From IMG/VR virus record IMGVR_UViG_3300029774_000001: 64,000 bases of DNA. The stretch is one strand, 5' to 3'. Source of the stretch: a virus. Made by a program: the position numbers and the translations under genes. Below, piece by piece: positions 1 through 64,000 of the stretch; positions within the stretch are counted from its first letter, which is position 1, and the number at the start of each line of letters is the position of its first letter. The notes under the pieces are model-generated. The model had not been told where the DNA came from, did no database searches, and saw nothing but the letters and a program-made list of their open reading frames with translations.

Positions 1-2
1 AT

Positions 3-563
3 ATTAGAAATGCGTCCGGTATGTTTCGGAATAGTGGTTTGACTACTATAACATCATCCTTGTTTTCTGATTCTTCGCAATGTAGTTCTTACACATATTG
101 CTTCAGTGGTTGCAGGAATCTGAGGACGGCAGGTTCGCAGGGCAATCCTATCACACCGCCCGAACATTCGGTGACGGTAAATATTAATAGTATGTTTGAG
201 AATTGTTCTAATTTGTCGACAACCGAATATGCTTTCGGTGATGTGACTGTAAATAAACCTGGACCTACCGGAACAGATAATAGTTATATAGAATCGGGGG
301 TACTAAAACATATGAATAGTTGCACGGACGCATTCAGCGGTTGCTCAAATATGACGTCTCAACCGAGATGGGAATGTATAGTGGCCGGAGTAAAATTACC
401 GACAGTTTATATGCCTTTGTTCTTCTATTTTGAAAAACTATTCCAACCGTATCGATTCGGTTTTCCGGATGTTGACAGTCTCCCTAAAAGCGGATGTTTC
501 AGAGGATGTACAAGGATGTATAATTACGCAGATTTCAACAGAAATTATCCAGAATGGTTCTAA
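3..563 (+). CDS. C-terminal part of a virion (tail/receptor-binding?) protein; 5' end lies outside the window
   Basis: The frame is open to the window edge, with no stop upstream of the ATG at 21. Repeated Cys-containing motifs (CFSGCRNL, MFENCSNL, DAFSGCSNM, GCFRGCTRM) are reminiscent of BspA-type leucine-rich repeats. Confidence 0.45.
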   Translation: MRNASGMFRNSGLTTITSSLFSDSSQCSSYTYCFSGCRNLRTAGSQGNPITPPEHSVTVNINSMFENCSNLSTTEYAFGDVTVNKPGPTGTDNSYIESGVLKHMNSCTDAFSGCSNMTSQPRWECIVAGVKLPTVYMPLFFYFEKLFQPYRFGFPDVDSLPKSGCFRGCTRMYNYADFNRNYPEWF

Positions 564-589
564 TTTTGTAAATAAAAATTTATAAATAT

Positions 590-1426
590 ATGGCGCAGAT
601 AAATGTTAACAGAAACACTTTTTTAGAAAAAGAAGAAGTGATGAATATGCAGTCTTTCCTACAGAACTCTTTGCTTGGAAAGATTCTTATTGCCGGAAGT
701 TATACATTCGGCATAGTGACAAACAACCCTACAAAATTCAAGTCCGACTTTGAGACTGTGGACACCTTTATAGACAACAAGGCGTTCGAGGTGCAGCAGG
801 GAACACAGGGAGGAACGGTAAGGATATTGCCGGGTATGGCGGTAAACTCATTGGGGCAAGTAATAAACATTGTCAACATATACGATAACTTTGCCATCCC
901 GGCAGACAGCGTGTATTACTGGCTAAAAATCGGGTATTCGACAAAGAATTACGAAAACGGATATGTGAGTATCAACCAGAAGGGTGTAGTGACCGGAACC
1001 GTGGATTTTTCCGGTAAGGTGAGAGGACAGGCAGGGAAAACCCCGGTAGCGATAAAGTTTTTGAAGGACGACGGTTCACAGCCCCTAAATAATGGTGTAT
1101 ATGAGATAGTCAATATAATAGATAACAAGAATATTGTATTAACGTCCGAATCCGATTTTGTTGCGGAAACAAATTTGCAAGTCGTGATACTGGGAACGGT
1201 ACCTCTTGGAAAGGTATTCACGGACGCACAAATGGAAGGGCTTTACACCTATGATTGGTTTACGTTGGGGCTGACACAGGAAGTGACCTTGGAACAGCCG
1301 CCTACCAAGTCGGTAAACGAGTTTTACATAGCAAGAGTGAGAAACAACGGTGGTACGGTCACGATTGACAATACGGCAAAAACGGAATATTGGTCTTTGG
1401 CAGGCATGCCGAAACCGAAAGAATAA
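590..1426 (+). CDS. hypothetical protein, probable virion structural protein
   Basis: 278-aa ORF in the track with no enzymatic motif. It is placed between two other non-enzymatic ORFs at the end of a structural block. Confidence 0.55.
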   Translation: MAQINVNRNTFLEKEEVMNMQSFLQNSLLGKILIAGSYTFGIVTNNPTKFKSDFETVDTFIDNKAFEVQQGTQGGTVRILPGMAVNSLGQVINIVNIYDNFAIPADSVYYWLKIGYSTKNYENGYVSINQKGVVTGTVDFSGKVRGQAGKTPVAIKFLKDDGSQPLNNGVYEIVNIIDNKNIVLTSESDFVAETNLQVVILGTVPLGKVFTDAQMEGLYTYDWFTLGLTQEVTLEQPPTKSVNEFYIARVRNNGGTVTIDNTAKTEYWSLAGMPKPKE

Positions 1427-1440
1427 GAAAGGAGGAGAAA

Positions 1441-2001
1441 ATGAAATTATTATATACAGTAAGTTCCGGATATATGGCAGAACAGCAGAATGTTTCTTAT
1501 TCGTTGGGTGGCTTTGCATCTTCCACGACAATACCTAACGACATGTTCGGTAATTTGTTTGATGAATTGAGTGTAAACACGATAAGAAATGCGAGAAACG
1601 AATACCGGGCTATAGTGCTGCACAATGACAGCCAGGAGGTGGCAAAAGGGGTGAAGATATGGTTCGAGAATCCGGAAACAAATGTGTGTTCGTTTAAGGT
1701 AGGTGCCGTGGGAATGATGGAAGGTGCAGACGGAAGCCGATATATGGGCAGTGCACCTAATATATATAGCAGACCCTATACAGTCCAGTTTTATGAGGCT
1801 ACAGAGGAAAACCCGGTGTCTATCGGGGATATGCAGCCAGACCAGATGATAGGTATATGGGTGGAAAGGAGTATAGATAAAGAAAAGGCTTTGGAAGAGT
1901 ATAACAACGTGGCTGAGAGGGATTTAACAACCGAAACGAGATATAAGCCTATTCAGAAGGAAACACAAGAAATGTTAAATATGCAATTTTATTGGGAATA
2001 A
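1441..2001 (+). CDS. hypothetical protein, probable virion structural protein
   Basis: Track ORF 1390..2001. The start is moved to ATG 1441, which follows 'aggaggagaaa' and lies just after the stop of the upstream ORF. Confidence 0.55.
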   Translation: MKLLYTVSSGYMAEQQNVSYSLGGFASSTTIPNDMFGNLFDELSVNTIRNARNEYRAIVLHNDSQEVAKGVKIWFENPETNVCSFKVGAVGMMEGADGSRYMGSAPNIYSRPYTVQFYEATEENPVSIGDMQPDQMIGIWVERSIDKEKALEEYNNVAERDLTTETRYKPIQKETQEMLNMQFYWE

Positions 2002-2036
2002 GCTATTGCGTATGTCATAAACAAATATTATCTTTG
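2001..2036 (+). promoter_or_regulatory. promoter cassette copy 1 (partial: right palindrome arm plus -7 box)
   Basis: 'ttgcgtatgtc' at 2006..2016, then 12 nt, then TAtcTTTG at 2029..2036. The spacing is the same as in the seven full copies. A downstream hairpin aagggag/ctccctt lies around 2050-2072. Confidence 0.55.
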
Positions 2037-2110
2037 TGGTGTGATTGATAAGGGAGTGTTAAGCCTCCCTTTCTTAATCGGGTTAGACATAAACAAATAT
2101 TATCTCGAAT

Positions 2111-2407
2111 ATGAACAATATTGTAGAACTTAACGGATTGCAGGGTGTAAAGAGTGAAAAGGTTTACGCCTATTTTTCAACCGAACCGAAAGAGGTGCAG
2201 AATGCCCTGGAGCTTGGAATAGCATGTACCGGGGCTGATGATAACGGGGCGTACAACATTTATTTTGACGATGAAGAAAACATATGCTGTGAATACATGC
2301 AGCGTTGTGTCACGAAGGAGTTTAAAAAGGTGGAAACAATAGAAGAAGCTGTGTTGTGGATGGAGGGTTATTTTAATATAAAGGGTTATGACAGAAAAGA
2401 TTATTAA
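2111..2407 (+). CDS. hypothetical protein
   Basis: 98-aa ORF; the first gene downstream of cassette copy 1. Confidence 0.6.
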   Translation: MNNIVELNGLQGVKSEKVYAYFSTEPKEVQNALELGIACTGADDNGAYNIYFDDEENICCEYMQRCVTKEFKKVETIEEAVLWMEGYFNIKGYDRKDY

Positions 2408-2654
2408 AAAGGAAGATGTAGAATACAAGCTGACATGTAGTTTGTTTATGGAATGGAACCGTCCGGCAAAGTATAGATTTAAACTACAGCAAAGAGAGTG
2501 CGGAAAAAGGAAATGGTTGGATTTAAAAGGAGAGGAATGCTTGGTATATACAGAGAAAGATATTGTTTTGCAGTATGTGAGTAAAGAAGATGTGTTAGAG
2601 CTTGCTTTTGAGGAATACAAGAAATACTACCCTAATAATGAAATGCTGAAATGA
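2388..2654 (+). CDS. hypothetical protein
   Basis: 88-aa ORF overlapping its upstream neighbour by 20 nt. Confidence 0.55.
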   Translation: MTEKIIKKEDVEYKLTCSLFMEWNRPAKYRFKLQQRECGKRKWLDLKGEECLVYTEKDIVLQYVSKEDVLELAFEEYKKYYPNNEMLK

Positions 2655-2812
2655 AGACATTAATTTTTGATGTGATGCTGAATGAGCAATATATACACAC
2701 GTTCAAATATAAATACAATCCTCTGTTTCCTATTGAGGAGGAAGAGTTAAGGAAGTTTGTGGAAGAGAGATTGCCGACATTGAAAGGGAAGAAATTCAAG
2801 ATTTTGTTTTAG
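2651..2812 (+). CDS. hypothetical small protein (53 aa)
   Basis: Hand-translated (MKTLIFDVML...KFKILF); below the track cut-off. ATGA overlap with the upstream stop. Confidence 0.45.
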   Translation: MKTLIFDVMLNEQYIHTFKYKYNPLFPIEEEELRKFVEERLPTLKGKKFKILF

Positions 2813-2815
2813 GGT

Positions 2816-2980
2816 ATGAATCTGAATGCTATCATAAAGAAATGGTTCTGTCGCCATGAATGGGAGCTGATGTATGAGAGAAAGGTTACGGCATGGGATG
2901 AGTTAGGATGTAATAAATATATTGCCAGATATTACGTCTGCAAGAAATGTGGCAGATACAAGAAAACCAAAAGTTATTGA
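2816..2980 (+). CDS. hypothetical small Cys-pair protein (54 aa)
   Basis: Hand-translated (MNLNAIIKKWFCRHEW...VCKKCGRYKKTKSY). It carries C-x-H ... C-x-x-C pairs and fills the gap between neighbouring ORFs exactly. Confidence 0.45.
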   Translation: MNLNAIIKKWFCRHEWELMYERKVTAWDELGCNKYIARYYVCKKCGRYKKTKSY

Positions 2981-2981
2981 T

Positions 2982-3224
2982 ATGAAACAGACAGTAGAAA
3001 AGGCGTCAATAGAATATGCTGAATCGGTTATTCGTTCATTTGGAACATGTGGGGTACCGAATGGAATTTCTGACATCAAGGAAATGATTGCTAATGGTTT
3101 TAATAGTGGTGCTGAATGGCAGAAGGAGAAAGCTATTGAAGCTTTGTCTTCTGTACTGGAGGACTGGGTACATGGTGGTGATGCAGACTGTATAATTGCA
3201 GAATTTGAAGAAAAATTGAAATAA
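2982..3224 (+). CDS. hypothetical protein
   Basis: Track ORF 2922..3224 starts at TTG inside the previous small ORF. ATG 2982 follows that ORF's stop by 1 nt. Confidence 0.55.
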   Translation: MKQTVEKASIEYAESVIRSFGTCGVPNGISDIKEMIANGFNSGAEWQKEKAIEALSSVLEDWVHGGDADCIIAEFEEKLK

Positions 3225-3225
3225 A

Positions 3226-3480
3226 ATGGATGAAAGGAAAATTCTTTTGTTTAAGAAGGGGTGTTATGATGTTGGAACACGTTTTTCTTTTATTGTAAAT
3301 GGTAAGATTATCGAAACAGTCATAATTGATGTAATGATTGATTATCATAAAAGCATCAATTATGAAAAGCATTCTGTAAGGTATCATTTTTGCACTATGG
3401 ATAAACATACATTCGATGAATTTTCGGAAAGAGAATTAGAAGATATGATACATAGAGGGATTGTTTTATATATTGAGTAA
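3226..3480 (+). CDS. hypothetical protein
   Basis: 84-aa ORF starting 1 nt after the upstream stop. Confidence 0.55.
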   Translation: MDERKILLFKKGCYDVGTRFSFIVNGKIIETVIIDVMIDYHKSINYEKHSVRYHFCTMDKHTFDEFSERELEDMIHRGIVLYIE

Positions 3481-3491
3481 TTGAAAAAGCC

Positions 3492-3752
3492 ATGAAAGGA
3501 AATATATTTGACAAAATAAGAAAAGCATCTAATAAATACATAGAGTATATGGTTGCTTGTGACTGTGTAGCCAAAGAAGCACAAAAACATATAGATTGGG
3601 ACAATAATGTTTCGTGTGAATATTATCCCGGTGATGGAATATGTATAATGATAGACGAGCATGTTTGTTATGCTAATACATTCTTTGACTTGGTAGAAGA
3701 ATCAGAAAACGGTATGCTTGATAGGGGAACTTTTATGAGAAATTGTATTTGA
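3492..3752 (+). CDS. hypothetical protein
   Basis: 86-aa ORF in the co-directional array. Confidence 0.55.
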   Translation: MKGNIFDKIRKASNKYIEYMVACDCVAKEAQKHIDWDNNVSCEYYPGDGICIMIDEHVCYANTFFDLVEESENGMLDRGTFMRNCI

Positions 3753-3753
3753 C

Positions 3754-3927
3754 ATGGAAAGATATAGGATTGTGAAAGAAATAGGGTATAGCGGCTGTAT
3801 TCCGATAGTCGTGTATTGCGTACAAGTCAGAAAAGACAAACGTCTTTCGTCTGAATGGGTGAATGTAAAGGGGTTTGATACCTATAGGAAAGCAAGAGAG
3901 TTGTTGTTTGTTTTAAACGGTGATTGA
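3754..3927 (+). CDS. hypothetical small protein (57 aa)
   Basis: Hand-translated (MERYRIVKEIGYSGC...LLFVLNGD). It fills the gap between flanking ORFs. Confidence 0.45.
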   Translation: MERYRIVKEIGYSGCIPIVVYCVQVRKDKRLSSEWVNVKGFDTYRKARELLFVLNGD

Positions 3928-3928
3928 T

Positions 3929-4234
3929 ATGGAAATAGTTCCCGATTTGATAAAAAGTAATCTATCTAAAAACCAGGTAGAATATATTCAAAAGAAACAG
4001 CATGAATATAAATTGACGAACAAGAAGAGGAGGGTTCCGGGACATATTTTATTTTCATTCAATCTGAAAACGAAAGAGATAAAGAGAGCTTCTATTACCA
4101 AAGAAGTTTCAATTGGATTAAACGGGAAACCTATAATGAAAACTAAAATAGCTATTGAGCCGGATTGCTATTACGAACAAGCTTTGAATGAAAAGAATTT
4201 TAGAAAAAGATTAAAGAGGATTGGGTTAATATGA
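3929..4234 (+). CDS. hypothetical protein
   Basis: Track ORF 3920..4234 (GTG start). ATG 3929 lies directly after the upstream stop. Confidence 0.55.
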   Translation: MEIVPDLIKSNLSKNQVEYIQKKQHEYKLTNKKRRVPGHILFSFNLKTKEIKRASITKEVSIGLNGKPIMKTKIAIEPDCYYEQALNEKNFRKRLKRIGLI

Positions 4235-4422
4235 AAACAATTAAGATTTCAAATTTACAAGAAGGGGATTTGTTCATATATAAAGGCGTAATGTATGAAA
4301 TTGTACATAAGGACAAATGGGAAACCTATTGTAAATATGTCAATAATAAAAGTCGTTTGGGATGGTTTTCAAGCGAATATTTTTATTGTAAATTTAGTAA
4401 TTATACAAAAGTAGAGGTTTAA
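4231..4422 (+). CDS. hypothetical protein
   Basis: 63-aa ORF with an ATGA overlap. Confidence 0.5.
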   Translation: MKTIKISNLQEGDLFIYKGVMYEIVHKDKWETYCKYVNNKSRLGWFSSEYFYCKFSNYTKVEV

Positions 4423-4427
4423 GCATT

Positions 4428-4724
4428 ATGAGTAAATATAGATATAGAGAAGTGAAGAATTATATCCACAACGAACTAAAGTTGACTAAAGAGGATATAA
4501 AGGAAATTATGGTTCCAATTGTGAAAGAGGAGGTTAAACGTATCTTTCAAAACACATATGGAAACGACGTTGATATAGAGAGGTGGGTTCGTTGTATGGT
4601 TTCCAACGAGATACAAAGACATGGTGATTACTCTATGATAAGGAATTTGTGCAGGGAGATAATTAAGGAGGAAATTACCGATAGGTTGTCAATTGATATA
4701 AGCCTTAAAAAGAAAGAGGGGTAA
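4428..4724 (+). CDS. hypothetical protein
   Basis: 98-aa ORF. Confidence 0.55.
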   Translation: MSKYRYREVKNYIHNELKLTKEDIKEIMVPIVKEEVKRIFQNTYGNDVDIERWVRCMVSNEIQRHGDYSMIRNLCREIIKEEITDRLSIDISLKKKEG

Positions 4725-4727
4725 AAT

Positions 4728-4919
4728 ATGCAGAATGAAATTTCTTGGAATGAAAATACTCGTTATGAGATTTATAATCCATATAGTGATATTTCTCCTT
4801 TAGAACCGTGTGATGTACCCAAAATGAGAAAATATCGCCTAAAAGATGATAGGTGTACAAACAAACAAATTGCGAAACGCAGGAAGAGGAATAAGAACCG
4901 TAAAACACATAGGAAATGA
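4728..4919 (+). CDS. hypothetical basic protein
   Basis: 63-aa ORF with a very basic C-terminus (KRRKRNKNRKTHRK). Confidence 0.5.
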   Translation: MQNEISWNENTRYEIYNPYSDISPLEPCDVPKMRKYRLKDDRCTNKQIAKRRKRNKNRKTHRK

Positions 4920-5113
4920 GTAGGTTTGAGAAAGAAATACTTCCTTTCATGGAAGAGGAAATTATGCGAAAACTCCGTACATACAATGTGTACAGTACAA
5001 AGGAGTATGAGGACATACGGAAGGCGGTAAGGTATTCAATAAGGTTTTGCAAGAAAAATAAAATAGTTCGATGTGAAGATAAAAATTTAAACAAAGAAAG
5101 GGACAAGAAATGA
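4916..5113 (+). CDS. hypothetical protein
   Basis: 65-aa ORF with ATGA overlaps at both ends. Confidence 0.5.
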   Translation: MSRFEKEILPFMEEEIMRKLRTYNVYSTKEYEDIRKAVRYSIRFCKKNKIVRCEDKNLNKERDKK

Positions 5114-5637
5114 AAAAGTACAAGGTTTTATTTTGTGATATGGACGGCACGTTAATAGAAACTGCAAGTGGTGAGACGTTTCCAAAGGGGATATGGGACA
5201 TGAAATTTAAGTTTGATGTCCTGGATGCAATAAAGAATTTGAATCCCGAAGAAATTTTTATCGTGACAAACCAGGGAGGGATAGAAAAAGGGTTGGTTCC
5301 AGAATCATTTATTTATGTAAAATATGAGTACGTGAGTTACAGTATAATGGATTATTGCGACATTGATACGCGTTTTAAGTATTGCGGAAGCAATGACAGA
5401 AGCAACCCTATGAGAAAGCCAAATACCGGAATGCTTGAAGAACTTTTTGATAATTACAATACATGGAAAGATTTCAGTTTGGAGGTAGAAGATTGTTTAA
5501 TGATTGGTGATGCAAGCGGCCTCGAAGGGCAGTTTTCAGACAGTGACAAGAAAACAGCCGAGAATTTTGGCATAGACTATATGGATGTCAGCGAGTTCGT
5601 AAATGTTTACGGGAAAGGGTGTGATTATGGGATTTAA
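5110..5637 (+). CDS. HAD-superfamily phosphatase (HisB-N/GmhB/polynucleotide 3'-phosphatase-like)
   Basis: Motif I 'FCDMDGTLIE' (DxDGT), motif II 'IVTNQGGI', 'RKPNTGML', and motif IV 'MIGDASG'. Confidence 0.75.
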   Translation: MKKYKVLFCDMDGTLIETASGETFPKGIWDMKFKFDVLDAIKNLNPEEIFIVTNQGGIEKGLVPESFIYVKYEYVSYSIMDYCDIDTRFKYCGSNDRSNPMRKPNTGMLEELFDNYNTWKDFSLEVEDCLMIGDASGLEGQFSDSDKKTAENFGIDYMDVSEFVNVYGKGCDYGI

Positions 5638-5824
5638 TAGAGGAACAAAGTTAGGCGCAGAAAACAGAAAAGGGCATAGATGGATAAACAACCCCAACAA
5701 TGCGCATAGAAAGTGTACGAAGTGCGGCTGTATGGTCGATGTGATTTCCTCAAAAGGAGAAAGTATCTATACATACACAGATACTAAAGGTAACAAATCG
5801 GCTGAATGCCCTAATTGTATTTGA
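5627..5824 (+). CDS. hypothetical zinc-ribbon protein
   Basis: Track ORF 5603..5824 with the start moved to ATG 5627. Carries 'CTKCGC ... CPNC' Cys pairs. Confidence 0.5.
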   Translation: MGFNRGTKLGAENRKGHRWINNPNNAHRKCTKCGCMVDVISSKGESIYTYTDTKGNKSAECPNCI

Positions 5825-5826
5825 TT

Positions 5827-6036
5827 ATGGAAGTAAAGAACGGAATAATAATAGATGGAGTGCTGCATGAAGCTGCGAATTATCCAAATGACTATGAATG
5901 TACTATATGTTCTCTTCGTAAGGAATGTGATGAATTAGAGAATCGTAGTGATGAATGGATTTGCAGGCTTATTGATTGTAAGTATTTTATCAATCGTGGC
6001 AAAGTAACAGACATTAAGATAGATAAGGAGGAATAA
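5827..6036 (+). CDS. hypothetical Cys-rich protein
   Basis: Track ORF 5815..6036 (TTG start). ATG 5827 lies after the upstream stop. Contains 'CTICSLRKEC'. Confidence 0.5.
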   Translation: MEVKNGIIIDGVLHEAANYPNDYECTICSLRKECDELENRSDEWICRLIDCKYFINRGKVTDIKIDKEE

Positions 6037-6038
6037 CA

Positions 6039-6533
6039 ATGGAAAGCGATAAACTTATATTAGATGCTTGTTGTGGCAGTAGAATGTTTTGGTTTGACAA
6101 GCATAACCCTTTGGTTTTATTTGTAGACAAGCGTTCAGAAACACTTACAGCTAAGGACAAAGATAGAATCAGAACTATAGATGTAAAACCGGATGTAATA
6201 GCCGGTTTTACTAATTTGCCGTTTGAGGATAATTCTTTTTATATGGTGGTGTTTGACCCACCGCATCTAAAAACACTTGGTGAAACCTCATGGATGGCTA
6301 AGAAATACGGTAAACTGCCAAAAGATTGGAAATCACTTATACACGACGGATTTGCCGAGTGTATGCGCGTCTTGAAACCTAATGGAACGCTCATTTTCAA
6401 ATGGAACGAAAGTGAGATAAAAGCTTCAGAAGTTTTGTCCGTTATCCCTTTTAAGCCTCTATTTGGACATACCACTGGAAGGCAGAGCAAAACAATATGG
6501 ATGTGTTTTATGAAGAGAGAAGACGATGAATAA
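6039..6533 (+). CDS. small SAM-dependent methyltransferase, probable DNA N6-A/N4-C methyltransferase
   Basis: Motif I-like 'ILDACCGSRMF' and motif IV 'VVFDPPHL' ((D/N/S)PP(Y/F/H)), within a 164-aa Rossmann-sized protein. Confidence 0.6.
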   Translation: MESDKLILDACCGSRMFWFDKHNPLVLFVDKRSETLTAKDKDRIRTIDVKPDVIAGFTNLPFEDNSFYMVVFDPPHLKTLGETSWMAKKYGKLPKDWKSLIHDGFAECMRVLKPNGTLIFKWNESEIKASEVLSVIPFKPLFGHTTGRQSKTIWMCFMKREDDE

Positions 6534-6681
6534 TACAGAAGAAAAGCATTGCAGTATATGCGTGCATTATGAGATATGTGCCAATTTTCAGATGTATTGT
6601 CACGCATTGAAAAGACGCATAACGGCAAGAAAGCAGGCGAAGAACTGTAAGTATTTTGAATATAGATGGAGGAATAAATAA
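6526..6681 (+). CDS. hypothetical Cys-rich small protein (51 aa)
   Basis: Hand-translated (MNNTEEKHCSICVHYEICANFQMYCHALKRR...). Overlaps the upstream stop. Confidence 0.4.
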   Translation: MNNTEEKHCSICVHYEICANFQMYCHALKRRITARKQAKNCKYFEYRWRNK

Positions 6682-6803
6682 TGCACCAGTGTGACTATTG
6701 TTGTTGGTATAACGAAAGATACGGGAATTGCGATTGTCCGTATGCAATGAAAAAGTCGGCTTGTGATAAAGCTAAAAAGGAGAAAGAAAGGAGTGAGAAA
6801 TGA
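6681..6803 (+). CDS. hypothetical Cys-rich small protein (40 aa)
   Basis: Hand-translated (MHQCDYCCWYNERYGNCDCPYAMKKSACDK...). Abuts both neighbours. Confidence 0.35.
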   Translation: MHQCDYCCWYNERYGNCDCPYAMKKSACDKAKKEKERSEK

Positions 6804-6946
6804 AATTAAAACATCTATTAGATTGGTATAACGAAAACACACCATCAGAAGATGAAGAATACGAAAAGGGATGTCTATCTATCGCCTTGATAGTAGCAAT
6901 CATTTTCATTGCATTAACGGTTGTAATTTTATCTTACGAATTATGA
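6800..6946 (+). CDS. hypothetical small membrane protein (48 aa)
   Basis: Hand-translated, with one hydrophobic helix 'LSIALIVAIIFIALTVVILS'. ATGA overlaps at both ends. Confidence 0.4.
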   Translation: MKLKHLLDWYNENTPSEDEEYEKGCLSIALIVAIIFIALTVVILSYEL

Positions 6947-7371
6947 AATCAAAACAAGTATTATCAATAGAACAAATGAAGCACTTGCAGGAGCTTGGAT
7001 TAGATACAAGTGATGCAAGTATGTGCTGGTGTCGCGCTATCTCACATAAATCTGTAACGTGGGAGCTTGAAATCTATGAGTATGTAATAAACCAAAAACT
7101 GGATTCTAATTTTTGGGAAACAACCCCTACTTACACTTTGCAGGACATTCTGGATAAGTTACCAGAATCAGTACAGGTATATGATTTGTACATATTTAAG
7201 AAAGTAGGGTTGTGGTGGCTCAAATATGTAGACGTAACGAATAATGGAACCGTTCGTTTAGAAAAAATGCCGAAGTTGATAGATGCAGCCTATTATATGC
7301 TGTGTTGGTGCATTCAAAAGGGGTTTGTTAAAACTAATAAGGAGGTTAAAGATGGAAGAAAAGAAAATTGA
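6943..7371 (+). CDS. hypothetical protein
   Basis: Track ORF 6871..7371. The start is moved to ATG 6943 (MKSKQVL), which gives an ATGA overlap with the upstream small ORF. Confidence 0.55.
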   Translation: MKSKQVLSIEQMKHLQELGLDTSDASMCWCRAISHKSVTWELEIYEYVINQKLDSNFWETTPTYTLQDILDKLPESVQVYDLYIFKKVGLWWLKYVDVTNNGTVRLEKMPKLIDAAYYMLCWCIQKGFVKTNKEVKDGRKEN

Positions 7372-7561
7372 TTGGGAACAGAGGCGTTATGAACTGGCAA
7401 AGGCTGCAATGCAAGCTTTGATTTCAAACAGTTTCTTTATGAAAAATTTGGGTATGTATTTGGATGAACATCCAGATAAAAAGATGGATGCAATAGAAGT
7501 AGTAGCTATTGAATCAATTAATTATACTGATGTATTGATAAAGAAACTGAAAGGAGAATAA
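7352..7561 (+). CDS. hypothetical protein
   Basis: Track ORF 7283..7561. ATG 7352 (MEEKKIDW) is preceded by 'aaggaggttaaag'. Confidence 0.5.
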   Translation: MEEKKIDWEQRRYELAKAAMQALISNSFFMKNLGMYLDEHPDKKMDAIEVVAIESINYTDVLIKKLKGE

Positions 7562-7563
7562 TC

Positions 7564-8025
7564 ATGGAAGCACATGTAATGAAGCTTGAAAACAACTGTG
7601 TAATTGTTGACGAGGAATATTTTAATGAGATAAAGAAGCAGTCAGAATTTAACCAAGAAAGGATAAACGAGATTGCCGAAGAAAGGTTTTTGGAATATGT
7701 CAAAGAAAGCGGTATTGAACTTTCCTATAAAGTAAACGGAATACCTTATATGTTTCATTATGATTTGTTGAACGAAATAAATTATGAAGAGAGGGGTTAT
7801 CCAGAATCCGTATCAGAAAAGGTAAAGTATGCTATCGCAGACGATATAACCGAGGCTTTGAATGATAAGCTTAAGGGATTGAAAGACGAGGCTTTGAATT
7901 ATGCCTTAAGTGAGTTTGACAAACGGAAGCACGGTTTAGAGGCTACTGTAAAAATATGGAAATATTTCGCATTAATCTTTATCATTACGACTATTATTCT
8001 AACAATTAGATTATTTATATTGTGA
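7564..8025 (+). CDS. hypothetical protein with C-terminal transmembrane helix
   Basis: 153-aa ORF with a C-terminal 'YFALIFIITTIILTIRLFIL'. Confidence 0.55.
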   Translation: MEAHVMKLENNCVIVDEEYFNEIKKQSEFNQERINEIAEERFLEYVKESGIELSYKVNGIPYMFHYDLLNEINYEERGYPESVSEKVKYAIADDITEALNDKLKGLKDEALNYALSEFDKRKHGLEATVKIWKYFALIFIITTIILTIRLFIL

Positions 8026-8026
8026 A

Positions 8027-8143
8027 ATGATGTTAAAACAGAGACAATTTAGACATAAGCACTTGCGTATCTCATAACATAATCTTATCTTTGCATTGTG
8101 AGATTAAGAGATGAAAAGTCAAACAAATAAAAAAGATAAGGTT
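8027..8143 (+). promoter_or_regulatory. promoter/operator/leader cassette copy 2
   Basis: 'atgatgttaaaac' box; palindrome 'gacataagcacttgcgtatctc' at 8052..8073; 12-nt spacer; -7 box TAtcTTTG at 8086..8093; leader 'gtcaaacaaataaaa' at 8118..8132; ATG at 8144. Confidence 0.65.
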
Positions 8144-8308
8144 ATGAAAGCAAGATTTTTAGAAAAGTTCATTATGATGGAATTTGTGAAAGGCAATTTA
8201 AATTCACAGGAACAAGTCAATGAAATGGTTTCTTTGATACAGAGAAAGTTAGGTGTGTCAGTAGAGAATGCAAGAGAATTTTTAAGAAAAGCGGTTGGGT
8301 TGATTTAA
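8144..8308 (+). CDS. hypothetical protein
   Basis: Track ORF 8111..8308. The first 11 codons fall in the conserved non-coding leader, so ATG 8144 is preferred. Confidence 0.55.
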   Translation: MKARFLEKFIMMEFVKGNLNSQEQVNEMVSLIQRKLGVSVENAREFLRKAVGLI

Positions 8309-8334
8309 CAATAACAATTTGTTTTCTTCATATT

Positions 8335-8362
8335 ATAGGGCTATGTTTGTAGCCCTATTTTT
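8335..8362 (+). terminator. rho-independent terminator overlapping a -7 box
   Basis: Stem atagggcta (8335..8343) / tagccctat (8350..8358), loop tgtttg, then a tttt run. The same bases contain TAtgTTTG at 8342..8349, with TTTG at 8318..8321 lying 20 nt upstream. Confidence 0.6.
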
Positions 8363-8376
8363 AAATCTGAAATAAA

Positions 8377-9831
8377 ATGGCTCAAAAGTTGTCTGCCGGA
8401 TTCATGGCAGAATTATTCAAGCTTGTGTATATGGATTTGAATATCACCAGGATGGTGGTAAATAATCTGACTTATCAGTTAATACCCAAAGAGTGGCCCG
8501 GGTTCAAATTCTTGCTAAAAGAGGCAACAGAAGTATTAAAGGAAAAAGATAAGGTTCCTTCTTTGGGCGTGGTGTCCCAAAAATACGCTGATAGTGATTT
8601 TGTGATTGAAGCGATAGATGCTGTGCAGTCAGCCGCCAAAGTAGACAAGGAAATCATTATAGACCAGTTGGAAGCGTACATTAAAGATGTGGAATTCCAG
8701 CTACTTTCTAAAAAAGTACATGATTTGTACGAAGAAGGAAAGAAAGAAGATGCTATACGGGTAAATGCGGAAGAGAGCCAAAGAATTTTATCCCTATCAT
8801 TAAGGCATGAGGCAGGCGGTTTTCAGAAAGTGTTCTCTGATTTTGACAAACGAATGAAGAGGAGACGGGAAGAAGAAGAGGGGGAGGTTCCATCACGCGT
8901 AATGTTCGGACTTGATAAGATAGACCAGATTTCAGAAGGCGGTGCCACAATGGAAGATACCGTGTTATGGATAATGCGTTCGGGTGTCGGTAAGTCTACT
9001 GTATTGAGATATCACGGTATGCAGGCAGCTTTTGACGGACACCCGGTCTTGCATATACAGTTGGAGGGCGGTGCGCGTGCGTGTCTGGAAAGATACGACC
9101 AGTTTTGGACCGGGCAAAAATACGGGAACATCAGAAAAGGTGTCATAGATGACAAGTTAGCCGAGAAAATAGAAAAGGCTTTTGAAAACATGAAATCCTA
9201 TTCCAAGGACATAGATGTTTATTCTTTTGAAAAATTCGGGCAGGCTACTATGGTGGATATCCGTAACGTGATAGTTTCCTATTACAAGAAAAACGGTTAT
9301 TATCCGCATGTATTGATATTGGATTCGTTAGACCTTGTGGCAACAGGAACAAATAGAGTTGTAGACAATAACCCTACATTCAAAAAAGAAAAATTACAGA
9401 CATGTGCACAACTTTTGAAAAATTTATGTGTAGAGTTTAAAATGGTGGGATTTACGGCAGCACAAGCCGGAAATGTGCCGTTGGAAATATGGGACAATTC
9501 GGACAAAGTGATAGACAGAAGCTATACGGAAGGGGACAGGACACTTGTAAAGCCGTTTTCCTTTGTGTTTACCGGGAACCGGACAAGAGAGGAAAAGAAA
9601 CAGAACATAATGCGTATCTATATGGATAAGGTACGCGATTATGATACGGTAAAAGATACCTTCCCTATTGTGACGGATTACGGCAGGGGACGTTTTTGTG
9701 ACAAGGCGCTGACAGCCGAATATTACGGAGGTGACAAGGGTTTCACGTCCTCTACTTCTGAAAAGAAGACAAGAAAGAAAAAGGACGAAGGCGGTGAAAA
9801 GCAAAATGATGTTAAAACAGAGGTGATTTAG
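8377..9831 (+). CDS. dnaB: DnaB/T4 gp41-like replicative DNA helicase
   Basis: Walker A 'MRSGVGKSTVL' and Walker B-like 'VLILDSLD', with a ~190-aa N-terminal domain before the RecA-like core. The gene lies just upstream of the primase. Confidence 0.8.
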   Translation: MAQKLSAGFMAELFKLVYMDLNITRMVVNNLTYQLIPKEWPGFKFLLKEATEVLKEKDKVPSLGVVSQKYADSDFVIEAIDAVQSAAKVDKEIIIDQLEAYIKDVEFQLLSKKVHDLYEEGKKEDAIRVNAEESQRILSLSLRHEAGGFQKVFSDFDKRMKRRREEEEGEVPSRVMFGLDKIDQISEGGATMEDTVLWIMRSGVGKSTVLRYHGMQAAFDGHPVLHIQLEGGARACLERYDQFWTGQKYGNIRKGVIDDKLAEKIEKAFENMKSYSKDIDVYSFEKFGQATMVDIRNVIVSYYKKNGYYPHVLILDSLDLVATGTNRVVDNNPTFKKEKLQTCAQLLKNLCVEFKMVGFTAAQAGNVPLEIWDNSDKVIDRSYTEGDRTLVKPFSFVFTGNRTREEKKQNIMRIYMDKVRDYDTVKDTFPIVTDYGRGRFCDKALTAEYYGGDKGFTSSTSEKKTRKKKDEGGEKQNDVKTEVI

Positions 9832-9893
9832 ACATAAGCACTTGCGTATGTCATAACATAATCTTATCTTTGTAGTGTCTTCTTAAGGGAGGC
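9806..9893 (+). promoter_or_regulatory. promoter/operator cassette copy 3 (overlaps the helicase 3' end)
   Basis: 'aatgatgttaaaacagaggtgatttag' encodes the last helicase codons. Palindrome at 9831..9852; -7 box TAtcTTTG at 9865..9872; then 'gtcttcttaagggaggc', shared with copy 8. Confidence 0.6.
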
Positions 9894-9965
9894 AAGAAAA
9901 GAAGGTGAAAGACTGTAAAGAACATCTTTTTTGGGATATATTGTTTATGAATTAGTTTAGAGGAT

Positions 9966-10298
9966 ATGAAAAGATATAAAGTTGGAGAAGTATTTGAATA
10001 CGAAGGCATGATATTGAAAGCGATAGAAGATGATTTGAAACAAGAAGAAAGTGGATGTAAATATTGTGCTTTAAACAAATTTGTGTGCAGCCATATAGAT
10101 TGTGGTACAAGAATGAATCCAAGTATTCGTTTTATTGAAGTTTCAAAAGAAAAACTTTTTGCGGATGCACTGCCAATAATCCAAGGTGCGCCTATGCCAC
10201 CGCTTGAAGATAATACGAATTTTCTTGATGATTTGGATTTGAAGCCGAAAAAGAAAAGCTTTTGGAAACGGTTAATGTTTTGGAGGAAAGATGTTTAG
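9966..10298 (+). CDS. hypothetical protein (Cys cluster)
   Basis: 110-aa ORF containing 'CKYCALNKFVCSHIDCG'. Confidence 0.55.
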   Translation: MKRYKVGEVFEYEGMILKAIEDDLKQEESGCKYCALNKFVCSHIDCGTRMNPSIRFIEVSKEKLFADALPIIQGAPMPPLEDNTNFLDDLDLKPKKKSFWKRLMFWRKDV

Positions 10299-11292
10299 GG
10301 TTGACAAAAACGAGGTAATATCCGAATTGAATTTGTCCTTGTTCGGAGCAAAAGGTTTCATGCAGGATAGGAACAAGGAATGCCCTTTTTGTAATAAAAA
10401 AGGGAAATGGGGGATAAAATTCAACGATGCCGGGAATAATGGTGCATTCCATTGTTTCAAATGTGGCATGAAAACCACCTTAAAAAAATTCTTGGAGAAG
10501 ATAGGAAGAAAAGACCTCATAAAGCAGGATTACGAGAACACGATAAAGATGCAGAAATTGACCCCTCTAATAGACGATGAAGAAGAGGAAACAGCAGAGG
10601 AAATCAAGGAATGCACCCTTCCTAAAAAACTGGAATATATAGAAAAGGACGAATATTTGGATAAGAGGGGGTTTGTGAAAAGATATTATGAAGAATTCCG
10701 TCCGGCAGAAACAAAATTCTTTCTTGAAAGAAAGCTGCACGATAAGTTCATATTCCAGTTTACAATGAACGGCAAATTAGCCGCATGGCTGGCACGCTCA
10801 AAGAAAAGTAAGGAGTGGCACGAAGAGAACCTTCAAAGATTCAAGGAGGGCAAAGAAAAGCTTGTATTGAGGTATGAAAATTCACGTGACGGATTCTCCC
10901 ATGTGATAGGAGGATATGACAATATAACGGACGAGACGGACACGGTTATAATCGTGGAAGGAATGTTCGACTACATATCGGTAGACACGAAGCTGCACCT
11001 TTATGAATCGCCCGATATAAAGTGCGTGTTTACATTCGGTAACAATATGGGGCTAAGCCAGATAAGGTTATTGAGGGACAAACCGGGCATAAGGAATGTG
11101 ATTCTGATGTATGACCCGGACAAACCGGAAATGATTAAGACAGTATCAATGACCCTACAAAGGTACTTCAATGTGCAGATTGCCGAACTGGAAGATAAAA
11201 AGAAAGACCCTGGGGACGCAACACAGGAAGAACTCTTATGGGCGCTTGACAATATGACGGAACCGATTAATTATTATACTAAGCATTTATAG
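10291..11292 (+). CDS. dnaG: DNA primase (zinc finger + TOPRIM)
   Basis: CHC2-type finger 'CPFCNKKGKWG...FHCFKCG' and TOPRIM acidic motifs 'IIVEGMFDYISV' and 'LMYDPDKPE...KKDPGD'. Confidence 0.8.
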   Translation: MFRVDKNEVISELNLSLFGAKGFMQDRNKECPFCNKKGKWGIKFNDAGNNGAFHCFKCGMKTTLKKFLEKIGRKDLIKQDYENTIKMQKLTPLIDDEEEETAEEIKECTLPKKLEYIEKDEYLDKRGFVKRYYEEFRPAETKFFLERKLHDKFIFQFTMNGKLAAWLARSKKSKEWHEENLQRFKEGKEKLVLRYENSRDGFSHVIGGYDNITDETDTVIIVEGMFDYISVDTKLHLYESPDIKCVFTFGNNMGLSQIRLLRDKPGIRNVILMYDPDKPEMIKTVSMTLQRYFNVQIAELEDKKKDPGDATQEELLWALDNMTEPINYYTKHL

Positions 11293-11350
11293 TATTGATT
11301 TTTTGCCATTTATCCTAATTTTTGTTAGATTTGAAGTCAAAAATAAGGAT

Positions 11351-11842
11351 ATGGAAAAATCGCGGAAAATCAGTCTGGAGCAGTTTGTAATTAACTTGCA
11401 ATTGGAGTATTTGAGTTGTAGATTACGCTCGATAGTTTACAATCGTATAGAAAGTGTCGAGCTTGTGAAGATATATAAGGACATAGCGGAGAAGAAGAAA
11501 GCAAAAATTCTGAACTTGAAACAAAGGTTCCGTCTTGGTACGATGTTCGATAGCGACAAGGCGTTTTCTGATTTTTATTTGAAGGAATTTTTGCAGGAAT
11601 ACGGGTTGCCGAACTTGCAATATTCGGAGAAAACGAAAAAGTCGGTTATGTTTTGGGACAGGTTCCACCTATTGAAACCAGGCACTATAGTGATATACAA
11701 GGGAAAGGAATATAAGGTGAAAATAAACCATCCAAATGACGATAATGTGGTAATATGGGTTAATGACATACCGGAACAGATTCCTTATACCTACTTCAAA
11801 ATGAGATGGTTAGAAAAAATCGATATGAAAGATTTAAAATAA
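11351..11842 (+). CDS. hypothetical protein
   Basis: Track ORF 11303..11842 (non-ATG start). The first ATG, at 11351 (MEKSRK), is preferred. Confidence 0.55.
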   Translation: MEKSRKISLEQFVINLQLEYLSCRLRSIVYNRIESVELVKIYKDIAEKKKAKILNLKQRFRLGTMFDSDKAFSDFYLKEFLQEYGLPNLQYSEKTKKSVMFWDRFHLLKPGTIVIYKGKEYKVKINHPNDDNVVIWVNDIPEQIPYTYFKMRWLEKIDMKDLK

Positions 11843-11853
11843 TGGAGATAACA

Positions 11854-11886
11854 TTTGTTTATCTCAAAATTAAATTGTTATATTTG
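11854..11886 (+). promoter_or_regulatory. Bacteroidota-type promoter (-33 TTTG / -7 TAtaTTTG)
   Basis: TTTG at 11854..11857 and TAtaTTTG at 11879..11886, 21-nt spacing, 23 nt upstream of ATG 11910. Confidence 0.55.
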
Positions 11887-11909
11887 CAGTGTAATTAAAG
11901 AACAAAAGT

Positions 11910-12437
11910 ATGAATTATTTCGAGTATGAAGAAAAGGCGGCTACTACAGCTTGCTATAACGAAAAAGTGGCTTTGTCCTATGTGACGCTTGGCTTGTGTT
12001 CGGAGATGGGAGAAACTTACGAGAAAATCAATAACGAGGCAGAAACGGAAGAAATCTCTAAAGAAATCGGAGATATGTTTTGGTATCTCGCTATGATTCG
12101 TAAAGAATGCAATCTCGATATTGAGGGTTGGGATTGGAAAGAAGCTTTGGCAAATGCGGAAGGTGCAGGCGTGTTTGATTTGCCCGTGGAAGTCGGAAAG
12201 ATTGCAGACCAGGTTAAAAAGTGGTTGCGTGATGATTGGAAAGAAGCCGAGCAGAATGTATTCCCGGAAGCAAGAAAGAAAGCTGTTTTGGAAGCCTGGA
12301 AAAACGCCTGGAAGGTTATAAACAGTATGATTAACCGCGTCGGTCTTGATACGGAAAAGATTGCCGAGCAGAATATCGAAAAACTGTTTTCACGCAAACA
12401 GCGTGACAAAATTCATGGAGCAGGAGACAACAGATGA
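11910..12437 (+). CDS. mazG: MazG-like nucleoside triphosphate pyrophosphohydrolase
   Basis: 'GLCSEMGETYEKI' and 'EIGDMFWYLAMI' match the MazG EExxE / ElgDvlwyl helices. Confidence 0.75.
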   Translation: MNYFEYEEKAATTACYNEKVALSYVTLGLCSEMGETYEKINNEAETEEISKEIGDMFWYLAMIRKECNLDIEGWDWKEALANAEGAGVFDLPVEVGKIADQVKKWLRDDWKEAEQNVFPEARKKAVLEAWKNAWKVINSMINRVGLDTEKIAEQNIEKLFSRKQRDKIHGAGDNR

Positions 12438-13015
12438 GAAATTTTGACAAAATATTAATGACCGGGGCGCAGGGTACAGGGAAAACAACCCTATTGAAAG
12501 CCTTGCAGAACGAACCGGAATTTGACAACTGGAAGTTTTACACGAATGTTGTCAGAACGATGGTTGAAGAAGAGGGAATAGCCATCAATAAGGAGGGTAC
12601 TTCTGAATCACAAAAGAAAATATTCGACAAATACACTCAAATAATGGAAGATGCTATGAAACAACCTTCCATTAGTGACAGATGTATTATTGATGTGAAC
12701 GCGTACACTTCATGGCTTTTTGACAACTGTAATCCGAAAGACAAGGATTATAACAACCTGGCAGAAGAGGACTTCAAAGAAAAGCGCCAGATTGTAAAAC
12801 GGAAATACGAATTTCCTTTGCTTGTCTATCTTCCTATTACATTCAGATTGCAGGGTGACGGTGCGCGTTCGGAAGACGAGGAATACCAGAAGGAAATCGA
12901 CCGTAAAATAAAGCAGATTGTCGATAATTACGGAATACCATATATTTCTGTTTCCGGTTCAACGGAAGAACGTGTGCAGCAGATTAAGGATGCCGTATTT
13001 GGAAAGGAGAAGTAA
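12434..13015 (+). CDS. P-loop NTPase, NadR/AAA_28-like (putative nucleoside or nucleotide kinase)
   Basis: Walker A 'MTGAQGTGKTTLLKAL' near the N-terminus of a 193-aa protein. ATGA overlap with mazG. Confidence 0.55.
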   Translation: MRNFDKILMTGAQGTGKTTLLKALQNEPEFDNWKFYTNVVRTMVEEEGIAINKEGTSESQKKIFDKYTQIMEDAMKQPSISDRCIIDVNAYTSWLFDNCNPKDKDYNNLAEEDFKEKRQIVKRKYEFPLLVYLPITFRLQGDGARSEDEEYQKEIDRKIKQIVDNYGIPYISVSGSTEERVQQIKDAVFGKEK

Positions 13016-13019
13016 GACA

Positions 13020-13379
13020 ATGGAAGTTTCTTTGTTGACTTTGAGAAATGTGGGACGGAAGCTTGGAATGCAGAACGTTTCCGGATTTAAGAAAGAAGAC
13101 CTTTTGCAGCAGGTTGTCGAAAGACTGGAAGCAAAAGGAAAGACGATTGAAGAATATGCAAAGGAAGTTTCGATAAATACCCAAAAGGGGTATGTCAAGA
13201 AAAAGTTTAACCTTTCACCTAAAGGAAAAAACCCGTACAAGAAAGGAAGTATATCGTATAAGGTGTGGGAAGAACTCGCAAAGAATGACGGTCGTTCATT
13301 CAGCCGGATTGCAAAAGAACTGGGAACGCATTACAACGTTGTTTCCGTTTGTTGCAGGAACCATTTTAATAAATCATAA
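13020..13379 (+). CDS. hypothetical DNA-binding protein (SAP/Rho-N-like N-terminus, HTH-like C-terminus)
   Basis: Track ORF 12918..13379 with the start moved to ATG 13020. Contains 'FKKEDLLQQVVERLE' and 'SFSRIAKELGTHYNVVSV'. Confidence 0.45.
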   Translation: MEVSLLTLRNVGRKLGMQNVSGFKKEDLLQQVVERLEAKGKTIEEYAKEVSINTQKGYVKKKFNLSPKGKNPYKKGSISYKVWEELAKNDGRSFSRIAKELGTHYNVVSVCCRNHFNKS

Positions 13380-13410
13380 ACTTGCCGTTTTTATTTGGAT
13401 TTGATTTCAT

Positions 13411-13445
13411 GGGGAGTGTAAGTAAAATACACTTCACTCCCCTTT
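13411..13445 (+). terminator. hairpin/terminator candidate
   Basis: Stem ggggagtg (13411..13418) / cactcccc (13435..13442) followed by ttt. The loop is long, so the call is only moderate. Confidence 0.4.
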
Positions 13446-13458
13446 ACACCCTAAAAAT

Positions 13459-15054
13459 ATGGAAGAGTTGTATAAAGACTTAATCAAATATTTGGAAGAT
13501 AATTTTTTGTCTTTCAATGTTTTAGATAATTATATTGTAGAAATTGACGGGCAGACATTTGAATTGTTCGAGCCTTTTAAGTGGGATAAGGACGAAAACG
13601 GGATTTTCTTTGACGATTCGTTCCAGTGGGTAGGAGATAGGACAGAATGTGATAACTATGTTTTCCGGTTTGGCGATGTATGGTATTATCTGAAAAAGGG
13701 AGACGAAAACAAGGTAAAACTTAACCGATTGCAGTATATCGGAAAAGCGAATTTGTTTGACGAAAGTTTGAGGTTTGACACCTATATAGGAGTGCATGGT
13801 AATTTTGAGTTGATGAACGGGATGCACTTTTATTCCGACTGGGTGGAAAAGGCGAAATTCATGGGGATAAGGGCGCTTGGCATATGCGAAAAGAATACGC
13901 TTGCATCAGCGTTCAAGTTTCAAAATGCGTGTCTAAAAAGCGACATAAGACCTATATTCGGTATGGAAGTTACCGTATATAATGAACAGAAGGACGTTAG
14001 ATATACGGTAAAACTGATAGTCAAGAATAAGGAGGGGTGGAATAACCTATTGAAAATAAACAAAATTCTGAATGTTGACGAAAAAGGTTTTATCACGGAA
14101 AAGGAATTGCAGGAAATGAAAGACGGATGTTTTCTACTACTTGACCCGAAAACATGTACGTTTGAAAATCTCCCTATATTGTCAAGAAAATGGAATGACA
14201 CTTATTACCAGCTTGATACCGTGGAATACAAGAAGAATGACCGGGATAAAAAATATCTTGACAATCTGAAAAAGTTCGTGGGTGTGTATAAGCCCGTGGC
14301 GGTATGTGACGCTTGGTACCTGGAAAGACGGTGCGCCCCTATAAGAGAAAAGCTTAACAGATTGGCAAAGGTAGTGAATTATGAGAGTGACAACCAGTAC
14401 ATGAAGAACTATCAAGAGTATTACGAAGAACTGTCAAAACTGATATTGGACGAAGACAAGTTTTTCGGACTGTTTGAAGAAGCTTTGGTAAATCTTAATT
14501 ACATATCGGTAAATTGTAATTATTTGCTGGAGACACAAGTACGGCATGCACCCCAATATGTAATGACAGAAGAGGAGAAAAAGAAATATTCGTCCAATAC
14601 AGAAATGTTTGAATCGCTTGTATTTGACGGACTGGCAGAACATCCGGAAATACTGGATAGATACAGTGAAGAAGAACTGACGGAAAGACTGAACACGGAA
14701 ATATCCATCATAGAAGAAGGCGATGTAGTGGACTACTTTCTGATGCTGAGGGACATTATCAGATGGGGAAGGGATAATAACATTTTGGTCGGACTGGGGA
14801 GAGGCTCCTCCGCTGGCTCTTTGGTGTCCTATCTTCTTGGTATTGTTAATGTAAACCCGTTGGAATACGAACTCCTATTCAGTCGATTTTTGACAAAGGG
14901 TCGTTTAATTCGGCATGAAGAGGAAGAAGTGGTAATGATAAACGGAGAAAAAGAAATATCCGGAAATGCTTTTATAAAGATTATCAGAAATGACGAGGAA
15001 ATGATAATCAGAGCGAAAGAGCTAAAAGAAGGTGACGAACTGATAAACGAATAG
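13459..15054 (+). CDS. dnaE: DNA polymerase III alpha (DnaE) N-terminal fragment: PHP domain to start of palm
   Basis: PHP-region motif 'ALGICEKNTLASAFKFQNACLKSDIRPIFGMEVTV'. '...GRGSSAGSLVSYLLGIVNVNPLEYELLFSRFLTKGR' is colinear with bacterial DnaE up to the residue before the SMPDIDxDF motif, followed by a 49-aa non-DnaE tail. Confidence 0.8.
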   Translation: MEELYKDLIKYLEDNFLSFNVLDNYIVEIDGQTFELFEPFKWDKDENGIFFDDSFQWVGDRTECDNYVFRFGDVWYYLKKGDENKVKLNRLQYIGKANLFDESLRFDTYIGVHGNFELMNGMHFYSDWVEKAKFMGIRALGICEKNTLASAFKFQNACLKSDIRPIFGMEVTVYNEQKDVRYTVKLIVKNKEGWNNLLKINKILNVDEKGFITEKELQEMKDGCFLLLDPKTCTFENLPILSRKWNDTYYQLDTVEYKKNDRDKKYLDNLKKFVGVYKPVAVCDAWYLERRCAPIREKLNRLAKVVNYESDNQYMKNYQEYYEELSKLILDEDKFFGLFEEALVNLNYISVNCNYLLETQVRHAPQYVMTEEEKKKYSSNTEMFESLVFDGLAEHPEILDRYSEEELTERLNTEISIIEEGDVVDYFLMLRDIIRWGRDNNILVGLGRGSSAGSLVSYLLGIVNVNPLEYELLFSRFLTKGRLIRHEEEEVVMINGEKEISGNAFIKIIRNDEEMIIRAKELKEGDELINE

Positions 15055-15058
15055 TTGT

Positions 15059-17134
15059 ATGATAGTAAAAAATATTGAAATAAAACGTCGGGCAAAGACC
15101 GTATTAGGGTCAATGCCAGATATAGATACCGACTTCCCAGGCAGAAGACGAGACGAAATAAAAGCTTACATGGAAGAACGGTTCGGTAAGGAGCAGGTTT
15201 GTTCGCTTGGCACCTATACTACTCTCCAGCTAAAAGAGGCAATATCGGACATGGCGCGTGCAGACGGCATACCAGTACAGTTATACAGATGGTTTACCGC
15301 TTGTATCGGAGATGACAAGGAAAAGACGATAGAGGAGTTTTTTAAGACTGTATGCGGAAAGGAAGACCTAAAGAAGTTCGTGAAGGAACATACAGAAACG
15401 TTCAACGACATGTTGGTAGTTCTTGGTTCACCTAAAAGCCAGTCAGTGCATGCGTGTGGAACCGTAGTGTTGCCAGATGGAAAAACATCCTACGAATGGA
15501 TGCCCGTACATACACAAAAAGGACTTGTAGTTACGGACTGGGAAGGTTCGGAAGTGGAAGAGGCAGGCTTCCTAAAGGAAGATGTTTTGGGTATCATACA
15601 GTTGGATAAGTTCGAGGAAATGTTACGCTTGATAAAGGAGAACCACGGAATAGATATTGACATATACAGCTTGCCTTTGGACGATAAGCAGGTATTCGAG
15701 TATGCAGGTAAAGGATGGCTGGGAGATGTTTTTCAGCTTGGTTCAGCAGGATTATCCGGATATTGCGTAAAAATGAAACCGGAAAACATAAACGAACTGT
15801 CTGCATGTGTGGCTCTCTACAGACCTGGACCTATGGAAAACAATTTCCACAACGAATATATTTTGCGGAAGAACGGGGAAAAGGACTGGACAGAAGAAAT
15901 GCCTATAGGCGGTGAAGAAGTGGTGAAGAAAGATTTTGGACTACTTGTCTATCAAGAAAGTATAATGTTATTAGCCCAAAAACTTGCCGGATTTGATTCT
16001 GAAACAACAGACCTTTTGCGTAAATGTTTGGGGAAGAAGGATTTAAAGAAGATAAAACTTTATAAAGACAAGTTTATTACTAATTATGCAAAAAATTTTG
16101 CTTCTAAGGGTGTCACAAAGGAATACGCGGAAAATCTTTGGAACCAAATGGAAGAGTTTGCAAAATATTCGTTCAACAAATCTCATTCCGTATGCTATGG
16201 TATGACCGCTTATATATGCCTATGGCTTAAGGTACATTATCCTATTGAGTATTGGAGTGCTACATTCTCGTTTGCGAAAGATGAAAAGATACCTTATTAT
16301 GTAAACGAAATACAGCAGTCCGGTGAGATAAAGATACATCCAGTAGATATCAACAAGTCAGATATAAACATTGTGTCCGATTATCGTACAAACAGTATGT
16401 ATTGGGCATTCAACGCAGTAAAACAATGTGGGGAAAGAGCACAGGAACATATATCGGAGGAGAAAAAGAAGAACGGGCCTTTTTTCTCTTTGGAGGAATT
16501 TATAGACAGATGTGTAATTAAAGGCAGTCCGGTAAATAAATCTGTCATTGAGAATTTGATATTTGCAGGAGCGTTCGACGAATTGGAGAATATCCAGGAA
16601 CCTAAAGACCGTTTGGCGCTTATTGAGATGTACCGCGAGAACAAAAGGGTTAAGATATTGGAGGATAAGGATTTACTTACCAATATTATGAAAGTCCGCA
16701 AAGAACGCAATAATTGGTGGTGGCTGTTGCAGCAAAAAAGAACGTCCGGTTTTGCATTTTTTGATTATTACGATTTGGTAAATGAATATCATATGCCTAA
16801 ATTAGACGACGAAACGGAATTCCAGGATGTGTCGCAGATAAAATTTTGGGACATTAATTCAAAGAAAACCCGTCGTGCCGTGATAGGCGGTTATGTGATT
16901 GAGATAATAGAGAGGAAAAGCAAGAAGGGCATATTTGCCACTATAGTATTGGAAAGTAATTATGAGTTTATAAATGTAACTATTTTCCCAGAGTTGTTTG
17001 AAGAATACGGAGAGTTTTTAAGGGGTAGTAAAAAGAACATTTTGTTGGTTAACGGTGTGATTGTGTGGGATAAGTTCAGAGGAGAATATATTTTGCAGGC
17101 GAATGTTAATTCATTGTTTACAGTATTGACGTAA
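15059..17134 (+). CDS. dnaE: DNA polymerase III alpha (DnaE) C-terminal fragment: catalytic palm, fingers, HhH, OB
   Basis: After 16-18 extra residues come 'SMPDIDTDF', then 'ALYRPGPM' and 'FAKYSFNKSHSVCYG'. It is in a different frame from the N-fragment, with only 4 nt between the ORFs. Confidence 0.8.
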   Translation: MIVKNIEIKRRAKTVLGSMPDIDTDFPGRRRDEIKAYMEERFGKEQVCSLGTYTTLQLKEAISDMARADGIPVQLYRWFTACIGDDKEKTIEEFFKTVCGKEDLKKFVKEHTETFNDMLVVLGSPKSQSVHACGTVVLPDGKTSYEWMPVHTQKGLVVTDWEGSEVEEAGFLKEDVLGIIQLDKFEEMLRLIKENHGIDIDIYSLPLDDKQVFEYAGKGWLGDVFQLGSAGLSGYCVKMKPENINELSACVALYRPGPMENNFHNEYILRKNGEKDWTEEMPIGGEEVVKKDFGLLVYQESIMLLAQKLAGFDSETTDLLRKCLGKKDLKKIKLYKDKFITNYAKNFASKGVTKEYAENLWNQMEEFAKYSFNKSHSVCYGMTAYICLWLKVHYPIEYWSATFSFAKDEKIPYYVNEIQQSGEIKIHPVDINKSDINIVSDYRTNSMYWAFNAVKQCGERAQEHISEEKKKNGPFFSLEEFIDRCVIKGSPVNKSVIENLIFAGAFDELENIQEPKDRLALIEMYRENKRVKILEDKDLLTNIMKVRKERNNWWWLLQQKRTSGFAFFDYYDLVNEYHMPKLDDETEFQDVSQIKFWDINSKKTRRAVIGGYVIEIIERKSKKGIFATIVLESNYEFINVTIFPELFEEYGEFLRGSKKNILLVNGVIVWDKFRGEYILQANVNSLFTVLT

Positions 17135-17146
17135 AGATATTTTGAT

Positions 17147-17677
17147 ATGAAAATTATGGTAGAAATCGGTACCAAGACCGTTGTTTTGGTATCACCGGAC
17201 AAGGACGAAGAAATAGAACTTGACGATGTTACGACAATCAATTACTCGAACCTCTATGGAGAGGCGGTAACGGTATCTGGATTGCTTAACAAGGTCGGTC
17301 TAATGAAAGTTGAATATGAGAAGAAAGCGAAGGAAGAGAAACTGTTTTGTGATGTGTTTGCAGCTAATTTGAGGAAGAAATTAAGGCGAGAAGCGGCTAC
17401 GAATGGAGGAAGAATAACGATTGATGGAGAATCTTTTAAGCTGACTGAAAAAGGATTGGAGGACGCTATATTACTCAATGAACAGTATCAGAAAAATCTG
17501 ATGAATCTTATTGAGATAGAATCGAAGCGAGACAAGTTAGACACCCTATTTTGGGCAGTACAAAGCAAGGACAAGAAACTTAACAATTTGTTGCCAAAGA
17601 TTGTACCGCAAGACTTTGAAAAAGAGCTTATTGAAGGAAAAATAAATACTTTTAAGATAGTGAAAACCGATTATTAA
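17147..17677 (+). CDS. hypothetical protein (replication-module accessory?)
   Basis: 176-aa ORF between dnaE and the SSB gene; no motif recognised. Confidence 0.55.
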   Translation: MKIMVEIGTKTVVLVSPDKDEEIELDDVTTINYSNLYGEAVTVSGLLNKVGLMKVEYEKKAKEEKLFCDVFAANLRKKLRREAATNGGRITIDGESFKLTEKGLEDAILLNEQYQKNLMNLIEIESKRDKLDTLFWAVQSKDKKLNNLLPKIVPQDFEKELIEGKINTFKIVKTDY

Positions 17678-17696
17678 TTTTTAAAAATTTTGTGTT

Positions 17697-19034
17697 ATGG
17701 CTTTTGACAGAAGTAAGTACAAGAAAGCGAGTGTAGAATCAATTGATGAAACAGTAGGAAAAGCAGCCGCAACAATGGGCGGTGGTTTTGGACAAGGCGG
17801 CAGAGCCTCATTTTTTAATCTGAGCGAAGACGGAAGATATGTATTGCGCGTATTGCCGTCGTTGACAGGGAAACCCTATATGCCGAGAAAGACGGTTAAA
17901 CTTCCTATTGAGTGTGCGGTATATGACAAGGACGGGAAAGACACCGGGAAGAAGGAAATCAGACAAAGAGATGTCTTTACTTCTGATATCCACAGCAACC
18001 GGATGAATGGAGAAGATGCAGTGCTGACCTATATCAGCCACGTGTATAACCTGGCAAATGATATCCAGGACAAGGAAGAGCGCGCAAAATTCCTCTATCC
18101 CATCAGCGGTTACCGCAACAAGCAAAAACAATGGATATGGGGCATGAAAGCCATGCTTAACTATGTGGCTTATGTATGGGACGAAAATGACGTGTACCGT
18201 CTTGATTTGCGCCCGGATTGGTGGAAGAAAATGAAGAACATTTCTATGGAGCGCGCAGGCGGTTCTGACGATGGTATTATTAATCTTGACATCTTTTCTG
18301 ACCCGGACGAAGGTTATCCGTTGATTGTCAATGTCACCACGGACGAAAACAAAAAGAAAAATTTTGACATTACTTGTGGTATGCCGGATGCTAATAAGCG
18401 CCAGACTTGGGACGATTTCTTTGCTAAAAACCGTGTATCAGACGAAGTGTTCGGTATCATGGAAGAATTGCCTACCCTGGATGATATGTATGTAGATGTC
18501 TTTTCACGTAAAGACTGGGATATGCAGTTGGAAGGATTGGAAAGAATCGACGAGGAACAATCATACGGTATTTTCCAAGACGACGTATTCTTGAACAAAC
18601 TCGAAGAACTTGACAAATTGGTTCCGGAAGAGGACGAAATCAAGGAAAAGAAAGCTCCTAAAAAAGCCCCCGAGACAAAGAAGGTGAAAACGGAGGAACC
18701 GAAAGAAGAGCCAACAAAGACGGAAAAAAAAGCAGGCGGTTATCCTACATTGACGAACCTCAAAAAGGAACTCCGTGCCTACATTGCCGATAACTACGAA
18801 GATAAGGAATTACCGGAAGAGTTGACTGTAGCAGAACTCCGTAAATGGTACGACATTGCACAGGAAGGTGGCGAACTGCCTTTTGAGGATTACGAAGAGC
18901 CGGAAGACGAAGAAAAAGGAACAGAAGAGACGAAACCGGAAGATACGGCAGTTGAAGAAAGGGAAGCATCAGCAAGCGTTCCTAACTCTATTGCATCACG
19001 GTTGAGAAACTTGAAAGCAAGAACTTCAAAATAA
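17697..19034 (+). CDS. single-stranded DNA-binding protein, T4 gp32-like (tentative)
   Basis: 'DGRYVLRVLPS' resembles T4 gp32 'GQAVIRFLPS'. A Lys/Glu-rich linker and strongly acidic C-terminus (EDYEEPEDEEKGTEE), plus a location in the replication module. Confidence 0.5.
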   Translation: MAFDRSKYKKASVESIDETVGKAAATMGGGFGQGGRASFFNLSEDGRYVLRVLPSLTGKPYMPRKTVKLPIECAVYDKDGKDTGKKEIRQRDVFTSDIHSNRMNGEDAVLTYISHVYNLANDIQDKEERAKFLYPISGYRNKQKQWIWGMKAMLNYVAYVWDENDVYRLDLRPDWWKKMKNISMERAGGSDDGIINLDIFSDPDEGYPLIVNVTTDENKKKNFDITCGMPDANKRQTWDDFFAKNRVSDEVFGIMEELPTLDDMYVDVFSRKDWDMQLEGLERIDEEQSYGIFQDDVFLNKLEELDKLVPEEDEIKEKKAPKKAPETKKVKTEEPKEEPTKTEKKAGGYPTLTNLKKELRAYIADNYEDKELPEELTVAELRKWYDIAQEGGELPFEDYEEPEDEEKGTEETKPEDTAVEEREASASVPNSIASRLRNLKARTSK

Positions 19035-19043
19035 ATCATACAA

Positions 19044-19066
19044 GGAAGGGTAATTTCTACCCTTCC
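19044..19066 (+). terminator. stem-loop terminator candidate
   Basis: Perfect 9-bp stem ggaagggta / tacccttcc with loop atttc, 10 nt after the stop. The following tract, attatt, is U-poor. Confidence 0.5.
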
Positions 19067-19081
19067 ATTATTCCTATTATT

Positions 19082-19702
19082 ATGAAAAATCTTTACAGAA
19101 TAATTCTCATTTCGGGAATGATAATATTACTCGTATTGTTATTTCTATCTATCAAGAAGGCAAGGGAAAACGAAAGGTTGATATATGAAGTAGAATTCTA
19201 TACTGATTCTTTGAACCGATACACAAAAATTTATAATTCTGAAAGCTTTTCTAAACTGAAGAAAGAAAACAAAGAATTGTACAATCAATTGAAGGAAAAG
19301 GAAGCACTTGTAGAGGCAGTGGAATTTGAATGGAAATACAAGTATGAAGGACTGGAAAAGCAGGTTTCTGAATTAAGAAAAACGGACAGCCTCTATACAT
19401 TCAAGGAAGAAACCGATACGGTGGGATATGACTTGCAGGTATGGGCTACACACCTGGCAAAATATAAGATTAACTTTAATATAACCAACAAGTTTTTATT
19501 GACAAATCAGCGTATAGGGGACAGTAACCGTATGGAGATAACTTCCCAATTGCCCGGAAAGATAGGCGATGTCACAATGTGGACGAAACCGGAGAAAAAG
19601 AAAAGATTCGGTTTAGGGTTGTCCGTAGGTGCCGGATATGGAGTATTCAATAAAGATTTTGATGTGTTTGTAGGATTAAGTGGAACATATTTAATTTGGT
19701 AA
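19082..19702 (+). CDS. hypothetical membrane-anchored protein
   Basis: N-terminal TM helix 'IILISGMIILLVLLFLSI', a coiled-coil-like middle region, and a Gly-rich C-terminus 'GLGLSVGAGYGVF'. Confidence 0.55.
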   Translation: MKNLYRIILISGMIILLVLLFLSIKKARENERLIYEVEFYTDSLNRYTKIYNSESFSKLKKENKELYNQLKEKEALVEAVEFEWKYKYEGLEKQVSELRKTDSLYTFKEETDTVGYDLQVWATHLAKYKINFNITNKFLLTNQRIGDSNRMEITSQLPGKIGDVTMWTKPEKKKRFGLGLSVGAGYGVFNKDFDVFVGLSGTYLIW

Positions 19703-19704
19703 TT

Positions 19705-19908
19705 ATGTTTGTACAGATAAATAACAAAAGGATAAAGATTACTTCTATCAGTAGATACAATGATGAGGGGTATTCACAGTCAACCAAGAAGTTCAGAATA
19801 GCTTTAAAAATTTCCAATGTCTGGGAAAGCTTCTATTTTGACAAGGAAGTAGAGAAAGATAATGTTTTGAAAAATCTTGACAATACATTAAAGGTGACAG
19901 CGCTATGA
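19705..19908 (+). CDS. hypothetical protein
   Basis: Track ORF 19696..19908 (TTG start). ATG 19705 is preferred. Confidence 0.5.
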   Translation: MFVQINNKRIKITSISRYNDEGYSQSTKKFRIALKISNVWESFYFDKEVEKDNVLKNLDNTLKVTAL

Positions 19909-20933
19909 CCGGGAAAATGATAATAAGTACAGACTGGCACTTGAAGACGTCCAATATCGAAGAAATAACGGAATTGCAAAGGCAGGAATTGAACGTAGCG
20001 GAAGACAACGGTATAACCGACCATGTGTGGCTTGGTGACATATTCGATTCCCGTATATCACAGAGGCAGGACGTCTTAAATGCTTTTTCCTCTATACTTG
20101 ATATGTACGCGAGGATGGGACACACAGTATATTGCATTCCAGGAAATCACGATAAGAGCGATTATAGTTCGGACAGGTCGTTTCTTGATGCGTTTAAATA
20201 TCATAAAGGGTTTAAGTTGATAACTGACTTGGACGCTTTCGAGATAGGCGGTGTAATATGCTATTTTATGCCGTTTTTCGACAATGCGATATGGTTAAAA
20301 GGGATGGGTGATGTGCTGAAAGAAAAGAATCATAAGACGCATGTACTTTTTACTCATATTGCTTTCCAGGGAAGCAGGAATAATGACGGTAGCGAGGTAG
20401 AAAGCGATATAAAACCTTCTTTGTTTAAAAACTTCGGTATGGTATTTTCCGGACATTACCACGATTTCCAAGAAATAGGAAAGAATATCGTGCACTTGGG
20501 AAGCATCACTCAGAACAATTTCGGGGAAGATGATAAAAAGGGGTTTTGGTTATTGGATGATGATTTGACATACGCGTTTATTCCGTCAACAGGGAAGCGA
20601 TACAGAAAGGTTACTGTGAACCTGGAAAACACGACTTTCAAGCAAGCGGATAAGATTGTAAAAGATTTTCAGAAGAAAAACAAGGAAGATTTTGTGCGCG
20701 TGGAATTCGTAGGTACGAAAGATGCAATTTCCTCCATTGACAAGGAAGAGTATAGAAAGCTTGGTGTGGATGTCAAAGTTAAGTCCGTAGAACTGGAAAC
20801 GGAAGAGGTGGAGACAGCAGAAGAAATCAAAGCTTTGTCCGGTTCCGATATTGCAGAAAAATTCAAGGGATTTTGCGAACAGAACGATTACTCCTATAAT
20901 GAAGGAATGGAAATTTTAAAGGAGGTGTTATAA
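19905..20933 (+). CDS. sbcD: SbcD/Mre11 (T4 gp47-like) nuclease
   Basis: Calcineurin-like phosphoesterase motifs 'ISTDWHL', 'WLGDIFD', 'IPGNHD', 'FTHIAFQG' and 'FSGHYH'. Confidence 0.8.
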   Translation: MTGKMIISTDWHLKTSNIEEITELQRQELNVAEDNGITDHVWLGDIFDSRISQRQDVLNAFSSILDMYARMGHTVYCIPGNHDKSDYSSDRSFLDAFKYHKGFKLITDLDAFEIGGVICYFMPFFDNAIWLKGMGDVLKEKNHKTHVLFTHIAFQGSRNNDGSEVESDIKPSLFKNFGMVFSGHYHDFQEIGKNIVHLGSITQNNFGEDDKKGFWLLDDDLTYAFIPSTGKRYRKVTVNLENTTFKQADKIVKDFQKKNKEDFVRVEFVGTKDAISSIDKEEYRKLGVDVKVKSVELETEEVETAEEIKALSGSDIAEKFKGFCEQNDYSYNEGMEILKEVL

Positions 20934-21904
20934 TGGGATTGGAAGAATTATTTGGAAGAATAGAGAAACGTTTCGGAAAGGAAGCGGTAGTAGGCAACGA
21001 TATAAAGGTAGACACCGTGTCTTCCGGCAGCATGGCATTTGACGAGATATTAGGAGGAGGTTTTGCACTTGGAAGAATACACGAAATATACGGAGGATTT
21101 TCGAGCGGCAAAAGCTCTGCGGCATTGCATCTAAGTGCATCCGTACAGAAAACGCTTGGGAAAGCGGTAGGGTATGTAGATACGGAACAAGCACTTGACC
21201 TGGAATACGCAAAAGCGCTTGGAGTTGATTTAAGCCGCGACAAGTGGATAATGTCGCAGCCGGATAGTGCGGAACAGGCGCTTGAAATCGTGCGTGAGAT
21301 GCTGGAGGTGCCGGAAATCGGATTGGTAGTGCTTGATTCGGTTGCTGGATTGGTGCCGGAAGCTGTTTTGCAGGGTGAGGCAGGAGATGCAAAGATAGCG
21401 CTTGTTGCACGCCTTATGTCACAGCAGTTAAGCATCCTAAAAAATGTATGTAAGAAAAACGGAAACATTCTCCTATGTATCAATCAGACAAGGCAGAAAA
21501 TCGGAGGTATGGGATTCGGTCCTACGACAACCACACCAGGAGGTGAAGCCCTTAAATTCTATGCCACCCAAAGAGCGGAATTTGCCCGTATAGGCACGGA
21601 AAAGACCGATGGAGTGGCAACGGCCAATAAGACACAAATAAAAGTCGTAAAGAATAAGATTGCACCCCCTTTCCGTGTATGCCAGGTAATGTTAGAGTAT
21701 GGTGTAGGATTTGACACGATACAGGAGCTTATAGATATGTCTATAAGAGAGGGGATTTGCTCTAAAAAGGGTGCTTGGTTTTACTATGGCGAGACCCGGT
21801 TAGGACAGGGAATGGATAACGCTAAAAAAGCGTTGTCGGATAAGGATTTGTTTAATGAAATTAAAAATAAATTGACAGAGACGTTATGTATCCCGAAAGA
21901 TTGA
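20933..21904 (+). CDS. recA: RecA-family recombinase (bacterial RecA-like)
   Basis: 'GSMAFDEILGGGFALGRIHEIYGGFSSGKSSAALH' (Walker A), 'YVDTEQALDLEYAKALGVD', and 'LVVLDSVAGLVP' (Walker B). Confidence 0.85.
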   Translation: MGLEELFGRIEKRFGKEAVVGNDIKVDTVSSGSMAFDEILGGGFALGRIHEIYGGFSSGKSSAALHLSASVQKTLGKAVGYVDTEQALDLEYAKALGVDLSRDKWIMSQPDSAEQALEIVREMLEVPEIGLVVLDSVAGLVPEAVLQGEAGDAKIALVARLMSQQLSILKNVCKKNGNILLCINQTRQKIGGMGFGPTTTTPGGEALKFYATQRAEFARIGTEKTDGVATANKTQIKVVKNKIAPPFRVCQVMLEYGVGFDTIQELIDMSIREGICSKKGAWFYYGETRLGQGMDNAKKALSDKDLFNEIKNKLTETLCIPKD

Positions 21905-23886
21905 TATTAAGAAATTTTTTGTCATTTGAAGAACTTGATTACACCTTTACAAAAGAAACTTTGGGCGTGACTGGAGAGAACCGGACAGAGGAAGACCAGC
22001 TAAGCAATGGTAGCGGCAAAACGGGACTGTCACAAGGCTTGTTCTATGCGATATATGGAGTTAATCTAAGAGGAAAGGAAGACAAGAAACTGATACGTAA
22101 AGGCACGAAAGAAGCCTATACCAAGGTTGAAATATTTTGTCAAAAACGGAAAGAAACACTGATAATTGAGCGTACAATTCCGTTGAAAAGTTCTTCCAAA
22201 GTATCGCTGACCCTAAAGAAAGATGATGTGGAGACACCCGTAACGGTAGCCACTGTACTGGATGCGAATAAATACGTGATTAACTGGATTGAGATTACAC
22301 CGGAAGATGCCAAGTCCTATTATATCGTAACCAAGGGTAATTATTCGTCTTTTTTTCGTTCGTCCAATACGGAGAAACTTGCCTTGATAAGTCGCTTTGT
22401 CAATTTCTCCAATATTGACAAGACAAAAGGTGTGATTTCCGAAAAAGTCGGAATATTGGAACAAGAATTGCACAAAGAAGAATGCTTGAAAAATGTTGCG
22501 GAAGGCAAGAAACAAGCCTATGAGGAACAGATACAGCAAGTGTTAAGCGAAGACCCGGAAGAAAAGAAAAAGGGTGTAATAGGCGAAATTCAGTCCGAAA
22601 TATATTCTTTACAAATTCTTAATGAAGACCTTGTAAAGACACGCATTCCCAAAGCGGAAAAGAATATCGAAGGTGTAGACAAGGATATCGAAGGGCTTAT
22701 AAAGCTGAAAGAAGAAGTAAGTAAAGAACTTGAAAGCTTCGATATGGATGCTTACAAGGACACCTATAAGGAGATAGACACGGAAATAGCCGGATTGAAG
22801 AAAGACAAGTCGAACAAGGAAGAAAGGCGTAAAGATTACGCATTGAAATTAGCTGATTATGAGAAGAAATTACAGAAGGTCGAAGTATTGCTTTCTGGCG
22901 TCATTGTGTGCCCTAACTGCAATCATAAGTTTTTTATGGATGCTGACAAGGATTTTGAAGAACTGGAGGCTGACAAAGAGGCTTATAAAACAGCCATTGA
23001 TAAGAATACAGTAAAGAAAAACGAATATGAGACCTCTATAAACGAACTGGAAGACCTTATCTCCCAATACCAGGATGTAAGAAAAGAAACGGAAGAGGAA
23101 GAACGTAAACTGCGTGTCCGTCGTGGAAAGGTGGTTGATAAGATGATGGAGGTGGAAGACCGTATAAGGGAGCTTGAACGCGAGAAAAAGGGATATGAAA
23201 ACTCCATTGTAAAGATGCGTTCAGAAGTTGAGACAAACCGTTCTCTCATTGATTCCAAGACTGGGTATATAGAGGAATTGAAAAAGCAGAAAGCGGAAAG
23301 ACCCTCTATCAAAGACCAGGAAAAGGCGGTAGAAAAACTTTCCAAGGACATAGAGGAAGGCAACAAAAAAATTCTTGACAAGAAAAACGAGATTTTCAAA
23401 GTACAGCAATGGGATAGCCGTTTTAAAGACTTTAAGATGTATCTGGCAATGGAGCAGATAAAGAATATCCAAAGCGCGGCCAATGATGTACTAAAGAAAA
23501 TGAAAAGTGATTTACGTCTGATGATTGAAGGTTTCAAACGGAACGCGAACGGAACGTTGAAAGAGGAGATAACACCCTATGTTTTCCGTGATGAGATGGA
23601 AAGCTTTTTCTTTTATTCGGGTGGTGAACAAGCACGTGTAGAGGTAGCTCTTATCATTGCGATACAAAGCATGATTAACGCGACGAAACAGTATGGAGGC
23701 ATGGACTTTTTATTACTGGACGAGGTGCTGGAAAGTAGCGATTCTCTGGGGATAGAAAACATAATTTCCTCTACGGAATTTTTGAAACAGTCTATATTGA
23801 TTGTTACCCATGTGCCGAAACTCAATGACGAGATAAAACAACTGAAAGTAATCAAAGAAAACGGAATATCAAGATTGGAGGTGTAA
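21886..23886 (+). CDS. sbcC: SbcC/Rad50 (T4 gp46-like) ATPase
   Basis: Walker A 'SNGSGKTGL', a long coiled coil with a central 'CPNC' zinc hook, signature 'SGGEQARVEVAL', and Walker B 'FLLLDEV'. Confidence 0.85.
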   Translation: MYPERLILRNFLSFEELDYTFTKETLGVTGENRTEEDQLSNGSGKTGLSQGLFYAIYGVNLRGKEDKKLIRKGTKEAYTKVEIFCQKRKETLIIERTIPLKSSSKVSLTLKKDDVETPVTVATVLDANKYVINWIEITPEDAKSYYIVTKGNYSSFFRSSNTEKLALISRFVNFSNIDKTKGVISEKVGILEQELHKEECLKNVAEGKKQAYEEQIQQVLSEDPEEKKKGVIGEIQSEIYSLQILNEDLVKTRIPKAEKNIEGVDKDIEGLIKLKEEVSKELESFDMDAYKDTYKEIDTEIAGLKKDKSNKEERRKDYALKLADYEKKLQKVEVLLSGVIVCPNCNHKFFMDADKDFEELEADKEAYKTAIDKNTVKKNEYETSINELEDLISQYQDVRKETEEEERKLRVRRGKVVDKMMEVEDRIRELEREKKGYENSIVKMRSEVETNRSLIDSKTGYIEELKKQKAERPSIKDQEKAVEKLSKDIEEGNKKILDKKNEIFKVQQWDSRFKDFKMYLAMEQIKNIQSAANDVLKKMKSDLRLMIEGFKRNANGTLKEEITPYVFRDEMESFFFYSGGEQARVEVALIIAIQSMINATKQYGGMDFLLLDEVLESSDSLGIENIISSTEFLKQSILIVTHVPKLNDEIKQLKVIKENGISRLEV

Positions 23887-23887
23887 C

Positions 23888-24403
23888 ATGAAAGTATTTA
23901 TGGGATTTGACCCTGGAACAAAGGGGTTTGTTTCGATGATTGCGGAAGATGGGTCCTTTATCAAGGCTGAACCTATTTTCCGGGACATTAAGGTAGTGGA
24001 TATGATAGAGACGGCAAACAGGCTGCTTGCTTTTGTCGAAGGGTATGAAGTCCGGCATGTTGTGATAGAGGATGTACATGCGCTGTATGGGTCTTCTGCA
24101 AAAGGAACGTTTACATTCGGTTATAATTCATGCGTACCGGAATTTTTTTGTGCAATTGCCGGATTGCCATACACGAAGATACCGCCTAAAAAATGGCAGT
24201 CGGACATGCACAAGGGTATAAAGATGGTAACAAAAAACGATGGTACCAAGACAGTAAAGGACGTAAAGAAAATGAGTATCGTGGCTGCACACCGTATTTT
24301 CCCGGATGTGAGTTTAAAACGGTCCAGCAGGAGCCTAAAGGACGATGATAACTTTGCCGATTCTTTATTGATGGCTGAATATGGACGTAGACATTTTAAA
24401 TAA
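23888..24403 (+). CDS. ruvC: RuvC-like Holliday junction resolvase
   Basis: 'MGFDPGTKGF' (Asp 1), 'VVIEDVH' (Glu) and 'DDNFADSLLMAEYG' (C-terminal Asp pair), in an RNase H-fold-sized protein (171 aa). Confidence 0.7.
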   Translation: MKVFMGFDPGTKGFVSMIAEDGSFIKAEPIFRDIKVVDMIETANRLLAFVEGYEVRHVVIEDVHALYGSSAKGTFTFGYNSCVPEFFCAIAGLPYTKIPPKKWQSDMHKGIKMVTKNDGTKTVKDVKKMSIVAAHRIFPDVSLKRSSRSLKDDDNFADSLLMAEYGRRHFK

Positions 24404-24410
24404 CAATGGT

Positions 24411-24731
24411 ATGGAAGAGTATATAAGAAAAAGTTTTGTGGTGCCTAACGCAGCAATAAAGGTTGCTTGTTTTAAGGCAGGAATGACGGAAGAAGATTAT
24501 TATAATACATTGGGAGAATGCCGAATGTATGGTGATAATAAAGAGAAGAACAAAGAATACCAAAGGGAATTGTGCCGGAAGATATTCAGACCGACACCGG
24601 AAGAAGAGGAAGAAGATATCAACAGGTGGAAAGAAGACGGTGCAAAAGTTATGAGCTTCGAGGATTGTGTAACTTTGGTATTGGAAGGATTGCCAATTAA
24701 AACAAAGAAAGATGATATATTGGAAATGTGA
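24411..24731 (+). CDS. hypothetical protein
   Basis: Track ORF 24381..24731. The start is moved to ATG 24411, after the ruvC stop. Confidence 0.5.
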   Translation: MEEYIRKSFVVPNAAIKVACFKAGMTEEDYYNTLGECRMYGDNKEKNKEYQRELCRKIFRPTPEEEEEDINRWKEDGAKVMSFEDCVTLVLEGLPIKTKKDDILEM

Positions 24732-25044
24732 AAACAAGGAATGCACGGAGTTCGGGAAGGAAATTATAGAGACGCGCCCGATGTTTAAGTACACCGACAA
24801 GGGAACCGTGCCTATTAATGTGCCTTATTGTAAGGTATGCGGAAAACAGATGGGGTACCGGGAAGAATTGCCGGAAAGTGAAAGTGATATAAACGTGGCG
24901 TTCGCTTCTTTTGGTTCCCAGTCCAACGAAAATAAAGCCTCTATTCTCAAAGATAGATACAAGAAAGGTCTTGAAAAAGACGGTATTAGCGAGGTTATAA
25001 AGGCTAAAAGAGATAAAATGACTAAGGATTTTTTCGGTGGGTGA
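24712..25044 (+). CDS. hypothetical zinc-ribbon protein
   Basis: 'WKCENKEC ... CKVCGKQM' Cys pairs; 110 aa. Confidence 0.55.
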   Translation: MIYWKCENKECTEFGKEIIETRPMFKYTDKGTVPINVPYCKVCGKQMGYREELPESESDINVAFASFGSQSNENKASILKDRYKKGLEKDGISEVIKAKRDKMTKDFFGG

Positions 25045-25158
25045 TATGTTAAAACAGTGTTAAAATGGCATAAGCAGTTGCGTATCTCATAACATAATCT
25101 TATCTTTGCATTGTGAGATTAAGAGATGATAAGTCAAACAAATAAAAAAGATAAGGTT
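25045..25158 (+). promoter_or_regulatory. promoter/operator/leader cassette copy 4
   Basis: Begins at the nucleotide after the upstream stop. Contains 'tatgttaaaacagtgttaaaa'; palindrome at 25067..25088; -7 box TAtcTTTG at 25101..25108; leader 'gtcaaacaaataaaa' at 25133..25147. Confidence 0.65.
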
Positions 25159-25431
25159 ATGAAATCACTTGAAGAACTTAAGAACAGTATTTACGAGAAG
25201 ATAAACGAAATCAGAAATTTCGATACTGACGACTCTAAAGTCTTTAATGAGGATGAGACATACAACTATGAGGAACTGGACGCTTATCTTGAAAGAAACA
25301 AGAAAAAGAACTATATGAAAGCCGCTTGCATGAGGATGATTAAAAATTATCTTGACAGAATGTATGACGGATGGAAGTTCTACGAGAAGGATTATCTTAT
25401 TTATGTGAATGACTTTAAAAGATTTGGATAG
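25159..25431 (+). CDS. hypothetical protein
   Basis: Track ORF 25126..25431. The first 11 codons are the conserved leader, so ATG 25159 is preferred. Confidence 0.55.
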   Translation: MKSLEELKNSIYEKINEIRNFDTDDSKVFNEDETYNYEELDAYLERNKKKNYMKAACMRMIKNYLDRMYDGWKFYEKDYLIYVNDFKRFG

Positions 25432-25742
25432 TGAACGAATTAATAGAAAATATATGGACGCTTGTAGCTCTCACGGGATACAAGTTTATAACAGTGAATT
25501 TTTTAGGAACATACAAGGTGTTCCTGGTGGAAAATTTTGCTACGAAGACAAGGGATAACCCTTTCAATGAGGTACGCGGAGCGGTGGATATAACGGAAGA
25601 TGTTAAGCACCTTACTTTCCAGTTGTCTGAATTGAACCCTATCGGAATAGATACCCGGTTACAGGGAAGACCGAGAAAGGATTTTAAGTTCGGAAGTGAC
25701 GATTACATTTACTTTATTGCTAACAAGAAAAACGAATTTTGA
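25431..25742 (+). CDS. hypothetical protein (GTG start)
   Basis: 103-aa ORF with no internal Met. GTG overlaps the upstream TAG by 1 nt. Confidence 0.45.
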   Translation: MNELIENIWTLVALTGYKFITVNFLGTYKVFLVENFATKTRDNPFNEVRGAVDITEDVKHLTFQLSELNPIGIDTRLQGRPRKDFKFGSDDYIYFIANKKNEF

Positions 25743-25743
25743 T

Positions 25744-26280
25744 ATGGCAAGCGAAAGATTAACGATTAGTGAAAAAGATAGGATTGCAAAAAGCATAATC
25801 AAGCCTATTGTAGAACAATCAAGAAAAGAATTTGAAGATTTTGGAAGATTTGCCGACGAATTTTTCAAGAAAAATTTACCAAAAGATGTTATTGAATTTA
25901 TGGATAAATACCCTAATGTAGTAAAAACCAAAGAATGTATTTATCTGGTAAGTTTTACACGCGAACGAATATACAATATAGTAAGTTATATTGAAGTAAA
26001 TTATTTTGTATATTCGTTTATAACTGATGCAAAATTTGAAGAATTGAAAAATTCGACGGAAGCAAAACTTTTTGTCAATAGAATGATTGAGTTAGATAGG
26101 AAAGCATCTAATATCAAAAACCGGACAAAATGCGCACTTGAAAATATCAATACAACAAAAAAATTGAAAGATAATTTCCCAGAAGCGTATGTTATTCTCA
26201 CGGAAACTTCTAAAGAAGATGTTAAGAGGAATGAATGTGACAATATAGAAAAATTACGTGCAGAACTTTCAAAATTATAA
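25744..26280 (+). CDS. hypothetical protein
   Basis: Track ORF 25696..26280. ATG 25744 (MASERL) follows the upstream stop by 1 nt. Confidence 0.55.
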   Translation: MASERLTISEKDRIAKSIIKPIVEQSRKEFEDFGRFADEFFKKNLPKDVIEFMDKYPNVVKTKECIYLVSFTRERIYNIVSYIEVNYFVYSFITDAKFEELKNSTEAKLFVNRMIELDRKASNIKNRTKCALENINTTKKLKDNFPEAYVILTETSKEDVKRNECDNIEKLRAELSKL

Positions 26281-26284
26281 TAAT

Positions 26285-28219
26285 ATGGTTAAATCGAATT
26301 TAGACCCTAAAGTATTGGAGGGTAAAATAAAAGAATATAACAACGCCTATCGTAGAGGCGAACCGGAAATAACGGATGCGGAATTTGACGCGCTTGTAGA
26401 ACAATTGCATGAGGTCAACCCAGATGCGGATTGGTTCAAGAAAGGGGTTAATGACGAGGTTTCGGGAAGAAAAGAAACCCTTCCTATCCCCATGTACAGC
26501 CTGGAAAAGGTAAAAACTTATGACGAGATTGTAAGGTGGATAAAGTCATGTGGACTGAAAAATGAAGACCGACTGATTATCACTCCTAAATTTGATGGAA
26601 TTTCCTTATGCGTGGACGAATATAACAAGAAGGCGTGGACGCGCGGAAATGGCGAGGTAGGACAGAATTGTACTTCTCATTTTGAACAGATGATTAACCA
26701 CGGATTTAAGGACGTGAAAAGGACAGAAGGATATTATACTTTCGGAGAAGCCATTTTCCGTAATTCCACTTTCTTGACATTAAAGAAGCGGACAAATTAC
26801 AAGTCAGCGAGAAATGCGGTAGCAGGTCTTGTCAATTCTCCTACTGTATCTCCGAATATGAGGGATGTGCAGTATGTAAGGTATGGATATTCTAACGAGG
26901 ATTGGGACAAGGTAAGCATGATTGCCTTTATGAATGACAATTCATCTGTAAAAGTTCGTTATGTAGAAACATTCGTAGAAATAATCATTCATAGCGAAAA
27001 GATGTTTAATGAATATATGGACAATATTTTCAAGGGCATAACAAATGATTACAAATGCGATGGTCTTGTTATAGACGTGGATAGCGCAAAAATAAGAAAA
27101 GAGCTTGGAAGATTGCCGAACGGCAACCCACGTTATGCAATTGCCTACAAGAACCCGGATTGGTCGGAAAGAGAGGAAACAGAGGTAGAAAATGTAAGAT
27201 GGCAGATTTCAAAGGACGGCAGATTATCCCCGGTAATCGACATTACACCCGTTGAATTGTGCGGAGCTACGGTTTCCAAATGTACAGCATATAATGCCCG
27301 TTATGTAAAGGATAATTTTATTATGCCAGGTTCACGTGTCATTATTTGCCGTTCTGGTGATGTGATACCGAAACATATATTTACCGTGTCTTGGACTACT
27401 TTAAAAAGTTGTTTGCCCGACAAGTGTCCCATTTGTGGGAAACCTTTGGAGATGGACAGAAACAATGTGGACTTGATTTGTTTCAACAAAAATTGTGACG
27501 GTGTAATGCTTGCCAAATGTGTATATTTTTTCAATACTTTGGGTTTTGAAGAGTTCGGAGAACCGACAATAAAGAAGCTATTCAATGCCGGGTACAAGAC
27601 ACCGGACAGCATTCTCCTATTATCGGAAGAAGACCTTAAGAAGATTGAAGGCATAGGAAATGTAGGTGCAAAGGTACTGTCAAGACAGTTTGAAAACTTA
27701 AAAAAGAAAGGTACGAACTTTGCAAAATTATTGACAGCCTATAATAAATTTGGGGGTGTAATAGCCGAAAAGACATGCCAAAAAATTCTTGACGGATTAA
27801 AGTTATATACTTGTAAAGATGTAGCTGATTTTGCAAAAGAATGTGATGAAAGTTGGGCGGCTGACATTGAAGACAAAGTTGAAGGTGTCGGATTTAATAC
27901 AGCTTTAGCATTTGTTTTAGGTATTGAAGATTGGTGGGCGAATGACGATGATTCTGCACATATCCCTATAACTTATTACGGACTGGAAGAAAAGACCTTT
28001 GAAGGACAAATGACGGTTGTATTTACCGGATTTCGTTCACCGGACACGGAAAAGAAATTGACGGATATGGGGCATAAGATAGGTTCTTCTGTAAGCAAGA
28101 AAACAACATGCTTGGTAGTGAAGGAAAAAGGATTGGGAACCATCAAGGAAAAGAAAGCGGAGCAATACGGAATACCCGTTTTCACGTTTGAGGAATTTAA
28201 GGAAAAATTCAATGTTTGA
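26285..28219 (+). CDS. ligA: NAD-dependent DNA ligase (LigA-type)
   Basis: N-terminal 'YNNAYRRGEPEITDAEFDALVEQL' (Ia domain), adenylation 'TPKFDGISL' (KxDG), Zn finger 'CPICGKPLE...LICFNKNC', an HhH region, and a C-terminal BRCT-like 'VVFTGF...LVVKEKG'. Confidence 0.85.
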   Translation: MVKSNLDPKVLEGKIKEYNNAYRRGEPEITDAEFDALVEQLHEVNPDADWFKKGVNDEVSGRKETLPIPMYSLEKVKTYDEIVRWIKSCGLKNEDRLIITPKFDGISLCVDEYNKKAWTRGNGEVGQNCTSHFEQMINHGFKDVKRTEGYYTFGEAIFRNSTFLTLKKRTNYKSARNAVAGLVNSPTVSPNMRDVQYVRYGYSNEDWDKVSMIAFMNDNSSVKVRYVETFVEIIIHSEKMFNEYMDNIFKGITNDYKCDGLVIDVDSAKIRKELGRLPNGNPRYAIAYKNPDWSEREETEVENVRWQISKDGRLSPVIDITPVELCGATVSKCTAYNARYVKDNFIMPGSRVIICRSGDVIPKHIFTVSWTTLKSCLPDKCPICGKPLEMDRNNVDLICFNKNCDGVMLAKCVYFFNTLGFEEFGEPTIKKLFNAGYKTPDSILLLSEEDLKKIEGIGNVGAKVLSRQFENLKKKGTNFAKLLTAYNKFGGVIAEKTCQKILDGLKLYTCKDVADFAKECDESWAADIEDKVEGVGFNTALAFVLGIEDWWANDDDSAHIPITYYGLEEKTFEGQMTVVFTGFRSPDTEKKLTDMGHKIGSSVSKKTTCLVVKEKGLGTIKEKKAEQYGIPVFTFEEFKEKFNV

Positions 28220-28301
28220 TTGAGTTTCTTTTGTTTGTTTGACATAGTGGGAGAGGCTGGTTTGAGAAAATAAGCCTCTTATTTTTGTAAATCTTTTGGT
28301 A

Positions 28302-29993
28302 ATGAGATATTGGTATAGAGATAAGGACTACGTTTATATTGGCTTTAATTATAACGCCAATTTTGTAAATAAAATGAAACGTGATTTCGGAGCCAAATAT
28401 AACCCGGCTTTGAAAGAGTGGTATTTTGAACCTTCTTTAGAAAAATCTCTATTGTTAAAATATTTCTTGGATGGAAACGGCTTCAAGAACAAAAAGCCGG
28501 AAAGACAGATAGAAATACCTCTAAAGGAAATCAAGCCCCTTGTAAACGAAAAGGAGTTGAAAGAAATGTTTGATTACCTGGGATTACCGCTACATCTAAG
28601 AGATTATCAGATAGAGGGCGTGTCCTATATGGTTAATCATGGGAATTGCCTTAATGGTTGCGGACCAGGTGTAGGGAAAACGAGGCAGTCTATAGCACTG
28701 GCAGAATTGCTTAACCTATTCCCCTGCATTGTGGTTTGTCCGGCAACGGTAAAACAAAGCTGGGTCAACGAATGGAAGCTGTGCAACCCTAACAGAACGG
28801 TACATGTGATTGATTCAAAGGACGAGACCAACACGGACTGGAAAGCGGATGTTACGGTAATAAATTATGACTATCTTTTCAAACGTAGTGCAAAGGAAGA
28901 AGGTAAGAAAGAAGTAAAACTTCGTTACAGTCGTTCGCTTACCAAGAAATGGGGATTGGCGGTAATCGACGAAATACATCTATGTAAGAACCCGAAATCT
29001 ATACGCTCTAAATGTGTGCAGAAAATTGTGGAGAATGCAGAAAAAACAATAGGATTAAGCGGTACGGCAATTATGAACAGACCCCAGGAGCTTATCAATA
29101 TATTGCGGATTCTTGGAAGGTTCAAGGAGATATTCCCGGATTCGTTATATTATCTCTACAGATATTGCGCTGCAAAGAAAACGCGGTTTGGACTTGTATG
29201 TACCGGGGCTTCGTGTACGATGGAGCTGAACAAGGTAATAAAGCATTACTGTTATTTCCGGAAGGAATTGCGCGACGTGGTGAACGAATTGCCGCCTATA
29301 ATCAAACAGACGGTGAATGTGCCGATAACCAATAAAAAGGAGTATCGGAAGGCAGAAAAGGATTTTATCGAATGGCTTGCTAATATTGACATAGAGGCGG
29401 CAGAACGTGCCATACGTGCGGAGCAGCTTGTAAGGTTGTCCGGATTGAAGAAACTGTCTATAAATGGAAAAATAAAGTTTATTATCCAGTTTTTGAAGGA
29501 GTGGAGCGAGGCGAACGAGGATGAGAAAATGATAGTGTTCGGTATCACGACCGACATACTGGAAAGGCTTGGAAAGGAGTTCAAGAACAGTGAGGTTGTG
29601 ACCGGGAAATACAGCACGGAAGAAAAGATGCGAAAGGTTGAGACATGGAAGAAAGAAAAGACCTTCCTATTTGCCAACATTGCATCATTATCTACGGGTA
29701 TAGACGGTTTGCAGAAACATTGTTACAACATGGCGTTTATTGAATTGCCGCAACGTCCGGCAGAACTGGAACAGGCGACAGGACGTATAGACCGCATGGG
29801 GCAAACGCAGACTATGAACGTCTATTTTTTGCTGTCCAGTGACACAATAGACACGCAGATACGCGAATTATTAGACGGAAAGATAAAAGTAACGGATGCG
29901 GTCAACAAGGGTATTGACGTACAGGTAAGCCGTGACGATTCGATGGATATTGCATTGATAAAGAAGTTGAAAGAATGGAAAGAAAAGAAATAA
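28302..29993 (+). CDS. SNF2-family helicase/translocase
   Basis: 'DYQIEGVSYM', 'GPGVGKTRQSIA' (motif I), 'VIDEIHLCKN' (DExH), 'LSGTAIMNRPQEL', and 'QATGRIDRMGQTQ' (motif VI). The track start at 28296 is TTG; ATG 28302 is used. Confidence 0.85.
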   Translation: MRYWYRDKDYVYIGFNYNANFVNKMKRDFGAKYNPALKEWYFEPSLEKSLLLKYFLDGNGFKNKKPERQIEIPLKEIKPLVNEKELKEMFDYLGLPLHLRDYQIEGVSYMVNHGNCLNGCGPGVGKTRQSIALAELLNLFPCIVVCPATVKQSWVNEWKLCNPNRTVHVIDSKDETNTDWKADVTVINYDYLFKRSAKEEGKKEVKLRYSRSLTKKWGLAVIDEIHLCKNPKSIRSKCVQKIVENAEKTIGLSGTAIMNRPQELINILRILGRFKEIFPDSLYYLYRYCAAKKTRFGLVCTGASCTMELNKVIKHYCYFRKELRDVVNELPPIIKQTVNVPITNKKEYRKAEKDFIEWLANIDIEAAERAIRAEQLVRLSGLKKLSINGKIKFIIQFLKEWSEANEDEKMIVFGITTDILERLGKEFKNSEVVTGKYSTEEKMRKVETWKKEKTFLFANIASLSTGIDGLQKHCYNMAFIELPQRPAELEQATGRIDRMGQTQTMNVYFLLSSDTIDTQIRELLDGKIKVTDAVNKGIDVQVSRDDSMDIALIKKLKEWKEKK

Positions 29994-30436
29994 CAATATT
30001 TACCGACGGCAGTTGTGAATGGAAGTCACGTCTTGGCGGTTGCGGTGTGTATATCCAGGAAGAAGGAAAAGAATACTTTATTTCCAAGGGCTACAGTGAC
30101 ACCACCATAAGCAGATGTGAATTAAGGGCGATATTGCATGCCGTGCAGAGTATGAAAAAGGATGTACCTCTAAAGGTTACGATATGGAGCGACAGCCAGT
30201 ATGCGGTTAGCTGTATGACAGACCCGGAATTAAGACCGACGGTAAACAAGGATATTATAGAAAAGATAAGACAAGAGCTGGGCGAGCGTAGACGGATGGT
30301 CGTGCGTTTCATGAAAGTACGGGGACACGAAAAAGATGTAAACAACCCTATAATATACGGGAACCATGTAGCCGATATGCTGGCAGATTATAAGAATTTT
30401 GATAATTACGAACTTGATAAAATAATAGAATTATGA
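29975..30436 (+). CDS. rnhA: RNase HI
   Basis: 'IFTDGSC...GGCGVYI' (Asp), 'SRCELRAILHAV' (Glu), 'IWSDSQYAV' (Asp), and 'KVRGHE...GNHVADMLA' (His/Asp). Confidence 0.8.
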   Translation: MERKEITIFTDGSCEWKSRLGGCGVYIQEEGKEYFISKGYSDTTISRCELRAILHAVQSMKKDVPLKVTIWSDSQYAVSCMTDPELRPTVNKDIIEKIRQELGERRRMVVRFMKVRGHEKDVNNPIIYGNHVADMLADYKNFDNYELDKIIEL

Positions 30437-30903
30437 ATGAGGATTTTGTTTTTACTAAAGAAGAGAAAGTTAACAAATTGTTTAAAGTTTTGAACGTATT
30501 AAGGAACAGTTTGCAGTGTAAACGTATGGTTGTGGGTGGAAGTATGGCTATGTATATACATGGATTCAATGTGGAACCGCACGACCTGGATATAGAAATA
30601 GAAGGGATAAGTGACGATTCATTACGCGTTTTAAAGACAATGGCAAGGATAAACAAGGACATGAAAAGCGACATCCTTTCCGAATATCCGGAAACAAATC
30701 CTCTATATCGTATAAAGATAGAGGATGTGGACGTAGACATATGGGTAATGAATAAGATAGACTACAACAGGACTGTTTTCTACAATAATATAGAATTCGG
30801 TGATGTTCTAAGCGTAGTTAAAAAGAAAATGGACATGAAGCGCGAAAAAGACTATAAATCATTGGTAGATTATATCAATCAGTTAACCTATTTTACAAGA
30901 TGA
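30433..30903 (+). CDS. minimal Pol-beta-superfamily nucleotidyltransferase
   Basis: 'VVGGSMAMYIHGFNVEPHDLDIEI' fits the G-S ... D-x-D NTase signature. 156 aa, with ATGA overlaps at both ends. Confidence 0.55.
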   Translation: MNEDFVFTKEEKVNKLFKVLNVLRNSLQCKRMVVGGSMAMYIHGFNVEPHDLDIEIEGISDDSLRVLKTMARINKDMKSDILSEYPETNPLYRIKIEDVDVDIWVMNKIDYNRTVFYNNIEFGDVLSVVKKKMDMKREKDYKSLVDYINQLTYFTR

Positions 30904-32351
30904 AATGGAGTGACAGACAATTAGCCATTTTCGACGCATACGAAAATACACGGAAAAACATTGCCATAGAAGCAACAGCAGGCAGCAGCAAGACAACTTG
31001 CATAGTGGAGTGTTGCAGAAGGACACCACCTAATAAAAAGGTTCTGTTTATGGCATTCAACAAAAGCATTGCGGAAGAATTGAGGGAACGTTTGCCGTCC
31101 CATATAGACGTCAACACCTTTCACTCTAAAGGTTTGCGCGTGCTGCTTTCCAATTTCCGTATAAAACCGAAAATCAACGAGAATAAATGCTTTGTTATCG
31201 GGAAGAAAATTCTGGACACAAAGGATATGGACGTGAAGCAGCAGATTCGATACCTATTCGAGATTCAAATAATATGGAACTACATAAGGGTCAACCTTAT
31301 TACGGATTACGAGAAGGAAATACCGGGTATCTGTATTGAAAAGAATATCGAATTCCAGGAACGTATGGTAGGGGACATGGAACAAATTAGAAATGCCTGG
31401 CACAAGGAAATGAAGAAGATAAATTCAGTAAAAGAAATTAACATTGATTTTACTGATATGCTTTATTTCCCTTACCAACTACTTGATAGTGAGGATTTCC
31501 CTAAATATGATATTGTTACCTTGGACGAACAACAAGATGCGAATACCTTACAAAAAGAGCTTGCTTTACGCTATATAAAGAAAAGCGGTCGATTTGTAGT
31601 TGTTGGTGATTCCAGGCAATGTATATACGGTTTCCAGGGGAGTTCTTTAGAGGTTTTCAAGTCCTTCCAATCTTATCCCAACACCATAGTATTACCGTTG
31701 GATATTACATACAGATGCGGCAAGAACATAGTCGAAGAAGCTCGAAAAGTTTTTAACAACGGGATTGTTGCTGCATCTAATGCGATAGACGGTATTGTAA
31801 GAAAAGGAGAGTTTGATGAAGCGGAAAACGGGGATTTTATTCTATGCCGGAACAACCTACCTTTGACAACTGTCTTTCTCTATTTGTTAGAAATGGGAAA
31901 GAAAGCGACAATAAAAGGTAAGGATTACGGTGATGCACTTGTGGCGTTGGTGGATAAGATAAAACATATTGAAGACTTGGACACGATGTGCGAGAAGAAA
32001 ATTTCGGAACTCAAAGAACGGGGTTTTACTGATATCCAGGCAAAAAATAACCCTTCCTATGTAACCCTTCTTGAAAAGTGTACTATATTGAAAATGCTTT
32101 ACAAGAACTGGGGAGACATGAAGAAGCTGGAAGACAATATAAAGGAGATATATAAGGACGATACGGAAGGTATCGTATTATCCACTATCCACAAGTCTAA
32201 AGGACTGGAAGCAGACCGTGTTTTCTTGCTGAACAAGAGTTTGATACCCAGCAAGTATGCGAACACGGAAGAAGCATTATATAATGAAAAATGTTTATTG
32301 TTTGTGGCCATAACAAGAGCAAGAAAGGAGCTTGTATATTGCAATGTTTAA
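30900..32351 (+). CDS. UvrD/Rep/PcrA-like superfamily 1 helicase
   Basis: 'QLAIFDAY', Walker A 'ATAGSSKTTCIVE', 'VTLDEQQD', 'GDSRQCIYGFQG', 'TIHKSKGLEADRVFLL', and 'LLFVAITRARKEL'. Confidence 0.85.
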   Translation: MKWSDRQLAIFDAYENTRKNIAIEATAGSSKTTCIVECCRRTPPNKKVLFMAFNKSIAEELRERLPSHIDVNTFHSKGLRVLLSNFRIKPKINENKCFVIGKKILDTKDMDVKQQIRYLFEIQIIWNYIRVNLITDYEKEIPGICIEKNIEFQERMVGDMEQIRNAWHKEMKKINSVKEINIDFTDMLYFPYQLLDSEDFPKYDIVTLDEQQDANTLQKELALRYIKKSGRFVVVGDSRQCIYGFQGSSLEVFKSFQSYPNTIVLPLDITYRCGKNIVEEARKVFNNGIVAASNAIDGIVRKGEFDEAENGDFILCRNNLPLTTVFLYLLEMGKKATIKGKDYGDALVALVDKIKHIEDLDTMCEKKISELKERGFTDIQAKNNPSYVTLLEKCTILKMLYKNWGDMKKLEDNIKEIYKDDTEGIVLSTIHKSKGLEADRVFLLNKSLIPSKYANTEEALYNEKCLLFVAITRARKELVYCNV

Positions 32352-32562
32352 CGATGAACCTAAGAAAACCGTATATACGGAAATAGACCGTGAATTCAAG
32401 CGCATGAAACCGGGCACGGAATTTTGCCGGATTGAATTTATCTCAAAGATAAAGGATTTCCACCCCGGTTCCGTAAGAAGTGGAATAGACCACTTCCTAT
32501 TAAAGAAAATGAGTAAAGGAGAAGTAAAAAGAATTGACAAAGGTAAATACTTGAAGTTATGA
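32344..32562 (+). CDS. hypothetical protein
   Basis: Track ORF 32332..32562. The ATG at 32344 is an equally possible start. Confidence 0.5.
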   Translation: MFNDEPKKTVYTEIDREFKRMKPGTEFCRIEFISKIKDFHPGSVRSGIDHFLLKKMSKGEVKRIDKGKYLKL

Positions 32563-32897
32563 AAAAACAAAAAATGTATATCCCCGTACTTGAACCGGGA
32601 AAGAGTGTATCACTTGTGTGTGCAAATAAAGTAACGGGATTGGAGGACCATTTGCCGACCCAGGAAATGCTGAATATCCACATGGAACAGCAGAAGATAA
32701 TGATACAGAAGGATAAGGATTATAAGGTACATCCTTTATATCTTTTCGTGGAAAAAGAAGAATTCAATGATTTGGTAAGAAGGATAAGAGGAAAGAACAA
32801 GAACGCGGAAACGGCTTGTATTCCGCTTGTATGCCAATATCCGGCTGTGCCTATATGTGTGCTTTGTCCCAAACAGAAAGAGGAGGCGAAAGAATGA
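32559..32897 (+). CDS. hypothetical protein
   Basis: 112-aa ORF with an ATGA overlap. Confidence 0.55.
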   Translation: MKKQKMYIPVLEPGKSVSLVCANKVTGLEDHLPTQEMLNIHMEQQKIMIQKDKDYKVHPLYLFVEKEEFNDLVRRIRGKNKNAETACIPLVCQYPAVPICVLCPKQKEEAKE

Positions 32898-33322
32898 TAT
32901 TCGAGTGCACGTTTACCTACATGGCACCCGACCCGAATTCGACAAGCGGTAATTATAAAAAGTTTGTCGATGTCATAGCGGTACAGGCAGAAAACTATAT
33001 GGATGCCGAAACAATGGCAACCGAATACGGGATGTTCAATATAGACGCGGACTTTGCCATATCTCCTATTAAGGAGGTGATTATAGATTCGGTGCAGCGT
33101 AACGAAAAGCACGGGGGACGATGGTACAAATGCACGGGCGTATACAGTGAGGCAACCGTTTCTGGAAAGCTGAAACAATACAAGCTGGTTATATTGCAAC
33201 AGCATGAGGACTTTATAAAAGCCTCTACTAAAGCGCTGGAATACATGCAAGACCTTGTAGGCGAATGCAGACTGACGAAGGTAGAGGAAACTCCTATAAT
33301 CGAATATGTGGAAAAGGACTGA
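32894..33322 (+). CDS. hypothetical protein
   Basis: Track ORF 32816..33322. ATG 32894 (MIFECTF) gives an ATGA overlap with the upstream stop. Confidence 0.55.
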   Translation: MIFECTFTYMAPDPNSTSGNYKKFVDVIAVQAENYMDAETMATEYGMFNIDADFAISPIKEVIIDSVQRNEKHGGRWYKCTGVYSEATVSGKLKQYKLVILQQHEDFIKASTKALEYMQDLVGECRLTKVEETPIIEYVEKD

Positions 33323-33433
33323 TATGTTAATTATATGTTAAAACGACATAAGCAGTTGCGTATGTCATAACATAATCTTATCTTTGTGGTGTGATAAGGA
33401 AAACGATAAGTCAAACAACAAAAAGATAAGATT
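33322..33433 (+). promoter_or_regulatory. promoter/operator/leader cassette copy 5
   Basis: Starts at the upstream stop codon. Contains 'tgatatgttaattatatgttaaaac'; palindrome at 33345..33366; -7 box TAtcTTTG at 33379..33386; leader 'gtcaaacaacaaaaa' at 33410..33424. Confidence 0.65.
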
Positions 33434-33661
33434 ATGAATTCAGTATTTAAAGCCAAGAAACAAATGTTAGAAAACACTCTTTCAAAGGTTGCAAAAGTTA
33501 GTGTTGAAATAACTTTTGCCCGTGTTAACATGATAACGATAGCTTGGGATGAAGAAAACAAAAGCGCATTTGAAAGATTGCAGAACTACTTCAAAGGAAA
33601 ACTTTTTGGCTACGAATACGACGAGGAATGCGATATGTCTGTTTGTTGTTTGAATTTATAA
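33434..33661 (+). CDS. hypothetical protein
   Basis: 75-aa ORF directly after the cassette leader. Confidence 0.55.
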   Translation: MNSVFKAKKQMLENTLSKVAKVSVEITFARVNMITIAWDEENKSAFERLQNYFKGKLFGYEYDEECDMSVCCLNL

Positions 33662-33664
33662 CAA

Positions 33665-33686
33665 GAAGGGCTTTTAAAAGCCCTTC
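33665..33686 (+). terminator. perfect palindromic hairpin (terminator-like, no U-run)
   Basis: 'gaagggcttttaaaagcccttc' is a perfect 22-nt palindrome lying 3 nt after the stop. Confidence 0.4.
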
Positions 33687-33700
33687 ACAATTACAATACT

Positions 33701-33928
33701 ATGATAAGAATAACCAACCCCAAAGGAGAAACCCAGGTGCATACGGAAGAAAGCTATGAAAAGCTTCTGTGGCAGTTTGCAGAATCTAAAATGATGGATA
33801 TGTGGTGCCAGAAACACCATCTTATTCCTATCTATATACACCAGGGAGAACAAATACTTAACAAGATGGTGGTAGAATCATTTTTGGAAGCGTTTAACTA
33901 TAAAGTAGAAAAGAATTATGAAAACTAA
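33701..33928 (+). CDS. hypothetical protein
   Basis: 75-aa ORF. Confidence 0.5.
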   Translation: MIRITNPKGETQVHTEESYEKLLWQFAESKMMDMWCQKHHLIPIYIHQGEQILNKMVVESFLEAFNYKVEKNYEN

Positions 33929-34124
33929 GAAATTCGGAGTAGGCGACAAGGTAAAGATACTCCATTGTTCTGATATGATGCTAATCGGACAGATTACAGA
34001 AGTGGCAAGTATATGCGGAACGGAGAGCAACCGCTATTATCACTTGAAGATAGACGGTGAACAAAGGGCGTTCATTCCGCAAAATTTGGAATTGGTAGAA
34101 AAGCATGAGGAGGATAAAGAATGA
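33918..34124 (+). CDS. hypothetical protein
   Basis: 68-aa ORF. Confidence 0.5.
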   Translation: MKTKKFGVGDKVKILHCSDMMLIGQITEVASICGTESNRYYHLKIDGEQRAFIPQNLELVEKHEEDKE

Positions 34125-34288
34125 CCTACACAGAAGAAAGAACCTATTGGCTGGAATGCATGATAAAGGCAAGCAGATACGGACTTGAACCGGAAGTAGC
34201 TGTTACAGCACTTGAATACCTAAAGGAAGACCCGAAGCTAAGCATAAGCCAATGCCTGGAAATGGCGTTAAAAGATTGGGATATATGA
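34121..34288 (+). CDS. hypothetical small protein (55 aa)
   Basis: Hand-translated (MTYTEERTYWLECMIKASRYGLEPE...KDWDI). ATGA overlaps at both ends. Confidence 0.45.
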   Translation: MTYTEERTYWLECMIKASRYGLEPEVAVTALEYLKEDPKLSISQCLEMALKDWDI

Positions 34289-34680
34289 TACAGAAGATAA
34301 TCGCTTACCTCTATCAAAAGAAGGTTACGAAGACTTATAACGACAACAACGACGGTTTTATTTGCAATTTCGTACTTGAATACAAGGATAAGGGGGATTT
34401 TGTACATAAGATGGCATGCTATGCCGTCAACTTTGAACCCGTTGTTATTGGAAAGGAGAACCGCTATTTGGTAGAGGTGGATGTGCATGCGGTCCAGAAT
34501 GTCAAGTACAACAATGACAGGGTATGGATGCCTCAATGCAAAGTTATGAAAATGGACTTGTTGTTACAGCCGTGGGAACTTACATTAGCAGAAAACGAAA
34601 TAGAAACGTATTACGATGGACAGAGAAAAATTTGCGGAACCAGATATGACAGCAAAACCGGAAGAAATGCTGTGGTTTGA
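34285..34680 (+). CDS. hypothetical protein
   Basis: Track ORF 34252..34680. ATG 34285 (MIQKII) overlaps the upstream stop. Confidence 0.55.
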   Translation: MIQKIIAYLYQKKVTKTYNDNNDGFICNFVLEYKDKGDFVHKMACYAVNFEPVVIGKENRYLVEVDVHAVQNVKYNNDRVWMPQCKVMKMDLLLQPWELTLAENEIETYYDGQRKICGTRYDSKTGRNAVV

Positions 34681-34784
34681 ATCAACAATCAGTGAAAATG
34701 TGGAACCGGAGTTTTCATTCGTTGAACAGGAAAAGGAAGAAGTTTTGGTTTCGTGTACATGGTATTGATTTGGTGAAATAACTA

Positions 34785-34815
34785 TTGTTTATTTCCCTAT
34801 TAAAACCTACCTTTG
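34785..34815 (+). promoter_or_regulatory. Bacteroidota-type promoter (-33 TTG / -7 TAccTTTG)
   Basis: TTG at 34785..34787 and TAccTTTG at 34808..34815, 20-nt spacing, 18 nt upstream of ATG 34834. Confidence 0.55.
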
Positions 34816-34833
34816 TAGGTAAAACTTCTATAT

Positions 34834-35970
34834 ATGGCAAAAAAGATAGAATATACTAAAGAGGACATCTTAAAGGATGCGCCCGATTTCGTGCTTATCG
34901 CTTCACCCTACATGCAAGACAAGTATGTAGCTTATGAGATGGTAAGAAGGGAGCTTGACGAGCACCCCGACCGTTTCATGCAGTACGAAGGAAACGAAGG
35001 GTACACCTACGTGATAGACCTTAAGCTTGTCAATATAAAGGGTATCATGGCGAAACGCGGAGCGTCCCAGGAAGCCATAAACGATGCCACGGAAATCCGT
35101 ACAAATGTGATGTTACCCCTTCTTGCCAAGTTCCACAGGGTAAAGAGCGAGTATTTCCATGCCTTTGATTTGCACAATGACAAGGCAAAGGCGCTTGCCA
35201 AGCTGACACCTATGCTTCTGGACTTGTTCGGTTCCATGCACAACCCCAAAGATATAATCAAGATTATACGTAAAAAGGAGGGTTATTCGCTTGGAGAAGA
35301 AGATTTGGTAAAATTCTTCAACAACCACAAATCCTTGATAGAGGCAAGGCAAAGCAAGTACGTGATGCGTTCTGACCGCTATAAGGTGGCAACGGAAGCC
35401 GGAAGACTGGAAATCATAAATGACTGTATGACAGACTTGCAGCTTAAATATGAAGAGTTCTGGAGCAAAGGGAATGTGGGAAGTGCACTCAATATCCTAA
35501 AGGAAATACGCGCCTTGTTGGAAGCCGCACGGAAGGAAGTAAAAGGTAATGAAATTAAACTTACAGTTGACGGAAAGATAGACATAAACGCGACACTGCA
35601 CGGTGAGGAGAACATAAGCCGCGTAATGCGCGACATCCCCGTAAACAGTCTTATAGTGGGTATGGTGGCTGCAAAATCGGGAATAAAGCCCGAAATACTG
35701 ATGCACCAGCTCTGCACATCCTATTACAAGGACTTTAACGGCTTTGCAAGTAACCCGGTTTTGGGTTCCGAAAAGGTGATGCTGCCAGGAGCACTCATAA
35801 AAACCTATGACTGGAAAGAAATAGAAACGGAAAACAAGAAGTTTGTGGAAGAAATGATACCCGAAGTGGTCGAGGCCGAGATAATAGAAGAACCTTCCAA
35901 ATCAAAGACAAGAGAACGGCTTCTTAACCGCCTGCGACAGATGAAGGGTGTGGAAATTGGAAAGAAATAA
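34834..35970 (+). CDS. hypothetical protein (378 aa)
   Basis: A large ORF with its own promoter; no motif recognised. Confidence 0.6.
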   Translation: MAKKIEYTKEDILKDAPDFVLIASPYMQDKYVAYEMVRRELDEHPDRFMQYEGNEGYTYVIDLKLVNIKGIMAKRGASQEAINDATEIRTNVMLPLLAKFHRVKSEYFHAFDLHNDKAKALAKLTPMLLDLFGSMHNPKDIIKIIRKKEGYSLGEEDLVKFFNNHKSLIEARQSKYVMRSDRYKVATEAGRLEIINDCMTDLQLKYEEFWSKGNVGSALNILKEIRALLEAARKEVKGNEIKLTVDGKIDINATLHGEENISRVMRDIPVNSLIVGMVAAKSGIKPEILMHQLCTSYYKDFNGFASNPVLGSEKVMLPGALIKTYDWKEIETENKKFVEEMIPEVVEAEIIEEPSKSKTRERLLNRLRQMKGVEIGKK

Positions 35971-36079
35971 TTACATTTTGTTTTGACTTTTAGTTAGATT
36001 ATGATTTTCAAAATTCATGCGGTGCATGGTCTGCGACAGATAGTGTACCTATTTATAAACAATTAAAAAACAAGTAGTT

Positions 36080-36247
36080 ATGGTAAAGATATATGTTGAG
36101 GAAGTAATGAAATGCGTAATGGAAAGACTTACAAAAGAATACGGTCTGACCGAACAACAGGCATTGAAAGAAATTGACATGTGCATGGAAAAACTGTATG
36201 TGAAATGGATGCAGAACGAACCGATACCGGAAGAAAACAACGATTAA
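36080..36247 (+). CDS. hypothetical small protein (55 aa)
   Basis: Hand-translated (MVKIYVEEVMKCVMERLTKEYGLTEQQALKEIDM...). Confidence 0.4.
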   Translation: MVKIYVEEVMKCVMERLTKEYGLTEQQALKEIDMCMEKLYVKWMQNEPIPEENND

Positions 36248-36273
36248 TTAATCCTATAATAATAATAAATAGT

Positions 36274-36471
36274 ATGATAGTAGCAATCGCAACAATGAGA
36301 ATGGACGAGGACACAACGGTACAGGTACATGTGCCTATGGATGTGGAAATAATGCAGGTTCCTCCTACAGACAAGGAAGTAGAGAAAATAAAATCAGTCC
36401 TGGAAGAGGAAACCGGGTATAAATTCGTATCTTTGGATTCGATAACATGGGATGTGGACTACGAGATTTAA
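36274..36471 (+). CDS. hypothetical protein
   Basis: Track ORF 36181..36471 overlaps the previous small ORF. ATG 36274 (MIVAIATM) is preferred. Confidence 0.45.
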   Translation: MIVAIATMRMDEDTTVQVHVPMDVEIMQVPPTDKEVEKIKSVLEEETGYKFVSLDSITWDVDYEI

Positions 36472-36530
36472 AATCAAACGAAAAACTTTATGTTCATTTT
36501 TTGAGTATTAGTAGTTAATATCTAATTGAC

Positions 36531-36564
36531 AGCCAGCAGTTTGTGATAAATAGCTGGCTTTTAT
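36531..36564 (+). terminator. rho-independent terminator candidate
   Basis: Stem agccagc (36531..36537) / gctggct (36553..36559) followed by tttta. Confidence 0.45.
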
Positions 36565-36576
36565 TATATCCTTTTA

Positions 36577-36685
36577 TATGTTAATTATATGTTAAAAGCA
36601 CATAAGCACTTGCTTATGTCTAAATAAGGTCTTATATTTGCAATGTGATAAGAAAACGAAGTCAAACAAATAAAAACAAAAGATT
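36577..36685 (+). promoter_or_regulatory. promoter/operator/leader cassette copy 6
   Basis: 'tatatgttaattatatgttaaaa'; the best palindrome, 'acataagca ct tgcttatgt', within 36599..36620; -7 box TAtaTTTG at 36633..36640; leader 'gtcaaacaaataaaa' at 36661..36675. Confidence 0.65.
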
Positions 36686-36946
36686 ATGGCAAGCCCCAAA
36701 GTAAGACTGGAAGGAAAGAAAATCGCAGAAAAGGTGATGGAGTTTATGGACGAATATTCATTTGACCCTATCTATAAGGAGATAGGGAAGAACGGGGACG
36801 ACACCTATATCAGCGAGATACTGCGCTGCTTCCCTACAAGAAGAATAATAAACGATTTGGACGAACGCGGAGAACTCCATGAAGCATACAAGGAATATGT
36901 AGACATGAACGGAGTAACTCTCGTAAAGGACATAGCAAGAGAATGA
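36686..36946 (+). CDS. hypothetical protein
   Basis: 86-aa ORF directly after the cassette leader. Confidence 0.55.
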   Translation: MASPKVRLEGKKIAEKVMEFMDEYSFDPIYKEIGKNGDDTYISEILRCFPTRRIINDLDERGELHEAYKEYVDMNGVTLVKDIARE

Positions 36947-37090
36947 CAAACAAGGAAAAGCTCGAACTCGTATCGGAACTTTTCAAGATACCTTACCTGG
37001 CAAGTCCGGAAGAATACGGGGAAGCGATAGCGAAGGCAGCAAGGGAACAATATTACAGATAATCAATAACCAGCAAAAAAGCAGAACAAA

Positions 37091-37393
37091 ATGAAGACCT
37101 ATACAGTATATTTCAGTGAACCCGTAACAATAAAGTACAAGGGTGACAGATTCAACAAGGAATTGAAAAAGTGGGAACACGATGTGGACTGCGAAGAGAC
37201 AAGCCCTATGTTCACCTTCCATTCCCTGGCACCTGCAAAGAAGCTTATCAAGGAGAATATGGACAAGTACATAGATTCCATCATAACGAAAACATGGGCA
37301 AACGGTGACTGGGAGAACCTGGGTCCGATAAAGCTTGCCGGAAACAACAAGACTTTCGTCGCCAATACCCGTCAAAAGGTCGCAAATTATTAA
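37091..37393 (+). CDS. hypothetical protein
   Basis: 100-aa ORF. Confidence 0.55.
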   Translation: MKTYTVYFSEPVTIKYKGDRFNKELKKWEHDVDCEETSPMFTFHSLAPAKKLIKENMDKYIDSIITKTWANGDWENLGPIKLAGNNKTFVANTRQKVANY

Positions 37394-37484
37394 GAGCACG
37401 GAAAGAAGGGGTGAAAATCAAAGTAACCCCTATCTTTTTGATTTCCAATACAGATATTTTACAAAACTTAAAAATAAAAAGATT

Positions 37485-38408
37485 ATGGATAGAGAAGAAT
37501 TCCAGAAAAAGTACGATAACAGTATTCTGGTGTGCTGTACAGAAAACAGTATCAAGAAAGTATTCAATATTTGCGATTTAATGGACTTAACAGTCTCTAA
37601 ATCAAAACAGATTACTGCTGTATTGATAGGAGAACAAACAGCAAAAAGTCCATTGTTCCACGTGGAACAATTCCTCAGTGATTTCTACAGGGGGATAGAA
37701 GAAGGAGAAAGGAAAGAGACAAAGATGTTTGAACAGAGGATGAACAATGCCATATACAAGCTAAAGCAGAAGTACGGAGACACGTATATAATCAAGGGAA
37801 CCGATATGGCCACATTGATGTGCACAACGGAACTCGGCATGAATGCAGTCTATAAAGAGGGGGAAGATGTGATACTCATAGAAGAAAAGGGCAGCATACC
37901 ATGTGTAAGACATTCTGTAAGACAGTTTATTACTGACGTGATGTCCGGCATGATTGACGTACTGGACCCATTCATAAACAAGGAGACAACGATTGAAATA
38001 AAGGAAGAAGAAGACACGAAAAACATGATTAGTGAAACAATCTTCCATCTCACCCATACCCTAACAAAGCTCCTGCTTAAGGTATACGACACGGAAAGAA
38101 TGGTCTATTCAATTGGATTCGGAAACAAGGAAAGGGTAATGATAGACAAGGACGATTTCTATGTGTTCCGGAAAGCGGTGCGCCTCCTATATATATGCAA
38201 CAAGTGGGTAACGAAGGACAACGAGAAGCAATCCAAGGAACCGGATTTCAAGAAAGGAAACAAAATAATGTACACCATCAAGGACAGCAACGGCAACACA
38301 TACCCGGTAAGCAGACTGTCGGAAAGAGTGTATGAATCAAAGGAGCACAAGACCCTATTCATAATGGACGAAGAAGGGATAGTAACCGGGATATACAAGG
38401 AGAAATAA
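37485..38408 (+). CDS. hypothetical protein (307 aa)
   Basis: Track ORF 37335..38408. The start is moved to ATG 37485, preceded by the A-rich leader 'aaaataaaaagatt'. Confidence 0.55.
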   Translation: MDREEFQKKYDNSILVCCTENSIKKVFNICDLMDLTVSKSKQITAVLIGEQTAKSPLFHVEQFLSDFYRGIEEGERKETKMFEQRMNNAIYKLKQKYGDTYIIKGTDMATLMCTTELGMNAVYKEGEDVILIEEKGSIPCVRHSVRQFITDVMSGMIDVLDPFINKETTIEIKEEEDTKNMISETIFHLTHTLTKLLLKVYDTERMVYSIGFGNKERVMIDKDDFYVFRKAVRLLYICNKWVTKDNEKQSKEPDFKKGNKIMYTIKDSNGNTYPVSRLSERVYESKEHKTLFIMDEEGIVTGIYKEK

Positions 38409-38728
38409 AAAGAGAAAACACCCTCCACGACACCCTACAGACCATATTTTATTATTAACCCGTTATACATTTGTTACAATGGTAATAGGGTGTCAAAAGA
38501 GGGTATAAAACAATGATAAGAAGAACCGGAAAGGGACAGACCCTTTGGCATAAAGGAAAAGGGTTGTTATGTCCGACCCCTACAACATGATTATAAACCG
38601 TCAACCTATAATTGTTAATTTGCAAAAGAAAGGGAAAGGACATATGGAAAGCCGATATGGCGTAGGGAACAGTCCTGGAACGGTTCTTGTATCATTGTAA
38701 AACGTGGAACAATCATAAAAATAACATC

Positions 38729-39133
38729 ATGAAAAGAGAAAAGGAATTCAAGGAGTATCTGAAAGACAAGCGCATAGACCTAACGTCTTGCATAAGGACA
38801 TATGAGGACTACAATCTGAGAATAACAGAAGTATTGGATGCACTGGAAGAACTGGGAATGTCGTACCAAGCAGCATCAAACGTGGTAGACGGAAATATAG
38901 AAGTCCTTGTTATTCAGATATCGAACTGGGGAAAGGACACGGAAACGATAGACTATGATACATTCGTAGAGAAGTACAGGGAATATGACAAGGAATATGA
39001 ACCGGAACACTATATAAAGAGCGAAAACGGCAATATGGTACGTGTAGAACTGGTATGTGTCAGTGCAGGAAAGGACATTGTGATAACATGGAAGGATGCG
39101 GAGACCGGGAAGACATACAAGACAACGGAATAA
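38729..39133 (+). CDS. hypothetical protein
   Basis: Track ORF 38687..39133 (TTG start). The first ATG, at 38729 (MKREKE), is preferred. Confidence 0.55.
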   Translation: MKREKEFKEYLKDKRIDLTSCIRTYEDYNLRITEVLDALEELGMSYQAASNVVDGNIEVLVIQISNWGKDTETIDYDTFVEKYREYDKEYEPEHYIKSENGNMVRVELVCVSAGKDIVITWKDAETGKTYKTTE

Positions 39134-39160
39134 CTCTAATATATTAAAAGACAAAAGATT

Positions 39161-39646
39161 ATGGAAAAGGATTTGAGAAACAACGTCAAGTTTATTTTGT
39201 TCTGTACGGAGTGTTTGCAGGCAGGCGTGGTAATGACACCTAAAGAATATGAAGTGGCATTCATGGCGGCAGAAAAGTTTGAAGGATTCGACAACAAGGC
39301 ATTCGAGAACATGAAGCCGGAACAGTTTGCACCCCGTATGAATGCTATGTTGCAAGCTATGTCAAAGCGGAAACAAATCATTGAAGGATTGACATTTAAT
39401 CTACTGACAAAACGTAATCTCGACGAGCTGGCAAACAATGAAAACCTTGTGGAGGAAGTGATGAAAGCAAAACACGTAGCGGCAGCAATGGCAGACGAGA
39501 TGCTGGAACCGGACGAGAAACTGGAAAAGGTTGTGGAGGACGGACGACGTGTAATCGAGCATTTCATTGACCAATGGAAGAGCACCCCTAAAGAAGAAGA
39601 GAAGAAGGAATACGAGCCGGAAAGTGACGCGGAAATCGTGGAATAA
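39161..39646 (+). CDS. hypothetical protein
   Basis: 161-aa ORF preceded by 'aaaagacaaaagatt'. Confidence 0.55.
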   Translation: MEKDLRNNVKFILFCTECLQAGVVMTPKEYEVAFMAAEKFEGFDNKAFENMKPEQFAPRMNAMLQAMSKRKQIIEGLTFNLLTKRNLDELANNENLVEEVMKAKHVAAAMADEMLEPDEKLEKVVEDGRRVIEHFIDQWKSTPKEEEKKEYEPESDAEIVE

Positions 39647-39673
39647 TCTTTCCGTATACTTATTATTTTCACA

Positions 39674-39697
39674 AAAGCCCCGAAATGGGGCTTTATT
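39674..39697 (+). terminator. rho-independent terminator
   Basis: Stem aaagcccc (39674..39681) / ggggcttt (39687..39694), loop gaaat, then att. Confidence 0.55.
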
Positions 39698-39708
39698 ATC
39701 AATCAGTT

Positions 39709-39942
39709 ATGGACAAGTCGAAATTAAAAGAAGCAAATAGGTTGCACAATAAAATCGAATATTTGAAAGACCAATTAGAACGAATTTCCAGGTTTGAGAT
39801 GGAGGGAAAGATACAAATAACGAACTCCTACGATTCCTATTTCTACATTGACGAGGATATAGTGAAAACCTATTTCCCGATGATAAAAGAAAGCATGAAG
39901 AAGAAATTGGAGGAGTACGAGCGATTATTTTCAGAACTTTAG
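39709..39942 (+). CDS. hypothetical coiled-coil protein
   Basis: Track ORF 39685..39942 starts inside the terminator hairpin. ATG 39709 (MDKSKLKE) is preferred. Confidence 0.5.
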   Translation: MDKSKLKEANRLHNKIEYLKDQLERISRFEMEGKIQITNSYDSYFYIDEDIVKTYFPMIKESMKKKLEEYERLFSEL

Positions 39943-39975
39943 CTCGTTTTGAGATAAAAACACTATCTTTGTTGA

Positions 39976-40099
39976 CGTGATAGATAACTGGTAGGGTTGT
40001 ATCACGTTGTATTTAAAGGTTAACAAAGGCGGTAGGGGTTGCAAGTCTGTTATGGCTGGGGGTGAAAGCCTGGTTCAGATAGCTGCAACCCCTATTTTT
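39976..40099 (+). promoter_or_regulatory. structured leader with terminator-like hairpin upstream of the endolysin gene
   Basis: Hairpin 1: cgtgata (39976..39982) / tatcacg (40000..40006). Hairpin 2: aggggttgca (40034..40043) / tgcaacccct (40084..40093) followed by attttt. A possible -7 box TAtcTTTG sits at 39964..39971. Confidence 0.45.
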
Positions 40100-40118
40100 A
40101 TTCAAATTTTGTATCATT

Positions 40119-40586
40119 ATGGAAAGAAAAGAGATTATTGGAAGACTGGGAAAGTATTTCACGCTTCCCGAACTTGTATGCCCCCACGTATACGGCAAGT
40201 ATTCAGAATCGCAGATATGGAGCTTTTTCACGACCGAGGCACTGAAAACGCTTCTTGTATTGAGAGAAGAAATCCTATGCAAACCCTTCATTATCAACAA
40301 CTGGAAGAACGGAGGCAGCTATTCCCAGCGTGGTTTGCGGTGTAATGTATGCGTTCTGTGTAAGGAAAAGACAATGCTTGAAAAGCCGTATATGAGCGCG
40401 CACACATTAGGTCGCGCATTTGACGTTACTGTGTCCGGTATGGAAGCGGAAGCGGCACGGAAAATCATTGTGGACGATTCCGACAAGCTTCCTTATCCTA
40501 TCAGACTGGAAGATGGTGTTAATTGGCTGCATGTAGACACTATGGACCTATGCAACGGCAAGAAAGTGACGCTATTTAATGCGTAA
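40119..40586 (+). CDS. peptidase M15 (VanY/L-Ala-D-Glu peptidase-like) endolysin
   Basis: 'YFTLPELVC', 'SQRGLRC' and 'SAHTLGRAFDV' (SxHxxGxAxD zinc-ligand motif); 155 aa. Confidence 0.7.
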   Translation: MERKEIIGRLGKYFTLPELVCPHVYGKYSESQIWSFFTTEALKTLLVLREEILCKPFIINNWKNGGSYSQRGLRCNVCVLCKEKTMLEKPYMSAHTLGRAFDVTVSGMEAEAARKIIVDDSDKLPYPIRLEDGVNWLHVDTMDLCNGKKVTLFNA

Positions 40587-40845
40587 ATATATTTTACTAT
40601 ATTCAGAAAGTATTCTCCCTTATAGGGCAATCGATACTACAGTATGCTGTAGCCGCGATTTTGCAAATTTCGTATTTTTATCATTTGTAAATTTAAATTG
40701 AAATAATTATGTATCCTACTAAAATAAATATAGCAAACAGCAGTAGAAGAATTCGTTTGTCCCTATCCTTTGATGGATGAAGACGAAATCAACGGTTCCG
40801 GTGACTGGAAAAGTGAAGAAGGGGTAATTTGATTGTTTTCGGGAT

Positions 40846-40886
40846 GCCGGGAATTTCGGGTGTTTTGTCCGGTTCCCGGTTTTTCA
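40846..40886 (+). terminator. hairpin plus U-run
   Basis: ccgggaa ... ttcccgg arms followed by ttttt, inside a ~430-nt ORF-free region. Confidence 0.4.
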
Positions 40887-41007
40887 TTTTCCTTATTTTA
40901 TTGTACACCGAAAAACAACACAATTTTCAGAGTTAGTGTTAACTGTCTGATAATCACATACCATTTTCTTCTATTTCTAAAAAATATAATGTCACTGAAA
41001 GAAAGGT

Positions 41008-41118
41008 TATGTTAATCTTATGTTAAAACGACATAAGCACTTGCGTATGTCTGATTAAGTACCTATATTTGCAATGTGATAAGGAAACAAGGTCAAACAA
41101 ATTAAAAGAAATAAGGTT
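41008..41118 (+). promoter_or_regulatory. promoter/operator/leader cassette copy 7
   Basis: 'ttatgttaatcttatgttaaaac'; palindrome at 41030..41051; -7 box TAtaTTTG at 41064..41071; leader 'gtcaaacaaattaaa' at 41092..41106. Confidence 0.65.
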
Positions 41119-41343
41119 ATGAAAGCAGAATTTTACAAGGTGAGAGGTACGGAAATGGAAGAGATGATGAAGAGAGGTAATAACAACGAAATCTCCTCTA
41201 TGATTTCCAAGAAACAACAAGCACTTGCCGAGGCACTTGAAAATGTGGAGTTCTATAAGTCTATCGGGAATATGGAGTTTGCATCCAACGAGCAAAGCCG
41301 CGCTAATCTCCTTCAAAGACAACTCGAAATGTTGAACAAATAA
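41119..41343 (+). CDS. hypothetical protein
   Basis: 74-aa ORF directly after the cassette leader. Confidence 0.55.
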   Translation: MKAEFYKVRGTEMEEMMKRGNNNEISSMISKKQQALAEALENVEFYKSIGNMEFASNEQSRANLLQRQLEMLNK

Positions 41344-41356
41344 AAATTAAAGAAAT

Positions 41357-41533
41357 ATGAAACTTTTGGAAATACACAAAAACGGAATTAACGCCAATAA
41401 CAAAACAGTAAGTTACTACGGTTTGGATTATGAGAAAAAGAAAGTGCTGTTTGAAGTAAAGACACTGGAAGAAGCCATTGAGAAGGGGTCTTGTCTTGGC
41501 TATAAAAACGGTGAAATAGTAATAATGTTCTAA
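41357..41533 (+). CDS. hypothetical small protein (58 aa)
   Basis: Hand-translated (MKLLEIHKNGINANNKTVSYYGLDYEKKK...GEIVIMF). Confidence 0.45.
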   Translation: MKLLEIHKNGINANNKTVSYYGLDYEKKKVLFEVKTLEEAIEKGSCLGYKNGEIVIMF

Positions 41534-41542
41534 ATTTAATCC

Positions 41543-41560
41543 GGTAGCCTTCGGGCTACC
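41543..41560 (+). other. stable UUCG-tetraloop hairpin
   Basis: ggtagcc ttcg ggctacc, 10 nt after the stop of the small ORF, with no U-run. Confidence 0.5.
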
Positions 41561-41575
41561 ACAATATACACAGTT

Positions 41576-41821
41576 ATGAAAGCAATTGTAGAAAACCCGT
41601 TGAATGCCTATCATTCACCAACAGCAATCTCTATTTATGTCAATATACTTAACGAAATTACCGAATGTAATGACGAAAAAGAATTAAGAAAGGCAATGAA
41701 ATTCATTTCTGCGAATTACCCGATTACATTCAATTCTCTTTTTGATTACGGTTTCGGTTCCAACCATATGTGGGTCAGTGAGAAGGAAAGCGGTAAACGT
41801 CTTATTCTTGTTGAATTCTAA
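41576..41821 (+). CDS. hypothetical protein
   Basis: 81-aa ORF. Confidence 0.55.
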   Translation: MKAIVENPLNAYHSPTAISIYVNILNEITECNDEKELRKAMKFISANYPITFNSLFDYGFGSNHMWVSEKESGKRLILVEF

Positions 41822-41833
41822 AAATTTTACATT

Positions 41834-42016
41834 ATGAAAAAACAGCTTATAAATTTCTTCAACGGCCGTTTCGGCAAGAAAATATTGAAAGCCAAATATC
41901 GTGAATGGTGGGTACGTTTCTGGTACGGAGTAGGAGCAATCGTTTGCACTTTCCTATTCTTTGGAATGATACAGTTTATGTCCTGGATTTCTGATTTGAT
42001 TAATTATGTTTTCTAA
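41834..42016 (+). CDS. hypothetical small membrane protein
   Basis: 60-aa ORF with the hydrophobic segment 'GVGAIVCTFLFFGMIQFMSWI'. Confidence 0.5.
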   Translation: MKKQLINFFNGRFGKKILKAKYREWWVRFWYGVGAIVCTFLFFGMIQFMSWISDLINYVF

Positions 42017-42035
42017 TAAAAAATATTTTACAATT

Positions 42036-42710
42036 ATGAAAAAGGTATTATGTGACAAAGACGGGAAATTTATTTCCATACATGATAGTGATTACTATTT
42101 AATGGAGCTTAACGACGGCGATTGTCTGACGCATGAAGACGGTACGATAGTGATATACAAGGAAAGTGAAGAAGACCCGTTGCTGGAAAACATGTACTTC
42201 CATGCCTATTATAAAAACGGCAGACTTCATCTTTCAAAAAGAGCTTCTTCCTTTTATGATTATGTCAGTTGTGGATACAGATTCTCTACAGAAGAAGAAA
42301 AGAAGCGTATAAACAACGCTCTTTCTGAAAATGAGTTATACTATGACGAGAAAGAGAAATGCCTTAAAAAGCTTCGTTGGCGTGCTGTAATAGGTAATCA
42401 TTATTACAGTATCAATTTTGATTCTTTTACAATCTTCCAAGCTACGGAAACGGACGAATCGATAGACAATTCGCGATACAAGAACCTTACTATTTCCAGA
42501 CAAAGGAAGAAGCGGAAAAGAAACTGTTTGAGATTAAAGCGGCTCTCAATGATTAAGAAGGAGTGTTACGTGTGGGTCGGACATATTGTCGAATACCAGG
42601 GAATGACGTTACGAAAAGTCCGACCGGGCAAATACGTAATCATTTCTCCGTGTTCCCTGGTTTCTCGACCCGTCTATATTGACAGGAACGAAAATTTGCA
42701 CGTTCTTTAG
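42036..42710 (+). CDS. hypothetical protein; the continuous ORF is probably two genes joined by a frame problem (see findings)
   Basis: Track ORF 42006..42710 with ATG 42036 preferred. After about 42485 the annotated frame turns into a poly-basic stretch, while the adjacent frame reads 'YYFQTKEEAEKKLFEIKAALND*' (stop at 42554..42556). ATG 42549 starts a 53-aa ORF in the annotated frame. Confidence 0.4.
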   Translation: MKKVLCDKDGKFISIHDSDYYLMELNDGDCLTHEDGTIVIYKESEEDPLLENMYFHAYYKNGRLHLSKRASSFYDYVSCGYRFSTEEEKKRINNALSENELYYDEKEKCLKKLRWRAVIGNHYYSINFDSFTIFQATETDESIDNSRYKNLTISRQRKKRKRNCLRLKRLSMIKKECYVWVGHIVEYQGMTLRKVRPGKYVIISPCSLVSRPVYIDRNENLHVL

Positions 42711-42747
42711 TATCAATTATTTGTTTTATTTTTATATATTTGCAGCT

Positions 42748-43050
42748 ATGGTAACAGCGATTTTTGTGTGTTTGATTGTTCTTACGGTAGTCCTTATCAC
42801 TCTCCTTTTGTGGTGCATAGGGGCGGTTACGGGAATTCAGAAAAGAATGAATGTTCTTCTTTATACGGTCTCCTATATAGACCTTATCCAAAGAAAGCGG
42901 TTCATCCGGTATCTGGACCAGCTTTCCAGGAAGATGAGCTGTAATGAGGACGAGATGGAGGACAATCAGAAACAATTCCTATTCCATTTAAGCCAGGAAT
43001 TGACGAGCGAAATAAAAAGGATGGAAGACGATTATAAAGACTTGATATGA
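42748..43050 (+). CDS. hypothetical membrane protein
   Basis: Track ORF 42679..43050. ATG 42748 lies 6 nt after a TAtaTTTG box (42735..42742). N-terminal TM 'AIFVCLIVLTVVLITLLLWCIGAV'. Confidence 0.5.
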   Translation: MVTAIFVCLIVLTVVLITLLLWCIGAVTGIQKRMNVLLYTVSYIDLIQRKRFIRYLDQLSRKMSCNEDEMEDNQKQFLFHLSQELTSEIKRMEDDYKDLI

Positions 43051-43448
43051 GCAAAAAGAATGAATTCACATACGACGGGGGAAGCATGTACATAGATTGG
43101 CTTTGTTATTCCAACAAGCTTATTTTGCTTCGTGACAGCCACATTATAAGCGGTGAGGACAGAACGTCTGTTGCCCGTGCCCTAAAATGCAAGACTGGTG
43201 ATATCCTTTGTCTTGTGCTGGGACAGAACATCAGCTATTTCGGATATAGCAAGCTGATTGAGGATATGGGGGGACGGACAACGGAAAGTATCGTAAAGTC
43301 CGAGAACCCGGTATTTTCTTCCGTCTACTGGACTGGCGACAAGAAAGCGGCTATCACATCACACACTATTTTCATTCCCTGGAAAGAACTTAAGGAGATT
43401 ATCAAGGAATGGGACTATCCGACATACTTTCATCCCGACATAGTTTAG
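43047..43448 (+). CDS. hypothetical protein
   Basis: 133-aa ORF with an ATGA overlap. Confidence 0.55.
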   Translation: MSKKNEFTYDGGSMYIDWLCYSNKLILLRDSHIISGEDRTSVARALKCKTGDILCLVLGQNISYFGYSKLIEDMGGRTTESIVKSENPVFSSVYWTGDKKAAITSHTIFIPWKELKEIIKEWDYPTYFHPDIV

Positions 43449-43542
43449 AACCTTCTTTCTCTAAATTTTATATATATTTGTTTGACTGACACCCGGTTAC
43501 GCTCTTCGTGAAAGAATGTTTCTGGGTGTTTTCTTTGTGGTT

Positions 43543-43656
43543 ATATGTTAAAATAGTGTTAAAATGACATACGCAGTTGCTTATGTCCAAATAAGTCCTT
43601 ATATTTGCAATGTCTTCTTAAGGGAGGCGGTTAATTAAGTCAAACAAATAAAGATT
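43543..43656 (+). promoter_or_regulatory. promoter/operator/leader cassette copy 8
   Basis: 'ttatatgttaaaatagtgttaaaa'; palindrome 'gacatacgcagttgcttatgtc' at 43566..43587; -7 box TAtaTTTG at 43600..43607; 'gtcttcttaagggaggc'; leader 'gtcaaacaaataaag' at 43639..43653. Confidence 0.65.
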
Positions 43657-43887
43657 ATGGAAAAGGAAGTTAAAGTAGTAAGAGGTTTTACAGTCAGCAT
43701 GGGTGATGATTATGTAGAATTTTTCAATAATATCGAGGACGCAAAGAACAATTACGAAATGATGAAAGAACGTTTTGTTGGCGTCCATCTCTATTATGCC
43801 AAGAAATCTTATAACACTAAAGGTTATCCAAACGTGAACATCTCTTTGGTGGAAATTTACCGTAACAATTACGGTCTTCCCTATTAA
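43657..43887 (+). CDS. hypothetical protein
   Basis: 76-aa ORF directly after the cassette leader. Confidence 0.55.
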   Translation: MEKEVKVVRGFTVSMGDDYVEFFNNIEDAKNNYEMMKERFVGVHLYYAKKSYNTKGYPNVNISLVEIYRNNYGLPY

Positions 43888-43922
43888 TCTACAATTGTCA
43901 AACAAATAAAATTTTGAAAATC

Positions 43923-44276
43923 ATGGTACACAGCAAAGAACAAATCGAGGAAATTATGTTGTCTCTTTATGAACAACTTGGAGGACACAAATTCATAGTA
44001 GCAACCGGAAGCAAGTTTACTGGATATGCAGAAGACAAAAACGGTAATCTCGAACAATACATTTCCCTGGCACGCAATGCCAGCAGTGCAAACAAACTTA
44101 AAATCACTTATGACGAAGGTTTAGACCTCTATAACGTACTCTTTGAGAGACAGACGTTCAACAAAAAGACATTCCAGATAAGCAAGAAAGAAATCGCTTC
44201 CTACAATGGCATCTATTGCGACCAATTGGTACCTATTTTCGAGAGTGTAACCGGGATGTACACAAGACTGTTTTAA
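43923..44276 (+). CDS. hypothetical protein
   Basis: Track ORF 43914..44276 (TTG start). ATG 43923 is preceded by a stand-alone leader motif 'gtcaaacaaataaaa' at 43897..43911. Confidence 0.55.
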   Translation: MVHSKEQIEEIMLSLYEQLGGHKFIVATGSKFTGYAEDKNGNLEQYISLARNASSANKLKITYDEGLDLYNVLFERQTFNKKTFQISKKEIASYNGIYCDQLVPIFESVTGMYTRLF

Positions 44277-44301
44277 TCACAATAAAATATTTTACAAGAA
44301 C

Positions 44302-44493
44302 ATGAGAACATTAAGCAAAGGAAATTTCCGGGTCGTATATGACCCGGCAAAGGACGAAAGCATGAGCATGATTGCCGTCTACAAGAAGAACCTGGACGGC
44401 ACGTTATCCCTAATCAGTAAGGAGATGGGAGAAGAAAATGATAACGAGGTTCTGAGAGAACAAGCAATGAAAATCATTAATGAACTTAAATAA
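44302..44493 (+). CDS. hypothetical protein
   Basis: 63-aa ORF. Confidence 0.5.
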   Translation: MRTLSKGNFRVVYDPAKDESMSMIAVYKKNLDGTLSLISKEMGEENDNEVLREQAMKIINELK

Positions 44494-44508
44494 TAGGAGG
44501 ATTAAATT

Positions 44509-44733
44509 ATGAATGCAGGTATCATATTTTTAACTATCATTATTTTTATCGTTCATCTTATGCTGAGTGCCGAGGTAGGTTCTACGGCAGAAAGGATGAA
44601 CCGAAGTTTCGGAGTGTGGATGCTTATGGCACTTATCATTTCCCCGTTTATCGCAGCCATCTTTGTTCACTGCCTGGGGACTATTCCGGTTCCCGAAAAG
44701 AAGGAGGATTCAAAGAATGAAACCGAGAAGTAA
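44509..44733 (+). CDS. hypothetical two-pass membrane protein
   Basis: Two hydrophobic helices, 'AGIIFLTIIIFIVHLML' and 'VWMLMALIISPFIAAIFVHCLG'. Confidence 0.55.
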   Translation: MNAGIIFLTIIIFIVHLMLSAEVGSTAERMNRSFGVWMLMALIISPFIAAIFVHCLGTIPVPEKKEDSKNETEK

Positions 44734-45052
44734 TAGGTATATCTACTATTATGACAAGCGGTCTAAAAACAAGCCGTACCGGGTTATAATAGAAGTTGAG
44801 AAGAAGAAGTACAATATCGGTTATTTCCGAACCGTGGAAGAAGCGAGGACAGCCCGTGACGAGTTCATCCGGAATCATTTTTCCGTCTCCATAAGCTGGC
44901 AACGGTTACAGGAAATGAATGTGATTGTGGATAAGATTGCCGAACTTTCGGAAATACTGTCTTCCTATAGGGATATTTCTACGAATGAGGTTTGCCGGAA
45001 AATCGGGAATATCAAGCGGAACGCGGTTTCCATAAAGAAAATTATAGTATAA
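44717..45052 (+). CDS. AP2-like DNA-binding domain protein
   Basis: Track ORF 44663..45052 with ATG 44717 preferred. 'YRVIIEVEKKKYNIGYFRTVEEARTARDEF' fits the AP2 beta-sheet/helix pattern (x-a-x-I...lG-x-F-x-t-x-eeA-x-x-A). Confidence 0.55.
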   Translation: MKPRSNRYIYYYDKRSKNKPYRVIIEVEKKKYNIGYFRTVEEARTARDEFIRNHFSVSISWQRLQEMNVIVDKIAELSEILSSYRDISTNEVCRKIGNIKRNAVSIKKIIV

Positions 45053-45129
45053 ATATACACTCAATTTGTATAATTATTCATTTTTGTTTTGTAGTATGAG
45101 AACCTGGGTTTAGCGAAACCCGACAGACT

Positions 45130-45158
45130 GGGACGTTGTGAAACGTCCCTTTTCTTTT
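45130..45158. terminator. bidirectional terminator between convergent genes
   Basis: Stem gggacgt (45130..45136) / acgtccc (45143..45149) followed by ttttctttt. It lies between the + strand gene ending at 45052 and the - strand gene ending at 45178. Confidence 0.6.
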
Positions 45159-45177
45159 CTAAATCTTGACAACCGAG

Positions 45178-45633
45178 TTAATAATACTTGAAGAATGACA
45201 AAAAACCATAATCTACCAGTCCTTTTTCTACTGCATTCGCTTCTTGTTCAAACACGATTGCATGGTAACAGTCATGGTTTATAGCCTTGATTCTCTTAAT
45301 CCATTTCTTTATACCGCCACTGAAACCAGGGTGATACTTGATTAAGGCTCCTATTACACGTACAAACCATTCCAGGGCGTAATACAGATAGAACGTCAAC
45401 GGGATAAGGAGAAGTAGCCAGGGGCACGAGAAAACGCCTGCAAGACCGCTAAAAAGCACGGTGCCCGGTATCATTAATGATTTCCATTGATAGGAATGCG
45501 TTTCTTCATGTTTTAGGAATTCTTCGTCATAATACTCTTTCGTTTTCTTGCAAAGCAACCAGCAAAAAATTAGGATTGCGGAAAAGGTCGGAATGATAAT
45601 TTTCGCAATTTTCGATTCATAAACTACTTTCAT
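45178..45633 (-). CDS. membrane protein with HExxH motif (putative zinc metalloprotease)
   Basis: The only convincing minus-strand gene. 151 aa with about 3 hydrophobic helices, 'LKHEETHSYQW' (HExxH), and a downstream 'VFEQEA' as a possible third ligand. Confidence 0.5.
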   Translation of the reverse strand: MKVVYESKIAKIIIPTFSAILIFCWLLCKKTKEYYDEEFLKHEETHSYQWKSLMIPGTVLFSGLAGVFSCPWLLLLIPLTFYLYYALEWFVRVIGALIKYHPGFSGGIKKWIKRIKAINHDCYHAIVFEQEANAVEKGLVDYGFLSFFKYY

Positions 45634-45820
45634 ATTTTACAATTTTTAAGATTAAACACGTGTAAAGGTAGGCTTTTTCGAGGAAATTTCTGTCAATATT
45701 TATTACTATTTATAACTATCTGGAAATCAACACTTTGACATTTTACCATAAGGGTATTATCTAACCCCTAAAGGGGTACGTAGTTCCCTTTCTTCTTTTA
45801 CCCTTACGGGTATATTAATA

Positions 45821-45990
45821 GGAGGAAGAACTGCAATATAGCAATAGGGGGTTTGGGGGAGGAAGGGGAAAGAGTGAAAAATGGGGAAGGGGGATAAAGT
45901 GAGATATGGAAAGTGTTAACGGAAGTAAAAAAGAAAGGGGAGACGAAGCGAAAGAAAGAAGACGAAAACAAGAAGGGATTTTGGGAAAAA
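45821..45990 (+). repeat. polypurine (G/A-rich) tract
   Basis: ~170 nt, almost entirely purine on the + strand (ggaggaagaa...gggggaggaaggggaaagag...aaagaaagaagacgaaaacaagaaggg), ending next to GGCGCGCC at 45991..45998. Confidence 0.7.
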
Positions 45991-46022
45991 GGCGCGCCCG
46001 GCAAAAATTTTCTCGAAAAAAT

Positions 46023-46053
46023 TTTGTGGATTGAAAAATAATCCCTATGTTTG
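46023..46053 (+). promoter_or_regulatory. Bacteroidota-type promoter (-33 TTTG / -7 TAtgTTTG)
   Basis: TTTG at 46023..46026 and TAtgTTTG at 46046..46053, 19-nt spacing. It would give a ~200-nt leader for the gene starting at 46266. Confidence 0.5.
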
Positions 46054-46119
46054 CAGTGCTTAAACAAATGGCGGCTCAGTTCTGAAAAGAGCTGGGAACC
46101 GCAAAAGAAAAGGGGTTAT

Positions 46120-46262
46120 CTGTAGATTACGCTTTTACAAATACCGCTTTTAAAAATTTCCCCTTTTCTTTTTGTTTTGTAAGCAGGTGTTTGTAGGCGT
46201 TAATATCCTTGAGCAAGATATTTGTAAAAATGGAAATTTTGTAAAAGAAGCGTAATCTATAG
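46120..46262. repeat. long-range inverted repeat plus TTTGTAAAA iteron-like motifs
   Basis: Arm 1 'ctgtagattacgcttttacaa' (46120..46140) is complementary to arm 2 'ttgtaaaagaagcgtaatctatag' (46239..46262), with one G-U pair and a 3-nt bulge. TTTGTAAAA occurs at 46221..46229 and 46238..46246. Its reverse complement occurs at 46133..46141 and (8 of 9 nt) at 45635..45642. Confidence 0.65.
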
Positions 46263-46265
46263 AAA

Positions 46266-47564
46266 ATGAAAAAAGATACAGAAAAATCGGCATCACGCCA
46301 GGACATTCCAGAAAAGATTAAATCTCCTATTAAGGATTTTAAGAATATACAGACTATCCAGGATTATGAGTATTGCTGCGTATTGTGCGCTATTAGATTG
46401 ATAAACAACAAGTATTGCAAGAGAAATCAGAAGAAGTATCAGTATAAGACGTTTTGGAAAAGAAGTTTTACTACACAAGAACTGTCATTGAAGATTGCGG
46501 AAGAAGTGGGTATTTCCTACAGAAAAGCGAAGGATTATATCAAGTTTTTAAGACTGAATGACTACATTAAATTCCCCGAAAAGGATGTATGTACAATCAT
46601 AAACAAGGATTTCAAGGATGTAACGGAAGAGATGTATTTACCGGATTATTTGCGTTATGTGATTAAGGAGAAAGGGGTAAAATGGTCTCCTATTTTTACA
46701 AGGATATTGAATTACATTTCAAAGAAGATAAGATATTACAAGTATTGTAAAGAGATTGCAGAGTATAATTTGGACGTATGGAATGACGAGGAATCAAAGA
46801 AAGACGAGATTTTAAAGATAGTTGAATGGCTGTACAATAACGAGGACTGGAAGGAATCGGATTATGACAAGGTTTATGAAAAGGCTGTAAAGATGGCGCA
46901 TAAGCACGCATTAGAGGCTATAAAATGGAACAATTGCGAAGTATCGTTCTATGAAAGCCCTAAACGTATTGCAAGCCGTATGAAATGCAGTGTAGACACA
47001 GTGAGAAAGTTTATAAAGGCATTGAAAGAGATTTTTGGAGAAAGAGTATACATGAAGCCGGAAAAGGCGACTAAATCAATGAGATACAACCCTAATTTGA
47101 ATAACTATACAATATCATTGCCGGACAGGGAAGAATGGAAGAATATGTTTGCAAGAAGATTCGAGAAGATTAAGGAAGGTGTTTCAAGGGTAAAGGATTC
47201 TGTTTATTATCTCAAAAGAGTTTGGTTCAGAAAAGAAAAGGGTTATTTGTGGGAAGACAAGGAGTTCAATAGAATAGCAAAAAGAAGTGCTACTGTAACG
47301 TGTGGAGAAAAGGAATTGCCGTGCAAAAAGAGGTTGAGTTTTTATTACACCCTAAAAAAGAACTTGGAATACTGGGAGGACAATTTCGAGAAGGAAAAGG
47401 AAATAGAAGAAGAAAAGGAACGTTTTTATAAGTCTGAAATACAAAGGGAGGTTGAAGAAAACAGCAGAATTGATTTGGTGGCGAAATATCGCTGTCACGA
47501 GGCACCCGAATATGAAAATTACAACCCTAATGAATTTGAAGCATATAGAGTATGGAAACGGTAA
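46266..47564 (+). CDS. hypothetical protein with two HTH/winged-helix-like segments (candidate initiator or regulator)
   Basis: 432 aa. 'TTQELSLKIAEEVGISYRKAKDYIKFL' and 'SPKRIASRMKCSVDTVRKFIKALKE' look like HTH units. The gene lies downstream of the iteron- and IR-rich region. Confidence 0.4.
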   Translation: MKKDTEKSASRQDIPEKIKSPIKDFKNIQTIQDYEYCCVLCAIRLINNKYCKRNQKKYQYKTFWKRSFTTQELSLKIAEEVGISYRKAKDYIKFLRLNDYIKFPEKDVCTIINKDFKDVTEEMYLPDYLRYVIKEKGVKWSPIFTRILNYISKKIRYYKYCKEIAEYNLDVWNDEESKKDEILKIVEWLYNNEDWKESDYDKVYEKAVKMAHKHALEAIKWNNCEVSFYESPKRIASRMKCSVDTVRKFIKALKEIFGERVYMKPEKATKSMRYNPNLNNYTISLPDREEWKNMFARRFEKIKEGVSRVKDSVYYLKRVWFRKEKGYLWEDKEFNRIAKRSATVTCGEKELPCKKRLSFYYTLKKNLEYWEDNFEKEKEIEEEKERFYKSEIQREVEENSRIDLVAKYRCHEAPEYENYNPNEFEAYRVWKR

Positions 47565-47794
47565 GTGAATACATATACAATGACTATGAAAGCGAAGACG
47601 TAGAACTGTACGCGGAACAGATGATAAGGGAACGCATAGCGCGTGACGAGAAGCGACGCGAACAGATAGAAAAGGCTTTGGCGAAAGCCGAAAGGGACAG
47701 GAAACGGATTGCCAACAGAAGAAGGAAGTATGTAAAGGACAATCCTATAAGGGCGAAGTATAAATACCCAGGACTGGGGAAATATTCAAGTTAA
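47552..47794 (+). CDS. hypothetical basic coiled-coil protein
   Basis: 80-aa ORF overlapping the upstream gene by 13 nt. Confidence 0.5.
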   Translation: METVSEYIYNDYESEDVELYAEQMIRERIARDEKRREQIEKALAKAERDRKRIANRRRKYVKDNPIRAKYKYPGLGKYSS

Positions 47795-47873
47795 AAGCTT
47801 GGTTATTTGGATGATAATGCCTATTTTTACCGTTGTAATTGCAATTTCGTTATAACTTAAAAAGGCATTATTC

Positions 47874-48566
47874 ATGGATAATAATAGAAAAGAAGAGAAA
47901 GTGTTCGGACGTGCACAATTTGAACAATTTCTCATTGACAACGACTACGAAGCGTTCACCGCAAAGCAGGTAGCGGCTTTTGCTACTGATGTTTTGAACA
48001 AGTCAGAAAACAACGAGATGGACGAGTTCGAGAAAGCATGTGCGGCTGCGGACTGGAAATCACTTGAAACGGTTAAAGTGCTGAATGACATTTACGAGGA
48101 AGAACCTATGTTCATAAGACCCTCACAAGTGGAAGTGATACCGGGAAAGGAAGGAATTTTCAAATCAATGTCCGAGAACCGGGACATGTTGCGATACAAG
48201 GAAACCCCTCTAAACATTTTCAAGGGCATAGCCGGAATGTGCGTATCTGACAATATAGAGAAGGCACGGAAGGGCGAACCAATCGGAACTGTCAAAAGCT
48301 GGGGAGGGAAGGAATATGTGAAGACCGCGAACGGCTGGGTACGACGCCAGGGAATCAAGACAAAGGAGACCGCGAAGGAGGAGAAGCCGAAAGAAAAGAA
48401 AGGCGGTTTCCCTACAGTTGAAAAACTCGTGGCTGCGGCCGCAAAGTCGGGGCACAACCCTAAAGAGGCAGAGAACGTTATCAGAGAACGCTATGACTAT
48501 CTGAAAAAGAAATATCCGGAAGCCTCACCAAGTAAACTTGTACACATTGCATATACAATTTCCTAA
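47874..48566 (+). CDS. hypothetical protein
   Basis: 230-aa ORF. Confidence 0.55.
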   Translation: MDNNRKEEKVFGRAQFEQFLIDNDYEAFTAKQVAAFATDVLNKSENNEMDEFEKACAAADWKSLETVKVLNDIYEEEPMFIRPSQVEVIPGKEGIFKSMSENRDMLRYKETPLNIFKGIAGMCVSDNIEKARKGEPIGTVKSWGGKEYVKTANGWVRRQGIKTKETAKEEKPKEKKGGFPTVEKLVAAAAKSGHNPKEAENVIRERYDYLKKKYPEASPSKLVHIAYTIS

Positions 48567-48579
48567 AATTCCGTCGCAT

Positions 48580-49083
48580 ATGATTATGGGAAAACTACAT
48601 AAAATAAGGGAATACGTAATGAGTTTATATTTTCCCGTGTTGTTGAGCATACCTATCTCTTTTTCCAACACGGCATCCTTCATTGAGAAATATGTGTTTC
48701 GGGACTGGGAGTTCTTGAAATACCTAATGATTCTTATAGTGATAGACACACTTGTAAGCTGGGTATATCATATCAAGAACAAGGACTTTTCAAGCAAGGG
48801 CTTTTCAATGATTATCACAAAGCTTTTCATTTATTCCGCTATTCTGATTGTTTCGCATGTGATGGGGAACTTTACGGTGGAAGGCGGCAATGTGGAGATA
48901 TACACATGGTTCCGTGCCGTGGTGTGTAACGCGCTTATAATACGAGAATCAATCTCAATCGTGGAGAACGCGGCAAAGGTAAGCCCTACTTTGGTACCTC
49001 AGAGAATAAGAAAATATCTGTCTGATTTCGACGAATTCGGAGACAAGAAACCGGAGACGATAAAGGAAATGAAAGGAGAATGA
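48580..49083 (+). CDS. holin (Phage_holin_4_1 / toxin-secretion-lysis holin-like)
   Basis: Several TM helices. 'VIDTLVSWVYHIKNKDFSSKGFSMIITKLFIY' and 'IIRESISIVENAAKV' resemble the D-x-x-tG...k-x-x-S-x-x-g...E-x-x-SI-x-EN pattern of that family. The track start is 48538; the first ATG after the upstream stop is used. Confidence 0.6.
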   Translation: MIMGKLHKIREYVMSLYFPVLLSIPISFSNTASFIEKYVFRDWEFLKYLMILIVIDTLVSWVYHIKNKDFSSKGFSMIITKLFIYSAILIVSHVMGNFTVEGGNVEIYTWFRAVVCNALIIRESISIVENAAKVSPTLVPQRIRKYLSDFDEFGDKKPETIKEMKGE

Positions 49084-49430
49084 CTATGGCACAAGGCGAT
49101 TATTTGCCCGGAACCTATTCAAGGGTCGGAACGGAAGAAAACCCGGGCACATACCTTGGAGGAGGTTCGGGCGGTACTTCACAAACAATGCCGCCAAAGG
49201 TGAAGAAGGTATGGGTACTGGACAACGATAGATGGAACATGCGCAATTATTGGATTTCCGGAGGGAAGTTCAGTATTCCGGCAGTATGGGTACTTACCAA
49301 AGGGGTTTGGGACAACTTCGGCAAATGGATGAAAGACGGAGTTTGGAGAATGGGACAGCTCATTTTCTCTACAGACAATATTTGGCATGATAATTTCGTA
49401 TGGTATAACGATTTAAAGTTTAAATTTTAG
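49080..49430 (+). CDS. hypothetical Trp-rich protein
   Basis: 116 aa with 10 Trp residues. ATGA overlap with the holin gene. Confidence 0.5.
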   Translation: MTMAQGDYLPGTYSRVGTEENPGTYLGGGSGGTSQTMPPKVKKVWVLDNDRWNMRNYWISGGKFSIPAVWVLTKGVWDNFGKWMKDGVWRMGQLIFSTDNIWHDNFVWYNDLKFKF

Positions 49431-49435
49431 AGATT

Positions 49436-49957
49436 ATGAAAAAAGCAGCTTTTTATCAAATACAGGACGGTGATACCGGGGCACAGGTTGCACAGGGATT
49501 GCAAGGCAATTTCGAGGCTTTGCAACAGGAGATAGAGGCAATTCCTTCCTATTCATTGCCTATTAAGATGGACCCTAATAGTGGAATTATCAACAGTGAG
49601 GAGGACTATAACAGTATTCTTCCCGAATCCTATCTGACGGAATATCCGTGGCAGGCTGAATATGCAGGCGGTCTTCCTTGGTTATGGATGAACTTCAAGG
49701 CGAAGGTATCGGAAGGTACTCAGATTTGTATTAAGCATAACAACAAGTTCTGCGAGTTCACCAACATTCCAGAAACTATCGGCATCGTATCTGTTGACAA
49801 GAAGATTCTGACAATGAAGGAGAAGAACGAATATCTGGGTTTCGAGTGTCAGAAGGATTTGGGTGTACAGAAAGTGGACTTGAAAGGCATTTACCAGGTT
49901 TACGTACTGGGTGCTGACGGTTCCGTGGAACAGGAAATTGTATTTGAATGTAAATAA
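49436..49957 (+). CDS. hypothetical protein (virion?)
   Basis: 173-aa ORF. Confidence 0.55.
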   Translation: MKKAAFYQIQDGDTGAQVAQGLQGNFEALQQEIEAIPSYSLPIKMDPNSGIINSEEDYNSILPESYLTEYPWQAEYAGGLPWLWMNFKAKVSEGTQICIKHNNKFCEFTNIPETIGIVSVDKKILTMKEKNEYLGFECQKDLGVQKVDLKGIYQVYVLGADGSVEQEIVFECK

Positions 49958-49980
49958 AAACCATTAAAAAAGAAAAGATT

Positions 49981-50553
49981 ATGAGACTATACAGATTTTT
50001 GGACGAAGACAAGAATATTGATGTGACATTGGTAACGGACGGAAGTTGCGACCAGAAGAAAGTATTCATTACCGAATCACCGCGCGGAATTACCCCTAAA
50101 GGAAACGTGACGGACCCGGAAGGCGGTTCAGAGCTTTTGAAGCTTGGTTTCAAATGGAATGTAGGTGAAGCCGTGATGCACGAGGAACTTGTAGCATTTG
50201 CAGAAGAAAAGGGTTTGGAATTAATTATCGACCCCCAGGGATTGAATGAAATCGTTGCGGTAACGGCAGAATGGAACGATGCAGATGCGTGTGTAATCAC
50301 CATTAAAACAAGTGTTCCGGCAAAGAAGGATGTCGACATTTATTTCCCTAATAGCGTGAATCTGAATGAGAGCGCAGAAAGATTCGGTGTAATCAGAGGA
50401 GACCGCAAAACCCTCTCTACAAAAGTTATGTCCGGTAAACCTATGGCGTTCACGTTGACTGACCTTGGTCTGGATGCAAAGGAGGATTTGAATGTAGTTG
50501 TAATGACCGACAATAATACGTGGCGTGAAGAACTTGTGGCACAAAACGCATAA
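49981..50553 (+). CDS. hypothetical protein, paralogous to the N-terminus of the next gene
   Basis: 'MRLYRFLDEDKNIDVTLVTDGSCDQKKVFITESPRG' compares with 'MLRLLFTTEDNVHQMTVVTDGIDGQMKVFVTESLYG' in the next ORF. Confidence 0.55.
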   Translation: MRLYRFLDEDKNIDVTLVTDGSCDQKKVFITESPRGITPKGNVTDPEGGSELLKLGFKWNVGEAVMHEELVAFAEEKGLELIIDPQGLNEIVAVTAEWNDADACVITIKTSVPAKKDVDIYFPNSVNLNESAERFGVIRGDRKTLSTKVMSGKPMAFTLTDLGLDAKEDLNVVVMTDNNTWREELVAQNA

Positions 50554-50557
50554 GGAT

Positions 50558-52060
50558 ATGTTACGGTTATTGTTTACAACAGAGGACAATGTTCACCAAA
50601 TGACCGTCGTAACCGACGGAATCGACGGTCAGATGAAGGTTTTCGTTACAGAAAGCCTCTATGGTGACGTGGAATATTATAAGGGGCTGGGTATCGTGAT
50701 TGAACCCGGACACACCTATAATATCGGACAGTTCAAGGAATGGGCGTTTAAGGCGCTTGTTAAGCTTATCTCATATCCGGAAGGATTCGGAGAAGAAGGC
50801 GCGGTATTGTCGGACGTGCAGGAAGTTGTGGAATACGTATTGGAGACTAAAGAACCTACACTCAATTTCCCTGCAAAGGGAGGTGATGATATGTGCGTAG
50901 TGACGTCTTCAAAGCAGACTTTCAAGAATGGACAACCAGTAGGACATCCGGAAGGCGTACCAGTGGAATTCTCAATATCTGGGGCAGGATTCAAGGTTGA
51001 CGGTGGAGGACAAGTAACGGTTGACGAGAACCCCAACAACACGACAAGAAAAGCGGTAGTGACGGTTAAACAGAATGAAAGCGGAAAGACATTGCAGATT
51101 ACATGCAACCAGGCTGCATCTACTGTAACCTACGAATATGCGCTTACAGTAGACCCGACAGCGGTAACGTTCGACGGTGCAGGAGGTGAAAAGCTGGTTA
51201 CCGTGACTTCTACAAGAACAAAAGTTCTGAACGGGGTAAAACAGCAGGCAGAAAGCTATCCTACGGACATAGAGCTTGCAGGTGAGGGATTCAGCTATGA
51301 AGTGAGCGGAAACAACTACAATCTGAAAGCCGAGGAGAATACCGGGACCTCACAGAGAACAGGAAAGGCAACCATTTCACAGGAAGGCGGAAAGACCGTA
51401 CAGATGAACTTGACACAGAATGCGGCTACGGTGACGTATGACTATGCACTTACAGCCAACTCACAGACCATACAGTTTGTAGCGCTTGGAGAAACGAAGA
51501 GTTTACAAGTTGTTTCAACAAGACAGAAAAAAGTTAACGGTAAACCGTCTGGTGATGTCGAGAAGGTAGATACGACTGCACAAATTACCGGAACCGGATT
51601 TAGCGAGACTTCATCAGAAACCACCAATGGAGAGAATTATAGCATAGTGGCAGCAGAGAACAAGGCAGAAACAGCTAATAACGGTTCTATTACCATTACA
51701 CAGACTGGAAGTAACAAGACGGTAAAGGTTACGTTAACACAGCTTGCAGCGACAGTTACCTATGAATATACATTGACTACAGACCCGACAACACTTTCAT
51801 TTGCAGCAGCAGGAGAAACAAAGATATTCGGTGTTTCAAGCAAGAAGCAGAAGAAAGTGAATGGGAAGAATGACGGTTCACCTATGACGGTTGACTACAC
51901 TACTGTAGTGAGTGGTACGGGATTTACCAAGGGTTCTACTGAATATTCTGTAGTGGCGGATGCAAATACTGGCGCACAGCGTACCGGAACGGCAGTTGTT
52001 ACGGCAGTAGAAGGAGGAAAGAAAGCGACGGTAAACCTTACACAATTGGCTGGAGAATAA
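50558..52060 (+). CDS. virion decoration/adhesion-type protein with four tandem Ig-like (BACON/Big-like) repeats
   Basis: Track ORF 50525..52060 with ATG 50558 preferred. Four repeats of about 100-108 aa each end in 'v-x-v-x-L-T-Q-x-A-A' and start 'TVTY(E/D)YaLT'. Confidence 0.6.
   Translation: MLRLLFTTEDNVHQMTVVTDGIDGQMKVFVTESLYGDVEYYKGLGIVIEPGHTYNIGQFKEWAFKALVKLISYPEGFGEEGAVLSDVQEVVEYVLETKEPTLNFPAKGGDDMCVVTSSKQTFKNGQPVGHPEGVPVEFSISGAGFKVDGGGQVTVDENPNNTTRKAVVTVKQNESGKTLQITCNQAASTVTYEYALTVDPTAVTFDGAGGEKLVTVTSTRTKVLNGVKQQAESYPTDIELAGEGFSYEVSGNNYNLKAEENTGTSQRTGKATISQEGGKTVQMNLTQNAATVTYDYALTANSQTIQFVALGETKSLQVVSTRQKKVNGKPSGDVEKVDTTAQITGTGFSETSSETTNGENYSIVAAENKAETANNGSITITQTGSNKTVKVTLTQLAATVTYEYTLTTDPTTLSFAAAGETKIFGVSSKKQKKVNGKNDGSPMTVDYTTVVSGTGFTKGSTEYSVVADANTGAQRTGTAVVTAVEGGKKATVNLTQLAGE
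50855..52057 (+). repeat. four tandem coding repeats (~300-325 nt each)
   Basis: Repeat boundaries are near 50855, 51119, 51427 and 51751. Recurring peptide blocks are TVTYEYALT, SxRxKKVNGK and LTQxAA. Confidence 0.7.
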
Positions 52061-52072
52061 AAATTGTTTACA

Positions 52073-55000
52073 ATGGGAAAGAGAAAAGGAAAGATAATAC
52101 AAAAAGCGGAAAAGCCGGATTTGGTTGCAAGTCTTTCGAGTTTGTCCATTGAAGAGATAGACATGCTGCAAAAGGCTGCACCTATGGCATTCCAAAGCAA
52201 ATTGCAGGCTGCGTTAAACTCAAACGATGCAGGGGAGATAATGAAGGCTAATTTGTATCTGGGAGAAATCAATAGACAGCCTACAAAAATTCAGTCTGTT
52301 TTCTTTGACCCTAACGACATATCTGGTAACGGAAGAGGATTCAAGGATTCTAAAGGGGTTCTGTCCTTTTCCGTATTGCGCCGGATGGGGGACATTCATA
52401 TAGTGAAAAGTATCGTGTCTACACGCGTGGAGCAGATAATGAACTTTATGGACTTTTCGGAAGACGAGCAGAAGGAGGGTTTCACAATCAGAAAGAAGAA
52501 GAGCCTTTTTTCTACCGGGGATGAGAAATTGACAAACGAGGACAAGAAAAAGATTTCAAAGATAGTTGATTTCCTGGAAAAGGGAGGATGGACGGACAAA
52601 TGGGACAATGTGGACAGTTTGCAGGAATTTGTAAGTAAAATAATGTCGGATAGTCTTACATTAGACCAGTTGGCCTTTGAAATGGTCCGCAACAGAATGT
52701 GGGAATTGCAGAAGTTCCGCGCTGTGGATGCTTCTCTGATACGTTTTCTTGACAGCGTAGACCCCAGACAAAGGGAAGGTTTCGAGCAGTACAGATTCAA
52801 GGGGCATTTGCCGCGTTACTGCATGGTGTGGGATGAAATGATTCTTCATAACCCTATAACGAAGGAACCGATATTGTATTACCCATGGGAGCTTGGATTC
52901 GGTATCAGAAACAAGACATCTGATGTAAGAAGAAACGGGTATGGAGTATCGGAATTGGAAACGTTGGTGAATATCATAACCTGGATATTATGGGGCTTTT
53001 CTTATAATGCGAATTTCTTTTGCGTTTCACCGGAAACACTCGTTACGACGAATAAGGGTTTAAGAAGAATAAAGGATTTGGTAGGTACAGAATTTGAAGT
53101 TTTTGACGGTGTGGAATACTGTAAGGCATCCGCATATAAGACAAGAATAGATGATTTGTACGAAACAAGACTGTATAACGGCTTAAAGATAAGAACAAGC
53201 CGCGAACACAGATTCTTGACTATAACGGATAAAGATAAATCTCCTAAATGGAAAGAACAAAAGGATTTGACTACGGATGATTATTGTTTAGTAGATATAA
53301 ATACTTATGGAGATTTTCATGAGGAAGATTATTTCATAGGAAGAGAATATTTTAGAGAATTTACTAACCCAACAAAGGAAGCTGTTCTTAAAAAAGAAAA
53401 AACTTTTACCCCTTCTTTGGAGATGGTGAAAGATAAGTATTTTTGGGAAATGATTGGTTTTGCTTTAGGGGATGGTACCTGGTTGGAACATATACTTGAA
53501 ATTTTCCCACACCATACAAAAGATAAAAAACTTTTTGGTGATTTCTCTAAAGTGTTGGATAAATACGGAATAAATTATCGTATAAAGAAAGGCAATCCTT
53601 CCACACAAAGAAGTGACGGGGAATATGGATATCCGTATATATTCATATATGACACATGCTTTATCGACTGGCTTATAAGCATAGGATTCGGATATACAAG
53701 AGATAAGAAGATACCCGTTTCCGTATTTAACTTGCCGGAAGAGTTGAGATGCGCGTTTTTGAGAGGATTGTTTTCGGCAGACGGACATACTTCTGCAAAT
53801 ATAATGGGATATAAAACTCCTACTATATGTTGTGTGAATAATGATTTGAGGCAAGATATATTACAATTATTATTAAGCGTTGGGGTTGCTGCGAGAGAGT
53901 GCAATAGAAGTAAAAGCAGATATAATGACCCAGTAACACTTGTTATTCAAGATGTAATGTCTTTTGTTGATAAAATAGGTTATTTGCAAGACTATAAAAA
54001 TGAAGGTATATCAAGAGGAGAAAGGACAAAGGGCAAATGGGATTTGGTACCTAATTCTTTGGCTTTGGATATACTGGAAAACAACAGGGGAGGTGACATA
54101 TCTTTCTCGAAGCATCATGTGAAAAAAGGTGGAAGGATAAGCAGAGGTAAGCTTATAAGGGTTCTGACAGAGGCGGGATGTAGCGTGCCGGAAATATTGA
54201 ATTATCATTTCTATAAGGTAATGGACAATTCCAGACTTGTAAAGGAGAAGGAACAACTTTATGATATAGAGGTATTCAATGACAAGCATATATTTCTTGC
54301 CAATTATACGGCAGTCCATAACTGCCAGGGTTCACAGCCTAAAGGGTTTATTAACATAAAGAACCCTAATATATCAAACAGTACATTGCAGGAGTTTAGG
54401 CAGGCATGGACGCAAACGATGGCGGGGGTTAGCAACAGTCACCGCACACCCGTTATAAACGGTATAGATTTGGAATGGGTTGATTTACAGAAACTTAGCA
54501 ATCGTGATATGGAATTCAACGAGTGGATAAAATTCCTTATCATAATGACATGTTCCGTATACCGTATAGACCCATCCGAACTTGGATTTAATTTCAAGGA
54601 AAGTCAGCAGATATTCGGACAGGACGGACAGCGCGAAAGATTGAAGCACAGCCGGGAAAAAGGATTGAAGCCTCTATTGATATTCTTGCAGGGTGTCATT
54701 ACAAAGTACATTGTGAGCGAGTTGGACGAAAACTACGAGTTTGCATTTACCGGAATAGAGGTGGAAGACGAAGAAGCACAGGTAAAACTGGATTCTGAAA
54801 AACTGAGTAGCGGCATGGTTGCCATGCAGGATATATTCAAGAAGTATAACGGAAGGGATTTTGACCCGGAAAAGGACATCATTCTTAACCAGGTGTACCA
54901 GGGGATGAAACAGGCAGAAGAACAGAATAAAATGTTCGGAGCTTCACAGCCTGGACAGCAGCCGGAAGGTGTACCGGAAGACGAGGAAGACCCGTTCGCA

Positions 55001-55075
55001 CAATACAAATCGTTTAACGATAATCCTATAATGAAACCAGCAGTTGACTATTATTTAAAAAATCTTTACAAATAA
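52073..55075 (+). CDS. portal protein (tentative) interrupted by an intein
   Basis: 1000 aa from ATG 52073 (the track start at 52064 is TTG), or about 566 aa without the intein. It is the first large gene of a portal ... protease, scaffold, capsid series. The portal assignment rests on size and synteny only. Confidence 0.6.
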   Translation: MGKRKGKIIQKAEKPDLVASLSSLSIEEIDMLQKAAPMAFQSKLQAALNSNDAGEIMKANLYLGEINRQPTKIQSVFFDPNDISGNGRGFKDSKGVLSFSVLRRMGDIHIVKSIVSTRVEQIMNFMDFSEDEQKEGFTIRKKKSLFSTGDEKLTNEDKKKISKIVDFLEKGGWTDKWDNVDSLQEFVSKIMSDSLTLDQLAFEMVRNRMWELQKFRAVDASLIRFLDSVDPRQREGFEQYRFKGHLPRYCMVWDEMILHNPITKEPILYYPWELGFGIRNKTSDVRRNGYGVSELETLVNIITWILWGFSYNANFFCVSPETLVTTNKGLRRIKDLVGTEFEVFDGVEYCKASAYKTRIDDLYETRLYNGLKIRTSREHRFLTITDKDKSPKWKEQKDLTTDDYCLVDINTYGDFHEEDYFIGREYFREFTNPTKEAVLKKEKTFTPSLEMVKDKYFWEMIGFALGDGTWLEHILEIFPHHTKDKKLFGDFSKVLDKYGINYRIKKGNPSTQRSDGEYGYPYIFIYDTCFIDWLISIGFGYTRDKKIPVSVFNLPEELRCAFLRGLFSADGHTSANIMGYKTPTICCVNNDLRQDILQLLLSVGVAARECNRSKSRYNDPVTLVIQDVMSFVDKIGYLQDYKNEGISRGERTKGKWDLVPNSLALDILENNRGGDISFSKHHVKKGGRISRGKLIRVLTEAGCSVPEILNYHFYKVMDNSRLVKEKEQLYDIEVFNDKHIFLANYTAVHNCQGSQPKGFINIKNPNISNSTLQEFRQAWTQTMAGVSNSHRTPVINGIDLEWVDLQKLSNRDMEFNEWIKFLIIMTCSVYRIDPSELGFNFKESQQIFGQDGQRERLKHSREKGLKPLLIFLQGVITKYIVSELDENYEFAFTGIEVEDEEAQVKLDSEKLSSGMVAMQDIFKKYNGRDFDPEKDIILNQVYQGMKQAEEQNKMFGASQPGQQPEGVPEDEEDPFAQYKSFNDNPIMKPAVDYYLKNLYK
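53021..54322 (+). mobile_element. intein with LAGLIDADG homing-endonuclease domain (434 codons)
   Basis: N-junction 'NANFF|CVSPETLVTT' and C-junction 'ANYTAVHN|CQGSQ'. Block B 'TSREHRFL'. LAGLIDADG blocks 'WEMIGFALGDGTW' and 'AFLRGLFSADGHT'. In frame with the host ORF. Confidence 0.85.
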
Positions 55076-55081
55076 GGAATT

Positions 55082-56011
55082 ATGGAAAGTTTCGATGATT
55101 TAAAGTTAGAAAGATATATAAACAAGGCTCTTTTGGAAAAGAGTTTGGGAAGACCAGAAATGTATGACGGGCTTCTGGAGATTGCGAAGGCACAACAAGG
55201 CGTATATGTGAACAACGCGGTAAACCGGAAGCTTGGCATTGTTGGGCTGCCATACAAGAAAAGAAAGGCTACGGAGGAAGAGAAAGCCGATTTAACCAAG
55301 ACAACAGAAGACCTTTATAAGGAAGGTAGTGCGTGGAAACGAGACAGACAGATTAAAGTACATAACAAAGTGAAGTCTGAATATCGGAAGAAAATGCTAT
55401 TTGAGACAAAACCGCGTGCTTACTTAATGCTTGGCGGTGGTGGTTCGGGCAAAGGGTATTATCTTAAGAAGATGAAGGAGAAAGACCCTTCTATTGATAA
55501 ACTTCCAGTTATTGATGTGGACGATATGCGTGACATGATACCGGATTATGAAAGGGTGAAGGGAATAGACCCAAAGAAAGCTTCATCCTATGTGCATGAG
55601 GAAGTATCGGATATAGGTAAAGCGATAGACAAGGAATATATAAAATCTAAATCTTCTTTTGTAAAAGATGCTGTATTTGGAAACCCGGCAAAACTTGAAA
55701 AATTGGTTGATGAATTGAAGGCACAAGGTTACGATGTCCATTTGGTAGGCGTGGCAACCGATTTCAGTACGGTTTTGGATAGAATACAGAAACGTTTTGA
55801 GAGAACGAAACGGTATGTTCCTACAGAAGTGGCGAAAAAAGGACATAAAGGAGCGTCCGAATCTTTCAAGAAAGTTATCGAAACTCCGTTGAAAGATAAA
55901 TTCAAGTCCGTTAAATTGTATGACGGAAATTCCGATAATGGAGTGATTTATGATAACAAAGTGTTAAATCAAAAAGAACTTGATAGGTTTCTTAAAAAAA
56001 TAGACTTATAA
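55082..56011 (+). CDS. zeta-toxin-like P-loop kinase with N-terminal 'NRKLGIVG' motif
   Basis: Walker A 'LMLGGGGSGKGYYL', 'PVIDVDDMRDMIPDY', 'GYDVHLVGVATDFSTVLDRIQKRFERTKRYVP'. The N-terminal 'GVYVNNAVNRKLGIVGLPY' is a motif I associate with phage polyvalent/MuF-linked proteins. Confidence 0.6.
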   Translation: MESFDDLKLERYINKALLEKSLGRPEMYDGLLEIAKAQQGVYVNNAVNRKLGIVGLPYKKRKATEEEKADLTKTTEDLYKEGSAWKRDRQIKVHNKVKSEYRKKMLFETKPRAYLMLGGGGSGKGYYLKKMKEKDPSIDKLPVIDVDDMRDMIPDYERVKGIDPKKASSYVHEEVSDIGKAIDKEYIKSKSSFVKDAVFGNPAKLEKLVDELKAQGYDVHLVGVATDFSTVLDRIQKRFERTKRYVPTEVAKKGHKGASESFKKVIETPLKDKFKSVKLYDGNSDNGVIYDNKVLNQKELDRFLKKIDL

Positions 56012-56012
56012 A

Positions 56013-56044
56013 TTTGTTCAATTCTGAACAGTTTTGTATATTTG
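56013..56044 (+). promoter_or_regulatory. Bacteroidota-type promoter (-33 TTTG / -7 TAtaTTTG)
   Basis: TTTG at 56013..56016 and TAtaTTTG at 56037..56044, 20-nt spacing, 29 nt upstream of ATG 56074. Confidence 0.55.
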
Positions 56045-56073
56045 CATAGAAACTTAAAGAAAGGAGTAAAATT

Positions 56074-56310
56074 ATGGCAAAGAAAAAGTACGGAATTGAT
56101 ATGACGGCTGACGAATGGTTTGAGATTGAAGAACGTGGAATGGGCGAAGGTTGGACGATGGAAGAAGTTGCAGCTTTAGGTCCAGAAGGTAGAGAGTTTC
56201 ATAGAAGCGCTCCATATAATCCTTACTTCCCGAAACCAGATATGTCTATTTTTAACGAAGACCTTTATGATGGTTATAAGATAAAGAAGAATGTCGGAAA
56301 AGAAAGTTGA
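56074..56310 (+). CDS. hypothetical protein
   Basis: 78-aa ORF. Confidence 0.55.
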   Translation: MAKKKYGIDMTADEWFEIEERGMGEGWTMEEVAALGPEGREFHRSAPYNPYFPKPDMSIFNEDLYDGYKIKKNVGKES

Positions 56311-56491
56311 TGGTATAAGAACCCCTTTGGTATCGCGTCTTATTGGAGTGAAAAGACACGTGAAAGACCCTATCAGATATCCGAAAATACAATGCGGTTA
56401 TGAAGGTCTTGCACAGACCATGTTTGCCACACAGTCGGACGCGATGATAAAGGAGCTTGTAAAGGAAATGATAAAATCGGTTGAAAGATGA
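56291..56491 (+). CDS. hypothetical protein
   Basis: 66-aa ORF overlapping both neighbours. Confidence 0.45.
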   Translation: MSEKKVDGIRTPLVSRLIGVKRHVKDPIRYPKIQCGYEGLAQTMFATQSDAMIKELVKEMIKSVER

Positions 56492-57441
56492 TATTCACAC
56501 CGGAAGAGATACAAAAACTATATGATATAATAGACTACCGTCTTGCAAGAATTGTAGCCGATGTAATGGGGGATGAACTGTTGACACCGGAAGACAAGTC
56601 TTTGTTAAGACGGTATGGCTATAAATGGAGAAGGGAGATAGAAAAGTTACCACCCTATTTTCAATCCTATCTGTTTGGAAGGTTGAGTGCACAACTGACG
56701 CCTTCCCAATTGTCTACACTCAATTTTGACGATTTTACCAAGTATATAGACCGTCATCAGTGGGCAGCACTTACACCGTTGGAACAGGAAGTGTATTATG
56801 CAGCAGCAACACGTACATACTCCTATATAAAGACGATGGGAGAACGGTCCAAAACGATAATGTCTAATGCCGTATCGGAAGAAGAAGTAAAAGTTCTTGT
56901 GGAACAGCAAAGACAATTGGAGCTTGGAACGATAAAGAAGGAAATGATAGAAGGCGCTCTGAAAAAGAAGTCCGTGCAGAACATTGTCAGTAATATAGGG
57001 CATTCCCTGGAAGACTGGAACCGTGATTGGGGGCGTATAGTGGAAACCGAAATGCAGAACATATATCAAACTGGGGTAGCCCAGCAGATAATGAAGGAAC
57101 AGGGAGCGGACGCGCTTGTATATAAAGAGGTATTCAGTGGAGCGTGCCAGCACTGTATAAAGTTTTACACCACGGCAGGGATAGGAAGTAAACCGAGGAT
57201 ATTCAAGCTTATAGACCTTATAAACAACGGGGACAATATAGGGAAGAAAGTTAAAGATTGGAAACCAGTGTTAAATAGTGTTCACCCATTCTGTCGTTGT
57301 GACCTTAAGGAGGTACCTAAAGGTATGGTTTGGAATGACGAGACGCATTCGTTTGAACCGCCTAAAGAACCATACAAGAGACAGGTAGAGAGAAAGAGTA
57401 AAGTAAAAATATATGTTGGAGATAAAAAGTTTGAGGTATGA
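56488..57441 (+). CDS. Mu F / SPP1 gp7-like minor head protein
   Basis: C-terminal 'ACQHCIKFY ... NSVHPFCRCDLKEV' matches the C-x-x-C ... HPxCRC signature of the MuF family. Located in the head module. Confidence 0.7.
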   Translation: MIFTPEEIQKLYDIIDYRLARIVADVMGDELLTPEDKSLLRRYGYKWRREIEKLPPYFQSYLFGRLSAQLTPSQLSTLNFDDFTKYIDRHQWAALTPLEQEVYYAAATRTYSYIKTMGERSKTIMSNAVSEEEVKVLVEQQRQLELGTIKKEMIEGALKKKSVQNIVSNIGHSLEDWNRDWGRIVETEMQNIYQTGVAQQIMKEQGADALVYKEVFSGACQHCIKFYTTAGIGSKPRIFKLIDLINNGDNIGKKVKDWKPVLNSVHPFCRCDLKEVPKGMVWNDETHSFEPPKEPYKRQVERKSKVKIYVGDKKFEV

Positions 57442-58046
57442 GGTTCGGATATAAAGGAGATGTAGAGGTGTTGACCCTACGGAAGACAAGGGTAACAAAG
57501 GAATATGTAAAGGAAAGCGCGGAAGAGGTGGATGTGTACAACTGGGAGATTGTCCCGGTACGTCTGGACCAGATAAAGGAGGATGAGTATGTATTACTCT
57601 ATTGCATGATGAACAGTACGAACCTATTCAAGAAGGGGGTAAAGTGTATCGATTTCAAAGGCGAGATGGAAAATATTGTGTTAGACAATGGAGCGATAAT
57701 TTCTGTATGTGAAGATGCAAAACATCTCGTTTTTACAATGCCGCATCAAGTAACGATACCGCTTGTTGATGAAAAGACATTCGATGAATGGACCGATGAA
57801 GATTGTTTTGGAATAAATAGCGGAAGCAGTCGAAGGGGTGCTGATAAGGAGATAGAACAAGGAGATGTAGAGGAATACATAAAATTCTATAATGATAATC
57901 CGGAATATATGCATATGGGTGTGAGAACGGTAAAGATAAAGGAAAGAAGATTATCATTATATGAAGGGAAACTGTATAACATAGAGGCTGGTCCCGAATA
58001 CGCGCTTATAACTAAAAAAGGTTTGTTTTTGAAAACGGAGCATTGA
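57438..58046 (+). CDS. hypothetical protein with Hint-like sequence features
   Basis: 'CIDFKGEMENIVLDNGAIISVCEDAKHLVFT' and the C-terminal 'GKLYNIEAGPEYALITKKGLFLKTEH' resemble Hint N- and C-terminal blocks. This is an eye-level similarity only. Confidence 0.5.
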   Translation: MRFGYKGDVEVLTLRKTRVTKEYVKESAEEVDVYNWEIVPVRLDQIKEDEYVLLYCMMNSTNLFKKGVKCIDFKGEMENIVLDNGAIISVCEDAKHLVFTMPHQVTIPLVDEKTFDEWTDEDCFGINSGSSRRGADKEIEQGDVEEYIKFYNDNPEYMHMGVRTVKIKERRLSLYEGKLYNIEAGPEYALITKKGLFLKTEH

Positions 58047-58047
58047 T

Positions 58048-58473
58048 ATGATGGAAGGAGGGTTTAATACCGGGTTTGTGGAAATAAGGACGCTTGAAGG
58101 CGAGAAATTCCTAAAGGATATAAGGATTAATGAAGCCGTGAAGACAAGACATTCCTATACGCTTGTGGAAGGCTTGCATGTACGTGAAATGAAACCGCAA
58201 GAATCAGTGTATAACATCTATTTTAATGCAGGTAAGGAAGGTGTTCTTAACAGGATTTCGGGCGAACAAATGGTATGGACGTATGGAAAGAACTATCTTG
58301 TTCCGGTAAAAGTAAAGGAATTGAACATTTCCGACAGAATTGTTCTGTATGGGAACAAGAGGGGTAGGATTGACCGGATAGAAAAGGTGGAGACACTTAA
58401 CAGGTATTTTTATAAGCCCGAATTGAAGAAAAACACTTCCTATTATATTGATAATGTCTGTATTTTTGGATAG
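58048..58473 (+). CDS. hypothetical protein with Hint-like sequence features
   Basis: 'VKELNISDRIVLYG' and the C-terminal 'RYFYKPELKKNTSYYIDNVCIFG' resemble Hint blocks. This is an eye-level similarity only. Confidence 0.5.
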   Translation: MMEGGFNTGFVEIRTLEGEKFLKDIRINEAVKTRHSYTLVEGLHVREMKPQESVYNIYFNAGKEGVLNRISGEQMVWTYGKNYLVPVKVKELNISDRIVLYGNKRGRIDRIEKVETLNRYFYKPELKKNTSYYIDNVCIFG

Positions 58474-58513
58474 ATTGTGCAAAATTCGTATTTTAGCAGA
58501 AAAATTTGTAGCT

Positions 58514-60313
58514 ATGAATTTAAAGAAATTATTTCATTTACAGACAGCAGAACAAAAGGTGTCTGAATACAGGGAGTTGCTGAGACGCTCCGAAAAGATA
58601 GAAGCAAGAACAGAAGAGCTTGCAAACGAATTTGCCGAAAGAAGCCAGGTATTGAAAAGCTTCTCCCTGCTTGACAAGGACGAAAGAGAGATTTCGGAAG
58701 AGAAATACAACGAGTTCTTGAAGGAGCATACTTTACGGGTTGCACAATTGCAGAAAGACAGGGACAAGGTTTTCAAGGCTATTGCCGCCTTCCAGAAAGA
58801 CGAAGATATAGCGGAAGCCATTGCGGATGTATATGCGGTTCATGTAGCAAAGAAAGCATGGAAAAGCAAGAAGCTTTCCAAAAGTGCATACGATGATATC
58901 ATGAAGGCAAAGACCGGGGTAGTCAAGTATGCGGACGTGCTTTTGTTCAGAGGCAGTAAGTTGCTTATCCTACAAAGAGCAGGGGAACACATGAACTATA
59001 CACCCGATTGGTGCATACCTGGGGGACATGTTGACGAAGGAGAAGATTTCCGTACAGCCGCACAAAGAGAGCTTTTCGAGGAGACCGGGATAGACGTTCC
59101 GGAAGATACTCTTATGGAGGTCGGTGTAGCTAAAACGAAGAATGCGGAAATCCATTACTTCATGGGACACGTCGACGATGAATCCCCGGCTTTTGTGGTG
59201 GTTGACGGTGAGGAAGAAATCGGCAGTATGTGGATTGACCCAGTTACCGAACTGGAAGACTACGATTTCATCTTTGACATGAAAGACAATATCAAGAAGA
59301 TTTTGGGCTTGGAAGTGAAACCCAGCCCAGTAGAAATCGTGATGAAGGCTTTCCAGGAAAAGAAGGTGACGGAAGATGTGGTAAAGTCCGTGTGCGAGAA
59401 ATACCCTAAGGAGATACGGAAAGCGAACAACAAGACCGATTTTTCACACAGTGAAAGAAAGGACTTGGCAAAGAAAGGCGAGGCAATGCCGAACGGGAAA
59501 TACCCTATCAGAAATAGACAGGATTTGAAGGACGCTATTAAGTTGTCCGGTGCTTCTGATATGCCGAAAGAAAAGGTTAAGGCGTGGATTAAGAAACGTG
59601 CTAAAGAACTGGGTCTTGAAAGCGAATTGCCGGAAGACTGGAAAAGTAAGGAAGTTGAAAAGACGATGGACTGTAACGATGCGAATGCTATTTGCAAGGA
59701 AGATTTGGACGACAAGCCAAAAGTCCCGGAAGGTGACGGAATAGCAAAGAACGAGGAAACGGAAACTACGAACGAAGAAGCGAACAGCGAGGAAATAGAG
59801 AAGTCGGAAGATGGACTGACGGTTTCTATGAAGTTTTCTTCTGTGGAAGACGCGATGATATTCAAAAGTGTTATTTCCGAAATGATTCAAGAGGGGAAGG
59901 TGAAAGCCGATGTACTGGAAAAGGCAAAGAAGGAGGACAGTATGTATACGGTGTTTGCCGATTTCGCTAATTTCCTGGAAGGCGTTAAGACGCGTTCAAA
60001 AAATGTGCATTGGAAAGAGGAAGACAATGCCAAGCACAAGTATCTGGACGATTTGTTAGAGGAGCTTTCCGACTATGAAGATAAGATAATGGAAGCCGGA
60101 CAAAGCGGTTTCGGCCGTTTCAAGGACGGGGAGATAAACGGTGAAGAAATAGAGGTCAACGACCCTATAGAATTGGTGGACCTCATTATAGACCGTACAA
60201 GAGAATTCTATTCCAAGCTTGACAATAACCCCGAATATGCCGGGGAAAAGTCGTGGGTAGAAGACTTCATGGCAACACTCAAGCAAACTAAATATCGTTT
60301 ACAATTGCATTAA
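58514..60313 (+). CDS. large head-module protein with an internal Nudix hydrolase domain
   Basis: Track ORF 58448..60313 with ATG 58514 preferred. A perfect Nudix box 'GHVDEGEDFRTAAQRELFEETGI' (GX5EX7REUXEEXGU) lies at 59024..59092. It also has an N-terminal coiled coil, an acidic middle region, and a C-terminal 'NVHWKEEDNAKHKYLDDLLEELSDYEDKIME' Dps-like helix pattern. Confidence 0.7.
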   Translation: MNLKKLFHLQTAEQKVSEYRELLRRSEKIEARTEELANEFAERSQVLKSFSLLDKDEREISEEKYNEFLKEHTLRVAQLQKDRDKVFKAIAAFQKDEDIAEAIADVYAVHVAKKAWKSKKLSKSAYDDIMKAKTGVVKYADVLLFRGSKLLILQRAGEHMNYTPDWCIPGGHVDEGEDFRTAAQRELFEETGIDVPEDTLMEVGVAKTKNAEIHYFMGHVDDESPAFVVVDGEEEIGSMWIDPVTELEDYDFIFDMKDNIKKILGLEVKPSPVEIVMKAFQEKKVTEDVVKSVCEKYPKEIRKANNKTDFSHSERKDLAKKGEAMPNGKYPIRNRQDLKDAIKLSGASDMPKEKVKAWIKKRAKELGLESELPEDWKSKEVEKTMDCNDANAICKEDLDDKPKVPEGDGIAKNEETETTNEEANSEEIEKSEDGLTVSMKFSSVEDAMIFKSVISEMIQEGKVKADVLEKAKKEDSMYTVFADFANFLEGVKTRSKNVHWKEEDNAKHKYLDDLLEELSDYEDKIMEAGQSGFGRFKDGEINGEEIEVNDPIELVDLIIDRTREFYSKLDNNPEYAGEKSWVEDFMATLKQTKYRLQLH

Positions 60314-60324
60314 TTGTTTTGGGG

Positions 60325-60349
60325 AGGGGTGTAAACACCCCTTCTTTTT
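60325..60349 (+). terminator. rho-independent terminator
   Basis: Stem aggggtg (60325..60331) / cacccct (60336..60342), loop taaa, then tcttttta. Confidence 0.6.
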
Positions 60350-60362
60350 ATTAAAGGAAGAC

Positions 60363-61397
60363 ATGGAAAAGGATATACTGAAAAGCATTTTGTGTGACAA
60401 GCTGGAAAAGGCAGTATCGCACAAGTATGTACGGAAAGAACTGGACGGAAAAGGCGGTTTCAGATACATATATACCGAAAAGGAAAGAGAATCGACAAAC
60501 CAGGTCATTAACAGAAGCGGTGACAGGTCCATAGAGAAGACAGGAACGAACCCGGCAGCAGTTACCAAGGGACTGAAAGCATGGTTGAACAAGAATAACA
60601 TAGATTACGATTACAACAAGGCGAAAACAACCGCGAGCAGTTATTTTAAGTTTGAGACAGGAAAAGGAAGCTATGAGATACGTGTTTCCAACCACACCAA
60701 GGCGAATGCAGACGAGAAAGGCGGTATAGATATTCAACCCTATGGTTCAAACGACGGGTTTAGTGTTGATATAGATACGGCATACGGGTTCACTTCCAAA
60801 GATATTCAGAATATCATTAAAGACGCTGAAAGGATAAATGGGGAAGTCCACAAGAATGAGAAGTTAAAGAAGATGCTGGAGGATGAAACCCTATTGGAGA
60901 GATATTATAATGAAAGGTATATACCTTCCAAGCATACAAAGTTTATTGAAGATGTTGTTAACAGTATTGGAATAGAAGAATCGGAGTTTGGGATATTGGG
61001 AGATATTGTAAATAATATGTTCGACCAAAGTTTACACAAAAGCGGTGTATATAAAAAGATGGTTGAGGAAAGAGAGAAGAAGATACAAGAACAAAAGGAG
61101 AAAGAGGCGAAAGAAAAAGAAAGCAAGAAGGAGAGAAGGGACAGGGTGATGGAAGAATTGAACAACCATATATTCAAGCAGGAAAATTCAACCACACCAC
61201 CAGAAGAGTTCGAGAAGATTGTACAAGAAAGAAGTAACGGAAGGGCAAAGGGCTTTACGGTAATTGGAGAACTGGGAGAAGGAGACAGAAAGAAGTATTT
61301 CTATGAATGGGCGTACCCGGTACCGGAAGGTAAAAAGAATTACACTAAGCCTTCTGATAAGTTCGTAGATAACTACCTAAAAAGTAAGGATGAATAA
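60363..61397 (+). CDS. hypothetical protein with polyvalent-protein-type motifs
   Basis: N-terminal 'HKYVRKELDGKGGFRYIYTEKE' (the K-Y-x-R-x-x-x-G-x-x-x-Y-x-Y pattern) and 'SYEIRVSNHTKA'. The middle is Lys/Glu-rich. Confidence 0.5.
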   Translation: MEKDILKSILCDKLEKAVSHKYVRKELDGKGGFRYIYTEKERESTNQVINRSGDRSIEKTGTNPAAVTKGLKAWLNKNNIDYDYNKAKTTASSYFKFETGKGSYEIRVSNHTKANADEKGGIDIQPYGSNDGFSVDIDTAYGFTSKDIQNIIKDAERINGEVHKNEKLKKMLEDETLLERYYNERYIPSKHTKFIEDVVNSIGIEESEFGILGDIVNNMFDQSLHKSGVYKKMVEEREKKIQEQKEKEAKEKESKKERRDRVMEELNNHIFKQENSTTPPEEFEKIVQERSNGRAKGFTVIGELGEGDRKKYFYEWAYPVPEGKKNYTKPSDKFVDNYLKSKDE

Positions 61398-61410
61398 TTT
61401 TTGCATAAAG

Positions 61411-61442
61411 TTTGGCTATTTGCATAATAATTCATATTTTTG
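61411..61442 (+). promoter_or_regulatory. Bacteroidota-type promoter (-33 TTTG / -7 TAttTTTG)
   Basis: TTTG at 61411..61414 and TAttTTTG at 61435..61442, 20-nt spacing, upstream of the protease-scaffold-capsid genes. Confidence 0.5.
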
Positions 61443-61547
61443 AATCGGTAAATACGTAAATAAATTTTATTCGGCATAAAATGCTGATTATAAGATATTT
61501 ACATAAAAGCGTTTATTTTAATTCGTTGTGTCACAGATTATTAAAAG

Positions 61548-62324
61548 ATGTTTGAAGTAGATTCAAAATTTAATTTTTTCACAGAAGCAAACTTTGAAAA
61601 ATCAGATTTCAATCCTATGGATTACCCGGTAGGGGATGATAGAAGATACGAAAAAATGATTTTTGAAGGTTTGGCATCCGATTCTTCCATAGATTCGGAG
61701 GATGAATCTATGAATCCCAACGGATTTGTAATAGACCGCTTTTTAAAACACGGTCTTATTAATTTGGACCATTTGCCGTCAAGAAGTCCTATCAATAAAT
61801 CAAGGTTCTGGATAGGACATCCATTAGACGCATATGTAAAGAATAACAAGTTCTACGTGCGTTGCCAGTTATGGAAGAAATCACCGGAAGCAAGAGCGTT
61901 TTATGACAAGGCACTGGAAATGCTTGCAAGCGGTACAGACCGGAAGCCGGGTTTCTCCGTTGAAGGAAGAGCACTTGAAAGAGACAAAAACAATCCTAAA
62001 AAGGTGACAAAAGCGCTCATAACAAACGTAGCAATGACAATGACGCCCGTAAATGCAAATTCGTTTGCCGATATAGTAAAGGGCGTGCAGACAGTAGATT
62101 TCGTAGAGGACAATAAAGAAGAAATTAACAACGGTTCTAATAACGTTCTTGTAGAGCTACAGAAGGACGGATATAATATAAAAATAGACAAATCTTTCAA
62201 CGTTACCATTAACCCTATCATAGTGGAAAGAGACGAAAGATTTCAAGAGCTTTATAATTATTATCTGAACGGTAATGTAGGATTGAACGTTATAAAGGAC
62301 TATTTGAGAACCGTTAATAAATAA
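61548..62324 (+). CDS. prohead protease (T4 gp21-like, tentative)
   Basis: 'HGLINLDHLP' versus T4 gp21 'LGELNHPP', and 'PGFSVEGRAL' versus 'PGVSSRGLG'. It is located immediately before the scaffold and capsid genes. Confidence 0.55.
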   Translation: MFEVDSKFNFFTEANFEKSDFNPMDYPVGDDRRYEKMIFEGLASDSSIDSEDESMNPNGFVIDRFLKHGLINLDHLPSRSPINKSRFWIGHPLDAYVKNNKFYVRCQLWKKSPEARAFYDKALEMLASGTDRKPGFSVEGRALERDKNNPKKVTKALITNVAMTMTPVNANSFADIVKGVQTVDFVEDNKEEINNGSNNVLVELQKDGYNIKIDKSFNVTINPIIVERDERFQELYNYYLNGNVGLNVIKDYLRTVNK

Positions 62325-62353
62325 GTTTGTACACAATTAAAAGTTTAATAAAG

Positions 62354-63028
62354 ATGGACGAAAAATATTTGAACGACCCTATCGTATCTCTGATGAAGTC
62401 TATGGGATTTTCTGACGAGTACATTATGGCGAACGTGAAAATCGAAAAGTCTGAAAACGGAGCAGCAGCAGGAGACCATGAATCCGAAACCAAAGAGGAA
62501 AAGGATATCAACAAGCTGGAAAAGGAAGCCGTGAAGGACGAAGAAAAGGTGAAGGAAGACGAAAAGAATACTGCTAAGGATAAGAATGCAGAAGACGAAA
62601 AAGTGGAGAAATCCGACAAGGAAGACATCATGAAATCTTTGGGTTCTGTATTCGCACCTCTGATGGAGAATTTTCAAAAGTCTATTGACAAGTTCCAGGA
62701 AACAGTGGACGGTATCAACGACAAGTTGGACAAAATGTCTGGCGTTACCCCTATGTTCCGTTCAGAAGGACTTAACAATATGACAGCTATTCAGAAATCT
62801 TTCGAGGAAAGAAAGGACGAAGCAGGTAAATACGAAGTTAACGTAGTGAAAGACAGACCTATGGCAGTAAAGCTTATTGAAAAGTCTTTGGAAGAGGCAC
62901 CGGAAGCTATCGCTAAGTCACTGGAAAGTGATGCGCTTGCATATCTTATCAATCCGGACGCTGAAACAGTAGGTGAAAACTTGGCGCGTTACATGTACGA
63001 AAAGAACGGTGTAAAATTCGTGAAATAA
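62354..63028 (+). CDS. scaffolding protein
   Basis: Track ORF 62327..63028 (TTG start) with ATG 62354 preferred. A highly charged Glu/Lys-rich, helical-looking protein between the protease and capsid genes. Confidence 0.6.
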   Translation: MDEKYLNDPIVSLMKSMGFSDEYIMANVKIEKSENGAAAGDHESETKEEKDINKLEKEAVKDEEKVKEDEKNTAKDKNAEDEKVEKSDKEDIMKSLGSVFAPLMENFQKSIDKFQETVDGINDKLDKMSGVTPMFRSEGLNNMTAIQKSFEERKDEAGKYEVNVVKDRPMAVKLIEKSLEEAPEAIAKSLESDALAYLINPDAETVGENLARYMYEKNGVKFVK

Positions 63029-63049
63029 ACTCTATTAAAATAAAAGAAT

Positions 63050-64000
63050 ATGGATTTGTATAATTATAGCAATCAAAACGGTACGGGTGATGTACTGGGC
63101 GGCATGGATTCGGCAGAAATCTTGAAAGCGATGGAAGCAGGTCTTAAGACCGGAATGCAGTATAACAACGAAATCAACAACGGTGGTGGTCTGAAAGTTG
63201 AATCTCTGGATTCAGTATTGAAGATTTTGGGCAACCGTATGAACCAGTTGGTTTACTATATGGAAATGCCTAAACATAAGATTGACAATACTGTACACCA
63301 ATACAACCAGTTGTACAAGTATGGTGAGGAAGTCGGTATTTTTAACGCAGAAGGTGAGACACCGCAGGAAACCGATTCTCAATACAGACGTAAATCAATC
63401 GTGACTAAGTTCATGGGTGTTTCCGGACAGGTTACACATCCGGGAATGTTGGCTAAATTGGCTGGTAACATGGATATGTATCAGAAGGAAGTGGAAAATA
63501 AGACTATCCTTTTGAGTACAATTATCGATACACGTCTGGTTGACGCTGATTCTTCTTGTGTGGAAGAACAGTTTGATGGTGTGTTCCGTCAACACATGTT
63601 GGGTATCAATGAAATGGACGGTGGCACGGCAGAAGGTAAGACTTCTGAACAACTGTTGGATGGTTATTTCAACAGTCCGGCAGTTATCGACGCACAAGGT
63701 TCTGTATTGAACGACAGTCTGATTCAAGACGCTGCAAACGTTGTAGTGAACGTTTATAACGGTTATATCGACCGCATCATTTCTAACCCGATTGTGTTCA
63801 ACAACTACGTTAAGATGTTCCACGAAAGCAAGCGAGTTATTGTAGGTCTTGCTGCCTCTGTAACTGGTGCAACAATGGGACAGTCTGTAAACGACGTTAC
63901 AACTCAGTTCGGTAAGATTAACATCAAGAATGACCGTTTCTTCGACGAACGCAAGCCTATTATGGTAGGCAAGGGCGCCACAAGTGCTAAAGCTCCGGTT
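63050..64000 (+). CDS. major capsid protein, N-terminal 317 codons (3' end outside window)
   Basis: ATG 63050, with the frame open to the window end, so it is absent from the ORF track. Hand translation gives MDLYNYSNQNGTGDVLGG...GGGLKVESLDSVLK.... Its position after the scaffold gene is typical. Confidence 0.6.
   Translation, partial: MDLYNYSNQNGTGDVLGGMDSAEILKAMEAGLKTGMQYNNEINNGGGLKVESLDSVLKILGNRMNQLVYYMEMPKHKIDNTVHQYNQLYKYGEEVGIFNAEGETPQETDSQYRRKSIVTKFMGVSGQVTHPGMLAKLAGNMDMYQKEVENKTILLSTIIDTRLVDADSSCVEEQFDGVFRQHMLGINEMDGGTAEGKTSEQLLDGYFNSPAVIDAQGSVLNDSLIQDAANVVVNVYNGYIDRIISNPIVFNNYVKMFHESKRVIVGLAASVTGATMGQSVNDVTTQFGKINIKNDRFFDERKPIMVGKGATSAKAPV

Follow-up and report, generated by a model that had tools for sequence, protein, structure and literature searches.

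In an abundant, uncultured phage of the human gut, the portal gene very probably harbours a canonical class 1 intein with a double-motif LAGLIDADG homing endonuclease, presumed both to splice and to home. The insert is an in-frame segment of 434 codons, free of stops, at positions 53021-54322 (+ strand) of the window, the whole 64,000-nucleotide stretch of viral DNA analysed here (IMG/VR record IMGVR_UViG_3300029774_000001). It makes up residues 317-750 of a single open reading frame of 1000 aa (ATG 52073, TAA 55075), begins with CVSPETLV and ends with ANYTAVHN, and lies between ...ITWILWGFSYNANFF upstream and CQGSQ downstream. Its GC content is 35.5%, against 42.3% in the exteins. A full-length LAGLIDADG intein of exactly this extent had been proposed in a first-pass annotation of the sequence, and translation and profile searches now agree on it. 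The locus is composed as follows (a caret in sequences, here and below, marks the insertion point).

52073..55075, + strand: portal precursor gene, 1000 codons plus TAA, with the intein inside; single open reading frame
52073..53020, + strand: N-extein, portal residues 1-316 (wing and first stem helix), ending ...SYNANFF; PHROG and 8q7d alignment
53021..54322, + strand: class 1 intein as classified from sequence, Cys1-Asn434, 434 codons; profiles, missing from near-identical alleles
53021..53059, + strand: block A with the Cys1 nucleophile (CVSPETLVTTNKG); TIGR01445 intein_Nterm aligned from residue 1
53177..53224, + strand: block B (NGLKIRTSREHRFLTI), canonical TxxH positions at S60..H63; alignment to DnaB mini-intein 4o1r
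53423..54010, + strand: LAGLIDADG homing endonuclease domain, approximately intein aa 135-330; Pfam LAGLIDADG_3, AF2, Foldseek, dN/dS
53444..53482, + strand: LAGLIDADG motif 1 (WEMIGFALGDGTW), aa 142-154, putative catalytic Asp151 (GDG)
53753..53791, + strand: LAGLIDADG motif 2 (AFLRGLFSADGHT), aa 245-257, putative catalytic Asp254 (ADG)
54257..54322, + strand: blocks F and G (LYDIEVFNDKHIFLANYTAVHN), with His433-Asn434; TIGR01443 intein_Cterm
54323..54325, + strand: +1 Cys codon (TGC), C-extein residue 1; present in 48/48 intein-bearing alleles
54323..55075, + strand: C-extein (portal clip, second stem helix, tunnel loop, crown) and stop; Pfam, PHROG, 8q7d alignment

Both modules of the insert are recognised by Pfam and NCBIfam profiles above their curated thresholds, and the intein and LAGLIDADG matches are far above chance level. 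Pfam LAGLIDADG_3 (PF14528) aligns in two stretches (E=4.8e-13, 49.6 bits vs cutoff 22.5), while Intein_splicing (PF14890) matches the 434-aa segment with E=7.8e-10 (39.2 bits vs cutoff 35.8) and the full reading frame slightly below that cutoff (34.9 bits). The two NCBIfam models delimit the element to the residue: TIGR01445 intein_Nterm (27.0 bits vs cutoff 24.5, residues 1-67) starts exactly at Cys1, and TIGR01443 intein_Cterm, run on the full reading frame (16.0 bits vs cutoff 15.6, residues 730-751), ends exactly at +1. Cys1 does not vary among 43 distinct alleles or in distant relatives, its codon being TGC or TGT in all 48 intein-bearing alleles, and D415, H423, H433 and N434 are invariant in the family alignment. 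The C-terminal His-Asn pair is followed by Cys here (H433-N434^C) and by Ser or Thr in relatives (HN^S or HN^T). Block B departs somewhat from what had been proposed, namely that TSREHRFL is a T-x-x-H block. The essential His is present, and T59, S60 and H63 are invariant in the family, but the spacing of TSREH is T-x-x-x-H; the TxxH positions are occupied by S60-R-E-H63, which aligns with TGNH of the DnaB mini-intein 4o1r, with Ser in place of the canonical Thr and T59 adjacent. Both LAGLIDADG blocks lie where they had been placed, about 100 residues apart and each with a terminal acidic residue. The GFALGDGTW of motif 1 is invariant in 43/43 alleles, and its G150, D151 and G152 also in distant relatives; motif 2, which aligns with the second motif of PI-PkoII, is kept in 42 of the 43. 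Taken together, Cys1, the block B His, the HN^C ending, the profile matches and the clean gap described below point to a class 1 element. A second intein of the same family was not found in the window.

The AF2 model of the intein is weak (mean pLDDT 51.8, Hint parts below 50) because the usable alignment comprised only four sequences. Within it the first half of the endonuclease shows the order alpha-beta-beta-alpha-beta-beta-alpha at pLDDT 70-86, and the second half is incomplete. The top 24 Foldseek matches are all LAGLIDADG inteins or endonucleases, TliVMA, PI-SceI, PhoVMA, PI-PkoII and I-DmoI being the best (E=1e-8 to 1e-4 for the best matches); TM-scores to solved inteins are low (about 0.3), owing to the poor model.

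The exteins encode a phage portal protein (PF04860; HK97/SPO1-like), as the first-pass annotation had assumed, judging from matches on both sides of the insert. The N-extein matches the PHROG portal family phrog_15361 (E=5e-27) and aligns with residues 85-282 of the phage 812 portal 8q7d; the C-extein matches Pfam Phage_portal (E=4e-11, residues 752-915, 43.1 bits vs cutoff 39.1) and PHROG portal families, and aligns with residues 283-492 of 8q7d. Once spliced in silico, residues 99-522 align with 8q7d at E=8.4e-40. The gene lies in a head-morphogenesis neighbourhood, with a protein resembling a minor head protein at 55082-56011 and a head maturation protease at 61548-62324 (PHROG 1028, E=3e-34); no terminase was found in the scanned part of the window. 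In the alignment C317 falls on Ser283 of 8q7d, whose stem covers residues 264-285 and whose clip covers 286-342, which places the insertion at the stem/clip junction, where the first stem helix gives way to the clip. It had been suggested that the insertion marks a critical portal motif. The site does fall within a conserved block, YNxxFF^SxGSxPKG, among the top 8% of positions, but the +1 residue itself varies in intein-less portals (S, K, R or D).

The decisive evidence that the segment is an insert comes from natural portals that lack it. Removal of the 434 codons leaves a sequence of 566 aa, of which 564 residues are identical to natural 566-aa portals of the same phage, so that the alignment with intein-less homologues, a check proposed beforehand, gives a clean gap of 434 residues. 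At the DNA level the alignment with an intein-less allele breaks precisely at 53021 and 54323, and intein-less alleles share the start MGKR with the precursor. One of the two differing residues is at +1, Ser in intein-less and Cys in intein-bearing alleles. The +1 codon is TGC in 48/48 intein-bearing alleles, whereas the intein-less set inspected (31 loci and more than 120 proteins of 566 aa) has Ser (AGC, AGT, TCG, TCT) or Lys, with Cys in 0/31 loci and 0/120 proteins. This codon is the sole intein-specific difference beside the junction. Synonymous differences at -10, -7 and -4 were considered as a co-conversion tract and rejected, since the same polymorphisms occur in intein-less alleles.

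The presence/absence polymorphism extends through a phage with near-complete genomes of about 106 kb, whose host is probably a member of the Bacteroidota. IMG/VR holds about 35 genomes with the intein and about 30 without, a ratio that describes one database rather than a sampled population frequency. Cluster sizes say nothing about allele frequency, since each intein-less allele forms a cluster of its own. The insert recurs on 47 further independent human-gut contigs of up to 108 kb, from many samples and assemblers, and public collections place the exact 1000-aa protein in a cluster with 831 members, annotated simply as "hypothetical protein". Every one of the 48 intein-bearing reading frames is intact, with a length of 1000 or 1001 aa, and retains C1, HN and C+1; these include 17 alleles with a one-codon length variant in the C-extein. 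Intactness of every copy in an essential gene, together with invariant catalytic residues, lends indirect support to the earlier view that the intein is active. No close relative of the phage is cultured or deposited: megablast of the gene against deposited phages gave no match, and the most similar portal (57% aa) is that of an unverified contig from human faeces. Allelic inteins do occupy the identical YNxxFF^ site in 18-19 other portal lineages, with Ser (10) or Thr (8) at +1 in 18 of them, and intein versus extein identity across lineages is compatible with vertical descent or horizontal transfer alike. An initial impression that the family is very rare was rejected: it was an artefact of a word-indexed protein search that gave only three relatives and missed the query's own cluster, and an exhaustive HMMER search and an exact look-up revealed a much larger family.

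Portal inteins have been described before in actinobacteriophages, in cluster C1 mycobacteriophages (Kelley et al. 2016, PMC5050341) and, as five polyphyletic groups, in a 2025 PhagesDB survey (bioRxiv 10.1101/2025.01.02.630785). Those too are LAGLIDADG-carrying inteins distributed sporadically among related phages, but their portals belong to IPR009279 rather than to the PF04860/SPO1-like family, their host phylum and habitat differ, and no close sequence relationship to the gut-phage intein is detectable. The present case therefore adds to a kind already known from actinobacteriophages and leaves knowledge of intein mechanism unchanged. The best structural and profile matches are to VMA and DNA-polymerase inteins of archaea and yeast (PI-PkoII profile, E=8.7e-5); TliVMA (7qss), PI-SceI (1vde, 1lws), PhoVMA (7qst) and PI-PkoII (2cw7) likewise have a Hint domain split by a double-motif LAGLIDADG endonuclease, at 15-17% identity and in other host proteins. 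Among deposited phages (tblastn, 50,697 records; PHROG 26446) the nearest relatives are NrdD inteins of the Lactococcus 949-group and terminase inteins of Psychrobacillus phage Perkons and other Herelleviridae, which share class and endonuclease type at 20-26% identity and again reside in other host proteins; none of these records carries this portal intein. In crAss-like gut phages inteins occur in TerL and other genes, with a Hint-Hop type in Crassvirales TerL (Yutin et al. 2021, PMC7886860). As here, the interrupted genes are core ones for morphogenesis or packaging and the phages are abundant, uncultured inhabitants of the human gut, but the portal intein is of the Hint-LAGLIDADG type and lies in the SPO1-like portal of an unrelated phage.

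Modelled on established class 1 chemistry, splicing would start once the 1000-aa precursor is translated and Cys1 forms a thioester, which the +1 Cys would attack; Asn434 would then cyclise with the help of His433 and release the intein. The product would be a 566-aa portal in which Cys317 takes the place of the Ser found in intein-less phages. During co-infection the freed intein would be expected to cleave the vacant site of an intein-less relative, at a putative recognition sequence of about ...AATGC(G/A)AA(T/C)TT(C/T)TTT^AGCCAGGGGTCACA..., and repair from the intein-bearing genome would copy in the intein along with a short stretch of adjoining sequence, Cys codon included.

Population data bear on the homing half of this scheme. 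The intein is under strong purifying selection, its endonuclease included: dN/dS is 0.055 overall, 0.047 and 0.077 in the two endonuclease halves, 0.044 and 0.028 in the splicing ends (the block F/G end being 0.028) and 0.016 in the N-extein, and both LAGLIDADG motifs are essentially invariant at a pS of about 0.23. It is also a long-term resident, with nucleotide diversity equal to that of the host gene (pi 0.057 vs 0.052-0.058 in the exteins). Its presence is scattered over the extein NJ tree, requiring at least 10 gain or loss steps, compared with 17 or more (24.6 on average) for shuffled labels. Differentiation between intein-plus and intein-minus alleles peaks at the insertion site (Fst 0.24, then 0.18 over the next 150 nt and about 0 beyond about -150/+450 nt), a peak that owes part of its height to the fixed +1 difference and to four intein-less "KN" alleles. 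These four carry an imported 360-nt patch centred on the site, which changes GFSYNANFF^SQ to GLTYNGNFF^KN; no donor was found among the compared loci, the best match being 84%. Another intein-less allele, L073, has its own private site variant. Of the positions with amino-acid variation, 6 of 37 in intein-less alleles (p=0.002) and 0 of 28 in intein-bearing ones lie within 10 codons of the site on either side, an enrichment that we treat as a lead rather than a result because only two haplotype events underlie it. Overall, the pattern fits a splicing-competent intein maintained by homing, with splicing and cleavage being what we infer.

The same data leave some room for a splicing intein whose endonuclease no longer drives homing, the domain stabilising the splicing fold and the polymorphism being shuffled by recombination and drift, a reading we regard as rather unlikely. 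The equal diversity of intein and host gene indicates no recent sweep, linkage disequilibrium is lost a few hundred nt to either side, the pattern expected under general recombination, and intein distances rise with extein distances (Mantel r=0.31, p=0.001), a sign of substantial vertical co-inheritance. Frequent homologous recombination alone could produce both the Fst peak and the scattered distribution, and the low endonuclease dN/dS could reflect a structural role in splicing rather than nuclease activity. Against this, the LAGLIDADG motifs and their acidic residues are invariant and dN/dS stays at 0.05-0.08 across the endonuclease domain at a pS of about 0.2, whereas a nuclease without use is normally lost, leaving a mini-intein; nor would a 1.3-kb insert in an essential gene be expected at about half frequency without homing. 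The ongoing horizontal exchange claimed at first is thus consistent with the population data and is not proven by them, since ordinary recombination could give similar patterns.

The fixed Cys at +1 invites a further reading, in which conditional splicing, with for instance a Cys1/Cys+1 disulfide or a different trigger holding back assembly-competent portal, acts as a post-translational switch on portal maturation and the Ser-to-Cys change is adaptive. The contrast between Cys in all 48 alleles here and the Ser or Thr of the other lineages at the same site, and the Ser of intein-less alleles, is in its favour, and an unspliced 50-kDa insert at the stem/clip junction should block assembly or terminase docking. 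The switch is nevertheless wholly conjectural and in our view very improbable: about half of this phage's genomes lack the intein, so that a regulatory role is not required, a redox trap is less likely to matter in the largely anoxic gut, and a founder effect with co-conversion would explain the fixation, given that the +1 codon adjoins the junction. No evidence was found for a permanent portal domain of 434 residues (a module of Hint-like or BIL type) or for a faulty assembly, and both ideas are scarcely credible, the former being refuted by the clean gap in near-identical portals that lack exactly these residues and the latter opposed by the independent contigs and the 831-member cluster, with the class 1 catalytic residues all conserved.

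The preferred reading, a canonical intein maintained by homing, could be extended to a long-running arms race at the portal locus, in which homing holds the intein at intermediate frequency, the KN and L073 alleles have escaped through replacement of the recognition site, and the Cys at +1 would reflect adaptation by the intein rather than a hitch-hiking scar. We put this forward as speculation that is more probably wrong than right by a clear margin; if true, the homing cycle would be directly measurable in a wild phage population through hundreds of public genomes. For annotation, intein-blind gene calling and domain assignment give wrong lengths and domains for a core phage marker gene. The locus is a well-sampled example of an intein within a structural gene, from a human-gut phage that has not been cultured, with plus and minus alleles both common in one species. 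It offers natural data against which to test models of how homing endonucleases persist, how long co-conversion tracts are and how target sites escape. In SPO1-like portals the stem/clip junction, like several conserved motifs near it, emerges as a site of repeated invasion.

The portal gene of the window encodes 1000 residues, within which a stop-free stretch of 434 has, at the level of sequence, all the hallmarks that define a class 1 intein and a double-motif LAGLIDADG endonuclease. The elements concerned are the following:

52073-55075, + strand: portal ORF with the intein, ATG to TAA, 1000 residues
53021-54322, + strand: intein, 434 residues, N-end CVSPETLV, C-end ANYTAVHN; ...ITWILWGFSYNANFF just before, CQGSQPKG just after
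Intein residues 142-154, + strand: LAGLIDADG motif 1, WEMIGFALGDGTW
Intein residues 245-257, + strand: LAGLIDADG motif 2, AFLRGLFSADGHT

All features described in the first-pass annotation are present in the translation at the coordinates it gave. Its reading of TSREH as the T-x-x-H block needs correction, as T and H are separated by three residues, not two; alignments to solved mini-inteins place the canonical block at S60-R-E-H63, and the block B His, the residue that matters, is invariant. The GC content of the intein (35.5%) is well under that of the exteins (42.3%).

In Pfam, the 434-residue segment matches LAGLIDADG_3 (E=4.8e-13, 49.6 bits, cutoff 22.5) and Intein_splicing (E=7.8e-10, 39.2 bits, cutoff 35.8), while the C-extein matches Phage_portal (43.1 bits, cutoff 39.1). 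The NCBIfam models intein_Nterm and intein_Cterm both score above cutoff, the former alignment beginning at segment residue 1 and the latter stopping at the first C-extein residue (+1). Both exteins match PHROG portal families, and the joined exteins hit the solved portal structure of Staphylococcus phage 812 (8q7d; E=8.4e-40). The AlphaFold2 model of the intein, built on a four-sequence alignment, is weak (mean pLDDT 51.8), with the first endonuclease half modelled as alpha-beta-beta-alpha-beta-beta-alpha at pLDDT 70-86. The best 24 PDB matches of this weak model are all LAGLIDADG inteins or endonucleases, led by TliVMA (1e-8) and followed by PI-SceI, PhoVMA, PI-PkoII, I-DmoI and I-SceI. By sequence, the family profile also matches PI-PkoII (8.7e-5) and DnaB or DnaE mini-inteins.

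We deleted the 434 codons and compared the resulting 566-aa protein with natural portals. More than 120 portals of 566 or 567 aa in the protein database are 99-100% identical to it over its full length. The best intein-less locus, L001, shares 92-96% DNA identity with the window on both sides of the insert, the alignment being interrupted exactly at window positions 53021 and 54323. The L001 portal and the spliced window protein differ at 2 of 566 residues, one of them the +1 position, which is Ser (AGC) in L001 and Cys (TGC) in the window. This clean gap in natural intein-less portals thus excludes an integral, non-excised portal domain. The first-pass annotation had looked to such homologues for its check. 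The intein it placed in the portal gene is real and was correctly interpreted.

Scans of IMG/VR and metagenome contigs yielded 47 more full-length intein-bearing loci (95-100% amino-acid identity), on contigs reaching about 108 kb and labelled human gut in the metagenome records, together with some 30 loci of the same phage that lack the intein (portal identity >97%). By count of database entries, not by sampled frequency, both alleles are thus about equally common in IMG/VR (about 35 to 30 loci). The exact 1000-aa protein falls in a public cluster of 831 member sequences labelled only "hypothetical protein". Intein-bearing ORFs are intact in 48 of 48 cases (1000 or 1001 aa), with Cys1, His-Asn and a TGC-encoded Cys at +1. 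Among intein-less alleles Cys at +1 was found in 0 of 31 loci and 0 of 120 proteins, the residue being Ser or, in four alleles, Lys. Several contigs (L032, L034, L037/L098 and L055) end inside the intein, at residues ~82, 165, 260 and 189-286, and two of them share IMG dataset 3300029099; these ends may be assembly breaks from mixed alleles within a sample.

The intein is as diverse at the nucleotide level (0.057) as the exteins (0.052-0.058), and so it is an old resident of the portal gene, not a recent arrival. Purifying selection is strong throughout. Overall dN/dS is 0.055, with values of 0.047 and 0.077 for the endonuclease halves and 0.044 and 0.028 for the splicing ends; the exteins have 0.016 and 0.074. 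At a synonymous divergence of about 0.2, the two LAGLIDADG motifs show virtually no variation. Mapped onto a neighbour-joining tree built from extein DNA, intein presence requires a minimum of 10 changes, against 17-25 with shuffled labels, and is therefore neither monophyletic nor random. Distances between inteins show a moderate correlation with those between exteins (r=0.31, p=0.001). Intein-plus and intein-minus alleles are differentiated only close to the insertion point: Fst is 0.24 in the 150-nt bin that holds the site and 0.18 in the adjacent downstream bin, and drops to about 0 past roughly -150 and +450 nt. Through homing, a splicing-competent intein would shift between genomic backgrounds, carrying short, 3'-biased co-conversion tracts, and the combined population data fit such a spread. 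In a phage population that recombines heavily, ordinary recombination may yield the same pattern.

Homing may also have met resistant targets. Four intein-less alleles with Lys-Asn at +1 and +2 (L077, L078, L081 and L092) resemble the rest of the population except between -108 and +252 relative to the insertion point (portal gene nt 840-1200), a patch of some 360 nt in which their identity to every other allele compared falls to about 84%; no donor was found among the loci compared. The patch turns GFSYNANFF↓SQGSQ into GLTYNGNFF↓KNGSQ (arrow, insertion point), replacing SQ by KN, and these alleles thus show that the +1 Ser is dispensable for the portal. Another locus, L073, has the private variant GFEYNALFF↓SQ. 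Both could be endonuclease-resistant or escape targets, a lead only, given just two haplotype events. Further downstream, two adjacent residues are hypervariable within the population (window 54428-54433, spliced-protein residues 352-353), with V or Y at the first and G, S, Y, Q or N at the second; the combination YQ is common among intein-plus (29/48) and rare among intein-minus alleles (3/31). The GVxN↓SH motif, where other inteins of the portal family most often sit, follows just downstream of them.

The clip is the part of a portal that protrudes from the capsid. Cys317 of the spliced protein aligns to Ser283 of the phage 812 portal, whose stem spans residues 264-285 and clip 286-342 (structure authors, supplement of PMC12886913); this alignment therefore places the intein where the first stem helix ends, three residues short of the clip. 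An unspliced 50-kDa insert there should not be compatible with a dodecameric portal. The insertion point had been taken to mark a critical portal motif: in an alignment of 17 diverse portals the YNxxFF↓SxGSxPKG block does rank in the top 8% of positions for conservation, but the +1 residue itself is S, K, R or D in different intein-less portals, which bears that view out only in part.

An exhaustive HMMER search of 1.84 billion representatives recovered 914 relatives of the intein, 44 at E<=1e-30. Of these representatives, 18-19 are portals that carry an allelic intein at the position occupied in the window, invariably with Ser (10) or Thr (8) at +1, so that Cys+1 is peculiar to the phage of the window. 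No intein was found at the YNxxFF site in nearer portal lineages (68-74% identity), and a 46%-identical portal has a 60%-identical intein; such sporadic presence is typical of inteins. Among the HMMER matches surveyed (proteins P0141, P0143, P0153, P0156, P0168 to P0265), related LAGLIDADG inteins are inserted at six or more further conserved portal sites (at least seven in all), including:

GVxN↓S(H/W)K, 21 representatives
DLQK↓SNRDMEF
QLE↓SFRxxW
GYGY↓SELE
a site 4 residues upstream of that of the window intein

Some portals hold three to four inteins, P0156 (2052 aa) having four HN↓+1 junctions. SPO1-like/PF04860 portals of uncultured phages are an intein hotspot. The same intein clade also occurs in family-A DNA polymerases, at AERxxxNxPIQG↓S/T.

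Other genes of the window deserve mention. Directly upstream of the portal, 50525-52060 (+) encodes a 511-aa protein of repeated units (...TVTYEYALT...) with no PHROG match, whose L001 counterpart has a faint BACON-domain match; BACON domains suggest a Bacteroidota-associated phage. Directly downstream, 55082-56011 (+) encodes a Zeta_toxin/AAA_33-like P-loop kinase domain, an unusual portal neighbour, and also matches PHROG "minor head protein" (E=5.6e-15). Between the homologues of window 56291-56491 and 56488-57441, L001 has an extra TnpB/OrfB_IS605-family gene (13166-14350) that the window lacks (matching point ~56489), so that, within the phage species, mobile elements vary independently of the intein. 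A DnaE-type DNA polymerase III alpha occupies two adjoining ORFs, 13459-15054 and 15059-17134 (+), in different frames and 4 nt apart, divided inside the Pfam NTPase domain (profile positions 14-98 and 100-260); a split gene, a programmed frameshift and a sequencing error could each account for the break.

Portal-protein inteins are known from cluster C1 mycobacteriophages (PMC5050341), and five polyphyletic groups of them from actinobacteriophages (bioRxiv 10.1101/2025.01.02.630785); in gut crAss-like phages, inteins are known in core genes (PMC7886860). We found neither a close relative of the window intein in deposited phage genomes, where the top hits are inteins of NrdD, terminase and other proteins at 20-26% identity, nor a description of it in the literature. 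The finding is chiefly of value for correct annotation, and as a well-sampled natural case of presence/absence polymorphism in an abundant gut phage.
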